NCBI GenBank assembly: GCA_002633185.1
Contig: NWBM01000002.1
Coordinates: 438,832-502,831 of the forward strand
Direction: 5' to 3'
Length of the DNA stretch: 64,000 nt
From: Lachnospiraceae bacterium Phil5
GTDB lineage: Bacteria > Bacillota > Clostridia > TANB77 > CAG-508
The position numbers and the translations under genes were made by a program. A model generated the notes under the pieces. That model was given only the letters and a program-made list of their open reading frames with translations, did not search any database and was not told the DNA's origin. How positions within the stretch are numbered: position 1 is the first letter of the stretch; each line of letters opens with the position of its first letter. Below are positions 1 through 64,000 of this stretch, in pieces.

Positions 1-90
1 AATATTATTGATGTTTTAAACATCACTTGGCTATTATATCACTTTGAATATACGTTTTCAAGTGTTTTTTCTTTTTTCTAAAAAATTATT

Positions 91-119
91 GACTTTATTG
101 ATTTAAAAGTGTATACTAA
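91..119 (+). promoter_or_regulatory. Candidate sigmaA-type promoter (TTGACT-17nt-TATACT) for ORF 199..624
   Basis: Near-consensus -35 TTGACT (91-96), a 17-nt spacer, and -10 TATACT (114-119). It sits about 80 nt upstream of a strong RBS/ATG. Confidence 0.4.
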
Positions 120-198
120 CACCAATTGCAGTTTTAATAGCTGCTTTTATTGTCCGAATATTCACCATTTTGAAACAACCTTAAGGAGGGAAACAACA

Positions 199-624
199 AT
201 GAAACCAAATGTGTGTGCTTTAATTAGCAAATTCGGTCCAACAAACTACAGTATTGCTATACTGTACGGCAACGCAGAGTCCAGTGACTGTCCTCAAGAA
301 GCTACTGGCATTGTGGATGAAAATGTGGCTTTGCTTGCTTGTGAACTCACTCAGGAGCTTCCTATCCCTGGCGGTGAAACTCGTAATACCACGTTTTTCT
401 ATGACAGCGACACATCAGGATCTCTTCAGAAAGCAGCATCTACCAAACTTACCACGGCAGGCATTCCTAACAACAAGAACATGATTCTTGCATATATGGA
501 CAATGTTAATGCCAAGGTTCTTGCCACTATGCTGAACGAAATACAAGCTGCTGCATTGAAAGCTGGCGGAAAATTTTCGTACTGTGGCATTCATCTTCCG
601 GTAGCTGTTCCTGTATCGAAATGA
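199..624 (+). CDS. Hypothetical protein, compositionally foreign (about 44% GC vs about 27% background)
   Basis: Strong RBS AAGGAGGG at 183-190 with ATG at 199; the track ORF 109..624 carries an unsupported N-terminal extension. GC content is clearly above the surroundings, and the ORF contains an in-frame CCG. A GC hairpin terminator follows. I do not recognise a family. Confidence 0.5.
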   Translation: MKPNVCALISKFGPTNYSIAILYGNAESSDCPQEATGIVDENVALLACELTQELPIPGGETRNTTFFYDSDTSGSLQKAASTKLTTAGIPNNKNMILAYMDNVNAKVLATMLNEIQAAALKAGGKFSYCGIHLPVAVPVSK

Positions 625-630
625 GTCACA

Positions 631-667
631 AAAAAATGCACGTTTTATACGTGCATTTTTTATTTTT
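631..667. terminator. Bidirectional rho-independent terminator
   Basis: A-run, then hairpin TGCACGT-TTTATAC-GTGCA, then T-run. It terminates plus ORF 199..624 and the convergent minus ABC permease. Confidence 0.6.
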
Positions 668-1889
668 GCTTATAAAGCTTCAAAGCATCTTTTAAACTAA
701 TTTTCTTTCCATAATTTAATATTGCATTTGAATATATTTTTATTGTTACCTTAGCAATTATTGCACATGTAACAATCAAAATTGCAATTGAAATTGCCAC
801 ATCTTTTGGTCCTGAAATTCCCATCATAACCCTAAATGGCATACATAATGGTGATGATATTGGTAGTAATCCAGCAATTTGATTTAACTCACTTGTTGGA
901 TTCATCATTGTAAAATATGATAAATAAAATCCAACAACTGTTATCATTGCAACAGGCATATTAGCAGATTGTATATCCTCTGGTTTGCTTACTGTAGAAC
1001 CTGTTAATGCATATAATAAAGCAAATTCTAAATATCCTAACACAAAATAAACTGCTGTAATTATTCCTAATCCAACTGTTATGTTTGACATATCTAAAAC
1101 TGAATCTAACAATTCTTTATCTAAAAATGCTTTTGCACTAAAGAATGCCGTACCAACTATTAATACCATTTGGCACAATCCTATAAGCCCAATTCCCAGT
1201 GTTTTTCCCCATATTATGTTTTTAGGACTTGTTGATGTAACTAATGTTTCCATTATTTTTGATGTTTTTTCTGTTGTTATTGAACTTGATATTTGTGCAA
1301 CACAGAAATAAATTCCAAAGAATAATATCATAGACATTATCATCATTACTAATACATTTCCATTAGCTCTTTCTGTATCAGTTTGTTCTAAACTAAATTC
1401 GAAGTTTGGAGAAATAGATTTTAATTGTTCTTCTGATAATCCTAATTTACTAATTTGTAAACTTGTGTATAATGAATTCATTGTGTTTATAATTCCTTCT
1501 GGGACTTCTTTCATCATCGTTGTATTCTTTACAACATATCTGCTTTTTATTGTATTATCTTCCTTTTCAACAATTACAGCATCTTGAATATCTCCATTTT
1601 CAATTTTTTGTTTTACCTCATCAAATGTTGCTTTTCCAATTTCAATTTCATATTTTGTGTTTAACTGTTTTAGTATTTCTAAATTTCCTTCAAAAACATC
1701 ATCATTATCAACTATTAATAATTTATCATTACTTTTTTCACCACTAAATTTTTTTATTAAATTTGGTACATTAAATCCAACCACTATTAAAACCAAAATA
1801 ATTAAAGTTGATATTAAAAATGATTTTCTTCTTACCATTTCTTTCATGGTGAATTTCATTACTATAAACATATCTTTCATATTATTCAC
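660..1889 (-). CDS. ABC-2 family transporter permease (NatB-like)
   Basis: 409 aa with an N-terminal TM, a large extracytoplasmic domain and a C-terminal 5-6 TM bundle. It overlaps the upstream ABC ATPase by 8 nt, an operon arrangement. Confidence 0.75.
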   Translation of the reverse strand: MNNMKDMFIVMKFTMKEMVRRKSFLISTLIILVLIVVGFNVPNLIKKFSGEKSNDKLLIVDNDDVFEGNLEILKQLNTKYEIEIGKATFDEVKQKIENGDIQDAVIVEKEDNTIKSRYVVKNTTMMKEVPEGIINTMNSLYTSLQISKLGLSEEQLKSISPNFEFSLEQTDTERANGNVLVMMIMSMILFFGIYFCVAQISSSITTEKTSKIMETLVTSTSPKNIIWGKTLGIGLIGLCQMVLIVGTAFFSAKAFLDKELLDSVLDMSNITVGLGIITAVYFVLGYLEFALLYALTGSTVSKPEDIQSANMPVAMITVVGFYLSYFTMMNPTSELNQIAGLLPISSPLCMPFRVMMGISGPKDVAISIAILIVTCAIIAKVTIKIYSNAILNYGKKISLKDALKLYKQK

Positions 1890-2772
1890 CCACCTTTTCT
1901 ATAAAAATATCATTTAAAGTAGGTTTCTTTATTTCAAATTTGTCTACTTGTATATTGCTTGTAATTAGCTTATTTAGTAACTTATGAGCTGTTTCTTCTT
2001 CTGTTATTTTTATTATGTAATTATAATTTGCTTCATTTTCAATTGTTAAGCCATATTCATTTATATAGTTTGAAATATCTTGTTTTACATGTATTTCAAC
2101 TCTATTTGCAGAGTATGTTTCTTTTATTTCTTTTAAATTTCCTTGTAAAACGGTTTTTCCTTTATTTAAAATTAAAATATTTTCGCAAAATTCCTCTATT
2201 GTAGCCATTTGATGGGCCGACATTATTACGTATTTTCCGTTTTTTACTAAATTTATTATTATATTTTTTAATATTTCAGTATTAACTGGATCTAGTCCAC
2301 TAAATGGTTCATCTAATACTACTAATTCTGGATTATGAATTATTGCAGTCATAAATTGAATTTTTTGTTGATTTCCTTTTGATAATTTTTCTGCAGTCAT
2401 TGGTAAATATTCTTGAACTTTCAATTCTTTTGCCCATTTATTAATTGATTTTACTGCTTCATCTTTTTTCATTCCTTTTAATTCAGCAAAATACATTAAT
2501 TGATCAAATATTTTTGTTTTAGGATATACTCCTCTTTCTTCTGGTAAATACCCAAAATTAACATTTTTTCTATCAACAGTTTTACCTTTCCATGTTATTT
2601 CTCCACTATCTTTTTTTAATATTCCTAGCAACATTCTTATTGTTGTTGTCTTTCCAGCTCCATTTGTTCCAAGCAATCCGTAAACTCCTGGTTTCTCTAA
2701 GCTGAATGAAACATTATCAACTGCTTGTTTTTCAGCAAATGATTTTGATACATTTTTTAGAATTAGACTCAT
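1882..2772 (-). CDS. ABC transporter ATP-binding protein (NatA-like)
   Basis: Walker A GLLGTNGAGKTT, signature LSKGNQQK, Walker B VVLDEPFSGLD. Confidence 0.9.
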   Translation of the reverse strand: MSLILKNVSKSFAEKQAVDNVSFSLEKPGVYGLLGTNGAGKTTTIRMLLGILKKDSGEITWKGKTVDRKNVNFGYLPEERGVYPKTKIFDQLMYFAELKGMKKDEAVKSINKWAKELKVQEYLPMTAEKLSKGNQQKIQFMTAIIHNPELVVLDEPFSGLDPVNTEILKNIIINLVKNGKYVIMSAHQMATIEEFCENILILNKGKTVLQGNLKEIKETYSANRVEIHVKQDISNYINEYGLTIENEANYNYIIKITEEETAHKLLNKLITSNIQVDKFEIKKPTLNDIFIEKVGE

Positions 2773-2869
2773 AGCTTTTATTCCTTTCTTTTATGATTTA
2801 ATAATCCTTTAGATTATATATTTTTTACAATTTTAAGTCAATATAATAACTATGTTTAACTGTAGAGCA

Positions 2870-2905
2870 AAAAACCACTTCAATTTATTTGAAGTGGTTT
2901 TTATT
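2870..2905. terminator. Hairpin terminator downstream of tRNA-Glu (bidirectional)
   Basis: AAAACCACTTCAA-TTTATT-TGAAGTGGTTTT flanked by A-run and T-run; it directly abuts the tRNA 3' end at 2907. Confidence 0.5.
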
Positions 2906-2906
2906 T

Positions 2907-2981
2907 TGGTGACCCGTACGGGAATCGAACCCATGATTCGGCCTTGAGAGGGCCGCGTCTTAACCGCTTGACCAACGGGCC
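2907..2981 (-). tRNA. tRNA-Glu (anticodon CUC)
   Basis: Reverse complement folds as a 75-nt cloverleaf: acceptor GGCCCGT/ACGGGTC, T-loop TTCGATT, anticodon stem CGGCC/GGCCG, loop CTCTCAA, 3' CCA encoded. The body is near-identical to Bacillus tRNA-Glu but carries C34 instead of U34. Confidence 0.85.
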
Positions 2982-3049
2982 ATAAATAGTAAGCTTTTAA
3001 AAAACTTACTATAATGTTATAACATATTTTTTACCAGTTCGTCAATGCT

Positions 3050-3466
3050 TTAAAAACATAATTTTAAAATTTCTGCTAATCTTTCATCTTTTTTAGTTAA
3101 ATATAAATATCCTATTAAACCTTCAAATGCTGTTGAATACATATAATCTGCTGGATCAGCATTTTTAGGTAAATGATGGTTTTCTGCATTTCTTGCCCTT
3201 CTTACTATGTCTTTTTCTTCATCTGTTAGTACTTCTTCTAATTTTTTTAATAAATCAGCTTGTGCCTTTGCTTTTACATATTTTATTGATTCTAAATGTA
3301 ATTTATGAGGTTTTAGTTTTGTGTTGTTTACTAGATTTGTTCTTATGTATAATTCGTAAACTGCGTCACCCACATAAGCCCATGTTAATGGTGATAGCAT
3401 GTTTATGTCTGTTTCTGATTTTTCTCTATTTATTAACTCTTTCATTAAATTACTCCTTTTTTTCAA
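3050..3466 (-). CDS. mrnC: Mini-ribonuclease 3 (Mini-RNase III)
   Basis: 138 aa; AYVGDAVYELYIR RNase III-like signature motif. Confidence 0.8.
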   Translation of the reverse strand: MKKRSNLMKELINREKSETDINMLSPLTWAYVGDAVYELYIRTNLVNNTKLKPHKLHLESIKYVKAKAQADLLKKLEEVLTDEEKDIVRRARNAENHHLPKNADPADYMYSTAFEGLIGYLYLTKKDERLAEILKLCF

Positions 3467-4358
3467 TAGTAATTCTTCCTAATTTTCCGCTTCTAAACTC
3501 ATCTAACAATATTCCAGAAATTTTTTCATAATCAATTCTTCCACCAGAAAGTATTGCTCCTCTTTTTGTTGCAATAATATTTAATACTTCTAAATAATTA
3601 TCATTTTCATCAACATCCTTGTTTTGTAAAACATCTTGAATTTCTTGCTTTTCTAGTTTGTATCTTTCTACAATATTATCTAAATAATTATTCAACAAAA
3701 ATTTTAAAAGTTCAAATGCAATTTCTGTTTTTTCTAAAATGTCATCTTTAATTGTACCTGTAAATGCCAAATTCATTCCAACTTCTTGGCTTTCAAATTT
3801 AGGCCATAAAATACCTGGCGTGTCCATTAATTCTATTTCATTATCCACCTTTACCCATTGTTTTTGTCTTGTAACACCTGGCTTATTTCCAACTTGCGCT
3901 GTTTTTCTTTTTGTTATTTTATTAATAAATGTTGACTTCCCTACATTAGGAATTCCTAAAATCATTATTCTAATTGATTTTCCAACTCTTCCTTTATTGC
4001 TGAATTTTTCTTGATTTTCTTTTGATACTTCTTTTACTGCTCTTATTACTTCATTTACGCCTTTACCAGAATTGCAATCTACACTTATTGCTGGAATTTC
4101 TTGTTCTTTAAAGTATTTAATCCATTTATTTGTTTCATTTTCGTCTGCCAAATCACTTTTATTTAGTACTACTACTCTCTTTTTGTTTTTGCAATATTCT
4201 TTTATGTCTGGATTTTGGCTAGATATTGGTATTCGTGCATCTAAAACTTCTACTATTACATCTATTAGTTTTAGGTCTTCTAGTATTTGTCTTTTTGTTT
4301 TAGCCATATGGCCCGGATACCAGTTTATATTAGTTTTATTTTCATTCATTTGGATCAT
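3450..4358 (-). CDS. rbgA: Ribosome biogenesis GTPase A (YlqF/RbgA)
   Basis: NWYPGHMAK N-terminal motif; circularly permuted GTPase motifs (LNKSDL then GIPNVGKST). Confidence 0.85.
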   Translation of the reverse strand: MIQMNENKTNINWYPGHMAKTKRQILEDLKLIDVIVEVLDARIPISSQNPDIKEYCKNKKRVVVLNKSDLADENETNKWIKYFKEQEIPAISVDCNSGKGVNEVIRAVKEVSKENQEKFSNKGRVGKSIRIMILGIPNVGKSTFINKITKRKTAQVGNKPGVTRQKQWVKVDNEIELMDTPGILWPKFESQEVGMNLAFTGTIKDDILEKTEIAFELLKFLLNNYLDNIVERYKLEKQEIQDVLQNKDVDENDNYLEVLNIIATKRGAILSGGRIDYEKISGILLDEFRSGKLGRITIEKKE

Positions 4359-4363
4359 CTCCT

Positions 4364-4753
4364 TTATTTATATAATTCAATATAACCAAGTTTTAGAAAA
4401 TGATTTATTTCATCATAACACCCTACTTCTTTACTTGGCATTTTATAAATATATATCTTATGATTATTATTAACTTGAATTTTCTTTACTACTAAATTAC
4501 TTAATTCAGCAAAAGATTCATAACCTATATATCCTTCTATTCCGTTTTTATCCAAATTTAATAAAATTAAATCATCTGTCTTGTTTAGACTTTCATAAAA
4601 TCTTTCATATGCTTCTTTATATTCCATTTCAATATTTACATTTATATTTTTAGGATAATCTATTACATTATAATTCTTATCTTCTAATTCTTTTTTCAAT
4701 TCTAATGCTTCTTTATAAAACTTTGCAGATCCTGCTATTACTATTTTTCTCAT
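4364..4753 (-). CDS. Hypothetical small Rossmann-like protein (possibly nucleoside 2-deoxyribosyltransferase-like)
   Basis: 129 aa; MRKIVIAGSAKFY...IEGYIGYESFAELS. Family assignment is uncertain. Confidence 0.4.
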   Translation of the reverse strand: MRKIVIAGSAKFYKEALELKKELEDKNYNVIDYPKNINVNIEMEYKEAYERFYESLNKTDDLILLNLDKNGIEGYIGYESFAELSNLVVKKIQVNNNHKIYIYKMPSKEVGCYDEINHFLKLGYIELYK

Positions 4754-4994
4754 ATTAACTCCTTTTTTTATTAAATATTTAAAAATGTCAATTTCAAAAA
4801 TTCAGTATTTTCAATAGTTTGATTAGAATTTTCCTATAATCCCCGTATTGCAATTTATATTCATTTTATTATCTTCCACTTAAATCATTTCTTTCATACT
4901 TTTTAACAATTCTTTCTATATTTTAACATAAAATCAATTTATTTTCAATCTTCTACTTTTCTTCATTCTTAAACAACAAAAAAACAACCCCTAT

Positions 4995-5846
4995 TTAATA
5001 AAGATTGCTTTTAATTAAATTAAATGTTTTGCAAATATTACACTCTTTGCAAATAATAATTCTTCCTTTAAATATCAATTGCAAAGTATTAATAAAATCA
5101 TCACCTTCTGCAATTAAATGCAAGATAATTTTCTTTGGTAATAAATTTAATAATTCATTTAAACAATAATCCTTTGAAGAAAAAGAAATATCTGATAAAT
5201 ATTTAGCTTTAAAAAATCTTTTATCATATGGAATTACATTTTCGTTTTCATCTAAAATAATTGGTTCAGAATTTGAATAAATTACATGCACTGTTTCTGC
5301 CTTGCTTGGCTGTGAAGTTATATAACCTTGTAACAACTGAATAAATTCCTTATATTCTTTGTCAATTATAAATTTATTAACAGCTATATCAACAACTTCT
5401 GTTAATAAACTTTTATATTCGAATAATCTGAAGTTTACAAATCCATCTAAAATGAAGTATTTGTGCTCATCTATATAATCCATAAAACTTATAAATATTT
5501 TCTCTATTCTATATTCGAAATCTTTTGTATTTTCATCATATAATATTTCTTTACAATTGCTTAAAATATATCTTTTTTCTATTTCATTAAAATAGAAATA
5601 GTCTGAATTTATTAGTCTTTTTACAAGATTAATTTCGTAAAATTTCAGAACGCAATCTGTAAGAACTTTGCCTAACTTCATTGCAAATATTTCTTCCTGT
5701 TTTCCTTTATAATGAACAATTATGTTTTTGTAATTTTTAAATTTATTTTTTGAAACATATATATTGCTTATGTCCATTTTTTCTATTTCTGTTAGTAGAT
5801 AATTTAAAATTATTTCATTATTGTTTTTTATGCAAAAAGATTTCAT
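4995..5846 (-). CDS. Hypothetical protein, YtxC-like (putative sporulation protein)
   Basis: 283 aa, soluble, lysine/asparagine-rich. It resembles YtxC-family proteins of spore formers; recalled from memory and not verified. Confidence 0.4.
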   Translation of the reverse strand: MKSFCIKNNNEIILNYLLTEIEKMDISNIYVSKNKFKNYKNIIVHYKGKQEEIFAMKLGKVLTDCVLKFYEINLVKRLINSDYFYFNEIEKRYILSNCKEILYDENTKDFEYRIEKIFISFMDYIDEHKYFILDGFVNFRLFEYKSLLTEVVDIAVNKFIIDKEYKEFIQLLQGYITSQPSKAETVHVIYSNSEPIILDENENVIPYDKRFFKAKYLSDISFSSKDYCLNELLNLLPKKIILHLIAEGDDFINTLQLIFKGRIIICKECNICKTFNLIKSNLY

Positions 5847-5913
5847 TTTAAAAAAATCCCCTTTCTAAAGCTAATATATATTATCTACTAAAAAACATTT
5901 AGATATACATATA

Positions 5914-6789
5914 TTATTCAAAGAAATGGGATTTTGAAGCTTGTAATTCTATTTTTTTATTATTTAAATATTTTAATTTGTTTTGCATATTTTCAAACTT
6001 GAATTCTAAACTATAGCTTGTTAATAATTGGTTTTTCTGTTTAAATTTTTTGTTTATTTCATTTATTCCATATTTTCCATCACCTAAAATTGGATGGCCA
6101 ATATGTGCCAAATGTGCTCTTATTTGATGCGTTCTTCCTGTGTGTAATTCTACATCTAATAACGCTAATTTTTCTTTTGTATTTTTCTTAATAACTTTGT
6201 ATTCAGTAATTATTTTTCTGTATCCTTTTTTAGGGACATCTGAAATATATACTAATGATTTTTTTGTGTCTTTAAATAAGTAACCTTCTAACGTTTTGCT
6301 ATCAGGACTTGGTATTCCTACAACAACACATCTATAATGCTTTATAATATTCTGATTTTTAAATGCTTCTAGTAATATTTCAAGTGATTCTTCGTTCTTG
6401 GCAAACAGCACTAAACCTGATGTGTTTCTATCTAGCCTGTGGCAAGGTTTTATGAAATTTCCTTGAAATTTATTTTTTGCATATTCTTCTAATGACTTAT
6501 CACCTGTAACTTCAATTTCTACTGGCTTATTAAACACTACTATATTTTCATCTTCATAAACAATTTCAATTTCTTCATTTTTGTAAAGTAATTCATCAAC
6601 TATATATACTTTTATTTCATCTCCTTCATATATAGTTTGATTTTCTGATACTTTTACATTGTTAATTTTTATATCTTTTTTTCTTAAAGCTTTGTATAAA
6701 TTGTTGTTTGTTAATCCATTGAAATTATCAAAAAGAAATGTATTTAATTTTTTTCCATCATATTTTTTATCTACAATTAACTCTCTCAT
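5914..6789 (-). CDS. RluA-family 23S rRNA pseudouridine synthase with N-terminal S4 domain (RluD/RluC-like)
   Basis: HRLDRNTSGLVLFAKN catalytic Asp motif; S4-like N-terminus. Confidence 0.85.
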   Translation of the reverse strand: MRELIVDKKYDGKKLNTFLFDNFNGLTNNNLYKALRKKDIKINNVKVSENQTIYEGDEIKVYIVDELLYKNEEIEIVYEDENIVVFNKPVEIEVTGDKSLEEYAKNKFQGNFIKPCHRLDRNTSGLVLFAKNEESLEILLEAFKNQNIIKHYRCVVVGIPSPDSKTLEGYLFKDTKKSLVYISDVPKKGYRKIITEYKVIKKNTKEKLALLDVELHTGRTHQIRAHLAHIGHPILGDGKYGINEINKKFKQKNQLLTSYSLEFKFENMQNKLKYLNNKKIELQASKSHFFE

Positions 6790-6878
6790 ATGAACATATT
6801 ATGCCATATTTTAAGTATTATTGTCAAATTTAGGAATTTATGATATACTTTAAATAGAAATTTTTTATGGAGGAAATT

Positions 6879-7838
6879 ATGGAAAATAAAAAATTAGTAA
6901 CTATTCTAATTCCAGCATATAATGAAGAAGAAGTTTTAAATATGCTTTATGAAAGACTTTATAGTATTATGGAATCTGTTCCAAACTATAATTTTGAACT
7001 ACTTTTTGTTAATGATGGAAGCAAAGATAATACTTTAAATATAATAAAAGATTTAAGAAAAAATGATAAACGTGTTTGTTATTTAAATCTTTCTAGAAAT
7101 TATGGTAAAGAAATTGCAATGATAGCAGGACTTGATTATTCTAAAGGAGATGCAGTTATTATAATTGATGCCGATTTGCAAGATCCACCAGAGCTTATCC
7201 CTCAAATGATTTCTTTATGGGAACAAGGTTATGATGATGTTTATGCTAAAAGAAAATCTAGAAAAGGTGAAACATGGTTAAAGAAATTCACATCAAAAAT
7301 GTATTATAAAACACTTCAAAGTGTAACTAAAATAGAAATCCAAAAAGATACTGGAGATTTCAGATTGTTAGATAGACGTTGTGTGGAAGCTTTAAAGCAA
7401 TTCAGAGAATCTCAAAGATATACAAAAGGCTTATTTAGCTGGATTGGTTATAATAAAAAAGAAATTTTATATGATAGAGACCCTAGAGCAGCTGGAAAAA
7501 CAAAATGGAATTATAGAAAACTTATCAATTTATCTATAGACGGAATCACATCATTTACAACCGCACCATTGCGTTGGGCTACAACAACAGGAATTTTTAT
7601 TTCTATAATAGGTTTTATTTATATGATGTTTATAATAATAAAAACTTTAGCCTACGGTGTAGATGTACCAGGATATTCTTCTACTATGGTTGTAATTCTA
7701 TTTATTGGAGGAATTCAACTAGTATTCTTAGGAATAATTGGCGAATACCTTGGAAGAGCTTTTTACGAAAGCAAGCATAGACCAATTTATTTTATTGATA
7801 CTTATAACGAAGAAAAAGAAACAAATCTACCTAAGTAG
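6879..7838 (+). CDS. Family 2 glycosyltransferase, polyprenyl-phosphate sugar transferase type (GtrB/ArnC-like) with C-terminal TM helices
   Basis: VTILIPAYNEEEV...FVNDGSKDNT...DADLQDPPE GT2 motifs plus two C-terminal TMs. The start is set at ATG 6879 after GGAGG; the track start 6867 overlaps the RBS. Confidence 0.85.
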   Translation: MENKKLVTILIPAYNEEEVLNMLYERLYSIMESVPNYNFELLFVNDGSKDNTLNIIKDLRKNDKRVCYLNLSRNYGKEIAMIAGLDYSKGDAVIIIDADLQDPPELIPQMISLWEQGYDDVYAKRKSRKGETWLKKFTSKMYYKTLQSVTKIEIQKDTGDFRLLDRRCVEALKQFRESQRYTKGLFSWIGYNKKEILYDRDPRAAGKTKWNYRKLINLSIDGITSFTTAPLRWATTTGIFISIIGFIYMMFIIIKTLAYGVDVPGYSSTMVVILFIGGIQLVFLGIIGEYLGRAFYESKHRPIYFIDTYNEEKETNLPK

Positions 7839-7846
7839 GTTTTGGG

Positions 7847-7878
7847 TAGATTTTTTGGGACACCTCACAAAAACATCT
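7847..7878. repeat. Copy 1 of a ~32-bp palindromic repeat with GGGACACCTC core
   Basis: TAGATTTTTTGGGACACCTCACAAAAACATCT. It is similar to copies at 8308-8335 and 57067-57100 (reverse orientation) and lies between convergent GT2 and rhodanese genes. Confidence 0.6.
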
Positions 7879-7952
7879 TGAAAAAATTTTAATGACACAT
7901 GCACAAAAACATTTTATACGAGTTTTTTACATGTGTCTTATTTTTTCTAAAT

Positions 7953-8291
7953 CTATATATTATCTATTCCACCTTTTAAATTATAAACATTTAAATACCC
8001 TAGCTTCTCCAGTTTTAAACATGCTTTTCTACTTCTTCCCCCAGATTGGCAATACACAACAATTAATTCATTTTTATTTTTTATAATTCTTTCTATTTTT
8101 TCTCTTATATCTTGTAAAGGCACATTTATAGCCATATTCAAATGACCTGAATAAAACTCATCTTTTGTTCTAACATCAATAATCCATATTTTTTTATTAG
8201 TTCTCATCATTGTATTTAACGTTGGATAATCTATATCATTATTATATGAACGCATAAATCTATTATGCAGTCTATCAATCAATCTTTTCAT
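7953..8291 (-). CDS. Rhodanese-like sulfurtransferase domain protein
   Basis: CQSGGRSRKACLKLEKLGY active-site Cys loop. Start chosen at the second ATG (8291), 7 nt after GGAGG. Confidence 0.8.
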   Translation of the reverse strand: MKRLIDRLHNRFMRSYNNDIDYPTLNTMMRTNKKIWIIDVRTKDEFYSGHLNMAINVPLQDIREKIERIIKNKNELIVVYCQSGGRSRKACLKLEKLGYLNVYNLKGGIDNI

Positions 8292-8307
8292 CATTCTTCC
8301 TCCTATG

Positions 8308-8335
8308 GATTTTTTGGGACACCTCCAAAAATCTA
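8308..8335. repeat. Copy 2 of the palindromic GGGACACCTCC repeat (in rhodanese 5' UTR)
   Basis: GGATTTTTTGGGACACCTCCAAAAATCTA; stem GATTTTTTGG/CCAAAAATC around a GC-rich loop. It is a direct repeat of copy 1 across the rhodanese gene. Confidence 0.6.
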
Positions 8336-8337
8336 CT

Positions 8338-8378
8338 AAAAAAAACATTATGATATATAATATTCATAATGTTTTTTT
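8338..8378. terminator. Bidirectional terminator hairpin
   Basis: A-run, then AACATTATGA..TCATAATGTT, then T-run; immediately downstream of the secF-like stop. Confidence 0.5.
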
Positions 8379-8382
8379 ATGT

Positions 8383-9015
8383 TTATTCTTTTTCACTTTT
8401 TATTTGTTTTTCAAATCCACATGCTAGGAATGTTGTAATTATAAAGAAGATTGCAATTGAACCAGGCATTACTAATCTATTTACTGGAAATCTTGTAATT
8501 GCAATTACTGAAACATATAATGCTTCTGCCAATGCATTTAGTATTATAAATTGTCCTATAACTTTTACAATTCCTATTTTTCTGTATCTAATAGACATAT
8601 ATACTAGTCCAACAATTGATGCTATTAACATTGGTAGTATAAATGATTTTGCTATATCTCTTAATCTGTATTTTGGAACTACTTTTACATTTATGCTTTC
8701 TGCTGTAGTTTCAAGTCCATATTTTTCATTTAATTTTGTACTTAACTTTTCTTTTTGTTCATCATTTATTCCATTTACATTTAATATTAATGTATCACTA
8801 TAAACTCCACTTGATTTAATTTCAACCTTTTCTTTAGGGAAAATTTCATCAGTTATTGATTTTATATCTGCCACTTTGAACTCTTGTCCAATTTGCACTG
8901 AAACTAAGCTATATTGTTTGTATGAATAATCTACTTTAAAGCCTAATACTGCAACAATAATTATACCAATAAGGATTACACCTGCTGTTGCTATAACGTA
9001 TATTTTATTTTTCAT
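8383..9015 (-). CDS. SecF-like membrane protein (short, divergent)
   Basis: 210 aa; an N-terminal TM, a periplasmic domain, then about 3 TMs. It sits downstream of a SecD-like gene within the yajC locus but lacks the canonical 6-TM SecF core. Confidence 0.4.
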   Translation of the reverse strand: MKNKIYVIATAGVILIGIIIVAVLGFKVDYSYKQYSLVSVQIGQEFKVADIKSITDEIFPKEKVEIKSSGVYSDTLILNVNGINDEQKEKLSTKLNEKYGLETTAESINVKVVPKYRLRDIAKSFILPMLIASIVGLVYMSIRYRKIGIVKVIGQFIILNALAEALYVSVIAITRFPVNRLVMPGSIAIFFIITTFLACGFEKQIKSEKE

Positions 9016-9035
9016 ATTTCTTATCCCTCTTTCAA

Positions 9036-20658: not shown

Positions 20659-23600
20659 TAAATAATTTTATCAATTCACCATTAATGTTAACATCTATTC
20701 CATTCTTTCCTTGTTCGAAAATAATTTCATCTGCCAAAGTTTCATTTTTTATTTTGTCTTCGTATTTTTTTATTATTTCTATTACTTTTTCACTTCCAGC
20801 AACATTTATACAAATCTTATCCATTACATCCAATCCAATTTCTTTTCTTGTATTTTGTATTTTTGATAAAATTTCTCTCAAGTTACCTTCTTCAATTAAT
20901 TCGTCTGTTAATTTAGTATCTATAACAACACCTATCTCTCCTTCACCATTAAAAGCAAATCCTTCTTTTCCTTGCATCATAATTAATAAATTGTCAGAAT
21001 TCAATTTCAAATTTACTCCACTCTCTAATTCTATAGTCTTTGAATTACCTGCTTTTATACTTTTTGCTAATTCATATTGATTACAATTAGAAATAAACTC
21101 TTTTATTTTAGGAATATATCTTCCATATTCTTTTCCTAAAACAGGTAAATTAGGTTTTATATCATACTGTACAAATTCAGACATTTCAGCTCCAAATTCT
21201 ATATTTTTTATATTTAGCTCTTCTTTAATTATATCTCCATAATACTCAGGCAACTTATCTGTTGATACCAATATTTCAGAAAGAGGTTGTCTATTTTTTA
21301 TATTGGCTGTATTTCTAGCACCTCTTCCCAATTTTACTATTTTATATGCTAAATCCATTTCTTCTTCTAAATTTCTATCAACTTCATCTGGATTATAATC
21401 TGGCCAGCTACATAAATGTATACTTTCTTCTGCATTCTTATCAATATTAACTACAATATTTTGATAAATTTCATCAGTCATAAAAGGTATAAATGGTGCT
21501 GCAACTTTACATAGTGTTACCAATACTCTATATAAAGTGTTATACGCACTTATTTTATCATCACTCATTTCCTGTGCCCAAAATCTTTCTCTGTTTCTTC
21601 TAATATACCAATTTGATAATTCATCTGTAAAATCTTCAATTGCATATCCAGCACTCGTAATATCATAGTTCTCCAATTTTTCATCTACATCTTTCACTAA
21701 TGTATTCAACTTAGATAAAATCCATTTGTCCATAATATTACTTGTAGTAGCATTTTGATGTTCTAATGGATTGTATTGATCAATTTCAGCATATAAAACA
21801 TAGAATGAATACACATTCCATAAAGTACTTAAAAATCCTCTTTGTGATTCTTGTACATTTTCTATTGAAAGTCTTGAAGATAGCCATGGAGCACTGCTTG
21901 TATAGAAATACCATCTTGTTGCATCTGCACCAACTGTATCTAATAATACTAATGGATCTACTCCATTCTTCTTTGATTTAGACATTTTTTGTCCTTTTCC
22001 ATCTAATACATGACCTAAAACTATACAATTTTCAAATGGAGTTTGGTTAAATAAAGCTGTTCCTAATGCTGTTAATGTATAGAACCATCCTCTTGTTTGG
22101 TCTATAGCTTCAGATATAAATTGTGCAGGGAATTGCTTTTCAAACATATCCTTATTTTCAAATGGATAATGCCATTGTGCAAAAGGCATTGAACCAGAAT
22201 CAAACCAACAATCTATAACTTCTTTTGCTCTGGTCATTTTTTCTCCACATTTAGGACATTTTAAATATACATTATCAATATATGGTTTGTGTAATTCAAT
22301 ATTTTCATCCACGTCAATTCCTTTTTCTTTAAGTTCTTGTATACTACCTATACACTCTTGATGATTACATTTTTCGTTTTCACATGTCCATACAGGAAGT
22401 GGGGTTCCCCAATATCTGTCTCTAGAAATTCCCCAATCAATAACATTTTCAAGGAAATTACCAAATCTACCCTTTTTTATTGTTTCAGGATACCAATTCA
22501 CTTTATCATTGTTATTAACAAGCTCTTTTCTTAATTTACTCATTGCAACAAACCAACTCTCTTTTGGATAATAAAGAAGTGGTGTATCACATCTCCAACA
22601 ATGTGGATATGAATGCTCATGTTTAGACTTACTGAAAAGTTTGTTTTCAGTTGCAAGCCAGACACATATATCTTCATTACAATCTCTTACAAACCTTCCT
22701 GCCCATGGTTTAACTTCTGGAACAAATTTTCCAGATTTGTCAACTAAGTTTACAAACGCAATATCATTTGCCTTTGAAACAAAACTATCGTCTTCACCAT
22801 AAGCTGGAGCAATATGAACTATTCCTGTTCCATCTTGTAATGTAACATAATCTCCATGTATAACTACAAAAGCCTTACCTTCAACTTTTGCAAATGGCAT
22901 AAGTTGTTCATATTCCTTTCCTAATAATTCAGTTCCATTATACTCTCTTAAGATTGTATATTCTTTTCCATTTAAAACACTATCACACAAGTCTTTTGCT
23001 AAAATATAAGTTTCATAAACAGGCTCTTCTTCTGTTCCAATATTTACTTTAGCATCTGCATATTTATAGCTTTTATTAATACATAATGCTAAATTTGAAG
23101 GTAAAGTCCATGGTGTTGTAGTCCATGCTAAAAAATATTTATCTTCATCTTTTAATTTAAATTTAACGGTACAAGTAAGATCTTTTACATCTTTATACCC
23201 TTGAGCAACTTCATGTGATGACAATGCTGTTCCACATCTTGGACAATATGGCATTACTTTGTGTCCTTCATATAATAATCCTTTATTCCATAATTCTTTA
23301 AGAGCCCACCATACTGATTCAATATAATCATTATGATATGTTACATATGGATTTTTCATATCTACCCAATATCCAACTTTATCAGTCATTTCTTCCCATA
23401 TGTGTACATACTTGAAAACACTTTCTTTACATTCTTTAACAAATTTCTCAACACCATACTCTTCAATTTGTTCCTTACCAGATATTCCAAGTTTCTTTTC
23501 AATTTCTAGTTCTACAGGTAATCCATGAGTATCCCATCCTGCTTTTCTTACAACATGATAGCCTTTCATAACTTTATATCTTGGGATAATGTCTTTCATA

Positions 23601-23791
23601 ACCCTTGTTATTATATGACCCGCATGTGGCATTCCATTTGCTGTTGGTGGTCCATCATAAAAAGTAAAATATCTTTTTCCTTCATTTAAAGAAAAATTTT
23701 TCTTTATTATATCTTTTTCTTTCCACACTTCACTAACTTCATGTTCCATTCCAACAAATCCATTATCTTTTAATTCTACTTTTTTGTACAT
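20645..23791 (-). CDS. ileS: Isoleucine--tRNA ligase, type 2 (eukaryote/archaea-like)
   Basis: 1048 aa; PHAGHI (HIGH), WDTHGLP (type-2 signature; type 1 has WDCHGLP), KMSKS. Confidence 0.95.
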
Positions 23792-23795
23792 TTTT

Positions 23796-24100
23796 TCTTC
23801 TACCTCCTATAAAAAAACATAGCCATTCCATCCTTTTTAGGACGAAATGGCTATTACTCCGCGGTACCACCTATTTTAAAAGACATAATAATCTTTTCAC
23901 TCTAAATTTCTTTAACGCAGAATTACGTCTTATATTACTAATTGCATATTATGCAACTTTCACATAAGCAACTTAAAGGTGATAACAAATAAATTATTAT
24001 CTTACTAGAATTTCAGCATACATCTAGCTCTCTGTTAGTTTTACTTTATTTGTGTTGTCCTTTTCATAGTTTTTTGTTTTAATAGTTATATGATAACATA
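23796..24100 (-). promoter_or_regulatory. T-box riboswitch leader of ileS
   Basis: Reverse complement of 23860-23872 gives the conserved T-box sequence GGTGGTACCGCGG. A terminator hairpin (23812-23850) plus a U-run lies immediately upstream of the ileS RBS. Confidence 0.65.
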
Positions 24101-24149
24101 ATATTGTCATTATTTCAAGTATTTGTTAAATTTTTTTGTTATGATTTTT

Positions 24150-25946
24150 TTACATCTCCATTAATTCATAAAATCTTTCGGCTGTAAGTACTTCTTTTGC
24201 TAATAATTCATTTGAAACAACTTCAAGTGAATGCATGTTTTTTGATAAAATACTTTGTGCTGTATAATCAGCCTCATTTACTAATGCTTTTATTTCTTCC
24301 CCAACTAAATCTGTATATTTCTCTCCTAGTAATTGTAATTGATATGGATCTTTTTCTAAATCTATATGAATTGGTCCTACATTTTCGCTCATTCCATATA
24401 CTGTAACCATATTTTTAGCAATTTCGTTTGCAACTTCTAAGTCATTACTTGCACCTGTTGAAATATCATCTAAAGCTAGTTTTTCAGCAGCACGTCCACC
24501 CATTAAAGCAACTAATTTTTCTTGCATTTCTTGTTTTGAAATATATGCTTTATCTTCACTAGTTTTATACATTGTATATCCACCAGCTACACCTCTTGGA
24601 ATTATAGAAATTTCTTTTATATCTTTTTGAGTTTCTAAGAAATAGCTTACTATAGCATGTCCAGCTTCATGAATTGCAGTTCTCTTCTTATCTTTTTCAG
24701 ATATAACTCTATTATGTTTTTCCAATCCAACAGTTATTTTCTTTAAAGCATCTTCTATATCCTGATTTGTAATAGCATCTCTTTCTCTTGTTGTAGCAAT
24801 AATTGCTGCTTCATTTAAAATATTTGAAAGCTCTGCTCCTGTAAATCCAGCTGTGTCTTCTGCAATACTTCTTAAATTTACGTCATGTGCAAATTTCTTT
24901 CCTTTAGCATGAATTTTTAATATTGCTTCTCTACCATTTAAATCTGGTAAACCAATTCTAATTTGTCTATCAAATCTTCCTGGACGTAGTAATGCTTTAT
25001 CTAGCATTTCTGGTCTATTTGTTGCAGCTAAAACTATTATAGCTTCTTCTGTTTCAAAACCATCCATTTCAACTAATAATTGATTTAATGTTTGATTATT
25101 TTCTGTCTCTGCGCCACTTGCATTTGTTCTTCTTGAACCAATTGCATCAATTTCATCTATGAAAACTATACAAGGTGCAACCTTTCTTGCTTTTTCAAAT
25201 AGCTTTCTAACTCTTGATGCACCAAGTCCTGCAAACATTTCTATAAATTCTGATCCACTCATTGATATAAATGGTACATTTGCTTCACCAGCTATTGCCT
25301 TCGCAATTAATGTTTTACCAGTTCCAGGTTCACCACAAAGCAGTACTCCTCTTGGAACTTTTGCACCCATTTCTTGATATTTTTTAGGATTTTTTAAGAA
25401 ATCAACTATTTCAATCATTTCTTGTCTTTCTTCATCTAATCCTGCAACATCATCAAATTTGGTTTTTATTCTTTCTGTTTCAGAATCATATACTTTTCCC
25501 TTTTCACCCAAACCTTGCATTTTTATAATACTGTAAGCTAATACAATTAAAATAATCGTAGGTAAGAATGATAAGAAAGTTTTAGCAATTCGTGCAAATA
25601 CATTTTGTTCTTTTTGTATTAATTCAATTTTACTTCCGTTGTTTACTTTTTCTTGAACCAACTCAACAAATGAGTCTGTACTTGGAATTAAAACTTCTTT
25701 TTCTTTTTCTTCGTTAACTAGTTTTATTTTAGCTGTTTCACTGTTTTCTTTCATTTCTATTTTTTCAACAGTGCCCTCATTTATATTGTTAAGAAGTTGT
25801 GTATATGAATAATCCTCGTTATTTTTATTTATTTTCTTAAAATATATAAATGTGAATGCAATTGCTATTATTGTAAGAACAACTAAAATAATTAACCACA
25901 TGCTATTTTTCTTTTTGTTCTTTTGATTATTATTTTTTGATCCCAT
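24150..25946 (-). CDS. ftsH: ATP-dependent zinc metalloprotease FtsH
   Basis: AAA+ GEPGTGKT, SRH, the zinc site HEAGHA, and an N-terminal TM pair. Confidence 0.95.
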   Translation of the reverse strand: MGSKNNNQKNKKKNSMWLIILVVLTIIAIAFTFIYFKKINKNNEDYSYTQLLNNINEGTVEKIEMKENSETAKIKLVNEEKEKEVLIPSTDSFVELVQEKVNNGSKIELIQKEQNVFARIAKTFLSFLPTIILIVLAYSIIKMQGLGEKGKVYDSETERIKTKFDDVAGLDEERQEMIEIVDFLKNPKKYQEMGAKVPRGVLLCGEPGTGKTLIAKAIAGEANVPFISMSGSEFIEMFAGLGASRVRKLFEKARKVAPCIVFIDEIDAIGSRRTNASGAETENNQTLNQLLVEMDGFETEEAIIVLAATNRPEMLDKALLRPGRFDRQIRIGLPDLNGREAILKIHAKGKKFAHDVNLRSIAEDTAGFTGAELSNILNEAAIIATTRERDAITNQDIEDALKKITVGLEKHNRVISEKDKKRTAIHEAGHAIVSYFLETQKDIKEISIIPRGVAGGYTMYKTSEDKAYISKQEMQEKLVALMGGRAAEKLALDDISTGASNDLEVANEIAKNMVTVYGMSENVGPIHIDLEKDPYQLQLLGEKYTDLVGEEIKALVNEADYTAQSILSKNMHSLEVVSNELLAKEVLTAERFYELMEM

Positions 25947-26021
25947 TTAATTTTTCTCCTTTTATTTTGGTAATAATACTAAAAAGTATTATTACCAAAA
26001 TTATAATTTAAATGCTTTTTA

Positions 26022-28979
26022 TTAGTTTCCTGAATTGTTGGTTGCATTTGTACCATTAGCTGTTGTTCCATTTGCTGTTCCAGAATTTTGTGTTCCACCT
26101 TCAGATGTGTTTGATGCATTACCTCCTGAGTTTCCTCCTGCCGAACCATTTCCTGTATTATTTTGTGGAGCTACATATTTATAAACTGTAATATTTATTT
26201 TTGCATCCTTTGAAACTGTCGCTCCGCCTTGTACACTTTGAGATTTAACTGTATTATTTTTGCTTTGATCTGTAGTATTTTCAGGAATTGTTTTATAATA
26301 TAAATTTCCTAATTCAGATTTTGCTTGTGCCTCAGTTTTTCCAACTACATTTGGTACTTTTACATCTGTATTAGTTACAATTGTTTTATTATCATCTTTT
26401 TTGTCATCGTCTTTTTTCTTAGTATTATCAGCTGTATGAATTGTACATTTATCTGTTATTGCTTTATATTTATCTCCAGAATTTGTTTTCCAATTTGCAT
26501 TTTGTTCCTTTTCTGGTGCAGCTAAACCATATGCAGTTTCTGTTTTAGGACAAAATTCTGTTGCTATCTTTTTAGATTCTGTACATATTGTATATGATGA
26601 ATGACCTGTACATTGTGTTGGAACAGTTCCTTCAACAAAATATTCAACATGAGTATTTGAACAAGCACCTGTTGCACATTTACCTGAAACATTACATACT
26701 CTTGCAGTAACAACATTTCCTGGTTTTACAAATCTGCTATCAGGTAAACTTGCATGAATATTTTTCATTACATTTGACCAAATTAATGTAGCAGGGCTTC
26801 CACCATAATAAACTATATTTTCTAAATAATCATATCCATACCAAGTTGCAGCTGTATAATATGGTGTAAATCCACATAACCATAAATCGTTTTGAGATTG
26901 TGTTGTACCAGTTTTGGCAGCCACATCTACATTACCCATCTTACATGCTTTTGCTGTACCATAAGTTCCTTCAACAACTTGTTTTAATAATGTTTTTAAT
27001 ATATATGCATTTCCTTCACTAAATACTCTTCTTGATTCTTGTTTGTTTTCTATTAATATATTCCCGCTTGAATCTTCAACTTTTGTATAGAATGTAGGCT
27101 CTATATAAACACCATCATTTGCAATTGTTGCATATGCAGCCGCCATTTCTAATGGACTTATACTTGCAGTACCTAATGCAAGTGAAGTATTTGAATCGCT
27201 TACTCCATTAGTTGATTCAGATTCTTTTACTAATGATGTTATACCTAATGTTCTCATAAAATCAATTGAAGCATCTGGTGTAAGTTCTGTAATAACTTTA
27301 CATGCTACAATGTTTGAAGAAACCTCTAATGCTTGCCTAATAGTACACAATCCAGAATAACTTGATGAAGCGTTATTTGGTGAATAACTCTTTCCAAAAG
27401 TTGTTTTTGAGTTATCATATACTGTTGCTGCATTTATTATTCCTTTTTCTAATGCAGGTCCATAAACACCTATTGGTTTTATAGAAGAACCTGGTTGACG
27501 TATACTATTAATTCTATTAACACCTATAGCATCAACATCTGTTCCTAAACCACCCATACATCCAACTACTCTACCTGTTTTATGATCTATAATAACCATT
27601 GCAGATTGTGTATGTTGTCCTTCTTTTTCTTTTGAAGCTTTTATAAATGTATCATTTTTATATTCTGTTTCAACAGCTTGTTGTACTGCTGGAATTTGTG
27701 TTGTGTATATTTTTAAACCGCCATTAAATACACGGCTTTCAGCATATTCTTTTGACATTCCTTTTTCTTCAACTAATTCGTCAACTACTTGATCTACAGC
27801 AGCTTTAACATAATATGATTTAATATTTGAACTTGGTAATACACCTTGTTCAAAGTGTAAACCAGCATCTACATTTGCAACTGCAGTATTATATTCGTCA
27901 TTGCTTATAAATCCTAAACTCTTCATTTTACTCAAAACTGTTTTAGTTCTACTTGTTATTCTTGCTGTATTTGGTTCTTCTTTATATGGATTATATAATG
28001 CAGGACTATGTGTAACACCAGCAATAAATGCACACTCTTCTAATGATAAATCTTTTGCTGTTTTATTGAAATAGTAAATTGATGCCATCTCAACACCACA
28101 TATATCTCCACCACTTGATGCTAACGGAATTAGGTTTAGATATAATTCCAATATTTGTTTTTTATCTATCATTTGCTCTATTTGATATGCTCTTGACATT
28201 TCTTTTATTTTTCTTTGCATACCAGCTTTTCCTGTACTCTCTTTTTCATTAGTTATGTTTTTAACCAACTGCTGAGTTATAGTACTTCCACCAAAGTTTG
28301 ATGAACCAGCATGAAAAACATATGTAAATGTAGCAGCTGTAGTTCTTTTTAAGTCAATACCTTTATGCTTATAAAATCTTTCATCTTCAATAGCAACAAA
28401 TGCATTTGGTAACTGTGGATTCATATCTTCATCAATACTTATTATTTTTCTATTTTCTTTACCTGATAATTCAAGAATTACATTTCCTTCTGCATCATAA
28501 ACAATTGTATTAGAATTACTTATTAATAAATCTTCTTTTGTGATTGCGAATTTATCACTAAAGAAAATACCAACAAATACTCCTCCTGCAATTAATATTG
28601 CTAATAAGAATAGTGCTAGACCTATTAAAATAACTCTTTTTAATATTGTTAATTTTTTATTTTTAGCTCTTTTCTTATTTCTTTTTATTTTTTTCAATTC
28701 CGAACCTCTTTTTATAGGTCCACTGCTAACTTTGCTGCTTTTCTTATTGTTAACTCTCTTTTGCATTAAAGCCCTCCTTGATGTACTTCCTGATGATTTT
28801 GTAGTAGTTCTTCTTGTTCCTGTTGTACGTTCTGTATTTGAATAATCATTCGATATATCTCCCATAATTGATGAATAATTTACATTTGATCTAGTGTTAT
28901 TTAAGTTTCTATTATTTCTAGTCGAATTTGTTCTTGTAGAATTATGTTTTCTTCTTTTACTTCTTTTTCTACTTCCCAT
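26022..28979 (-). CDS. Class A penicillin-binding protein (PBP1A-type transglycosylase/transpeptidase) with C-terminal PASTA domain
   Basis: GT51 motifs (EDxxFxxHxG), transpeptidase motifs STxK/SxN, a PASTA-like VKVPNVVGKTEAQAKSELG segment, and an approx. 120-aa basic low-complexity N-terminal tail. Confidence 0.9.
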   Translation of the reverse strand: MGSRKRSKRRKHNSTRTNSTRNNRNLNNTRSNVNYSSIMGDISNDYSNTERTTGTRRTTTKSSGSTSRRALMQKRVNNKKSSKVSSGPIKRGSELKKIKRNKKRAKNKKLTILKRVILIGLALFLLAILIAGGVFVGIFFSDKFAITKEDLLISNSNTIVYDAEGNVILELSGKENRKIISIDEDMNPQLPNAFVAIEDERFYKHKGIDLKRTTAATFTYVFHAGSSNFGGSTITQQLVKNITNEKESTGKAGMQRKIKEMSRAYQIEQMIDKKQILELYLNLIPLASSGGDICGVEMASIYYFNKTAKDLSLEECAFIAGVTHSPALYNPYKEEPNTARITSRTKTVLSKMKSLGFISNDEYNTAVANVDAGLHFEQGVLPSSNIKSYYVKAAVDQVVDELVEEKGMSKEYAESRVFNGGLKIYTTQIPAVQQAVETEYKNDTFIKASKEKEGQHTQSAMVIIDHKTGRVVGCMGGLGTDVDAIGVNRINSIRQPGSSIKPIGVYGPALEKGIINAATVYDNSKTTFGKSYSPNNASSSYSGLCTIRQALEVSSNIVACKVITELTPDASIDFMRTLGITSLVKESESTNGVSDSNTSLALGTASISPLEMAAAYATIANDGVYIEPTFYTKVEDSSGNILIENKQESRRVFSEGNAYILKTLLKQVVEGTYGTAKACKMGNVDVAAKTGTTQSQNDLWLCGFTPYYTAATWYGYDYLENIVYYGGSPATLIWSNVMKNIHASLPDSRFVKPGNVVTARVCNVSGKCATGACSNTHVEYFVEGTVPTQCTGHSSYTICTESKKIATEFCPKTETAYGLAAPEKEQNANWKTNSGDKYKAITDKCTIHTADNTKKKDDDKKDDNKTIVTNTDVKVPNVVGKTEAQAKSELGNLYYKTIPENTTDQSKNNTVKSQSVQGGATVSKDAKINITVYKYVAPQNNTGNGSAGGNSGGNASNTSEGGTQNSGTANGTTANGTNATNNSGN

Positions 28980-29083
28980 ACTTAAACCTCTTTTCTTTAT
29001 ATGTTAACACTTACTTCTCTATTATATTACAAAATCACAAAAATTAAAAGGTTTTTTTTTATTTTTATTAATAATATTATTAA

Positions 29084-29974
29084 TTAATAATTATAATTAT
29101 TATAACATATATTTATTATATCTTTATAATCTGTTATAATATTTGCTCCTTGTTTTATTAAATTATTCGTTCCTTTTGAATTAGCACTATATATATTTCC
29201 AGGTACTGCAAAAATTTCTTTGCCTTGTTCTAACCCGAAATCTGCAGTTATTAAAGCTCCACTTTTTTCCTTTGCCTCTACAATAACAATTCCTTTAGCT
29301 AGGGCACTAATTATTCTATTTCTTTCTGGAAAATTAATTTTTTCTGGTTTTGTTCCTACTATATATTCAGATATTAATAGTCCATTATTCTCTATAATTT
29401 TTTCAGATAGTTTTTTATTTTCATTCGGATATATATTATCTAAACCATTTCCAAGTACTGCTATTGTATACCCTTTTGCTTTTAAAGCTCCTATATGCGC
29501 ATATGAATCAATTCCTTTTGCCAACCCGCTTATAACACATTTGTTTGATTTAGCAATATTATATGCCATTTTAGTTGCAATATTTTTCCCATATTCAGTA
29601 CAATATCTTGAACCTACTATAGCAATTCCATTGCTATTTAATAATTCCATATTTCCTTTAGTATATAAAACTATAGGCTTATCATAAATATATTTTAAAT
29701 TTTCTGGATATTTTTCATCCTGAATTGTAATTATATTTATATTGTTTTTTTCAATATATTCTTTATATTTCTTTAAATTTTGTCTATAATTTTCGTTTAA
29801 TAAATCAGTTAAGTTTTCATTGTTTAATATTCCTATATTTCGTAGTTTTTCCTCATTCAATTCCCATATTTTTTTTGGTGTACCATATATTTTTAAAAGT
29901 TTTTCTTTTTTCACACAATCGACTTTTCTTACCCTTGAAAACCAAATCCAATATAATACATCTTCATTCTTCAT
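29084..29974 (-). CDS. dprA: DNA processing protein DprA (Smf)
   Basis: IAIVGSRYCTEYG...SGLAKGIDSYAH Rossmann-fold motifs. Confidence 0.9.
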   Translation of the reverse strand: MKNEDVLYWIWFSRVRKVDCVKKEKLLKIYGTPKKIWELNEEKLRNIGILNNENLTDLLNENYRQNLKKYKEYIEKNNINIITIQDEKYPENLKYIYDKPIVLYTKGNMELLNSNGIAIVGSRYCTEYGKNIATKMAYNIAKSNKCVISGLAKGIDSYAHIGALKAKGYTIAVLGNGLDNIYPNENKKLSEKIIENNGLLISEYIVGTKPEKINFPERNRIISALAKGIVIVEAKEKSGALITADFGLEQGKEIFAVPGNIYSANSKGTNNLIKQGANIITDYKDIINICYNNYNY

Positions 29975-30076
29975 AATTATTCTACCTCCTTATTGTTCTA
30001 TAAAACAAAACAAAGAGAGTATAATATTTTACTCCCTTTGTTTTTGCGTTTTTTGTTAATTTTAATTACTACATTT

Positions 30077-30934
30077 TTATTCATTTTCATTCATAAAATT
30101 TTCAGCAGCTTTTACAACATTTGTCATAAGCATTGCAATAGTCATTGGACCAACTCCACCTGGAACTGGTGTTATATAAGATGCCTTTTTTTCCACATTC
30201 TCAAAATCTACATCTCCAACCAATTTTCCATCATCATTTCTATTTATTCCAACATCTATAACAACTGCACCTTCTTTAACCATATCTTCTGTAACAAATT
30301 TGGCTTTTCCGATTGCCACAATTAGTATATCAGCCTGCTTTGTAATTTGCTCTATATTTTGAGTTCTTGAATGGCACACAGTTACAGTAGCGTTTTTCTT
30401 AAGCATGCACTGTATTAATGGCTTTCCTACTATATTACTTCTTCCAATTATTACAGCATTTTTACCCTCTATTGGAATATTATATTCTTCTAACATTCTA
30501 ATAACACCAAATGGTGTGCATGAAATAAAACAATCTTGTCCAATTGATAATTTACCAACATTTACAGGATTAAATCCATCTACATCTTTTTTATAATTTA
30601 TTGCATTGAATGCTTTATTTATATCTAAATGATTTGGAATAGGACTTTGTAATAAAATTCCATGTACATCTTCTCTACTATTAAGTTCTTCTATAAGGCC
30701 TAATAATTCTTCCATAGTAGTATTTTCATCTAATAAAAATTCTTCAAAATCAATTCCTATTTCTTCACATGCTTTGCTTTTATTTTTTACATATACTTTC
30801 GATGCTTTATCCTCTCCAACCATTATAACAGCCAACTTTGGGTTAATTCCTTTATTTTTTATTTCTACAACTTTATCTTTTAAACCATTTCTAATTTTCT
30901 GAGCCAATTCTTTTCCATTAATTAAATTTGACAT
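30077..30934 (-). CDS. folD: Bifunctional methylenetetrahydrofolate dehydrogenase/cyclohydrolase
   Basis: 285 aa; a typical FolD throughout (GRSNIVGKP, PGGVGPMT). Confidence 0.95.
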   Translation of the reverse strand: MSNLINGKELAQKIRNGLKDKVVEIKNKGINPKLAVIMVGEDKASKVYVKNKSKACEEIGIDFEEFLLDENTTMEELLGLIEELNSREDVHGILLQSPIPNHLDINKAFNAINYKKDVDGFNPVNVGKLSIGQDCFISCTPFGVIRMLEEYNIPIEGKNAVIIGRSNIVGKPLIQCMLKKNATVTVCHSRTQNIEQITKQADILIVAIGKAKFVTEDMVKEGAVVIDVGINRNDDGKLVGDVDFENVEKKASYITPVPGGVGPMTIAMLMTNVVKAAENFMNENE

Positions 30935-32793
30935 TCTAATACCTCCACATTTTTAGCTATTGTTTCTGCATCTAGACCATGCAATTTTTCTAATTCTTCA
31001 ACACTTCCATGTTGAACAAATTGATCTTCATATCCATAAGTCTTAATATTGATATCATTTATTTTTAGTTTATTTATTATCTCAATAATGCTTGTTGCTA
31101 ATCCTCCACGTAAGATGCCATCTTCTATTGTTATTACATTTTTTGTTTTTATAATTGACTGCTCTATTGTCTTATCATCTAGCGGTTTTAAAAATCTTGC
31201 ATTTATTATTTCTGCATCAATATTTCTTTTTCTTAAAATTTCGGCAACCTGCATTGCTCTTTCAACCATTTTACCTATAGCAATAATTGTTATATCTGAG
31301 CCTTCTTTTATTAGCTCTGACTTACCAAGTTCAATTTCTTCACATTTATTAAATGTAATATTTCCTTCTCCACCTCTTGGATATCTTATTACTACTGGTT
31401 TATCAATATTTATAGCAAATTCTAACATTTTTTCCAATTCTTCAAAATTCTTTGGTGCCATTATTGTTATGTTTGGAATAATTGAAAAGAATGACATATC
31501 AAATATTCCTTGGTGTGTTTCACCATCATTTCCTACAATTCCAGCTCTATCTGCGCACATTACAACATGCAAATTTTGAAGACATATATCATGAATAACT
31601 TGATCATATGCTCTTTGATAAAACGAAGAATATATTGGTACAACAGGTATCATTCCTTTTTTTGCCATACCTGCAGCCATTCCAAGAGCATGTTGCTCTG
31701 CAATTCCAACATCATAAATTCTTTTTGGAAATTTTTCTTTGAATTCTTTCAAACCTGTTCCATCTATCATTGCAGCAGAAATTGCAACTATTTTTTCATT
31801 TTCTTTAGCTAACTCTACCAATTTGGTTCCAAATGTTTTTGAATAATCTGTATTTTTTTCCTTTTTTGACATACCAGTTTCAATATCAAAGCTGCTTGTA
31901 CTATGAAATTTATCCGGATTGTCTTCAGCATGTTTGTATCCTTTTCCTTTTTTGGTCACAACATGTACTAATACTGGTCCTTTTACAGTTTTGCTTCTAT
32001 TTAGAATACTTTCAAGCCTTTCAATTTTATGTCCATCAACAGGTCCAAAATATGTAAAACCAATATCTTCAAAATACATTTTAGGAATAAAAATCTGTTT
32101 AATTCCTCTTTTCATCCTTTGAGCTAAGCTAACCAAATGCTCACCTAAAAGTGGTATTTTAGAAATTAATTTTTTTATTCTACTATTAGTTTTCGTATAA
32201 AACTTTTTAGTTCTAAGCTTGCTTAAGAATGATGTAATTCCTCCAACATTTTCAGAAATGCTCATATTGTTATCATTTAAAATTACTGTTAAATCTGCTT
32301 TACTGCTTCCTGCATCATTTAAAGCTTCCTGAGCCATTCCACCTGTTAAAGCTCCATCTCCAATTACTGCAACAACTTTTTCTTCTTTTCCAAGAAGCTG
32401 ATTAGCTCTTGCCATACCAAGTGCAGCAGAAATTGATGTACTACTGTGTCCTGTATTAAAACAATCAAACTCAGATTCTGAAGTTTTTGGGAATCCTGCT
32501 ATTCCATTTAGTTTTCTTAAAGTTGACATTTGATCTTTTCTACCTGTTAATATCTTGTGAACATAAGTCTGATGCCCAACATCCCAAATTATAGAATCTT
32601 TTGGCGTGTTATACACGCAATGTAATGCCATTGTTAATTCTACCACGCCAAGATTTGATGCTAAATGTCCACCATTTTCAGATACTATTTTAATTATTAG
32701 TTCACGTAGTTCTTTAGCTAATTCCTTTTTTTCGGTTATATTCAGTTTTCTTAAATCTTCTACATTATTTACTCTATCTAATATCTTTTCCAC
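30922..32793 (-). CDS. dxs: 1-deoxy-D-xylulose-5-phosphate synthase
   Basis: 623 aa; GHSSTSISAALG, GDGALTGGMA TPP motif. Confidence 0.95.
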   Translation of the reverse strand: MEKILDRVNNVEDLRKLNITEKKELAKELRELIIKIVSENGGHLASNLGVVELTMALHCVYNTPKDSIIWDVGHQTYVHKILTGRKDQMSTLRKLNGIAGFPKTSESEFDCFNTGHSSTSISAALGMARANQLLGKEEKVVAVIGDGALTGGMAQEALNDAGSSKADLTVILNDNNMSISENVGGITSFLSKLRTKKFYTKTNSRIKKLISKIPLLGEHLVSLAQRMKRGIKQIFIPKMYFEDIGFTYFGPVDGHKIERLESILNRSKTVKGPVLVHVVTKKGKGYKHAEDNPDKFHSTSSFDIETGMSKKEKNTDYSKTFGTKLVELAKENEKIVAISAAMIDGTGLKEFKEKFPKRIYDVGIAEQHALGMAAGMAKKGMIPVVPIYSSFYQRAYDQVIHDICLQNLHVVMCADRAGIVGNDGETHQGIFDMSFFSIIPNITIMAPKNFEELEKMLEFAINIDKPVVIRYPRGGEGNITFNKCEEIELGKSELIKEGSDITIIAIGKMVERAMQVAEILRKRNIDAEIINARFLKPLDDKTIEQSIIKTKNVITIEDGILRGGLATSIIEIINKLKINDINIKTYGYEDQFVQHGSVEELEKLHGLDAETIAKNVEVLECQI

Positions 32794-32916
32794 TTCACAT
32801 CTACCTTTATAGCTTTTTCTCTTTTATATCATATTTTTTTGTAATTGAGAAGAAAAAACGTTAAATTTATTCACATTTTTTTATTTATTGCATATAATTT
32901 TTAAGGAGGTTTAACT

Positions 32917-33210
32917 ATGGATGGTTTATATGAATTTAATATGAAGTCACCTATGGGAAATATGAGGGCTTTAATTAAAATTGTTACAAATGGAAATTCA
33001 TTTAGTGGATATGTTGATGTTATGGGCAAAAGAAATGAATTTAGTAATGGAGTTATAAAAGGAAATAACTTATACCTTTCAGGAAATATAGCTGCTGGAA
33101 TGATGAATATTAAATATAACATAAGTGGATTTGTTCAAGGAAATATTTTAAATTTATCTGCTCAAACAAATATGGGAAACTTTAACTTACAAGGAACCAA
33201 AATACAATAA
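32917..33210 (+). CDS. Hypothetical small protein (orphan, native composition)
   Basis: Strong RBS AAGGAGG; 97 aa, G/N-rich and beta-like. A terminator follows. Confidence 0.5.
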   Translation: MDGLYEFNMKSPMGNMRALIKIVTNGNSFSGYVDVMGKRNEFSNGVIKGNNLYLSGNIAAGMMNIKYNISGFVQGNILNLSAQTNMGNFNLQGTKIQ

Positions 33211-33212
33211 AA

Positions 33213-33268
33213 ATAAAACGTGCTATAGCTCTCTATGCAAATTGCATTGTTATAACACGTTTTTATTT
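33213..33268 (+). terminator. Rho-independent terminator
   Basis: Nested hairpin AAAACGTG...CACGTTTT followed by a T-run. Confidence 0.5.
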
Positions 33269-33274
33269 TATATC

Positions 33275-34012
33275 TTAATAATTTCTCCAAGGATTAGCTT
33301 CATTTGGGTCTGTTGGATCCCAGCATCTCATATTTGTATCTGCTTCTGAAATTTTTACTGCTTCTGGTTTTCCAAAAGGTCCTGGATCTGAATCTGCATA
33401 AAATTCAACTTGAGTACCTGCTGGGCAATTATCATAAATCCACTTAGAATCTTCTACTGTTAATCTTACACATCCTGCTGATGCAGAAGTTCCAAGTTTG
33501 TCATACTCCCAATATTCCAGTTGGCTTGGTGATTTAGATGTATATGGAACTGAATGGAATAATATTTGTCCATTAATTCTTGAATAATATTGCGCCCATA
33601 CTCTTCCAACCATCATTCCCCATTTTCCTCTATCAGACATTCTATATACGCCTGATGTTGGAGTTGATTTTCCTGTTGAACATATCATTGCTTTATATGG
33701 TCTTGTATATTCTCCATTTTCGTCTTTTATATATATATTTACAACATTTTGTAAATAATTTACTTTTATATAAAAACCATCAATTTGACTTATATCTATT
33801 TCTTCTATTTGCTGTGTTTCTTCTATTTCAATTTGTTCGTTAATTTCATTATTATTTTCTTCTGTTTGTTCTGTTTGAATTTCTTCTACATTAATTGTAT
33901 TAGCAATAACTTCTGGCTTATTTTTTGCCACAGAAACCAATATTATTAGTTCAATTAGTAAAATAGCAGATATTACAAATATTATGGTATCTAAATATCT
34001 CTTCTTGCTCAT
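33275..34012 (-). CDS. L,D-transpeptidase (YkuD domain) with N-terminal membrane anchor
   Basis: HSVPY...SAGCVRL catalytic His / Cys motif. Confidence 0.8.
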   Translation of the reverse strand: MSKKRYLDTIIFVISAILLIELIILVSVAKNKPEVIANTINVEEIQTEQTEENNNEINEQIEIEETQQIEEIDISQIDGFYIKVNYLQNVVNIYIKDENGEYTRPYKAMICSTGKSTPTSGVYRMSDRGKWGMMVGRVWAQYYSRINGQILFHSVPYTSKSPSQLEYWEYDKLGTSASAGCVRLTVEDSKWIYDNCPAGTQVEFYADSDPGPFGKPEAVKISEADTNMRCWDPTDPNEANPWRNY

Positions 34013-34073
34013 TTGTTTCTCCTAAATTTAATAAACTTTATATAATGATACCATACTTTTAGCAAATAATCAA

Positions 34074-34826
34074 TTATAAATTTACATCAATTCCAACTGG
34101 ACAGTGATCACTTCCCATTATATCATCATAAATAGTTGCATTTGCAACTTTGTCAATGATGTCTTCTGAAACAACAAAATAGTCAATTCTCCATCCAATA
34201 TTCTTTTCTCTAGCATGGCCCATAAAACTCCACCATGAATATTGTTCTTTATCTGGATTAAAATATCTGAAAGTATCTATAAAACCACTATTTAAAAGTT
34301 CTGTAAATTTTGCTCTTTCCTCATTAGTAAATCCTGCATTTCCCACATTTGTTTTTGCATTTTTCAAATCTATTTCTTCATGTGCAACATTTAAATCTCC
34401 ACACATAACCACAGGCTTACACTTTTCTAGATTCTTCAAATACTTTCTAAAATCATCTTCCCACTTCATTCTATATTCTAAACGAGATAAATCCCTCTTT
34501 ACATTAGGTACATATACAGTTACAACATAACAATTTTCAAACTCCATTGTTATAACTCTTCCCTCATGGTCATGCTCATCAATTCCAATCCCATAAGTTA
34601 CATTTATAGGCTTAATTCTCGTATAAACCAACGTTCCTGAATAACCTTTTCTTTCAGCTGGATTTAAATATTTATAATATCCATCTGGATGATAATCAAA
34701 TTGGTCCTCCGTAGCTTTTGACTCCTGAATACAAAAAATATCTGCATCAATCTCTTTAAAGAAATCATCAAACCCTTTTTTCAAACATGCTCTAAATCCT
34801 GCTACATTCCATGAAATAATTTTCAT
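34074..34826 (-). CDS. Exodeoxyribonuclease III (Xth/ExoA)
   Basis: MKIISWNVAG...; the EEP-family endonuclease motifs are present throughout. Confidence 0.9.
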   Translation of the reverse strand: MKIISWNVAGFRACLKKGFDDFFKEIDADIFCIQESKATEDQFDYHPDGYYKYLNPAERKGYSGTLVYTRIKPINVTYGIGIDEHDHEGRVITMEFENCYVVTVYVPNVKRDLSRLEYRMKWEDDFRKYLKNLEKCKPVVMCGDLNVAHEEIDLKNAKTNVGNAGFTNEERAKFTELLNSGFIDTFRYFNPDKEQYSWWSFMGHAREKNIGWRIDYFVVSEDIIDKVANATIYDDIMGSDHCPVGIDVNL

Positions 34827-34857
34827 ATGTTTCTTCTCCTTTTTCCAATTTAAACAG

Positions 34858-34912
34858 TTAGGGACGGGGTAAAATCGGACATTTTGTCCACTTTTGTCCC
34901 CGTCCCCTATTG
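34858..34912. other. GC-rich nested hairpin (AGGGACGGGG / CCCCGTCCCT) without flanking U-run
   Basis: A 10-bp GC stem encloses a second small hairpin GGACATTTTGTCC. It is conspicuous in AT-rich DNA between nrdG and xth. Confidence 0.4.
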
Positions 34913-34927
34913 TCCTTAATTGTATAT

Positions 34928-35428
34928 TTAATCTTCAAATAATACAACTTTATCTTCTTTCAATGATTTTTGTACATCAATTACTCTTTGATTAGAAGAG
35001 CCTCTCCATTTTAATCTGAAGTCATGTAATTCATCTTTATATTGTCCATCTACTATAACGTCTACGTATTTTGCTACTTCCTTGTCTTTTAAATATTCAT
35101 CAAATTTAAATCCCGACCATACCCATACTGTTTTTTCTGGGTATTTTTCTTTAAATGCCTTAGCTAGTTTAGTTGTTCCTTCTATATTGTTTGGATGCAT
35201 TGGCTCTCCACCTAAAATTGATAAACCTTTAATTTGAGGTTGTGCACAAATATCTAATACTTCTTTTATTGTATCATCTGTGAATTCTTTTCCTCCATTG
35301 AAATCCCATGTTTCTGGATTAAAACAGTTTTTACAATGAAATTCACATCCTTGCATAAATATTGATGCTCTTACACCTGGTCCATCTGAAATATCCATTT
35401 TTCTAATCAAATTATATCTCATTTGCAA
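34928..35428 (-). CDS. nrdG: Anaerobic ribonucleoside-triphosphate reductase activating protein
   Basis: Radical-SAM CxxxCxxC (MQGCEFHCKNC). Confidence 0.9.
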   Translation of the reverse strand: MQMRYNLIRKMDISDGPGVRASIFMQGCEFHCKNCFNPETWDFNGGKEFTDDTIKEVLDICAQPQIKGLSILGGEPMHPNNIEGTTKLAKAFKEKYPEKTVWVWSGFKFDEYLKDKEVAKYVDVIVDGQYKDELHDFRLKWRGSSNQRVIDVQKSLKEDKVVLFED

Positions 35429-37617
35429 TTCGCCACCTTGTTATCTATATGTAAAACTCTTTCTTTTATCTCTTGTGTTCTTCCTTTGTTCCAGAAGTTT
35501 GTTCCAATGTATCCGCAAGTTCTTCTTGCAACATTTAATGTATCATGATTTCTGTTTCCACATTCTGGACAATACCATTCTAGGTTATCATCTAGTAAAA
35601 TTTCCCCTGAATATCCACATTCTTGGCAATAATCTGATTTAGTATTTAATTCAGCATACATGATGTTATCATAAATGAATTTAATAACTTCAATTACTGC
35701 TTCAATATTATTTTGTAGATTTGGTGTTTCTACATATGAAATAGCTCCACCTGGGCTTAATTTTTGGAATTCACTTTCTAAAGCTAATTTAGAAAATGCA
35801 TCAATTTCTTCAAATACAGGAACATGATATGAATTTGTAATATATAATCTATCTGTAATTCCTTTAATGCTTCCAAATCTTTCTCGTAAACATTTTGCAA
35901 ATTTGTATGTTACAGACTCAATTGGTGTTCCATATACTGAATAATCAATATCTTCTTCTGATTTCCATTTTTTAGCAGCATCATTTAAGTATTGCATAAT
36001 CTTAAGTCCTAATTCTTTTCCTTCACCATTATCTGTATGTGAATGCCCTGTCATATATTTAACACATTCATATAAACCAGCATATCCAAGTGAAATTGTA
36101 GAATATCCATGATGTAACAATTCATGTAATGATTCACCTTTGTCTAATCTAGCTAATGCTCCATGTTGCCATAAAATAGGTGCAACATCACTTGTTACAT
36201 TACTTAATCTCTTATGTCTTAATTGTAATGCTTTATGGCATAATTCTAGTCTTTCGTCCATTATTTTCCAGAACTTTTCAATATCACCTTTTGAAGATAA
36301 AGCAACATCTGGTAAGTTAAGTGTTACAACACCTTGGTTAAATCTACCATAATATTTTCCTTTTCCTTCAACATAGTTTTTAGCTTTAGCAATGTTTCCT
36401 ATACTCATTGTTCTGTCTGGTGTTAAGAATGATCTACATCCCATACATGGGTAACATTCTCCATCACCTTTTTCATTTTTCTTTAGTTCTTTCATAACTT
36501 TTTCTGATATGTAGTCTGGAACCATTCTCTTTGCTGTACATTTTGCAGCAAGTTCTGTTAAATACCAATATTTGCTGTTTTCATGAATATTGTCTTCCTC
36601 AAGAACATATAAAAGTTTTGGGAAAGCTGGTGTAATATAAACACCTTTTTCATTTTTGAAACCTAAAATTCTTTGTTTTAGGAATTCTTCTATAATCATA
36701 GCTAATTCATCTTTATATTCTTCTGTTTCTCCCAAGTACATACATACTGATAAAAATGGTGATTGTCCATTTGTATTTGTCATTGAATTTACTTGATAAT
36801 TAAATGTTTGCACACCATCTTCAACTTCTTTTCTTGTATCTTGCTCTGCTAATTTCTTGCACATATCTTCTTTTAAATTAGATTCTTTATATTTTTTGTA
36901 ATATTTATCATAACTTGCTTTTACAAATGGAGCTAAGTGTGAAAGTGAAACTGTTGCTCCACCATAGCTTGATGATGTTACAGCAAGAATTATTTGTGTT
37001 GCAATTGTTGCAGCAGTAATAAATCTATGTGGTTTTTCAATCATAACACCATTTATTACTGTACCATTTTGAAGCATATCATCTAGGTTTATTAATTCAC
37101 AGTTATGTAATGCATTTTGTGCAAAATAATCTGCATCATGGAAATGGATAATTCCTTCATCATGTGCTTTAACAATGTCTTCAGGTAATAAAAATCTTCT
37201 TGTAATATCTGTACTTGTTATACCTGCCAAATAATCTCTTTGTGTTGTTACAACTGTTGCATTTTTGTTTGAATTTTCATTATTCCAATATTCATTTTCA
37301 CCTTCAATTAATTCTTTAATTGATTGGTCTGTTGTATTTGCTTTTCTTACCAATTCTCTTGTATATCTATATGTAATATAGGTTTTAGCTAATTGGTATT
37401 TGTCAAATTCCATTAATTTTTGTTCAATGATATCTTGAATATCTTCAACCAAAATTCTTTTTTTATTTAAATCTTCTATATATTTTATTATTTCTTCAAT
37501 TTCATCTTTTGTTACTTTTTCTTTTCCTCTAACCTCTGAATTAGCTTTACCTATTGCTACTCTAATCTTTTCTGGGTCGTAATCAACTATGTGTCCGTCT
37601 CTTTTAATAATCTTCAT
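35419..37617 (-). CDS. nrdD: Anaerobic ribonucleoside-triphosphate reductase
   Basis: 732 aa; an N-terminal ATP-cone, a glycyl-radical C-terminus (RTCGYIG), and a zinc ribbon CxxC..CxxC. Confidence 0.95.
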   Translation of the reverse strand: MKIIKRDGHIVDYDPEKIRVAIGKANSEVRGKEKVTKDEIEEIIKYIEDLNKKRILVEDIQDIIEQKLMEFDKYQLAKTYITYRYTRELVRKANTTDQSIKELIEGENEYWNNENSNKNATVVTTQRDYLAGITSTDITRRFLLPEDIVKAHDEGIIHFHDADYFAQNALHNCELINLDDMLQNGTVINGVMIEKPHRFITAATIATQIILAVTSSSYGGATVSLSHLAPFVKASYDKYYKKYKESNLKEDMCKKLAEQDTRKEVEDGVQTFNYQVNSMTNTNGQSPFLSVCMYLGETEEYKDELAMIIEEFLKQRILGFKNEKGVYITPAFPKLLYVLEEDNIHENSKYWYLTELAAKCTAKRMVPDYISEKVMKELKKNEKGDGECYPCMGCRSFLTPDRTMSIGNIAKAKNYVEGKGKYYGRFNQGVVTLNLPDVALSSKGDIEKFWKIMDERLELCHKALQLRHKRLSNVTSDVAPILWQHGALARLDKGESLHELLHHGYSTISLGYAGLYECVKYMTGHSHTDNGEGKELGLKIMQYLNDAAKKWKSEEDIDYSVYGTPIESVTYKFAKCLRERFGSIKGITDRLYITNSYHVPVFEEIDAFSKLALESEFQKLSPGGAISYVETPNLQNNIEAVIEVIKFIYDNIMYAELNTKSDYCQECGYSGEILLDDNLEWYCPECGNRNHDTLNVARRTCGYIGTNFWNKGRTQEIKERVLHIDNKVANCK

Positions 37618-37730
37618 TTCTTTTGTTCCTCCTTCTATTTGTTTCCTAAATTCTATAAATAATTATATTAATATACAAGTTGCACTTGCACCTTTTCAAA
37701 AATTTTGTTAAAATGTTTTTGGTGATGATT

Positions 37731-38363
37731 ATGAATGGCCCATTTGATGAGCTTTCTAAGGCTCAAATAACTTTATTATACGATTTATTAGAGGTTCATG
37801 TTTACAAATATAGTAAGAATCAAGAGATTCTGCCTACAATAAAAAATGAAAATATTGTTGGCATTATTTTGAATGGAAAAGCACAAATTATTTATATAGA
37901 ATATAATGGAAATGAAATTGTAGTTGAAGACCTTGTTAAAGATAGTGTTTTTGGTAGTAATATTTCTTCAACTGATGATGATAATTGTGAAATAATAGCT
38001 AAAGAAGATACTGAAGTATTAGTTATAGATTATAATAAGCTTATGAATCCTAAAAACTTAGGTCACCCTTATTTTGATATATTTTTTAGGAACATGTTTG
38101 AAATAATTACAACAAAGCTAAGACAAAGAAATGATAGAATTAGAATATTAGAAAAGAAACAAATTAGAGATAAGCTTTTGGAATATTTTGAAATAGAATT
38201 TAAAAAAACATTCTCTAGAAATATTTATTTACCTTTTCATTTTAAAGATTTAGCTGATTACATTGCAGTTAATAGATCTGCTATGTTTAGAGAGCTTAAA
38301 GCTTTAAAAGAAGAAAAATTTATTGATGTTCAAGATAGGAAAATTACTCTTTTGTATAAGTAA
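37731..38363 (+). CDS. Crp/Fnr-family transcriptional regulator
   Basis: An N-terminal cNMP-binding-like beta-roll and a C-terminal HTH (RSAMFRELKALKEE). The exact start is uncertain; candidates are 37680, 37725 and 37731. Confidence 0.65.
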   Translation: MNGPFDELSKAQITLLYDLLEVHVYKYSKNQEILPTIKNENIVGIILNGKAQIIYIEYNGNEIVVEDLVKDSVFGSNISSTDDDNCEIIAKEDTEVLVIDYNKLMNPKNLGHPYFDIFFRNMFEIITTKLRQRNDRIRILEKKQIRDKLLEYFEIEFKKTFSRNIYLPFHFKDLADYIAVNRSAMFRELKALKEEKFIDVQDRKITLLYK

Positions 38364-38383
38364 TTCTTTTAAAAAAGAAAAAT

Positions 38384-38406
38384 CCCTAACTCAATTTAAG
38401 TTAGGG
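38384..38406. other. Hairpin CCCTAACT..AGTTAGGG (possible terminator remnant)
   Basis: Perfect 7-8 bp stem downstream of the crp-like stop. There is an A-run before but no T-run after on plus. Confidence 0.3.
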
Positions 38407-38791
38407 TAAAGCAAATAATTTAAAATCAAACCAGTTCAATACGAACAAAAGAAAGGAGAACATTGCACTCCTTATAAGGAGTACACTAAAATTTTTGATT
38501 AACTCAATAATTTTGGTGTATTTCTTATATTGGTTTGATTTGCTTTTATAATGTTAGTCTTTTACTATATTAACACATTTTAGTAAAAAAGTCAAGCCAT
38601 TATTTGTTTTTATGTATACTTCTTTTGTTTTTTACTTATTGAATTTTTCATAAATATATGATATACTTCATCTAGCCGTTCAAGTAACGTTTTATATATT
38701 TTTCCTTTTTTGTTCCTGCTAAAGCAGTTTATATATTTTACACTCTCAATGTAAGCAGATGCAATCCAAGACATTTAGAAAGGAGAACATT

Positions 38792-39103
38792 ATGAAAGAT
38801 TTTGTTATGAATAATCAAATTCTATGCAAAACCAATTCTACAGAACACGGAGTTGAGTTTCTCAAGCGGCTGCCTTTAAGAGATGTTTTTAAGGTGACTG
38901 TTGAAAAAGAACGGGCTGTCGGTAGTCCAGCAAAAGTAACCTTCTTTTTTTCTAACGGAGATGTTGTTATGATTCTTGGTGCATTCTCTACAGGATATGA
39001 AGGTTCTTGCGTTTTTGGACTTTACGAGGTGTTAATTGAATGCGGTTTTCACGAAGAAGATGCTCGTAGGGTATTTTCTCCTGGCACTCGACTTGTCTTT
39101 TAA
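38792..39103 (+). CDS. Hypothetical protein, compositionally foreign (higher GC), adjacent to tRNA-Tyr 3' end
   Basis: RBS AAAGGAGAA with ATG at 38792; the track ORF starts 38759. The codon set is GC-enriched and includes an in-frame CGG (Arg), which native genes here lack. A GC-rich terminator follows. Confidence 0.5.
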   Translation: MKDFVMNNQILCKTNSTEHGVEFLKRLPLRDVFKVTVEKERAVGSPAKVTFFFSNGDVVMILGAFSTGYEGSCVFGLYEVLIECGFHEEDARRVFSPGTRLVF

Positions 39104-39111
39104 TAGGCAAA

Positions 39112-39150
39112 GCAAAGCTCCCGCTTTTTGCGGGAGCTTTCATTTGTTTT
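39112..39150. terminator. GC-rich rho-independent terminator (AAAGCTCCCGC-TTTTT-GCGGGAGCTTT)
   Basis: A perfect 11-bp stem followed by a T-rich tract. Confidence 0.6.
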
Positions 39151-39194
39151 AACAAAAAAGCTTTATAACATTTACTACGTTACAAAGCTTCTTA

Positions 39195-39280
39195 TGGTGG
39201 GCAGGGATGGATTCGAACCATCGTACTCGTATGAGAACAGATTTACAGTCTGCCGCCTTTAGCCACTCGGCCACCTACCC
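39195..39280 (-). tRNA. tRNA-Tyr (GUA), type II with long variable arm
   Basis: Reverse complement GGGTAGGTGGCCGAGTGGCTAAAGGCGGCAGACTGTAAATCTG...CCCTGCCCACCA; anticodon loop CTGTAAA, 86 nt. Confidence 0.9.
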
Positions 39281-39295
39281 AAAAATATTTAATTG

Positions 39296-39364
39296 TTAAG
39301 AGTGGATAGTGAAAAACATATTCAGTAAATATTTAATTGTATATTCTTCACTATCCACTCTTAA
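39296..39364. repeat. Perfect 18-bp inverted repeat hairpin abutting tRNA-Ile2 3' end
   Basis: TTAAGAGTGGATAGTGAA ... TTCACTATCCACTCTTAA with a 33-nt spacer containing a duplicated AATATTTAATTGT. It lies between two co-oriented tRNA genes. Confidence 0.6.
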
Positions 39365-39441
39365 TTGGTGCGCCCTCTAGGATTCGAACCTAGGACCAAC
39401 CGGTTATGAGCCGGTTGCTCTGACCAACTGAGCTAAGGGCG
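39365..39441 (-). tRNA. tRNA with CAU anticodon, tRNA-Ile2 (lysidine) type
   Basis: Reverse complement GCGCCCTTAGCTCAGTTGGTCAGAGCAACCGGCTCATAACCGGTTGGTCCTAGGTTCGAATCCTAGAGGGCGCACCA. The anticodon arm and body closely match Bacillus tRNA-Ile2(CAU) rather than initiator or elongator Met. Confidence 0.7.
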
Positions 39442-39596
39442 CGTGTTTGTATCAACAATAACTAGTATATACTACCAAGACAGTGTTGTCAAGATTTTTT
39501 TAAATTTTTTTACTAATTTTTATAAAAAATTACAGGTAGTCTTTTTGCAATTGTCTTATTTAGTAATAATCTTTATAGACTACCTGAATTTATCTT

Positions 39597-40451
39597 TTAA
39601 TTATGTTGTCCTTCTGGTTTACCCTCTGGTAATGCAGGTGGTAATTCCAATACAACCTTTATTTTCATAACATATCTTATAGATCTTATAAGCTTCATGT
39701 TTTTTATTCTTTCCCATAATGTTGGTTTAACATCTATTCTAGTATCTTTAATATATTGGTCATTTGTAACCGAAGCATCTTCAAAGTTTTGTTGTTCTTC
39801 TATTATTTCATCTTCAATATTAACTTCTTCTGGAGCTGGTATTTCTTTTAATGCATCAGCTATTTCAATTCCTATATAACTTAAAGCTTTTGATCTATCT
39901 TCAATTCTTTCCATATCTATTTCGATATGTAAGTTTGATTCCAAATTAGCTATTTTTGTATTAACTATTTTTAAATCTTCTAAATATGTTGGTGTTTTAT
40001 TACTTTTAGCTCTTCCCATTGAACCTAATGTATCTATTATTTCAGCAGGAAAATCTTTTGATATATCCTGAACTTTCTTCTTCCAATCTGGATCTTTACT
40101 TTCAACTAATTCTAATGTTTCTTTTAATACAACTGATGATGCTATATTCTTCTCTCTTTGACGTATTAAATCTTCTATTAATTTTGTACTTTCTTCAAAT
40201 TGTGAAGTTGCATATTCTACTAATTTATACGCAGCATCATATACATCTTTAGGGAAATTCTCTTTTTCAGGATATTCAATTAAATATGTTTTTATTGATT
40301 CAATCAAATCTTTAAAATAGCTATCTTCTTCAAGCTCAACAATTTGTTTTTTGCTATTAGCATTAATCATTTTTTGAACCTTTTCAATATTAGCTAGTAT
40401 CTTCTCTTCAGTTATTACCATTTTTACGTTTACCATGTCTGTTTTTGACAT
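39597..40451 (-). CDS. Hypothetical acidic coiled-coil-rich protein
   Basis: 284 aa, E/K-rich, with a C-terminal LELPPALPEGKPEG tail. No family recognised. Confidence 0.45.
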   Translation of the reverse strand: MSKTDMVNVKMVITEEKILANIEKVQKMINANSKKQIVELEEDSYFKDLIESIKTYLIEYPEKENFPKDVYDAAYKLVEYATSQFEESTKLIEDLIRQREKNIASSVVLKETLELVESKDPDWKKKVQDISKDFPAEIIDTLGSMGRAKSNKTPTYLEDLKIVNTKIANLESNLHIEIDMERIEDRSKALSYIGIEIADALKEIPAPEEVNIEDEIIEEQQNFEDASVTNDQYIKDTRIDVKPTLWERIKNMKLIRSIRYVMKIKVVLELPPALPEGKPEGQHN

Positions 40452-40582
40452 TGTAAATTTCCCTCCTTTGTCATAAGTATATTCCTAACAATATTATTAT
40501 ACACCATCATTTTGGTTTCTACAATATTATTTATTTTTCTTTTTTGTAACATTTGTATTACAGAAATATTACAAACTTCGTT

Positions 40583-42442
40583 TTATTTTTTTAATTCTAC
40601 ATATCTTTTTATTTTCATAGTAGTTGTTTTTTCAAACTCTTCTTGCTTTATTTCTAGCTTCTTTATTGCTTTATACGAGGTTAATTGTCTATTAATTTCT
40701 TTTATTTTCTCCCATATAATATTGTATATTTGTTCTTCTGTCAATTCTTTTCCATGAATTCTTTGAATTTCTGTATAATTTGGTACTACTCTTGCTGTAA
40801 TAATCAATTCTTTATCATTTTTCTTCTCATCTTCATCTTTTTTACCATATACAATTACTTCTTTTATTTCATCAATATTTTGCAATAAGCTTTCAATTTC
40901 TTCAGGATAAATATTTTTACCATTTTGTGTAACAATTACATTTTTACATCTACCTGTAATAAATAAATATCCATCGCTATCTAAATATCCAACATCTCCT
41001 GAATGGAAATAGCCATCTTCCATTACTTTGTTTGTAGCTTCTTCATCTTCATAATATCCTAACATTAGAGTTTCGCTCTTAATTAATATTTCACCTTCTC
41101 CTTTTTCATTAGGATTATCTATTTTTATATCTGCACATATTACTGGTTTACCAGCTGAACCAACTTTTGGTTTGTATTCTGGTGTTAGGGCAGCTATAGG
41201 TGCTGTTTCTGTTAAACCATATCCTTGTAAGAAACAAATACCTATATCTTCAAACCATTTTCCTATTTTAGGTTCAATTGGAGCAGCAGCAGTAACTATA
41301 ATTCTTAAATTTCCACCTAAATTCTCATAAATTTCAGCAAAAACTTTTCGCTTAATATCTACTCCAACCCCCTTTAATGCATTTGTAATATGCATCATAG
41401 AGTTAACAATACCCTCTTTTTTGCTTTTCTTTATATTATTTATAATTTTCTTATAAATATTCTCAACTAATAATGGAACTGTTAAAATTGCAGTTGGTTT
41501 TGTTTCCTTTAAATCATCTAATATATATTTTAAACCTCTACATATACTTATTGAACAACCATTTGCAAATGGTAGCAAGTATCCTATTGTAGATTCGTAT
41601 GTATGATGCAATGGCAATACAGAAAATAATCTGTCCCATGCTTCAAGTTTAACATATGCAGATACTGCATTAATATTTTGAGCCAAGTTTCTATTACATA
41701 TCATAACACCTTTTGAATTTGATGTTGTTCCTGATGTGAATATTAATACTTTGAATTCATTTGGATCAATTTCTATATCCATATATGAATTATCACCATT
41801 ATTTATTAATATGTTTCCTTGTTTTATTAAATAATCAAATCCTACTGTTTTTCCACTTAATGAATCATCTGAATTCATTTGTATAAAGTATTTAACCTTT
41901 GTTGCTTTTGAATCAATTATTTTCTTTATAACTTCTTTCTTTTTGGTTGAGTAAATAACTGCTGCTGCTTTAGATCTGTTTATAACATTAATTATTTCAT
42001 TTTCTGGTAATTCTTTATCAACTGGAACTGCTATTCCACTTCCGCAAAGTAAAGCCATATACGAAACATACCAATGATATGTATTTTCACCAATTATTAT
42101 TACTGGCTTGTCTTTTATTTTCAAATAATCATTTAAAGCTGTTCCTAAAGATATAACGTCACTTCTAAATTCTTTATATTTTATTTCTGTAAATGGTTCT
42201 TTACTGTTATACTTTTCTAAAATAAATGTATTTTCTGCAAATACTGTTGTAGAGCGTTCAAAAATTTCTTTTACTGTTTTATAATCTGTAATCTCATAAT
42301 TCTTTGATTTTTTACCTACTTTATTTTTTTCTTTTTCTATTGTTTCATAATCGACCTTCATTTCCTCAATGTCAGATAGTCCCTTCATTTTAAATTTAGG
42401 GAACTTAAAATCTGGTATTTTAAAGTCTCTTAATATTCTCAT
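40583..42442 (-). CDS. AMP-dependent synthetase/ligase (long-chain fatty-acid--CoA ligase-like)
   Basis: AMP-binding motifs IFTSGTTSNSKGV, YGLTET and GDVGYLDSDGYLFITGR. Start chosen at MRIL (42442) with a GGAGG RBS. Confidence 0.8.
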   Translation of the reverse strand: MRILRDFKIPDFKFPKFKMKGLSDIEEMKVDYETIEKEKNKVGKKSKNYEITDYKTVKEIFERSTTVFAENTFILEKYNSKEPFTEIKYKEFRSDVISLGTALNDYLKIKDKPVIIIGENTYHWYVSYMALLCGSGIAVPVDKELPENEIINVINRSKAAAVIYSTKKKEVIKKIIDSKATKVKYFIQMNSDDSLSGKTVGFDYLIKQGNILINNGDNSYMDIEIDPNEFKVLIFTSGTTSNSKGVMICNRNLAQNINAVSAYVKLEAWDRLFSVLPLHHTYESTIGYLLPFANGCSISICRGLKYILDDLKETKPTAILTVPLLVENIYKKIINNIKKSKKEGIVNSMMHITNALKGVGVDIKRKVFAEIYENLGGNLRIIVTAAAPIEPKIGKWFEDIGICFLQGYGLTETAPIAALTPEYKPKVGSAGKPVICADIKIDNPNEKGEGEILIKSETLMLGYYEDEEATNKVMEDGYFHSGDVGYLDSDGYLFITGRCKNVIVTQNGKNIYPEEIESLLQNIDEIKEVIVYGKKDEDEKKNDKELIITARVVPNYTEIQRIHGKELTEEQIYNIIWEKIKEINRQLTSYKAIKKLEIKQEEFEKTTTMKIKRYVELKK

Positions 42443-42541
42443 GTTTAATCCTCCGTTTTTTTCATAAAATATTTTCACAAAGTTTATTATACACTTTTTT
42501 ACAAAAATATTCAATGTTTATGTGTTTGTTTAATAATATAT

Positions 42542-52905: not shown

Positions 52906-55296
52906 ATGAAAAAACGTAATGAACTATCTTATAAGGAATTGAAAATGATTTGCAACCCAGACTTATTCAATTTTGAAACAACAGATGAACTCAATAATAT
53001 GACATCTGGAATTGGTCAAGAAAGAGGAATTAAAGCTCTTCAATTTGGTGTAAATGTTGATATTAAAGGCTATAACCTATATTTAGAAGGTCCAACAGGA
53101 GTTGGAAAAACAGTTTATGCTAAAAATTATTTAGATGAAATATCTAAGAAAAAGAAAACTCCAAATGACTGGGTTTATGTTTATAATTTTGATGATCCTA
53201 ATGAGCCTGTTGCAATTTCACTTTCAGCAGGTCAAGGTAAAGAATTTCAAGAAACAATGGATTCTTTCATAAAAGATATACAAGTTGATATTAAAAATAC
53301 CTTCAATAATGATGATTTTGAAAAAGAAAAAGCATTAATTAAAAGTGAATATGAAGAAAAAAGAAATATTTTAATGGAGCAACTTAATAAAAAGTCTGAA
53401 AAATATGGTTTTCAAGTTAAGTCTGCAAAAAACGGTATATATATGATGCCTATGCTTGATGGTAAAACAATTGAGCAAGAAGATTTTGAAAAATTAGATG
53501 ATGAATTAAAACAACAATTTGAAGAAAAATCTGTTATTGTTCAAGAACACATTATTCAAGCTATTGGTGAAATTAAAGAAATTGAAAAACAAACCGAAAA
53601 GAAAATTCAAGAATGGCAATCTAATATTGCTTTACTTACTGTTAACGGACACATTAACTATATTAAATCAAAATTTAAGAGAAATAAAAAGCTTACAAAA
53701 TTCTTAGAAGATGTAAAAAAAGATATATTAAAAAATGTGGATTACTTCTTAGCTGAACCACAACCTGAGCAAGTTCCTCCACCTCCTGGTCCAAGGCCTG
53801 AAATGCCAAAACCATGGCTAAATTATAGAGTTAACTTATTTGTAGATAATAGTAAACAAGAAGGTGCTCCTGTTGTAATGGACTCTAACTACTCTTATCA
53901 CAATATATTTGGAAAACTTGAATATGAAAATTACTATGGTTCATTAAAAACAGATTACACAATGTTAAAACCAGGTTTACTACATGAGGCAAATGGTGGT
54001 TATATTATATTCCAAGCAAGAGATTTAATTGCAAATGGAATTTGTTATGATGCTTTGAAAAAAGCTTTAAGAACTAAAGAATTATTGTTAGAAAATACTG
54101 CAGATCAACGTTCAAGTATGGTTATGGTTTCATTAAAACCTGAGCCTATTCCTCTTGATATTAAAGTTTTATTAGTAGGAAATGAACAAATATATCAAAC
54201 ATTACTTGCATTAGATGAGGATTTCAGAAAATTATTCAAAATAAAAGTAGAATTTGAAGATACTTCTGAAAACAATGTAGAAAACATGGTTAAAATAGCT
54301 GAATTTATTCACACATTCTGTGAACAAGAAGACCTTCCACCTCTTGATAAAACTGCTGTTGCAAAAGTTATGGAATATTCTTCAAGGCTTGCTGATAATC
54401 AGGAAAAACTATCAACAAGATTTAATGACTTATCTCAAATTGTTGCTGAAGCTGCAACTTGGACTAAAATGGATAAAGAAAAAGTTGTTACAGGAGATTA
54501 TATAGATAAAGCTTTGCAAGAACGTGTTGAAAGAATTAAAAAATATGATACAAGATATTTGGAAATGATTAAAGATAATACCCTATTAATTAATACATCT
54601 GGTAGTGAAGTTGGTCAAATTAATGGTTTAACAATTATGAGTATTGGTGATTACTGTTTTGGAAAACCTGCAAAGATTACTGCAAATACTTACACAGGTA
54701 AGTCTGGTATTATAAATATTGAACGTGAAGTTGATTTATCTGGATCTACCCATTCAAAGGGTGTGTATATTCTAAGTGGATATTTAGGAGAAAAATTTGC
54801 ACAAGATATTCCACTTTCCCTTACAGCTAGTATTTGTTTTGAACAATTATATAATGGTGTTGATGGTGATAGTGCTTCAAGTACTGAATTATATGCTATT
54901 TTATCTAGCTTGTCTGGAGTTCCTATTAATCAATCTATTGCTGTTACAGGATCTGTAAATCAAAAAGGTGAAATTCAACCTATTGGTGGTGTTAATGAAA
55001 AGATTGAAGGATTCTTCCAAATTTGCGAAACTCGTGGATTGGATGGTTCTCATGGTGTTATTATTCCTATTCAAAATGTTAAAAATTTGAATTTAAATAA
55101 TAATGTTTTAGATGCAGTTAAAAATAAGAAGTTTCATATTTATGCTATTTCTAGCATTGATGAAGGAATTGAATTATTAACTGGAGTTCCTGCTGGTAAA
55201 CGTGATAGTAATGGCAAATTCCCTGCTGGTAGTATAAATTATTTAGCTTATGAGAAGCTTAAGAAGTATGCAGAGATTAGTAGAAAACATAACTAA
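52906..55296 (+). CDS. Lon-like ATP-dependent protease (COG1067-type: AAA+ module plus C-terminal S16 protease domain)
   Basis: Walker A GPTGVGKT, an S16 Ser motif DGDSASS, and a Lys dyad region. An unusual proline-rich linker PPPGPRPEMPKP is present. It occupies the position usually held by tsaD after tsaE-tsaB-rimI. Confidence 0.8.
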   Translation: MKKRNELSYKELKMICNPDLFNFETTDELNNMTSGIGQERGIKALQFGVNVDIKGYNLYLEGPTGVGKTVYAKNYLDEISKKKKTPNDWVYVYNFDDPNEPVAISLSAGQGKEFQETMDSFIKDIQVDIKNTFNNDDFEKEKALIKSEYEEKRNILMEQLNKKSEKYGFQVKSAKNGIYMMPMLDGKTIEQEDFEKLDDELKQQFEEKSVIVQEHIIQAIGEIKEIEKQTEKKIQEWQSNIALLTVNGHINYIKSKFKRNKKLTKFLEDVKKDILKNVDYFLAEPQPEQVPPPPGPRPEMPKPWLNYRVNLFVDNSKQEGAPVVMDSNYSYHNIFGKLEYENYYGSLKTDYTMLKPGLLHEANGGYIIFQARDLIANGICYDALKKALRTKELLLENTADQRSSMVMVSLKPEPIPLDIKVLLVGNEQIYQTLLALDEDFRKLFKIKVEFEDTSENNVENMVKIAEFIHTFCEQEDLPPLDKTAVAKVMEYSSRLADNQEKLSTRFNDLSQIVAEAATWTKMDKEKVVTGDYIDKALQERVERIKKYDTRYLEMIKDNTLLINTSGSEVGQINGLTIMSIGDYCFGKPAKITANTYTGKSGIINIEREVDLSGSTHSKGVYILSGYLGEKFAQDIPLSLTASICFEQLYNGVDGDSASSTELYAILSSLSGVPINQSIAVTGSVNQKGEIQPIGGVNEKIEGFFQICETRGLDGSHGVIIPIQNVKNLNLNNNVLDAVKNKKFHIYAISSIDEGIELLTGVPAGKRDSNGKFPAGSINYLAYEKLKKYAEISRKHN

Positions 55297-55298
55297 TT

Positions 55299-55327
55299 TT
55301 GACTTTTTTATGTAAATTTGGTATAAT
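55299..55327 (+). promoter_or_regulatory. Consensus sigmaA promoter TTGACT-17-TATAAT
   Basis: Perfect -10 TATAAT (55322-55327) and near-perfect -35 TTGACT (55299-55304) with a 17-nt spacer, about 55 nt upstream of ORF 55384. Confidence 0.5.
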
Positions 55328-55383
55328 TATTGTATAGCTATATGCTATAAATTTATTAAGCCTTAAGTGGCTGGAGGTACCAA

Positions 55384-55656
55384 ATGTATAAGCAGATTTC
55401 ATCACAGTATTTCGAGAACCAGACAGGAAGCACTCATCGGTTTGTTGAAGACGCATTGCAGCACTGCCTTGACGTAATCAACTATGAAAAAGGAACCATC
55501 GTTGGTTCTCCCCTTATGGAGTCATTCCACGATGCATCGTATGGTCGTTACGGCTCTGTCACCGTTATTTATATGGTTGATGCTAAGAACGACGATGTTC
55601 CTTCCAATGAGAACAAAAAAGCATTTATTGATACCTTAAATAACGCATTCAAATAA
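55384..55656 (+). CDS. Hypothetical small protein, compositionally foreign (about 42% GC)
   Basis: RBS GGAGG with ATG at 55384; 90 aa. It contains an in-frame CGG (Arg), absent from native genes here. It has its own promoter and terminator. No family recognised. Confidence 0.5.
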   Translation: MYKQISSQYFENQTGSTHRFVEDALQHCLDVINYEKGTIVGSPLMESFHDASYGRYGSVTVIYMVDAKNDDVPSNENKKAFIDTLNNAFK

Positions 55657-55662
55657 GAATGC

Positions 55663-55698
55663 AAAAAGCAATGGATTTTTTCCATTGCTTTTTATTTT
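55663..55698. terminator. Bidirectional terminator (AGCAATGGA-TTTTTT-TCCATTGCT)
   Basis: An A-run and a T-run flank a perfect 9-bp stem. It serves plus ORF 55384 / lon and the convergent rplS. Confidence 0.6.
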
Positions 55699-55709
55699 TA
55701 TATTTGAAA

Positions 55710-56297
55710 TTATTCAGCGTCTGTTGTTTCTTCAGTTTTTTCTTCACTAGCTGGAGCTTCTTCTGCTGTTTCTTCAGCTACTTCTTCTGCAGCTTCTTCA
55801 ACTGTTTCCTCAGCTTTAACTTCTTCAGCAGCTGGTGTTTCTGCAGCTTCTACAACAGCTTCTTCTACTGGTGCAGCTACTTCTTCTACAACTTCTTCAG
55901 CAGGAGCTTCTGCTAAATCTTCTTTAATAGTAATTTCTTTATCTTCAATTCTTGCTCCTATAGCTTCTTTAGTCTTAGCAGCTTTACCTACTCTATCTCT
56001 TAAATAGAATAATTTAGCTCTTCTTGCTTTACCAACTCTTACTAATTCAACTTTTTCAACCATTGGTGAATGTACTAAGAAAGTTTTTTCAACACCTACA
56101 CCATAAGCAACTCTTCTTACTGTAAATGTAGCGTTAACTCCTCCACCTTGTTTTTTAATTATTATTCCTTCGAATACTTGGATTCTTTCTCTATTACCTT
56201 CCTTAATTCTTTGGTGAACTCTAACAGTATCTCCAACTTTTAAGGCAGGAATTTTATTTTTCATTTGCTCGTGTTCAATAGATTTTATAATATCCAT
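55710..56297 (-). CDS. rplS: 50S ribosomal protein L19 with about 80-aa acidic Ala/Glu/Val-rich C-terminal extension
   Basis: An N-terminal 115 aa canonical L19 ([11 protein letters not shown]...[14 protein letters not shown]), then [42 protein letters not shown].... Confidence 0.9.
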
Positions 56298-56370
56298 CGA
56301 TATTCTCCTCCTTATTTTTATTTTAATATATTAGGACTCTTATTTTCCTAGGGTATCCTTCTCCCTGATT

Positions 56371-57042
56371 TTATTTTTCCAGTAATTCTGGTCTTTTTTT
56401 CTTGGTTATTTGTAAAGCTTGTTCTTCTCTCCATTTGCGAATATTTTCATGATGTCCAGAAATTAATACCTCTGGAACCTTTACACCATTAAATACTTCT
56501 GGTCTTGTATATTGTGGATATTCCAATAAATTATTTCCATTTGAAAAAGATTCTTCTGAAGTTGATTCTTCACTTATAACTCCTTCAATATATCTACTAA
56601 CAGAATCTATTAAAACCATTGCTGGAATTTCTCCTCCTGTTAATACATAATCACCTATTGATATTTCCTCATCTACAATTTCATCTAATACTCTTTGGTC
56701 TATTCCTTCATAGTGTCCGCAAAGTAGGATTAAATGCTTTTCTTTACTTAATTCAATAACCTTGTTTTGATTTAGTACCTTACCTTGTGGAGACATATAT
56801 ATAACTTTTGCTTCATCAGACTTAACTGAATTGTATGCATCATATACTACATCTGGTCTTATAACCATTCCTGCTCCTCCACCATATGGAGTGTCATCAA
56901 CATTTTTGTGTTTATCTTTTGAAAAATCTCTAATGTTTATTAAATTGATATTTATTAAATCTCTTTCAATTGCTTTTCCTATAATGCTTTCGTTTAATGA
57001 ACTAAACATTTCTGGAAAAAGTGTTAAAACATCAAATTTCAT
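56371..57042 (-). CDS. trmD: tRNA (guanine37-N1)-methyltransferase
   Basis: MKFDVLTLFPEMF, SPOUT knot motifs, and GGEIPAMVLIDSV. Confidence 0.95.
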   Translation of the reverse strand: MKFDVLTLFPEMFSSLNESIIGKAIERDLININLINIRDFSKDKHKNVDDTPYGGGAGMVIRPDVVYDAYNSVKSDEAKVIYMSPQGKVLNQNKVIELSKEKHLILLCGHYEGIDQRVLDEIVDEEISIGDYVLTGGEIPAMVLIDSVSRYIEGVISEESTSEESFSNGNNLLEYPQYTRPEVFNGVKVPEVLISGHHENIRKWREEQALQITKKKRPELLEK

Positions 57043-57066
57043 TTTGCTACACTCCTTTCTTTTGGT

Positions 57067-57100
57067 AAGATGTTTTTTGGAGGTGTCCCCAAAAATCTAT
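57067..57100. repeat. Copy 3 (reverse orientation) of the palindromic GGGACACCTCC repeat, overlapping the rimM stop
   Basis: AAGATGTTTTTTGGAGGTGTCCCCAAAAATCTAT. On the operon mRNA it reads ...GGGGACACCUCC..., an anti-SD mimic 25 nt upstream of the trmD SD AAAGGAGUG. Confidence 0.6.
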
Positions 57101-57603
57101 ACTAAACCTTCTAATAAATGAACTGTAACTATTTGTTTTTCAACATCAATGTTTAAGATTACTTCTTCAATGTGTGGTAAAAGTATTTGTTTACCCATTT
57201 CATCTTTTACAACAAATATATCTTTAGCTCCAGTATTATAGATGTCATCTACAATTCCAAGAATTTTTCCGTCATCTGTAATTACTTGTGAACCTATTAT
57301 ATCTGCAATAAAATATGTACCTTCTGGAAGCTCTCTTGCATCTTTTCTGTGAATTCGAATATAGCATCCTTTTAGCTTTTCAGCAGTGTTCATATCATTA
57401 ACATTTTTTAATTTTAGAATTATCATGTTTTTATGATATTTAATTTGCTCAATTTCGTATTCTATTAATTGTTTGTTTTTTACAACATAAATTGAATTTA
57501 ATTCTTCAAATCGTTCAATATCATCTGTATAAGGAACTACTTTTAATTCTCCTTTTACACCAAATGTATTAACAATTTGTCCAATTTCGAAATATTCTTG
57601 CAT
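57097..57603 (-). CDS. rimM: Ribosome maturation factor RimM
   Basis: 168 aa; N-terminal GxVxxxxGxxGExKV and a PRC barrel. Confidence 0.9.
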   Translation of the reverse strand: MQEYFEIGQIVNTFGVKGELKVVPYTDDIERFEELNSIYVVKNKQLIEYEIEQIKYHKNMIILKLKNVNDMNTAEKLKGCYIRIHRKDARELPEGTYFIADIIGSQVITDDGKILGIVDDIYNTGAKDIFVVKDEMGKQILLPHIEEVILNIDVEKQIVTVHLLEGLV

Positions 57604-57616
57604 AACGCGCTACCTC

Positions 57617-57850
57617 TTATTCTTCAACAAAATCTACATTAACTCTTTTGCCTTCTTTTCCAGCAACAGATTTCATAACAGTTCTAATTGATTTTGCAAC
57701 TCGTCCTTGTTTTCCAATAACTTTACCCATATCTTCTGGAGCAACTTTAACTTTATAATCAATAGATCTTTCATTAATTGTTTCTTCAATAGATACTTGG
57801 TCTCTATTATCAACAAGACAAGCTATCATAATTTCTAATACTTCTTTCAT
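57617..57850 (-). CDS. KH-domain RNA-binding protein (YlqC family)
   Basis: 77 aa; the KH GxxG motif VIGKQGRVAKSIR. Confidence 0.8.
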   Translation of the reverse strand: MKEVLEIMIACLVDNRDQVSIEETINERSIDYKVKVAPEDMGKVIGKQGRVAKSIRTVMKSVAGKEGKRVNVDFVEE

Positions 57851-57880
57851 AAAATACCCCTTTCTATAAAGGTACTACTA

Positions 57881-58126
57881 TTATTTTGAAGCTTTTTCTA
57901 TTAAAGCTTTAACAGTATCTGTTGGTTTTGCACCATTCTTTATCCATTTTTCTACTTTTTCGTTATCTAAAACTATTGTAGCAGGATTTGTCATTGGATC
58001 ATAAGTACCAATTTTTTCTACTATTTTACCATCTCTTGGGCTTCTTGAATCAGCAACAACTATATGATAAAATGGAGCTTTTTTAGCACCTTGTCTTTGT
58101 AATCTTATCTTTACCATTTTTTTCAC
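57881..58126 (-). CDS. rpsP: 30S ribosomal protein S16
   Basis: [30 protein letters not shown] canonical. Confidence 0.95.
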
Positions 58127-58180
58127 CTCCCGAAAAATTGAAAAATATTTAATTTCATATATAAAAATTAAAATTAAAAA

Positions 58181-59533
58181 CTACATATTAAAGTCTTCTG
58201 GATTTAATCCTTTGAAGTTTTTCATCATCTTCTTCATACCTTTATCAGTATTCATTTGCTTCATCATTTTTTGTGTAACTTCAAAAGTCTCCATAAACTT
58301 GTTAATTTGCTGTACCGAAGTACCGCTACCTGCAGCTATACGTAATCTTCTACTTCCATTTAAAAGTTTAGGATTTCTTCTTTCTTTATCTGTCATAGAA
58401 GAAATTATAGCTTCTATTCTAACTAATTCTTTATCATCAACTTTAACATCTTTAAGCTTGCTTCCCATTCCAGGAATCATTTTTAAAATTGATGAAAAAG
58501 ATCCCATTTTCTTAATTTGTTTTAATTGAGCTAAATAATCATTTAAATCAAATTCACCTTTACGTAGTTGTTTTTCTAATTTTGCAGCTTCTTCAACATC
58601 AAATGATTCTTCAGCTTTTTCTATAATTGAAAGAACATCACCCATTCCTAAAATTCTAGATGCCATTCTATCTGGATGGAATTCTTCAATATCACTTAGC
58701 TTTTCACCAGTTGCAGCAAACTTTATTGGCCTTCCTGTAACTTTTTTAACTGATAATGCAGCACCACCACGTGTATCACCATCAAGCTTTGTAAGTACAA
58801 CACCATCAATTCCAACGTTTTCGTTGAATGTTGTTGCTACATTTACTGCATCTTGACCAGTCATTGAATCTACTACAAGTAGTATTTCATGTGGTTTAAC
58901 TGCTAATTTCAAGTTTTTAAGTTCTTGCATTAATTCTTCATCTATATGAAGACGTCCTGCTGTATCTAAAATTATTACATCATTTAGCTTACTAATTGCT
59001 GTATTATATGCCTGTTTTGCAATTTGTACAACATCTTTAGTTGATTCATTTGCATATACAGGAATATTTAACTGATTTCCAACAACTTGTAATTGTTTAA
59101 TAGCTGCGGGTCTATAAACATCACATGCAACTAGCAACGGCTTTTTACCTTGTTTTCTTAAAAGATTAGCAAGTTTTCCAGCAGTTGTTGTTTTACCAGA
59201 ACCTTGTAAACCAACTAGCATAATTATTGTTGGAGGATTTGGAGTAAAATTAATTTTACTTTCTGTTCCACCTAATAATTCAACTAATTCATCTTTAACA
59301 ATTTTTATAACTTGTTGACCTGGTGTTAATGATTTTAAAACATCTTGACCAAGCGCCTTTTCTTGAATTGTAGCAATAAATTCTTTTACTATTTTATAAT
59401 TAACATCAGCCTCTAGTAATGCAAGTTTTACTTCTCTTAGCATTTCTTTTAAATCTGATTCTGTAATTCTTGCCTTTCCTTTTAGCTTTCTGGTAAATTC
59501 TTGTAATTTAGAAGATAGTCCTTCAAATGCCAT
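58181..59533 (-). CDS. ffh: Signal recognition particle protein Ffh (SRP54)
   Basis: The NG domain GLQGSGKTTT, DTAGR, and a methionine-rich M domain. Confidence 0.95.
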   Translation of the reverse strand: MAFEGLSSKLQEFTRKLKGKARITESDLKEMLREVKLALLEADVNYKIVKEFIATIQEKALGQDVLKSLTPGQQVIKIVKDELVELLGGTESKINFTPNPPTIIMLVGLQGSGKTTTAGKLANLLRKQGKKPLLVACDVYRPAAIKQLQVVGNQLNIPVYANESTKDVVQIAKQAYNTAISKLNDVIILDTAGRLHIDEELMQELKNLKLAVKPHEILLVVDSMTGQDAVNVATTFNENVGIDGVVLTKLDGDTRGGAALSVKKVTGRPIKFAATGEKLSDIEEFHPDRMASRILGMGDVLSIIEKAEESFDVEEAAKLEKQLRKGEFDLNDYLAQLKQIKKMGSFSSILKMIPGMGSKLKDVKVDDKELVRIEAIISSMTDKERRNPKLLNGSRRLRIAAGSGTSVQQINKFMETFEVTQKMMKQMNTDKGMKKMMKNFKGLNPEDFNM

Positions 59534-59558
59534 GTGGTTTCCTCCTTATCAGTTAAAA

Positions 59559-59912
59559 TTAATTATATAACATTAATTTTAACTCTTTTCTAATGTTCTC
59601 TAATGATTTGTCTATTTTTTTATTTTCAGCTATTTTTTCTATTTCATCTAATTGTTCTTGTATTTTCTGAATTGATTTTTTATCATCAAGCATTTTTTTC
59701 ATAGCTGAAACCTGTTCTTCTAATTCATATAATTTGTTTTCACTTTTTTTAATAATATCTCTAACTGCTTGCCTAGTTATATTATTGTTTTCTGCAATTT
59801 CCGAAAGTGATAAATCATTGTTGTAATAATCATTTAATAACTCATATTGCTTTTCAGTTAATACTTTCCCATATACTTGGCATAGCATGCTTATTTCAAC
59901 ATTTTTTTCCAT
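59559..59912 (-). CDS. ylxM: UPF0122 / YlxM putative DNA-binding protein
   Basis: 117 aa; a sigma-70 region-4-like HTH LSLSEIAENNNITRQAV. It sits upstream of ffh as in Bacillus. Confidence 0.85.
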   Translation of the reverse strand: MEKNVEISMLCQVYGKVLTEKQYELLNDYYNNDLSLSEIAENNNITRQAVRDIIKKSENKLYELEEQVSAMKKMLDDKKSIQKIQEQLDEIEKIAENKKIDKSLENIRKELKLMLYN

Positions 59913-60097
59913 TTTTTTACCCTTTCATTTTGTAATGCTATTCTACTTTACACTATTTTTGTTAAAATGTCAAGTGTTTTTTGTATTTTTTATTGATTTT
60001 TCAATAAATTTTGGTAGAGTTTTTTTGAGTTATACCAAAAACTCTACTAAAAAAACAGTAATAATTTTCATATTACTGTTTTACTTTAATTATTTAA

Positions 60098-60391
60098 TTA
60101 CATTATTCCTAATTCTTTATATAATCTAGGCAATATTGTTATAACTAAAATTATATCAATAGCTCCTAATATAATACCAAATATAGCCATCCATTTATTT
60201 TTTTCTGTTTCTGCGTTGAATTTTGTTATTCCAAGTACACCTGTAATTATAGCAGCTATACCACATGGAATACCAGCAATTAAAATTCCAACTAAAGATA
60301 GTATGAAACTTGCTAATGCTTTTCCATTATTCTTTTTTCCTATTGATGTATTTCCTGGTTCTTTTATAACATCATTATTATTTTCTTCCAT
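60098..60391 (-). CDS. DUF4190-like small membrane protein
   Basis: Two TM helices with a glycine zipper (GIPCGIAAIITGVLG). Start chosen at MEENNN after the AAAGGGTG RBS. Confidence 0.55.
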   Translation of the reverse strand: MEENNNDVIKEPGNTSIGKKNNGKALASFILSLVGILIAGIPCGIAAIITGVLGITKFNAETEKNKWMAIFGIILGAIDIILVITILPRLYKELGIM

Positions 60392-60487
60392 TTTTTTCAC
60401 CCTTTCATTTTTATTATATTTCAATTTTATCATTAATTTATTATTTTGACAATAATTTCATTAAGATTTCTTTCTGCCAAAAACAAT

Positions 60488-61735
60488 CTAAATTTTAGCT
60501 TCTGTTTCATCAGGTACATAATATTTAGTTCCAAGCATTTTGTCTGGTAAATACTGTTGTTCCACCCAGTGTCCTGGAAAATCGTGTGGATATTTGTATC
60601 CTACACTATAACCTTCACTTTTCATTCCTTCTGCTGGTGCATTTCTTATATGCATTGGAATTTCTCCAGTATCTTGATTTGCAACATCTGCCAACGCTTT
60701 ATCAATTCCTAGATATGCTGCATTAGATTTTGGTGAACGTGCATTATACACTGCCGCTTCTGCTAAAATTATTCTAGCTTCGGGCATGCCTACCATATGC
60801 ACAGCTTGCATCGCAGCATTTGCAACAACTAGTGCCTTTGGATTTGCCATCCCAACATCTTCAGCAGCAGCAATTACAATTCTTCTTGCTAAAAACATTG
60901 GATCTTCTCCACCATTTAAAGCCCTTGCTAAATAAAATAAAACAGCATCAGCATCACTTCCACGCATTGATTTTATAAAAGCGCTTATATTATCATAATG
61001 ACTATCACCATTTTTATCAAAAATTGCTTTTCTATTTTGAACACTGTCTTTTGCAATTTCATTTGTAATATGAATAAATCCGTCTGAATCCATTTGAGTT
61101 GTTAAAACCGCAACTTCTAATCCATTTAAAGCTGTTCTTACATCACCATTTGCTGTTTCTGCAATTTTCATTAATGTTTCATCTTCAATTTTGATGTTAT
61201 AATCTCCAAGTCCACGTTTATCTGTTAATGATTTTTTTAGAACTTTATAAATATCCTCTGTTGTTAATGGATACAATTTAAACACCATTGAACGAGATAT
61301 TAAAGCCTTATTTACCTCAAAATATGGATTTTCTGTTGTTGCACCAATTAAAATAACTGTTCCATTTTCAACATACGGTAAAAGTGCGTCTTGTTGAAGC
61401 TTATTGAACCTATGAATCTCATCAATAAACAAAATACATTTCCCGCTTGGATTTAGCATTACATTTTGAGCTTCTTCAATAGCTGCTTTAATATCACTTA
61501 CACCTGCTGAAACGGCATTTATTCTTTTAAATTTATATTTTGTTGTATTACTTATAACTTTTGCAAGTGAAGTTTTTCCACATCCAGGAGGCCCCCATAG
61601 AATAATGCTAGAAAGCCTATCTGCTTTTATAGTTCTGTATAAAATTTTGTCTTTTCCCAAAATATGTTCTTGTCCTACGTAATCATCTAAACTTTCAGGC
61701 TTCATTCTAAAAGCTAGCGGCTCATTGCTATTCAT
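60488..61735 (-). CDS. rarA: Replication-associated recombination protein A (RarA/MgsA AAA+ ATPase)
   Basis: WGPPGCGKTSLA Walker A, DEIHRFNKLQQDALLPYVE, and a C-terminal MgsA domain. Confidence 0.9.
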   Translation of the reverse strand: MNSNEPLAFRMKPESLDDYVGQEHILGKDKILYRTIKADRLSSIILWGPPGCGKTSLAKVISNTTKYKFKRINAVSAGVSDIKAAIEEAQNVMLNPSGKCILFIDEIHRFNKLQQDALLPYVENGTVILIGATTENPYFEVNKALISRSMVFKLYPLTTEDIYKVLKKSLTDKRGLGDYNIKIEDETLMKIAETANGDVRTALNGLEVAVLTTQMDSDGFIHITNEIAKDSVQNRKAIFDKNGDSHYDNISAFIKSMRGSDADAVLFYLARALNGGEDPMFLARRIVIAAAEDVGMANPKALVVANAAMQAVHMVGMPEARIILAEAAVYNARSPKSNAAYLGIDKALADVANQDTGEIPMHIRNAPAEGMKSEGYSVGYKYPHDFPGHWVEQQYLPDKMLGTKYYVPDETEAKI

Positions 61736-61771
61736 TCTGTACCTCCCCTTTCTTTTTGCTCTGCAAATATG

Positions 61772-62377
61772 CTATCTTGCCAAATTATTTAACGCTTTTC
61801 TTATTAAATCTTCAACACTTAAATTATCTTTTTCAACCTTCTCTAGTGCTTTTTCTACTTCTTTTCTACTATATCCCAATACTTGTAAAGCTGCTATTGC
61901 TTCTGAAACATTTTCCATATTAGCTTCTTTCTTATTTAGCATTGTTTCAAGTTCTTCTTTATTTGTATCATCAGCGGCTTTAACCTTATCTTTCAATTCC
62001 AAGATGATTCTTTGAGCTGTTTTTGCCCCTATTCCAGGCAAGCTTTTTATACTAGCTACATCATCTGTAATCACAGCTAAAGCGAAGCTTGATGGTGTTA
62101 TATTAGATAAAATTGATATTGCAGATTTTGCACCTATTCCGCTTACTGAAAGCAATAATTCGAACATGTGTAATTCTTCATTTGTTATGAAGCCATATAA
62201 GCTCATTTCATCTTCTCTTACTCTTAGATATGTATATATTTTTACCTTTTCACCAACTTCTCCTAATCTGTCTATTGCAGATTCAGACATAAAAATTTTA
62301 TATCCAACACCATTTGCTTCAACAACAACATATCCTAAAGATTTGGCTTCTAAGCTACCTTTTATATATGCATACAT
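61772..62377 (-). CDS. ruvA: Holliday junction branch migration protein RuvA
   Basis: MYAYIKGSLE..., a tandem HhH pair (GIGAKSA / GIGAKTAQRI), and a C-terminal domain III. Confidence 0.9.
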   Translation of the reverse strand: MYAYIKGSLEAKSLGYVVVEANGVGYKIFMSESAIDRLGEVGEKVKIYTYLRVREDEMSLYGFITNEELHMFELLLSVSGIGAKSAISILSNITPSSFALAVITDDVASIKSLPGIGAKTAQRIILELKDKVKAADDTNKEELETMLNKKEANMENVSEAIAALQVLGYSRKEVEKALEKVEKDNLSVEDLIRKALNNLAR

Positions 62378-62490
62378 GTTTACTTCCTCCTTTGCCTTTG
62401 TAATTTATTAATGTGCCAAAAATAATTGACCTAATTATGGCATCTTTGGCACATTAAATTTATATATATCAAATTTCTTATTTTGTTTTT

Positions 62491-64000: not shown

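Follow-up and report, generated by a model that had tools for sequence, protein, structure and literature searches.

A REP-like family of short palindromic repeats dispersed in the intergenic DNA of uncultured gut Clostridia

Introduction

Several kinds of short hairpin-forming sequences are known from the DNA between bacterial genes. The REPs of E. coli protect the 3′ ends of transcripts from exonucleases and interfere with terminating ribosomes if the hairpin lies no more than about 15 nt from the stop codon. Small dispersed repeats of Firmicutes such as pneumococcal BOX, RUP, and SPRITE or the bcr repeats of Bacillus cereus are units of around 100–200 bp that are modular or resemble MITEs with terminal inverted repeats. 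In addition, some regulators display anti-SD sequences or C-rich loops, including SD-sequestering hairpins in 5′-UTRs, the small RNAs of Staphylococcus with UCCC loops, and the STAB-SD stabiliser of Bacillus.

REPs have been described as imperfect palindromes of 20–40 bp with copy numbers from tens to hundreds, confined to the DNA outside of genes and mostly found just 3′ of stop codons (PMC3733652, PMC2817692, PMC3116915). They are found between co-directional as well as convergent genes and in both orientations, frequently form inverted doublets that fold into larger hairpins, fall into lineage-specific sequence classes, and are accompanied by extra sequence modules in a mosaic organisation (PMC3733652, PMC2817692, PMC3116915). 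For low-GC Firmicutes, an enrichment of intergenic stem-loops has been reported for which large repeat families do not account, and Efa, a small dispersed repeat of Enterococcus, is named in the same paper (PMC1590033).

Here, we follow a repeat of about 30 bp from a 64-kb stretch of DNA (called the window in the following, always at its full length) through related loci and large genome collections, and we compare it to these known classes of repeats and regulators.

Results

Three copies of an imperfect palindrome in the window

The repeat spans about 30 bp, is imperfectly palindromic, and has the core GGGACACCTC(C/A). All three copies that an earlier note had reported for the window were located (Table 1), and the first two are indeed direct repeats around a rhodanese gene. 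The 26-mer GATTTTTTGGGACACCTCCAAAAATC has 3 matches in the window with up to 3 mismatches compared to none in 100 dinucleotide-preserving shuffles, and the 11-mer core has 3 matches with up to 1 mismatch where 0.07 are expected. No fourth copy was found within the window even by loose sequence or structural patterns. The same three copies recur in independent assemblies of the same species (L044–L046), which rules out an assembly artefact. This species has at least two further copies, which form an inverted doublet between valS and spoVAC, around 740 nt past the window on its right side (L044), so that there are 5 copies in around 67 kb. At the valS/spoVAC site, the closest relative carries a different neighbouring gene.

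The earlier note had also read the centre of the repeat as an anti-SD/SD pair with CACCTCC on one strand and GGAGGTG on the other, and had described copy 3 as overlapping the rimM stop codon with an anti-SD mimic upstream of the trmD SD. As readings of the sequence, these statements are accurate: The core of copy 1 differs from the anti-SD heptamer by one mismatch, copy 2 reads GGAGGUGUCCC on the strand of the rhodanese mRNA, copy 3 starts with the TAG at 57097–57099, and its CCUCC lies 23 nt 5′ of the trmD GGAG. The evidence does not link this identity of the core to a function, and it may be incidental.

Table 1. Positions of the repeat copies and of neighbouring features in the window
Feature	Position	Strand	Description
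GT2 gene, stop codon	7836–7838		convergent gene, on the side of copy 1
Half-arm GGTTTTGGG	7838–7846	+	extra half-arm adjoining the left arm of copy 1 on its 5′ side
Copy 1, TAGATTTTTTGGGACACCTCACAAAAACATCT	7847–7878	+	between the convergent GT2 gene and the rhodanese gene; degenerate, core CACCTCA
Rhodanese gene	7953–8294	−	113 aa; context, outside the repeat; PF00581 on homologues; stable syntenic gene
Rhodanese SD, AGGAGG	8299–8304	−	2 nt from copy 2
Copy 2, GGATTTTTTGGGACACCTCCAAAAATCTAC	8307–8336	+	2 nt from the rhodanese SD
trmD start codon and SD	57040–57057	−	context; start codon 57040–57042, SD AAGGAGUG 57050–57057
Inserted segment	57060–57096	−	around 37 bp relative to all relatives; copy 3 without the stop codon, plus trailing TA and CCAAAA half-arm
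Copy 3, TAGATTTTTGGGGACACCTCCAAAAAACATCTT	57067–57099	−	opening three bases are the rimM stop codon

A lineage-restricted family with many copies in one genome

An exact-pattern scan with TTTTKGGGACACCTCMMAAAA across one genome per species (185,579 species genomes) returned 43 loci with about 50 matches. Around 38 of these loci belong to one MAG of uncultured Clostridia, CALXZS01 ("BRZ_LP bin49"), and the few remaining exact matches are found in the Clostridia MAGs CAMIVO01 and, from sheep gut, RGIG5862 and RGIG6952, besides one that lies inside an ORF of a genome with 55% G+C and is a chance match. A relaxed search over the collected sequence yielded 71 non-redundant copies, with at least 60 copies in fragments of one MAG. 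The bin49 copies are near-identical and share the consensus AAGCTGTTTTTGGGGACACCTCCCAAAAACAGCTT. On many contigs of the repeat-rich MAG, a copy is found within a few hundred bases of the contig end.

Outside of these genomes, the viral contigs that we searched contained no match to the repeat, and collections of phages and plasmids gave no significant match, only hits at chance level (E ≥ 0.3). No Rfam family was detected at the copies, neither at gathering thresholds across the whole window nor at E-value thresholds for positions 7780–8420, and a full-text literature search for the core returned unrelated eukaryotic primers only, with no bacterial context. Sister families of hairpins with the same architecture (T-run/G-run...C-run/A-run) were sought in 833 kb of sequence from relatives, with one unrelated match as the result.

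The copies are intergenic and lie close to stop codons

We surveyed the genomic context of the copies with a simple ORF-based gene model. Although around 85% of the DNA is coding under this model, 64 of the 71 non-redundant copies are intergenic (p = 5e-43), and most of the seven others fall into short or doubtful ORFs or represent the chance match mentioned above. Between co-directional genes, the orientation of the repeat is not biased, with CACCUCC in the mRNA for 21 copies and GGAGGUG for 15 (p = 0.41), while 7 copies lie between convergent and 5 between divergent genes. The nearest stop codon is found at a median distance of 12 nt from the edge of the palindrome, and most copies sit 0–25 nt past a stop in either orientation. 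For 19 of 56 copies, a stop codon is overlapped or no more than 5 nt away. TAG accounts for 10 of these 19 abutted stops compared to 21.5% of stops overall (p = 0.003), which fits the idea that the end of the element (TAGCTGT... or TAGATTT...) supplies the stop codon. The stop-abutting copies also lean towards the orientation with CACCUCC in the mRNA (14 vs. 5, p = 0.06).

Most copies are solitary and about a quarter sit in doublets. There are 8 inverted doublets, with non-conserved spacers and a distance of 36–75 bp between the cores, and 3 tandem pairs. The unit is polar: In 17 of 68 copies, copy 1 of the window among them, the left arm is preceded by a TTTTG(G) half-arm, compared to a background of 5% (p = 3e-8), and a subset of copies carries a TTRACATAA or GTTACAA module 3′ of the right arm. 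Genes between nearby copies encode ATPase, Fic, NUDIX, HEPN/MNT, AdhE, and other proteins that share no functional theme, and there is no transposase among them.

A covarying hairpin with an invariant apex

The bin49 consensus is predicted to fold into a hairpin with a stem of 14–15 bp and a loop of 5–7 nt (−20.9 kcal/mol, z = −5.5). The stem is A/T-rich, with TTTTTGGG(G) pairing with (C)CCAAAAA, and is capped by a G+C apex, GGGACACCTCC, which is asymmetric and conserved. Other lineages retain the inner stem and the apex in the form TTTTGGG(G)ACACCTCC(C)AAAA, and the outer arms vary by lineage yet stay complementary: AGATGC...GCATCT in L043, TGA...TCA in L018, ATGC...GCA in L013 and L040, and AGAT...ATCT in the window species. 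In an alignment of 27 sequences, six stem pairs change on both sides. The covariation score of 21 cells compares to 10.8 in shuffles and was reached by 0 of 500 of them, and the stem register as given here outscores every slid register. Among the lineages with diverged outer arms, the apex GGGACACCT(CC) is invariant and equals the anti-SD. This invariance may mark the recognition determinant of a mobilising enzyme, may be a coincidence, or may be the sign of an interaction with ribosomes. A GTAG motif is present in 4 of 7 copies of the window lineage, where its AG pairs in the AGAT/ATCT outer stem, and the copies of the main lineage begin with AAGCTGT and carry no unpaired GTAG/CGTC tag.

The AT-rich arms had been called self-complementary in the earlier note, but their complementarity is imperfect, and the hairpins predicted for the window are weak. 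They reach −4.9 kcal/mol on one strand and −6.2 kcal/mol on the other for copy 1, −6.0 kcal/mol for copy 2, and −10.4 kcal/mol (z = −2.9) for the RNA hairpin of copy 3, the sole copy in the window that clearly beats shuffled sequences. Given these weak predicted hairpins, the copies in the window may be decaying relics.

Copy 3 is an insertion at the stop codon of rimM

A metagenome scan with TrmD provided 80 loci with 70–90% identity and 833 kb of sequence for comparison. In the rimM-trmD junctions of these relatives (around 70 of them distinct), the SD and start codon of trmD follow 0–25 nt past the rimM stop codon, and copy 3 is present in none of them; the core of the repeat does not occur anywhere in the 833 kb. 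The junctions of the closest relatives read ggtttaatataa (L057) or ggtttaatctaa (L052), each followed directly by gaaaggaatg, while the window has ggtttagtatag, the insert of around 37 bp, and then gaaaggagtg. With its empty counterparts in the relatives, copy 3 is thus a lineage-specific insertion exactly at the rimM stop codon, which is altered from TAA to TAG.

The earlier note had suggested that an element at this position might modulate translation by sequestering the SD of trmD, and had proposed to fold the junction with and without it. Because the element folds on itself, the CCUCC of copy 3 is paired inside its own stem in the predicted MFE and centroid structures. Whether or not the element is present, the trmD ribosome-binding site is predicted to be equally accessible, with a mean unpaired probability of 0.35 for the native sequence and 0.32 after deletion of the element in silico, and the fold of the whole junction is no better than that of shuffled sequences (z = 0.1). 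The core can form a predicted duplex of −8.5 kcal/mol with the trmD ribosome-binding site, which is weaker than the hairpin of copy 3 itself (−10.4 kcal/mol). With self-pairing, unchanged accessibility, no bias in the orientation of the family, and an arrangement that is not conserved in the relatives, an SD-sequestering cis hairpin finds no support.

The rhodanese gene is older than the repeats beside it

Homologues of the rhodanese are found in two related loci, L047 (83% identical) and L051 (66% identical), and the neighbourhood of secD-like, secF-like, and rhodanese genes with a convergent GT2 gene is the same there as in the window. L047 holds an orthologue of copy 1, aagatgttttttgaaggtgtccccaaaaatctac, so that copy 1 must be older than the split of the two lineages, but has only GGATTTTTTGGA, a half-arm upstream of the rhodanese gene, at the site of copy 2. 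The two copies in the window therefore differ in age. In L051, neither flank of the rhodanese gene carries a copy. Since the synteny is kept without one or both of the repeats, the rhodanese gene predates the repeats and does not depend on them. As a separate observation, the comparison of copy 2 with L047 is compatible with a partial deletion as well as with an insertion. The window also contains an unrelated terminator-like hairpin at 7894–7937, and L047 has an extra inverted copy of the repeat at the corresponding position. No integrase was found among the called neighbours of the rhodanese loci. A terminator scan of the rhodanese region (7600–8600, covering copies 1 and 2) detected no terminator-like site, and the promoter-like matches in this region stay at the level of shuffled sequences.

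Discussion

The repeat is dispersed, intergenic, and restricted to few lineages, it is gained and lost at orthologous sites, and its hairpin is maintained. We consider it likely that the copies are REP-like, non-autonomous hairpin repeats of around 30–37 bp whose numbers have grown between the genes of uncultured gut Clostridia, in a few AT-rich lineages. Among the roles that the earlier note had offered, the REP-like intergenic repeat is the one that agrees with the data, considering that the copies are abundant and scattered, lie between genes in either orientation, and are variably present at orthologous positions. The same note had named a generic, abundant repeat with no cassette-like variation as the outcome that would speak against its more special readings, and this is what we observed.

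By analogy to REP/RAYT and IS200/IS605 systems, new copies of such an element would arise by insertion, most probably via a single-stranded hairpin intermediate that is recognised by an enzyme acting in trans. Amplification within lineages would then be followed by the decay of individual copies, which would survive where they are harmless, i.e., chiefly just past stop codons and sometimes on them if the end of the element (TAG...) gives the stop. Insertion or persistence beside older copies would create the inverted doublets. Transcribed copies would form ordinary hairpins in 3′ or intercistronic mRNA and, as known for REPs, might affect the host by stabilising 3′ ends or by impeding ribosomes that terminate a short distance from the hairpin. 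Under this model, the anti-SD/SD identity of the apex would reflect recognition by the mobilising enzyme or coincidence. In 1.2 Mb of genome fragments, tblastn with approximate queries (IS608 TnpA and E. coli RAYT) detected no IS200/RAYT-like proteins. Neither the flanks of the copies nor the comparison of filled and empty rimM-trmD sites revealed a consistent target-site duplication or a clean insertion boundary.

Three other explanations would assign a more specific role to the repeat. The rhodanese gene as a single small gene between two copies in direct orientation is suggestive of a mobile cassette bounded by attC-like sites for site-specific recombination, as the earlier note had put forward, but this is very improbable: The secD-secF-rhodanese/GT2 context is intact where one (L047) or both (L051) copies are missing, the two copies are of different evolutionary age, no integrase is called nearby, and the copies of the family are mostly solitary, with neighbouring pairs that flank unrelated genes in mixed orientations. 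We therefore reject an integron-type, attC-bounded cassette. It is also quite unlikely that the repeat is an orientation-dependent module for translation or mRNA stability, in which a CACCUCC anti-SD mimic would lower nearby translation and a GGAGGUG decoy SD would recruit 30S subunits as a stabiliser or standby site. In favour of such a module, the apex matches the anti-SD heptamer or its complement exactly and is invariant among lineages, several copies lie 0–15 nt 5′ of an SD (in L004, L019, L020, L036, and L037 as well as copies 2 and 3 of the window), the core can pair with the trmD ribosome-binding site, and the stop-abutting copies lean towards one orientation. However, the CCUCC is predicted to be buried in the stem of the element, and neither its deletion in silico nor the fold of the rimM-trmD junction points to an effect on trmD, where around 70 distinct junctions of relatives do without the element. 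The orientation of the family as a whole is unbiased, the upstream stop is nearer than the downstream start for most copies, and many copies are found between convergent genes.

A host function could alternatively have come before any selfish spread, with the motif being kept by selection as a site for nucleoid-associated proteins or topoisomerase, as a hairpin for an RNase or RNA-binding protein, or as a weak terminator. The conservation of apex and inner stem among lineages with co-varying outer arms is in line with this explanation, and a host function, in place of recognition by a transposase, could account for an apex that stays invariant while the outer arms diverge. The placement just past stop codons also resembles that of terminators and agrees with known host roles of REPs, and a run of four T follows within 13 nt of the right arm in 17 of 68 copies. 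Against it stand the near-identical copies in one MAG, which indicate recent amplification, the lineage-specific presence or absence at orthologous sites, and the lack of a common functional theme among flanking genes. Furthermore, a U-tract is missing from most copies and from all three in the window, and the scan of the rhodanese region gave no terminator. A host function as the origin of the family is thus improbable to our mind.

Compared to these alternatives, REP-like proliferation is the reading that we prefer, and it would leave room for the repeat to be more than selfish filler. This could mean that the apex acts as an orientation-dependent module for ribosome interaction (a decoy SD and 30S standby-stabiliser in one orientation, an anti-SD competitor in the other) and/or that a mobilisation system other than RAYT targets stop codons (TA|A) and brings its own TAG. 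We raise this rather unlikely idea because the apex is conserved beyond the needs of a hairpin, TAG is enriched at the ends of copies, the orientation leans to one side at stops, and no known transposase was seen in the genome fragments searched. If true, its second branch would mean that low-GC Firmicutes possess a REP-type system whose mobilising enzyme is new, and the family would gain in interest should the enzyme that mobilises it or a role related to ribosomes be identified.

Seen as a REP-like family, the repeat extends the amplification of short palindromes to uncultured low-GC gut Clostridia, i.e., to a group of Firmicutes where large repeat families are thought not to account for intergenic stem-loops. 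In practical terms, the repeat is a lineage marker and a source of insertion polymorphism at the level of strains, and it can break metagenome assemblies. It is also an annotation trap, since copies may be misread as regulatory sites or cassette boundaries.

Comparison with known repeats and regulators

Among the known classes, regulators with anti-SD sequences or C-rich loops resemble the present repeat in that CACCUCC or GGAGGUG would appear in its transcripts close to ribosome-binding sites. It differs from them in that the element pairs with itself, lacks conservation at orthologous junctions, and has a position and orientation that are not tied to start codons. An intrinsic terminator can be rejected as well, given that no window copy is followed by a U-tract and that a run of four T within 13 nt is present in just 17 of 68 family members. 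The same applies to a MITE, because the unit is a single hairpin of around 33 bp without terminal inverted repeats around an internal region (50–500 bp) and without a consistent target-site duplication. Like BOX, RUP, SPRITE, Efa, and bcr, the present repeat is intergenic, hairpin-forming, lineage-restricted, found near the 3′ ends of genes, and co-transcribed with its neighbours, but its unit of one hairpin of around 33 bp sets it apart from them, judging from their descriptions.

The closest match are the REP/BIME/REPIN elements of Proteobacteria that are mobilised by the RAYT Y1 transposase. REPINs are for the most part arranged in inverted doublets whose units are separated by a short spacer and go along with a single-copy RAYT gene flanked by the repeat, whereas most copies of the present repeat are solitary next to the 8 inverted doublets and no RAYT was found with approximate queries in the 1.2 Mb of fragments. 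The REP superfamilies with a GTAG/CGTC tag have this tetranucleotide unpaired at one end of the palindrome (PMC3733652), unlike the repeat described here. Its stem is also A/T-rich with just a short G+C apex, and its hosts are low-GC Clostridia, while the surveys of REPs make no mention of Firmicutes (PMC3733652, PMC2817692, PMC3116915). In line with the broad definition of REPs, the present repeat is a short stem-loop palindrome, as seen from the predicted folding energy of the consensus and from covariation, and it is extragenic and located downstream of genes. It shares their size, palindromy, location, occurrence in both orientations, doublets, sequence classes, and mosaic organisation, the latter being reminiscent of BIMEs. 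The present repeat is therefore a REP-like family of dispersed palindromes and, as such, an element of a known kind in a new host.

Surroundings of the rhodanese gene and other features of the window

Between the rhodanese and the secF-like gene lies an AT-rich hairpin (see table) that is kept in both relatives whose rhodanese loci were compared, L047 (83% rhodanese identity) and L051 (66%), and that was not called by a simple terminator scan because its stem has no G-C pairs. Downstream of the rhodanese gene in L051 (4215-4275), a different short repeat, made up of GATGCCAAAAGG-like units and a CCAAAAGGGGCGGTTTTGG hairpin, adjoins a run of N and may represent another small repeat family.

An acidic insert of low complexity (EEASEETSEENTEENTEEITEENAEENAAEEEN) interrupts the SecD-like protein, whose homologues in L047 and L051 had no precomputed Pfam hit. 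Unusually for an L19, the ribosomal protein L19 of the window has some 80 acidic, Ala/Glu/Val-rich residues as a C-terminal tail.

Protein-coding, RNA and hairpin features of the window
Feature	Position	Strand	Details
tRNA gene	2910-2981	-	
AT-rich bidirectional terminator-like hairpin	8340-8379		ACATTATGA...TCATAATGT, runs of A and T on flanks
SecD-like membrane protein	9036-10454	-	
T-box leader	23835-24076	-	Rfam RF00230, 100 bits
tRNA gene	39198-39280	-	
tRNA gene	39369-39442	-	
Ribosomal protein L19 (RplS) ORF	55710-56297	-	195 aa

Organisation of element copies and their flanks

The element also occurs as tandem 39-bp units with identical spacers (locus L018, 4060-4125); this arrangement is a local tandem duplication rather than a CRISPR array. 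Another copy, in bin49 (locus L025, ~5720-5745), directly follows the 3' end of a tRNA gene (…GGTTCGAGTCCCTCCAAGCGCACCA), and a HEPN/MNT toxin-antitoxin-like gene pair lies between it and the next copy.

Conserved sequence extends beyond the hairpin itself. In the right flanks of a subset of copies at the loci L001-L043 of MAG CALXZS01, an extra module, ACAGCTT(A/G)ACATAA, stands just 3' of the hairpin, and a TTGACA hexamer arises from it in 7 of the 68 family members compared. A second 3' module, GTTACAAWT, is conserved in 5/68 copies, and a TTTTGG half-arm precedes the left arm of the element in 17/68. This mosaic organisation of element plus flanking modules resembles that of BIMEs.

An inverted doublet of the element (AGATTTTTGGGACACCTCCAAAAAACATCTT gaga ATGTTTTTGGGAGGTGTCCCAAAAACTCT) occupies the junction of the convergent genes valS and spoVAC in the window species, ~740 nt past the right end of the window (2290-2355 of L044, a same-species assembly). 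Both units could together form a longer hairpin, and in this potential the doublet is reminiscent of a REPIN.

Follow-up and report, generated by a model that had tools for sequence, protein, structure and literature searches.

Between the Lon-like protease gene lonC and the ribosomal-protein gene rplS, in the 64,000-nucleotide stretch of DNA analysed here (the window), lies a short ORF that differs sharply in composition from its neighbors and carries its own promoter and terminator. Its presence raises the question of whether such a unit is a recent foreign insertion, as the first-pass annotation had proposed, or an older resident of this position, and whether its functional product is a protein at all.

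Architecture of the cassette and its flanks

Analysis of the region confirms that the expression unit is complete. The promoter (TTGACT-17-TATAAT), the Shine-Dalgarno sequence GGAGG, the 90-aa ORF and the bidirectional terminator all lie where the first-pass annotation had located them (Table 1). We refer to the unit as a cassette; cassettes at related loci, labelled here with L numbers, fall into types that are described below, and the window's copy is of type A.

Table 1. Positions of the cassette features and of the two adjoining genes in the window.
Feature	Position	Strand	Remarks
lonC, Lon-like protease, 796 aa	52906-55296	+	Pfam LonC_helical, AAA_32, LonB_AAA-LID, Lon_C
-35 hexamer TTGACT	55299-55304	+	TTGAC invariant in 14/14 aligned cassettes
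Spacer element TTTATGTAAA	55307-55316	+	Family form TTTAYRTAAA, from cassette alignment
Extended -10, TGg TATAAT	55319-55327	+	TG at 55319-55320, TATAAT at 55322-55327; TATAAT invariant in alignment
5' hairpin TATAGC-TATAT-GCTATA	55333-55349	+	Begins at ~+1 of the predicted mRNA, 6 nt after the -10
Second hairpin AGCC-TTAAGT-GGCT	55359-55372	+	Directly abuts the Shine-Dalgarno sequence; family form GCC-N6-GGC
Shine-Dalgarno sequence GGAGG	55373-55377	+	6 nt ahead of ATG
CDS, 90-aa protein, type A	55384-55656	+	dN/dS 0.1-0.4; AlphaFold2 pLDDT 85.5
Bidirectional intrinsic terminator AAAAAGCAATGGA-loop-TCCATTGCTTTTT + T-run	55662-55700	.	Predicted on both strands
rplS, L19 with Ala/Glu-rich C-terminal extension	55710-56297	-	Pfam Ribosomal_L19; constant anchor of the slot

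The promoter, with its 17-nt spacer between TTGACT and TATAAT, stands out from its surroundings. Among 35 promoter-like sites in 7 kb, it is the only one that combines an 11/12 match with the TG of an extended -10 element, and the extended pattern occurs once in the 64-kb window against 0.03 occurrences expected by chance. The pattern of the spacer element is restricted to these cassettes among the 103 loci scanned, and type B cassettes carry it in reverse-complement form (TTTACATAAA). This element may be a site for a regulator, or it may act through DNA shape.

Two hairpins occupy the leader. The ATAGC/GCTAT stem of the 5' hairpin is invariant in all 14 cassettes; in L101, a contig of a mobilisable element discussed below, the 3' arm is changed, and yet a 7-bp hairpin forms with the identical 5' sequence. 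Cassettes of types A, B and C all keep the second hairpin, with covariation at its closing pair: the window, L005 and L094 have A-U, and the remaining ones U-A. By analogy, the 5' hairpin would act as an mRNA stabiliser, since a 5' stem-loop together with a strong Shine-Dalgarno sequence is known to stabilise transcripts; in Firmicutes this arrangement is a classical mRNA-stabiliser design, exemplified by the aprE leader (cited in PMC3997798). Across the promoter-leader, taken as the ~100 nt upstream of the ATG, 34 alignment columns are invariant, and conservation exceeds that of the coding sequence. Scans of the window and of ~0.8 Mb of related loci turned up no further copies of the promoter module, and blastn searches with the promoter-leader matched generic AT-rich promoters only.

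At the 3' end, the terminator has a G+C-containing stem of 13-14 bp (55662-55694) set between an A-run and a T-run, and it serves both the cassette and the convergent rplS. The first-pass annotation took this hairpin to be the native rplS terminator, upstream of which the cassette had been inserted. Comparison with relatives overturns this view: the stem sequence is conserved among type A cassettes, and type B cassettes and relatives with an empty slot use other hairpins, so that the hairpin sequence tracks the cassette type. In sum, the near-consensus sigma-A promoter, the hairpins, GGAGG and an efficient bidirectional terminator suggest, from their sequences, that the cassette is built for strong expression.

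The absence of a terminator for lonC itself, which had also been proposed, is borne out. The lonC stop codon (55294-55296) ends 2 nt before the -35 hexamer, with nothing between, and read-through from lonC into the cassette is therefore expected in this genome. At L007, L087, L089 and L098, a lonC terminator hairpin is present ahead of the promoter.

The 10-kb flanks contain core genes only, namely tsaE, tsaB, rimI and lonC on one side and rplS, trmD, rimM, khpA, rpsP and ffh on the other. No integrase, transposase, phage or other mobility gene lies within 10 kb of the cassette, and no flanking direct repeats or target-site duplication surround it. Across 14 contexts, the neighbors include no toxin, nuclease or other partner gene; the cassette is monocistronic in every one, with lonC and rplS, or a paralogue, beside it. 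No gene lies between the ORF and the terminator, and no HTH gene occupies the slot in any relative. We also considered a replication terminus at this position and rejected it: the local GC-skew switch mirrors the convergent orientation of the genes, and the window-wide extreme lies elsewhere.

A small-protein family with a stable codon anomaly

Homologues of the window protein are few. A word-indexed protein search retrieved only the query, a full HMMER scan of 1.84 billion representatives found four true homologues, all small and 43-52% identical, and a profile search of 5.8 billion proteins brought the family to nine clusters in total. The small ORFs in the same position at L007 and L011, whose genomes were fetched via LonC, differ from the window protein and yet align with it over the full length. 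The family as defined here comprises eleven protein clusters of types A and B, with a two-domain paralogue counted separately; repeating the search with this paralogue added yielded no new members.

Searches of Pfam, NCBIfam, PADLOC and PHROGs with the protein and the other members gave no significant or consistent match. The isolated sub-threshold matches were to DUF7379 (E = 0.21) and, for one member only, to phrog_7101 (E = 0.009). No known toxin or antitoxin family was matched in Pfam, NCBIfam or PADLOC, a profile search of PDB sequences gave no match, and tblastn and pattern scans of IMG/VR, INPHARED and PLSDB revealed no copy of the family. In tblastn, a cyanophage ORF that carries the annotation 'anti-restriction' gave a marginal match (E = 0.04, 31% identity, full length) and has the stretch ESF-D-YG-Y-TVT in common with the window protein. 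Closer comparison did not confirm this link, with an hhalign probability of 40%, and the cyanophage ORF itself scores 18.7 against the 27-bit ArdA threshold. The family, previously undescribed, is restricted to one genus-level clade of uncultured ~28%-GC gut Clostridia.

The composition of the ORF is as anomalous as had been suspected. Profiling GC content and codon usage across the window, a check that the first-pass annotation had suggested, marks it as an outlier, with a GC3 of 0.44 against 0.148 +/- 0.045 in native genes (z = 6.7) and a synonymous-codon log-likelihood z of -5.6. Two of the original figures needed adjustment: the GC content, given as about 42%, is about 40% (with a peak of 45% in a 200-nt window), still clearly above the 28.5% of the 56 long ORFs of the window, and CGG, said to be wholly avoided by native genes, is near-avoided, making up 0.3% of their Arg codons.

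The GC excess is confined to synonymous sites, with normal GC1 and GC2, and amino-acid content does not account for it. Two further explanations were also rejected. The codon bias of a highly expressed gene would be expected to resemble that of the ribosomal-protein genes, and these have a GC3 of 0.10-0.12, below the average. Similarly, mRNA structure does not account for the high GC, as minimum free energies relative to synonymous shuffles are inconsistent across the family, with z = +0.4 for the window copy.

The same anomaly recurs throughout the family. Members have a GC content of 0.39-0.46 against 0.27-0.33 in their flanks, and GC3 lies between 0.35 and 0.54 in each. In two-fold codon families their synonymous usage is about 50:50, compared with 3-20% GC-ending codons in lonC, rplS, trmD and rpsP. 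Elevated GC and atypical codon usage are, in fact, a stable trait of the family. Among the possible causes of a GC3 persisting at ~0.45 are (I) codon or tRNA selection, (II) biased gene conversion at a recombination hot spot, and (III) repeated import, which could take the place of long residence. Gut-bacterial orphan genes have been found to match conserved genes in GC, and phage-derived orphans to be AT-richer (PMC11293555). The codon anomaly of this family contrasts with that pattern, as it is retained by a gene diverging alongside its host.

Inheritance, variable cargo and a mobilisable element

Every homologue with visible flanks occupies a slot next to the 3' end of rplS, nearly always just after lonC. 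The order lonC-cassette-rplS is found at L001-L004, L007, L011, L087-L096 and L098-L100; on the short contigs L005 and L097, other sequence lies upstream of the promoter and the rplS side is constant. Among 80 species representatives (LonC identity 69-89%), a strictly matching promoter-leader is present only in L007 and L011, and L009 carries a divergent form of it together with a different ORF. The gap between lonC and rplS is short and empty at L008, L018, L023, L034, L055, L057, L060 and L084, and it holds unrelated genes at L028 and L030.

In the LonC tree, genomes that bear the cassette group as a single clade; the empty L018 falls outside it and the empty L008 is nested within. Because L008 sits inside the occupied clade, loss is the better explanation of its empty slot. 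The distribution therefore points to a probable single gain at the base of the clade, followed by at least one loss.

Substitution rates give a similar picture. Between the window and L094, dS is 0.61 for the cassette gene and 0.62 for lonC, and since the two values are equal, the gene has travelled with its host at least since the split from L094. In the same pair, dN is 0.238 for the cassette gene and 0.024 for lonC, a difference of about ten times. Against L087 and L089, dS of the gene is saturated (>2) despite an ordinary lonC dS of 0.65-0.67, like that of the L094 pair, which implies either that the subtypes are older than the species or that they have been exchanged between species. We conclude that the gene is largely inherited with its host and is under purifying selection, with its protein changing about ten times faster than LonC.

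The contents of the slot differ between genomes: a type A cassette, a type B cassette, a poly-Asp ORF, type A with a tandem paralogue, or nothing. Type A, which has subtypes, belongs to the window's subclade, and type B is found at L007, L011 and L090-L093. BLASTP alone relates the two types at E = 0.19, and hhalign does so with a probability of 52% and E = 1.5e-4; given this alignment and their common position, leader and length, types A and B are probably distantly homologous. Type C, at L009, is an unrelated and extremely acidic ORF (MLYADYCDPTKNIYPK...DDDDDDDD) that is cut off by the contig end. Four loci (L087, L088, L098 and L099) have, beyond the first terminator, a second promoter-leader driving a 149-aa paralogue made of two copies of the family domain (hhalign against the family: probability 95%, E = 4.6e-8). 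We infer that the slot is a variable cassette site, in which the promoter-leader is near-constant and the ORF behind it changes. Cargo would be swapped through recombination, with the conserved leader on one side and the end of rplS on the other.

An exact-pattern scan of the metagenome collection located the promoter together with the 5' hairpin arm (41 nt) at L101 and L102, two contigs of one element. Of the 13 positions that the search pattern left free, 11 match L089. The module precedes a 253-aa ORF of 50% GC in an element of 24% GC, situated between a MobA/VirD2 relaxase gene and a Fic-HTH gene. This ORF is unrelated to the cassette family; hypothetical proteins of Faecalibacterium phages and Clostridium plasmids are homologous to its C-terminal half. 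As a single element, it suggests that the module and its GC-rich cargo may derive from the mobile gene pool, from which the module would have been acquired long ago. The foreign origin proposed in the first-pass annotation thus retains partial support: the promoter and 5' hairpin do occur on a relaxase/Fic element, but no phage or plasmid copy and no mobility genes were found.

The reading that we favor, with moderate confidence, is of an old and probably mobile-element-derived cassette, encoding an accessory small protein predicted to be highly expressed and residing in a variable slot.

We give some credence, though not much, to the alternative that the gene encodes a housekeeping or stress protein native to this lineage and specific to it, such as one associated with the ribosome or with LonC, which is highly expressed, has no role in conflict, and changes rapidly under weak constraint. 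Such a protein would fit the fixed place of the gene beside lonC and the rplS-trmD-rimM-rpsP operon, its mostly vertical inheritance under purifying selection and its constitutive-type sigma-A promoter. A weak similarity in fold to bS6, dodecin and ACT-like alpha/beta domains would agree with it too, but these fold matches are not significant. A housekeeping role is harder to reconcile with the absence of the gene from the nested L008 and from all outgroups, with its replacement by an unrelated poly-Asp ORF at L009, and with a dN ten times that of lonC. Moreover, its codon usage is opposite to that of the ribosomal-protein genes (GC3 0.10-0.12), and its promoter-leader is also present on a mobilisable element.

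According to the original proposal, horizontal transfer from a phage or ICE would recently have placed a foreign, moron-like unit just ahead of the native terminator of rplS; this appears improbable. We reject it because synteny and dS contradict it: the lonC-rplS position is filled clade-wide by homologues, which make up at least 11 protein clusters and all have similarly elevated GC, and dS relative to L094 equals that of lonC. The strongly atypical codon usage (GC3 z = 6.7), the cassette's own promoter and terminator, and the promoter-leader in common with the mobilisable element had made recent arrival plausible, and the slot is indeed empty in L008 and the outgroups; L008, however, is nested in the occupied clade and is better read as a loss. 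The lack of mobility genes within 10 kb and of flanking direct repeats, and of any copy in IMG/VR, INPHARED or PLSDB, also argues against a recent event.

The product and its relation to known systems

Several observations identify the cassette as a genuine small-protein gene. dN/dS is between 0.10 and 0.42 in all unsaturated pairs, and the frame and length of the ORF are kept over saturated nucleotide divergence. The AlphaFold2 model, computed from a nine-sequence alignment, has a pLDDT of 85.5. Because of these dN/dS values and this model, we regard the unit as a real protein gene, and its description as an atypical, self-contained small-protein gene, already supported by the GC3 z of 6.7, is upheld.

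The model contains a strand at residues 2-10, a helix at 21-34, strands at 37-39, 44-50 and 54-65, and a helix at 75-88. The predicted core is beta-alpha-beta-beta, and the C-terminal helix is missing from the shortest members (71 aa). Neither a signal peptide nor a hydrophobic segment is present, and the net charge ranges from -6 to +1 across members. Foldseek searches with the model gave no significant match: the best E value was 0.17 against the PDB (bS6, dodecins and MinE, with TM at most 0.47) and 0.025 against BFVD (uncharacterised phage proteins and DUF1737-like domains). The product is thus a soluble, mildly acidic protein of ~85 residues with a predicted beta-alpha-beta-beta core and no match to a characterised family.

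GC-rich islands of AT-rich genomes are often RNA genes, and this island, with its strong promoter and terminator, might accordingly be taken for a ~365-nt structured, GC-rich non-coding or dual-function sRNA in which the ORF is incidental or secondary. We consider this very improbable. The whole transcript does fold better than dinucleotide shuffles (z = -4.0), but that figure includes the leader and terminator hairpins; when coding sequences are compared with synonymous shuffles, z is +0.4 for the window copy and ranges from +0.2 to -3.4 for the other members, so that some homologues do beat their shuffles and the family signal is inconsistent. In addition, Rfam 15 gave no family at E <= 1 on the region, terminator-like noise aside, and none at the gathering score when the whole window was searched, and ARAGORN found no tRNA or tmRNA there. 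The conserved ORF, frame and length, a dN/dS well under 1 and the confident protein model all speak for the protein. We give hardly any credence to a spurious ORF or a decayed-gene fragment between a chance promoter and the rplS terminator: the ORF is short and, as an orphan, found only itself in the word-indexed search, but it belongs to a family with conserved ends, fixed GGAGG spacing, purifying selection and a confident fold, and a 90-codon open frame is expected by chance at only ~0.004 per frame (estimated from base frequencies).

What the protein does can be suggested only loosely. It might be abundant in the cytoplasm and bind or inhibit a partner, in an immunity- or anti-defence-like manner, with that partner driving its diversification. 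This guess is prompted by the fast diversification into types, the tandem paralogues, the replacement by an acidic ORF and the link to a mobile element. The roles named in the first-pass annotation (moron, antitoxin, immunity, anti-defence) would likewise be guesses; neither a partner gene nor a matching family was found.

A broader and rather doubtful proposal is that the lonC-rplS slot and the relaxase-element locus are two instances of an undescribed cassette system of low-GC gut Clostridia. In such a system, a portable promoter and stabiliser-leader would be reused by recombination for interchangeable GC-rich accessory ORFs of immunity- or anti-defence-like function. Selection would keep codon usage near-unbiased, making translation independent of the tRNA pool for A/U-ending codons and, for example, robust to starvation or to toxins that target tRNA or mRNA.

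If the favored reading of an old accessory cassette is true, the locus defines a new small-protein family with a confident predicted structure and no known relatives in abundant uncultured gut bacteria, and it illustrates that a strong compositional anomaly need not imply recent transfer. A conserved promoter-leader that stands before interchangeable ORFs, both in the chromosome and on a mobilisable element, suggests a natural expression module that can be reused. The slot would also be a tractable place to seek conflict-related small proteins (immunity or anti-defence) in Clostridia.

The cassette can be compared with several known systems. Integron gene cassettes differ in that no integrase lies within 10 kb and the present cassettes bring their own promoter. 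Anti-CRISPR acr-aca loci differ in their downstream HTH gene (aca), which is lacking here and in the relatives, and type II toxin-antitoxin systems in being bicistronic pairs. With ArdA, the marginal cyanophage match offers one point of likeness, and the slot variant at L009 is extremely acidic, like DNA mimics. However, eight members gave no match to ArdA (PF07275) at E <= 1, ArdA does not appear among the PDB sequence or Foldseek matches, and the cassette family is only mildly acidic.

Dodecins and DUF1737-like phage proteins resemble the 65-residue core in the order of secondary-structure elements and supply the top, non-significant Foldseek matches. The similarity to dodecins ends there, with TM at most 0.47 and E >= 0.17 in the PDB (Foldseek E of 0.2-0.9 for dodecins) and no match to the Pfam dodecin family (PF07311). 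Dodecins use Trp to bind flavin, and the window protein, in contrast, has no Trp. We note that a bona fide dodecin is already encoded elsewhere in this genome.

The leader resembles that of aprE in placing a stem-loop at ~+1 and then a strong Shine-Dalgarno sequence on a short leader. This likeness is architectural only, with no sequence relationship, and the 5' end of the cassette transcript is a predicted one.

Similarly to prophage and ICE morons, the cassette is an autonomous promoter-ORF-terminator unit of atypical composition that encodes a small protein and varies in presence among relatives, and its promoter-leader is also found on a mobilisable element. Unlike them, it lies outside any prophage or ICE, is flanked by core genes, is fixed in its clade and co-diverges with its host, and no phage or plasmid homologue was found.

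In polymorphic-toxin systems, acquired immunity genes can form arrays whose intergenic sequences are repeated. Relative to orphan immunity or antitoxin-like genes, the cassette has no match to an Imm or antitoxin family and no adjacent toxin or recombinase, and at most two cassettes stand in tandem. In other respects the cassette is like them: it encodes a small cytoplasmic alpha/beta protein, diversifies rapidly into types, has a composition unlike that of its host, and forms tandem paralogues that each carry the repeated upstream module with strong, constitutive-type signals.

Contents and borders of the lonC–rplS slot

Analysis of related loci reveals that the gap between lonC and rplS can house more than a single 90-aa gene (Table). 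In four of the slot relatives we find a tandem second cassette, which has a separate copy of the promoter-leader and encodes a 149-aa paralogue composed of the family domain repeated twice. The third type of slot content, found in L009, begins MLYADYCDPTKNIYPK and then enters a poly-Asp tract, reaching a net charge of -16 over 48 residues in an ORF that is incomplete and interrupted by the contig end. Its product could be a DNA-mimic-like protein.

Table. Cassettes, orphan ORFs and promoter module copies
Feature	Location	Strand	Description
Third type of slot content	L009 6470-6701		GC-rich ORF under related promoter-leader
Tandem second cassette	L087 1028-1553; L088 746-1271; L098 887-1216; L099 797-1126
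Second stand-alone GC-rich cassette	window 91-660	+	promoter, leader hairpin, AGGAGG, ORF, terminator
Third orphan ORF	window 38792-39103	+	103 aa, begins MKDFVMNNQILCK; raised GC, own terminator
Promoter + 5' hairpin module with 253-aa ORF	L101 9396-10250; L102 486-1340	- (both)

In two short metagenomic contigs, the cassette promoter is immediately preceded by something other than lonC: a different sequence in L005 (1-84), and in L097 (1-440) a minus-strand gene encoding a Glu/Lys-rich protein with a signal peptide. These upstream sequences may represent rearrangements at the cassette's left edge or chimeric assemblies.

Of the flanking genes, rplS in the window carries in its 3' part (55710-55950, minus strand) an Ala/Glu-rich C-terminal extension of L19 of ~80 residues, made up of 12-nt periodic repeats; total L19 length among relatives ranges from 148 to 225 aa. 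The rimI gene (52427-52886, plus strand) apparently lies in two overlapping ORFs of 70 aa and 93 aa. The split recurs in L001 and L002, and a single 148-aa gene is present in L089 and L091; it may reflect a frameshift, a pseudogene or an assembly error.

Start-codon complementarity and GAG decoding

Within the window cassette, 11 nt of the promoter spacer/-10 (55313-55323) are 91% complementary to the start-codon region (55378-55388), a pairing possible only in lonC read-through transcripts. Because it is not conserved in the related locus L094, this complementarity is probably due to chance.

We note that a tRNA-Glu gene with anticodon CUC (2907-2981, minus strand), for which GAG is the only codon read, is retained in this very AT-rich genome, and may be relevant to translation of the GAG/CAG/AAG-rich cassette genes.

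Orphan ORFs elsewhere in the window

The second stand-alone GC-rich cassette combines a promoter (TTGACT-17-TATACT, 91-119), a leader hairpin (GCAG...CTGC) and its own terminator (~634-660) with an orphan 141-aa ORF (199-624; ~45% GC; GC3 0.37 for the longer frame 109-624). This ORF is not related to the 90-aa family, had no Pfam match, and a search for phage and plasmid homologues found none. Beside the tRNA-Tyr and tRNA-Met genes lies the 103-aa ORF (GC ~0.40, GC3 ~0.30; terminator ~39118-39140), for which no phage homologue was found and whose enclosing frame gave no Pfam match.

The promoter module on a mobilisable element

The promoter and 5' hairpin also occur on a mobilisable element, represented by two contigs, that encodes a MobA/VirD2 relaxase, Fic-HTH and DUF6076. 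Here the module drives a 253-aa ORF of 50% GC, whereas the element has 24% GC. In its C-terminal half, the protein encoded by this ORF is similar to hypothetical proteins from phages of Faecalibacterium and from plasmids of Clostridium botulinum.
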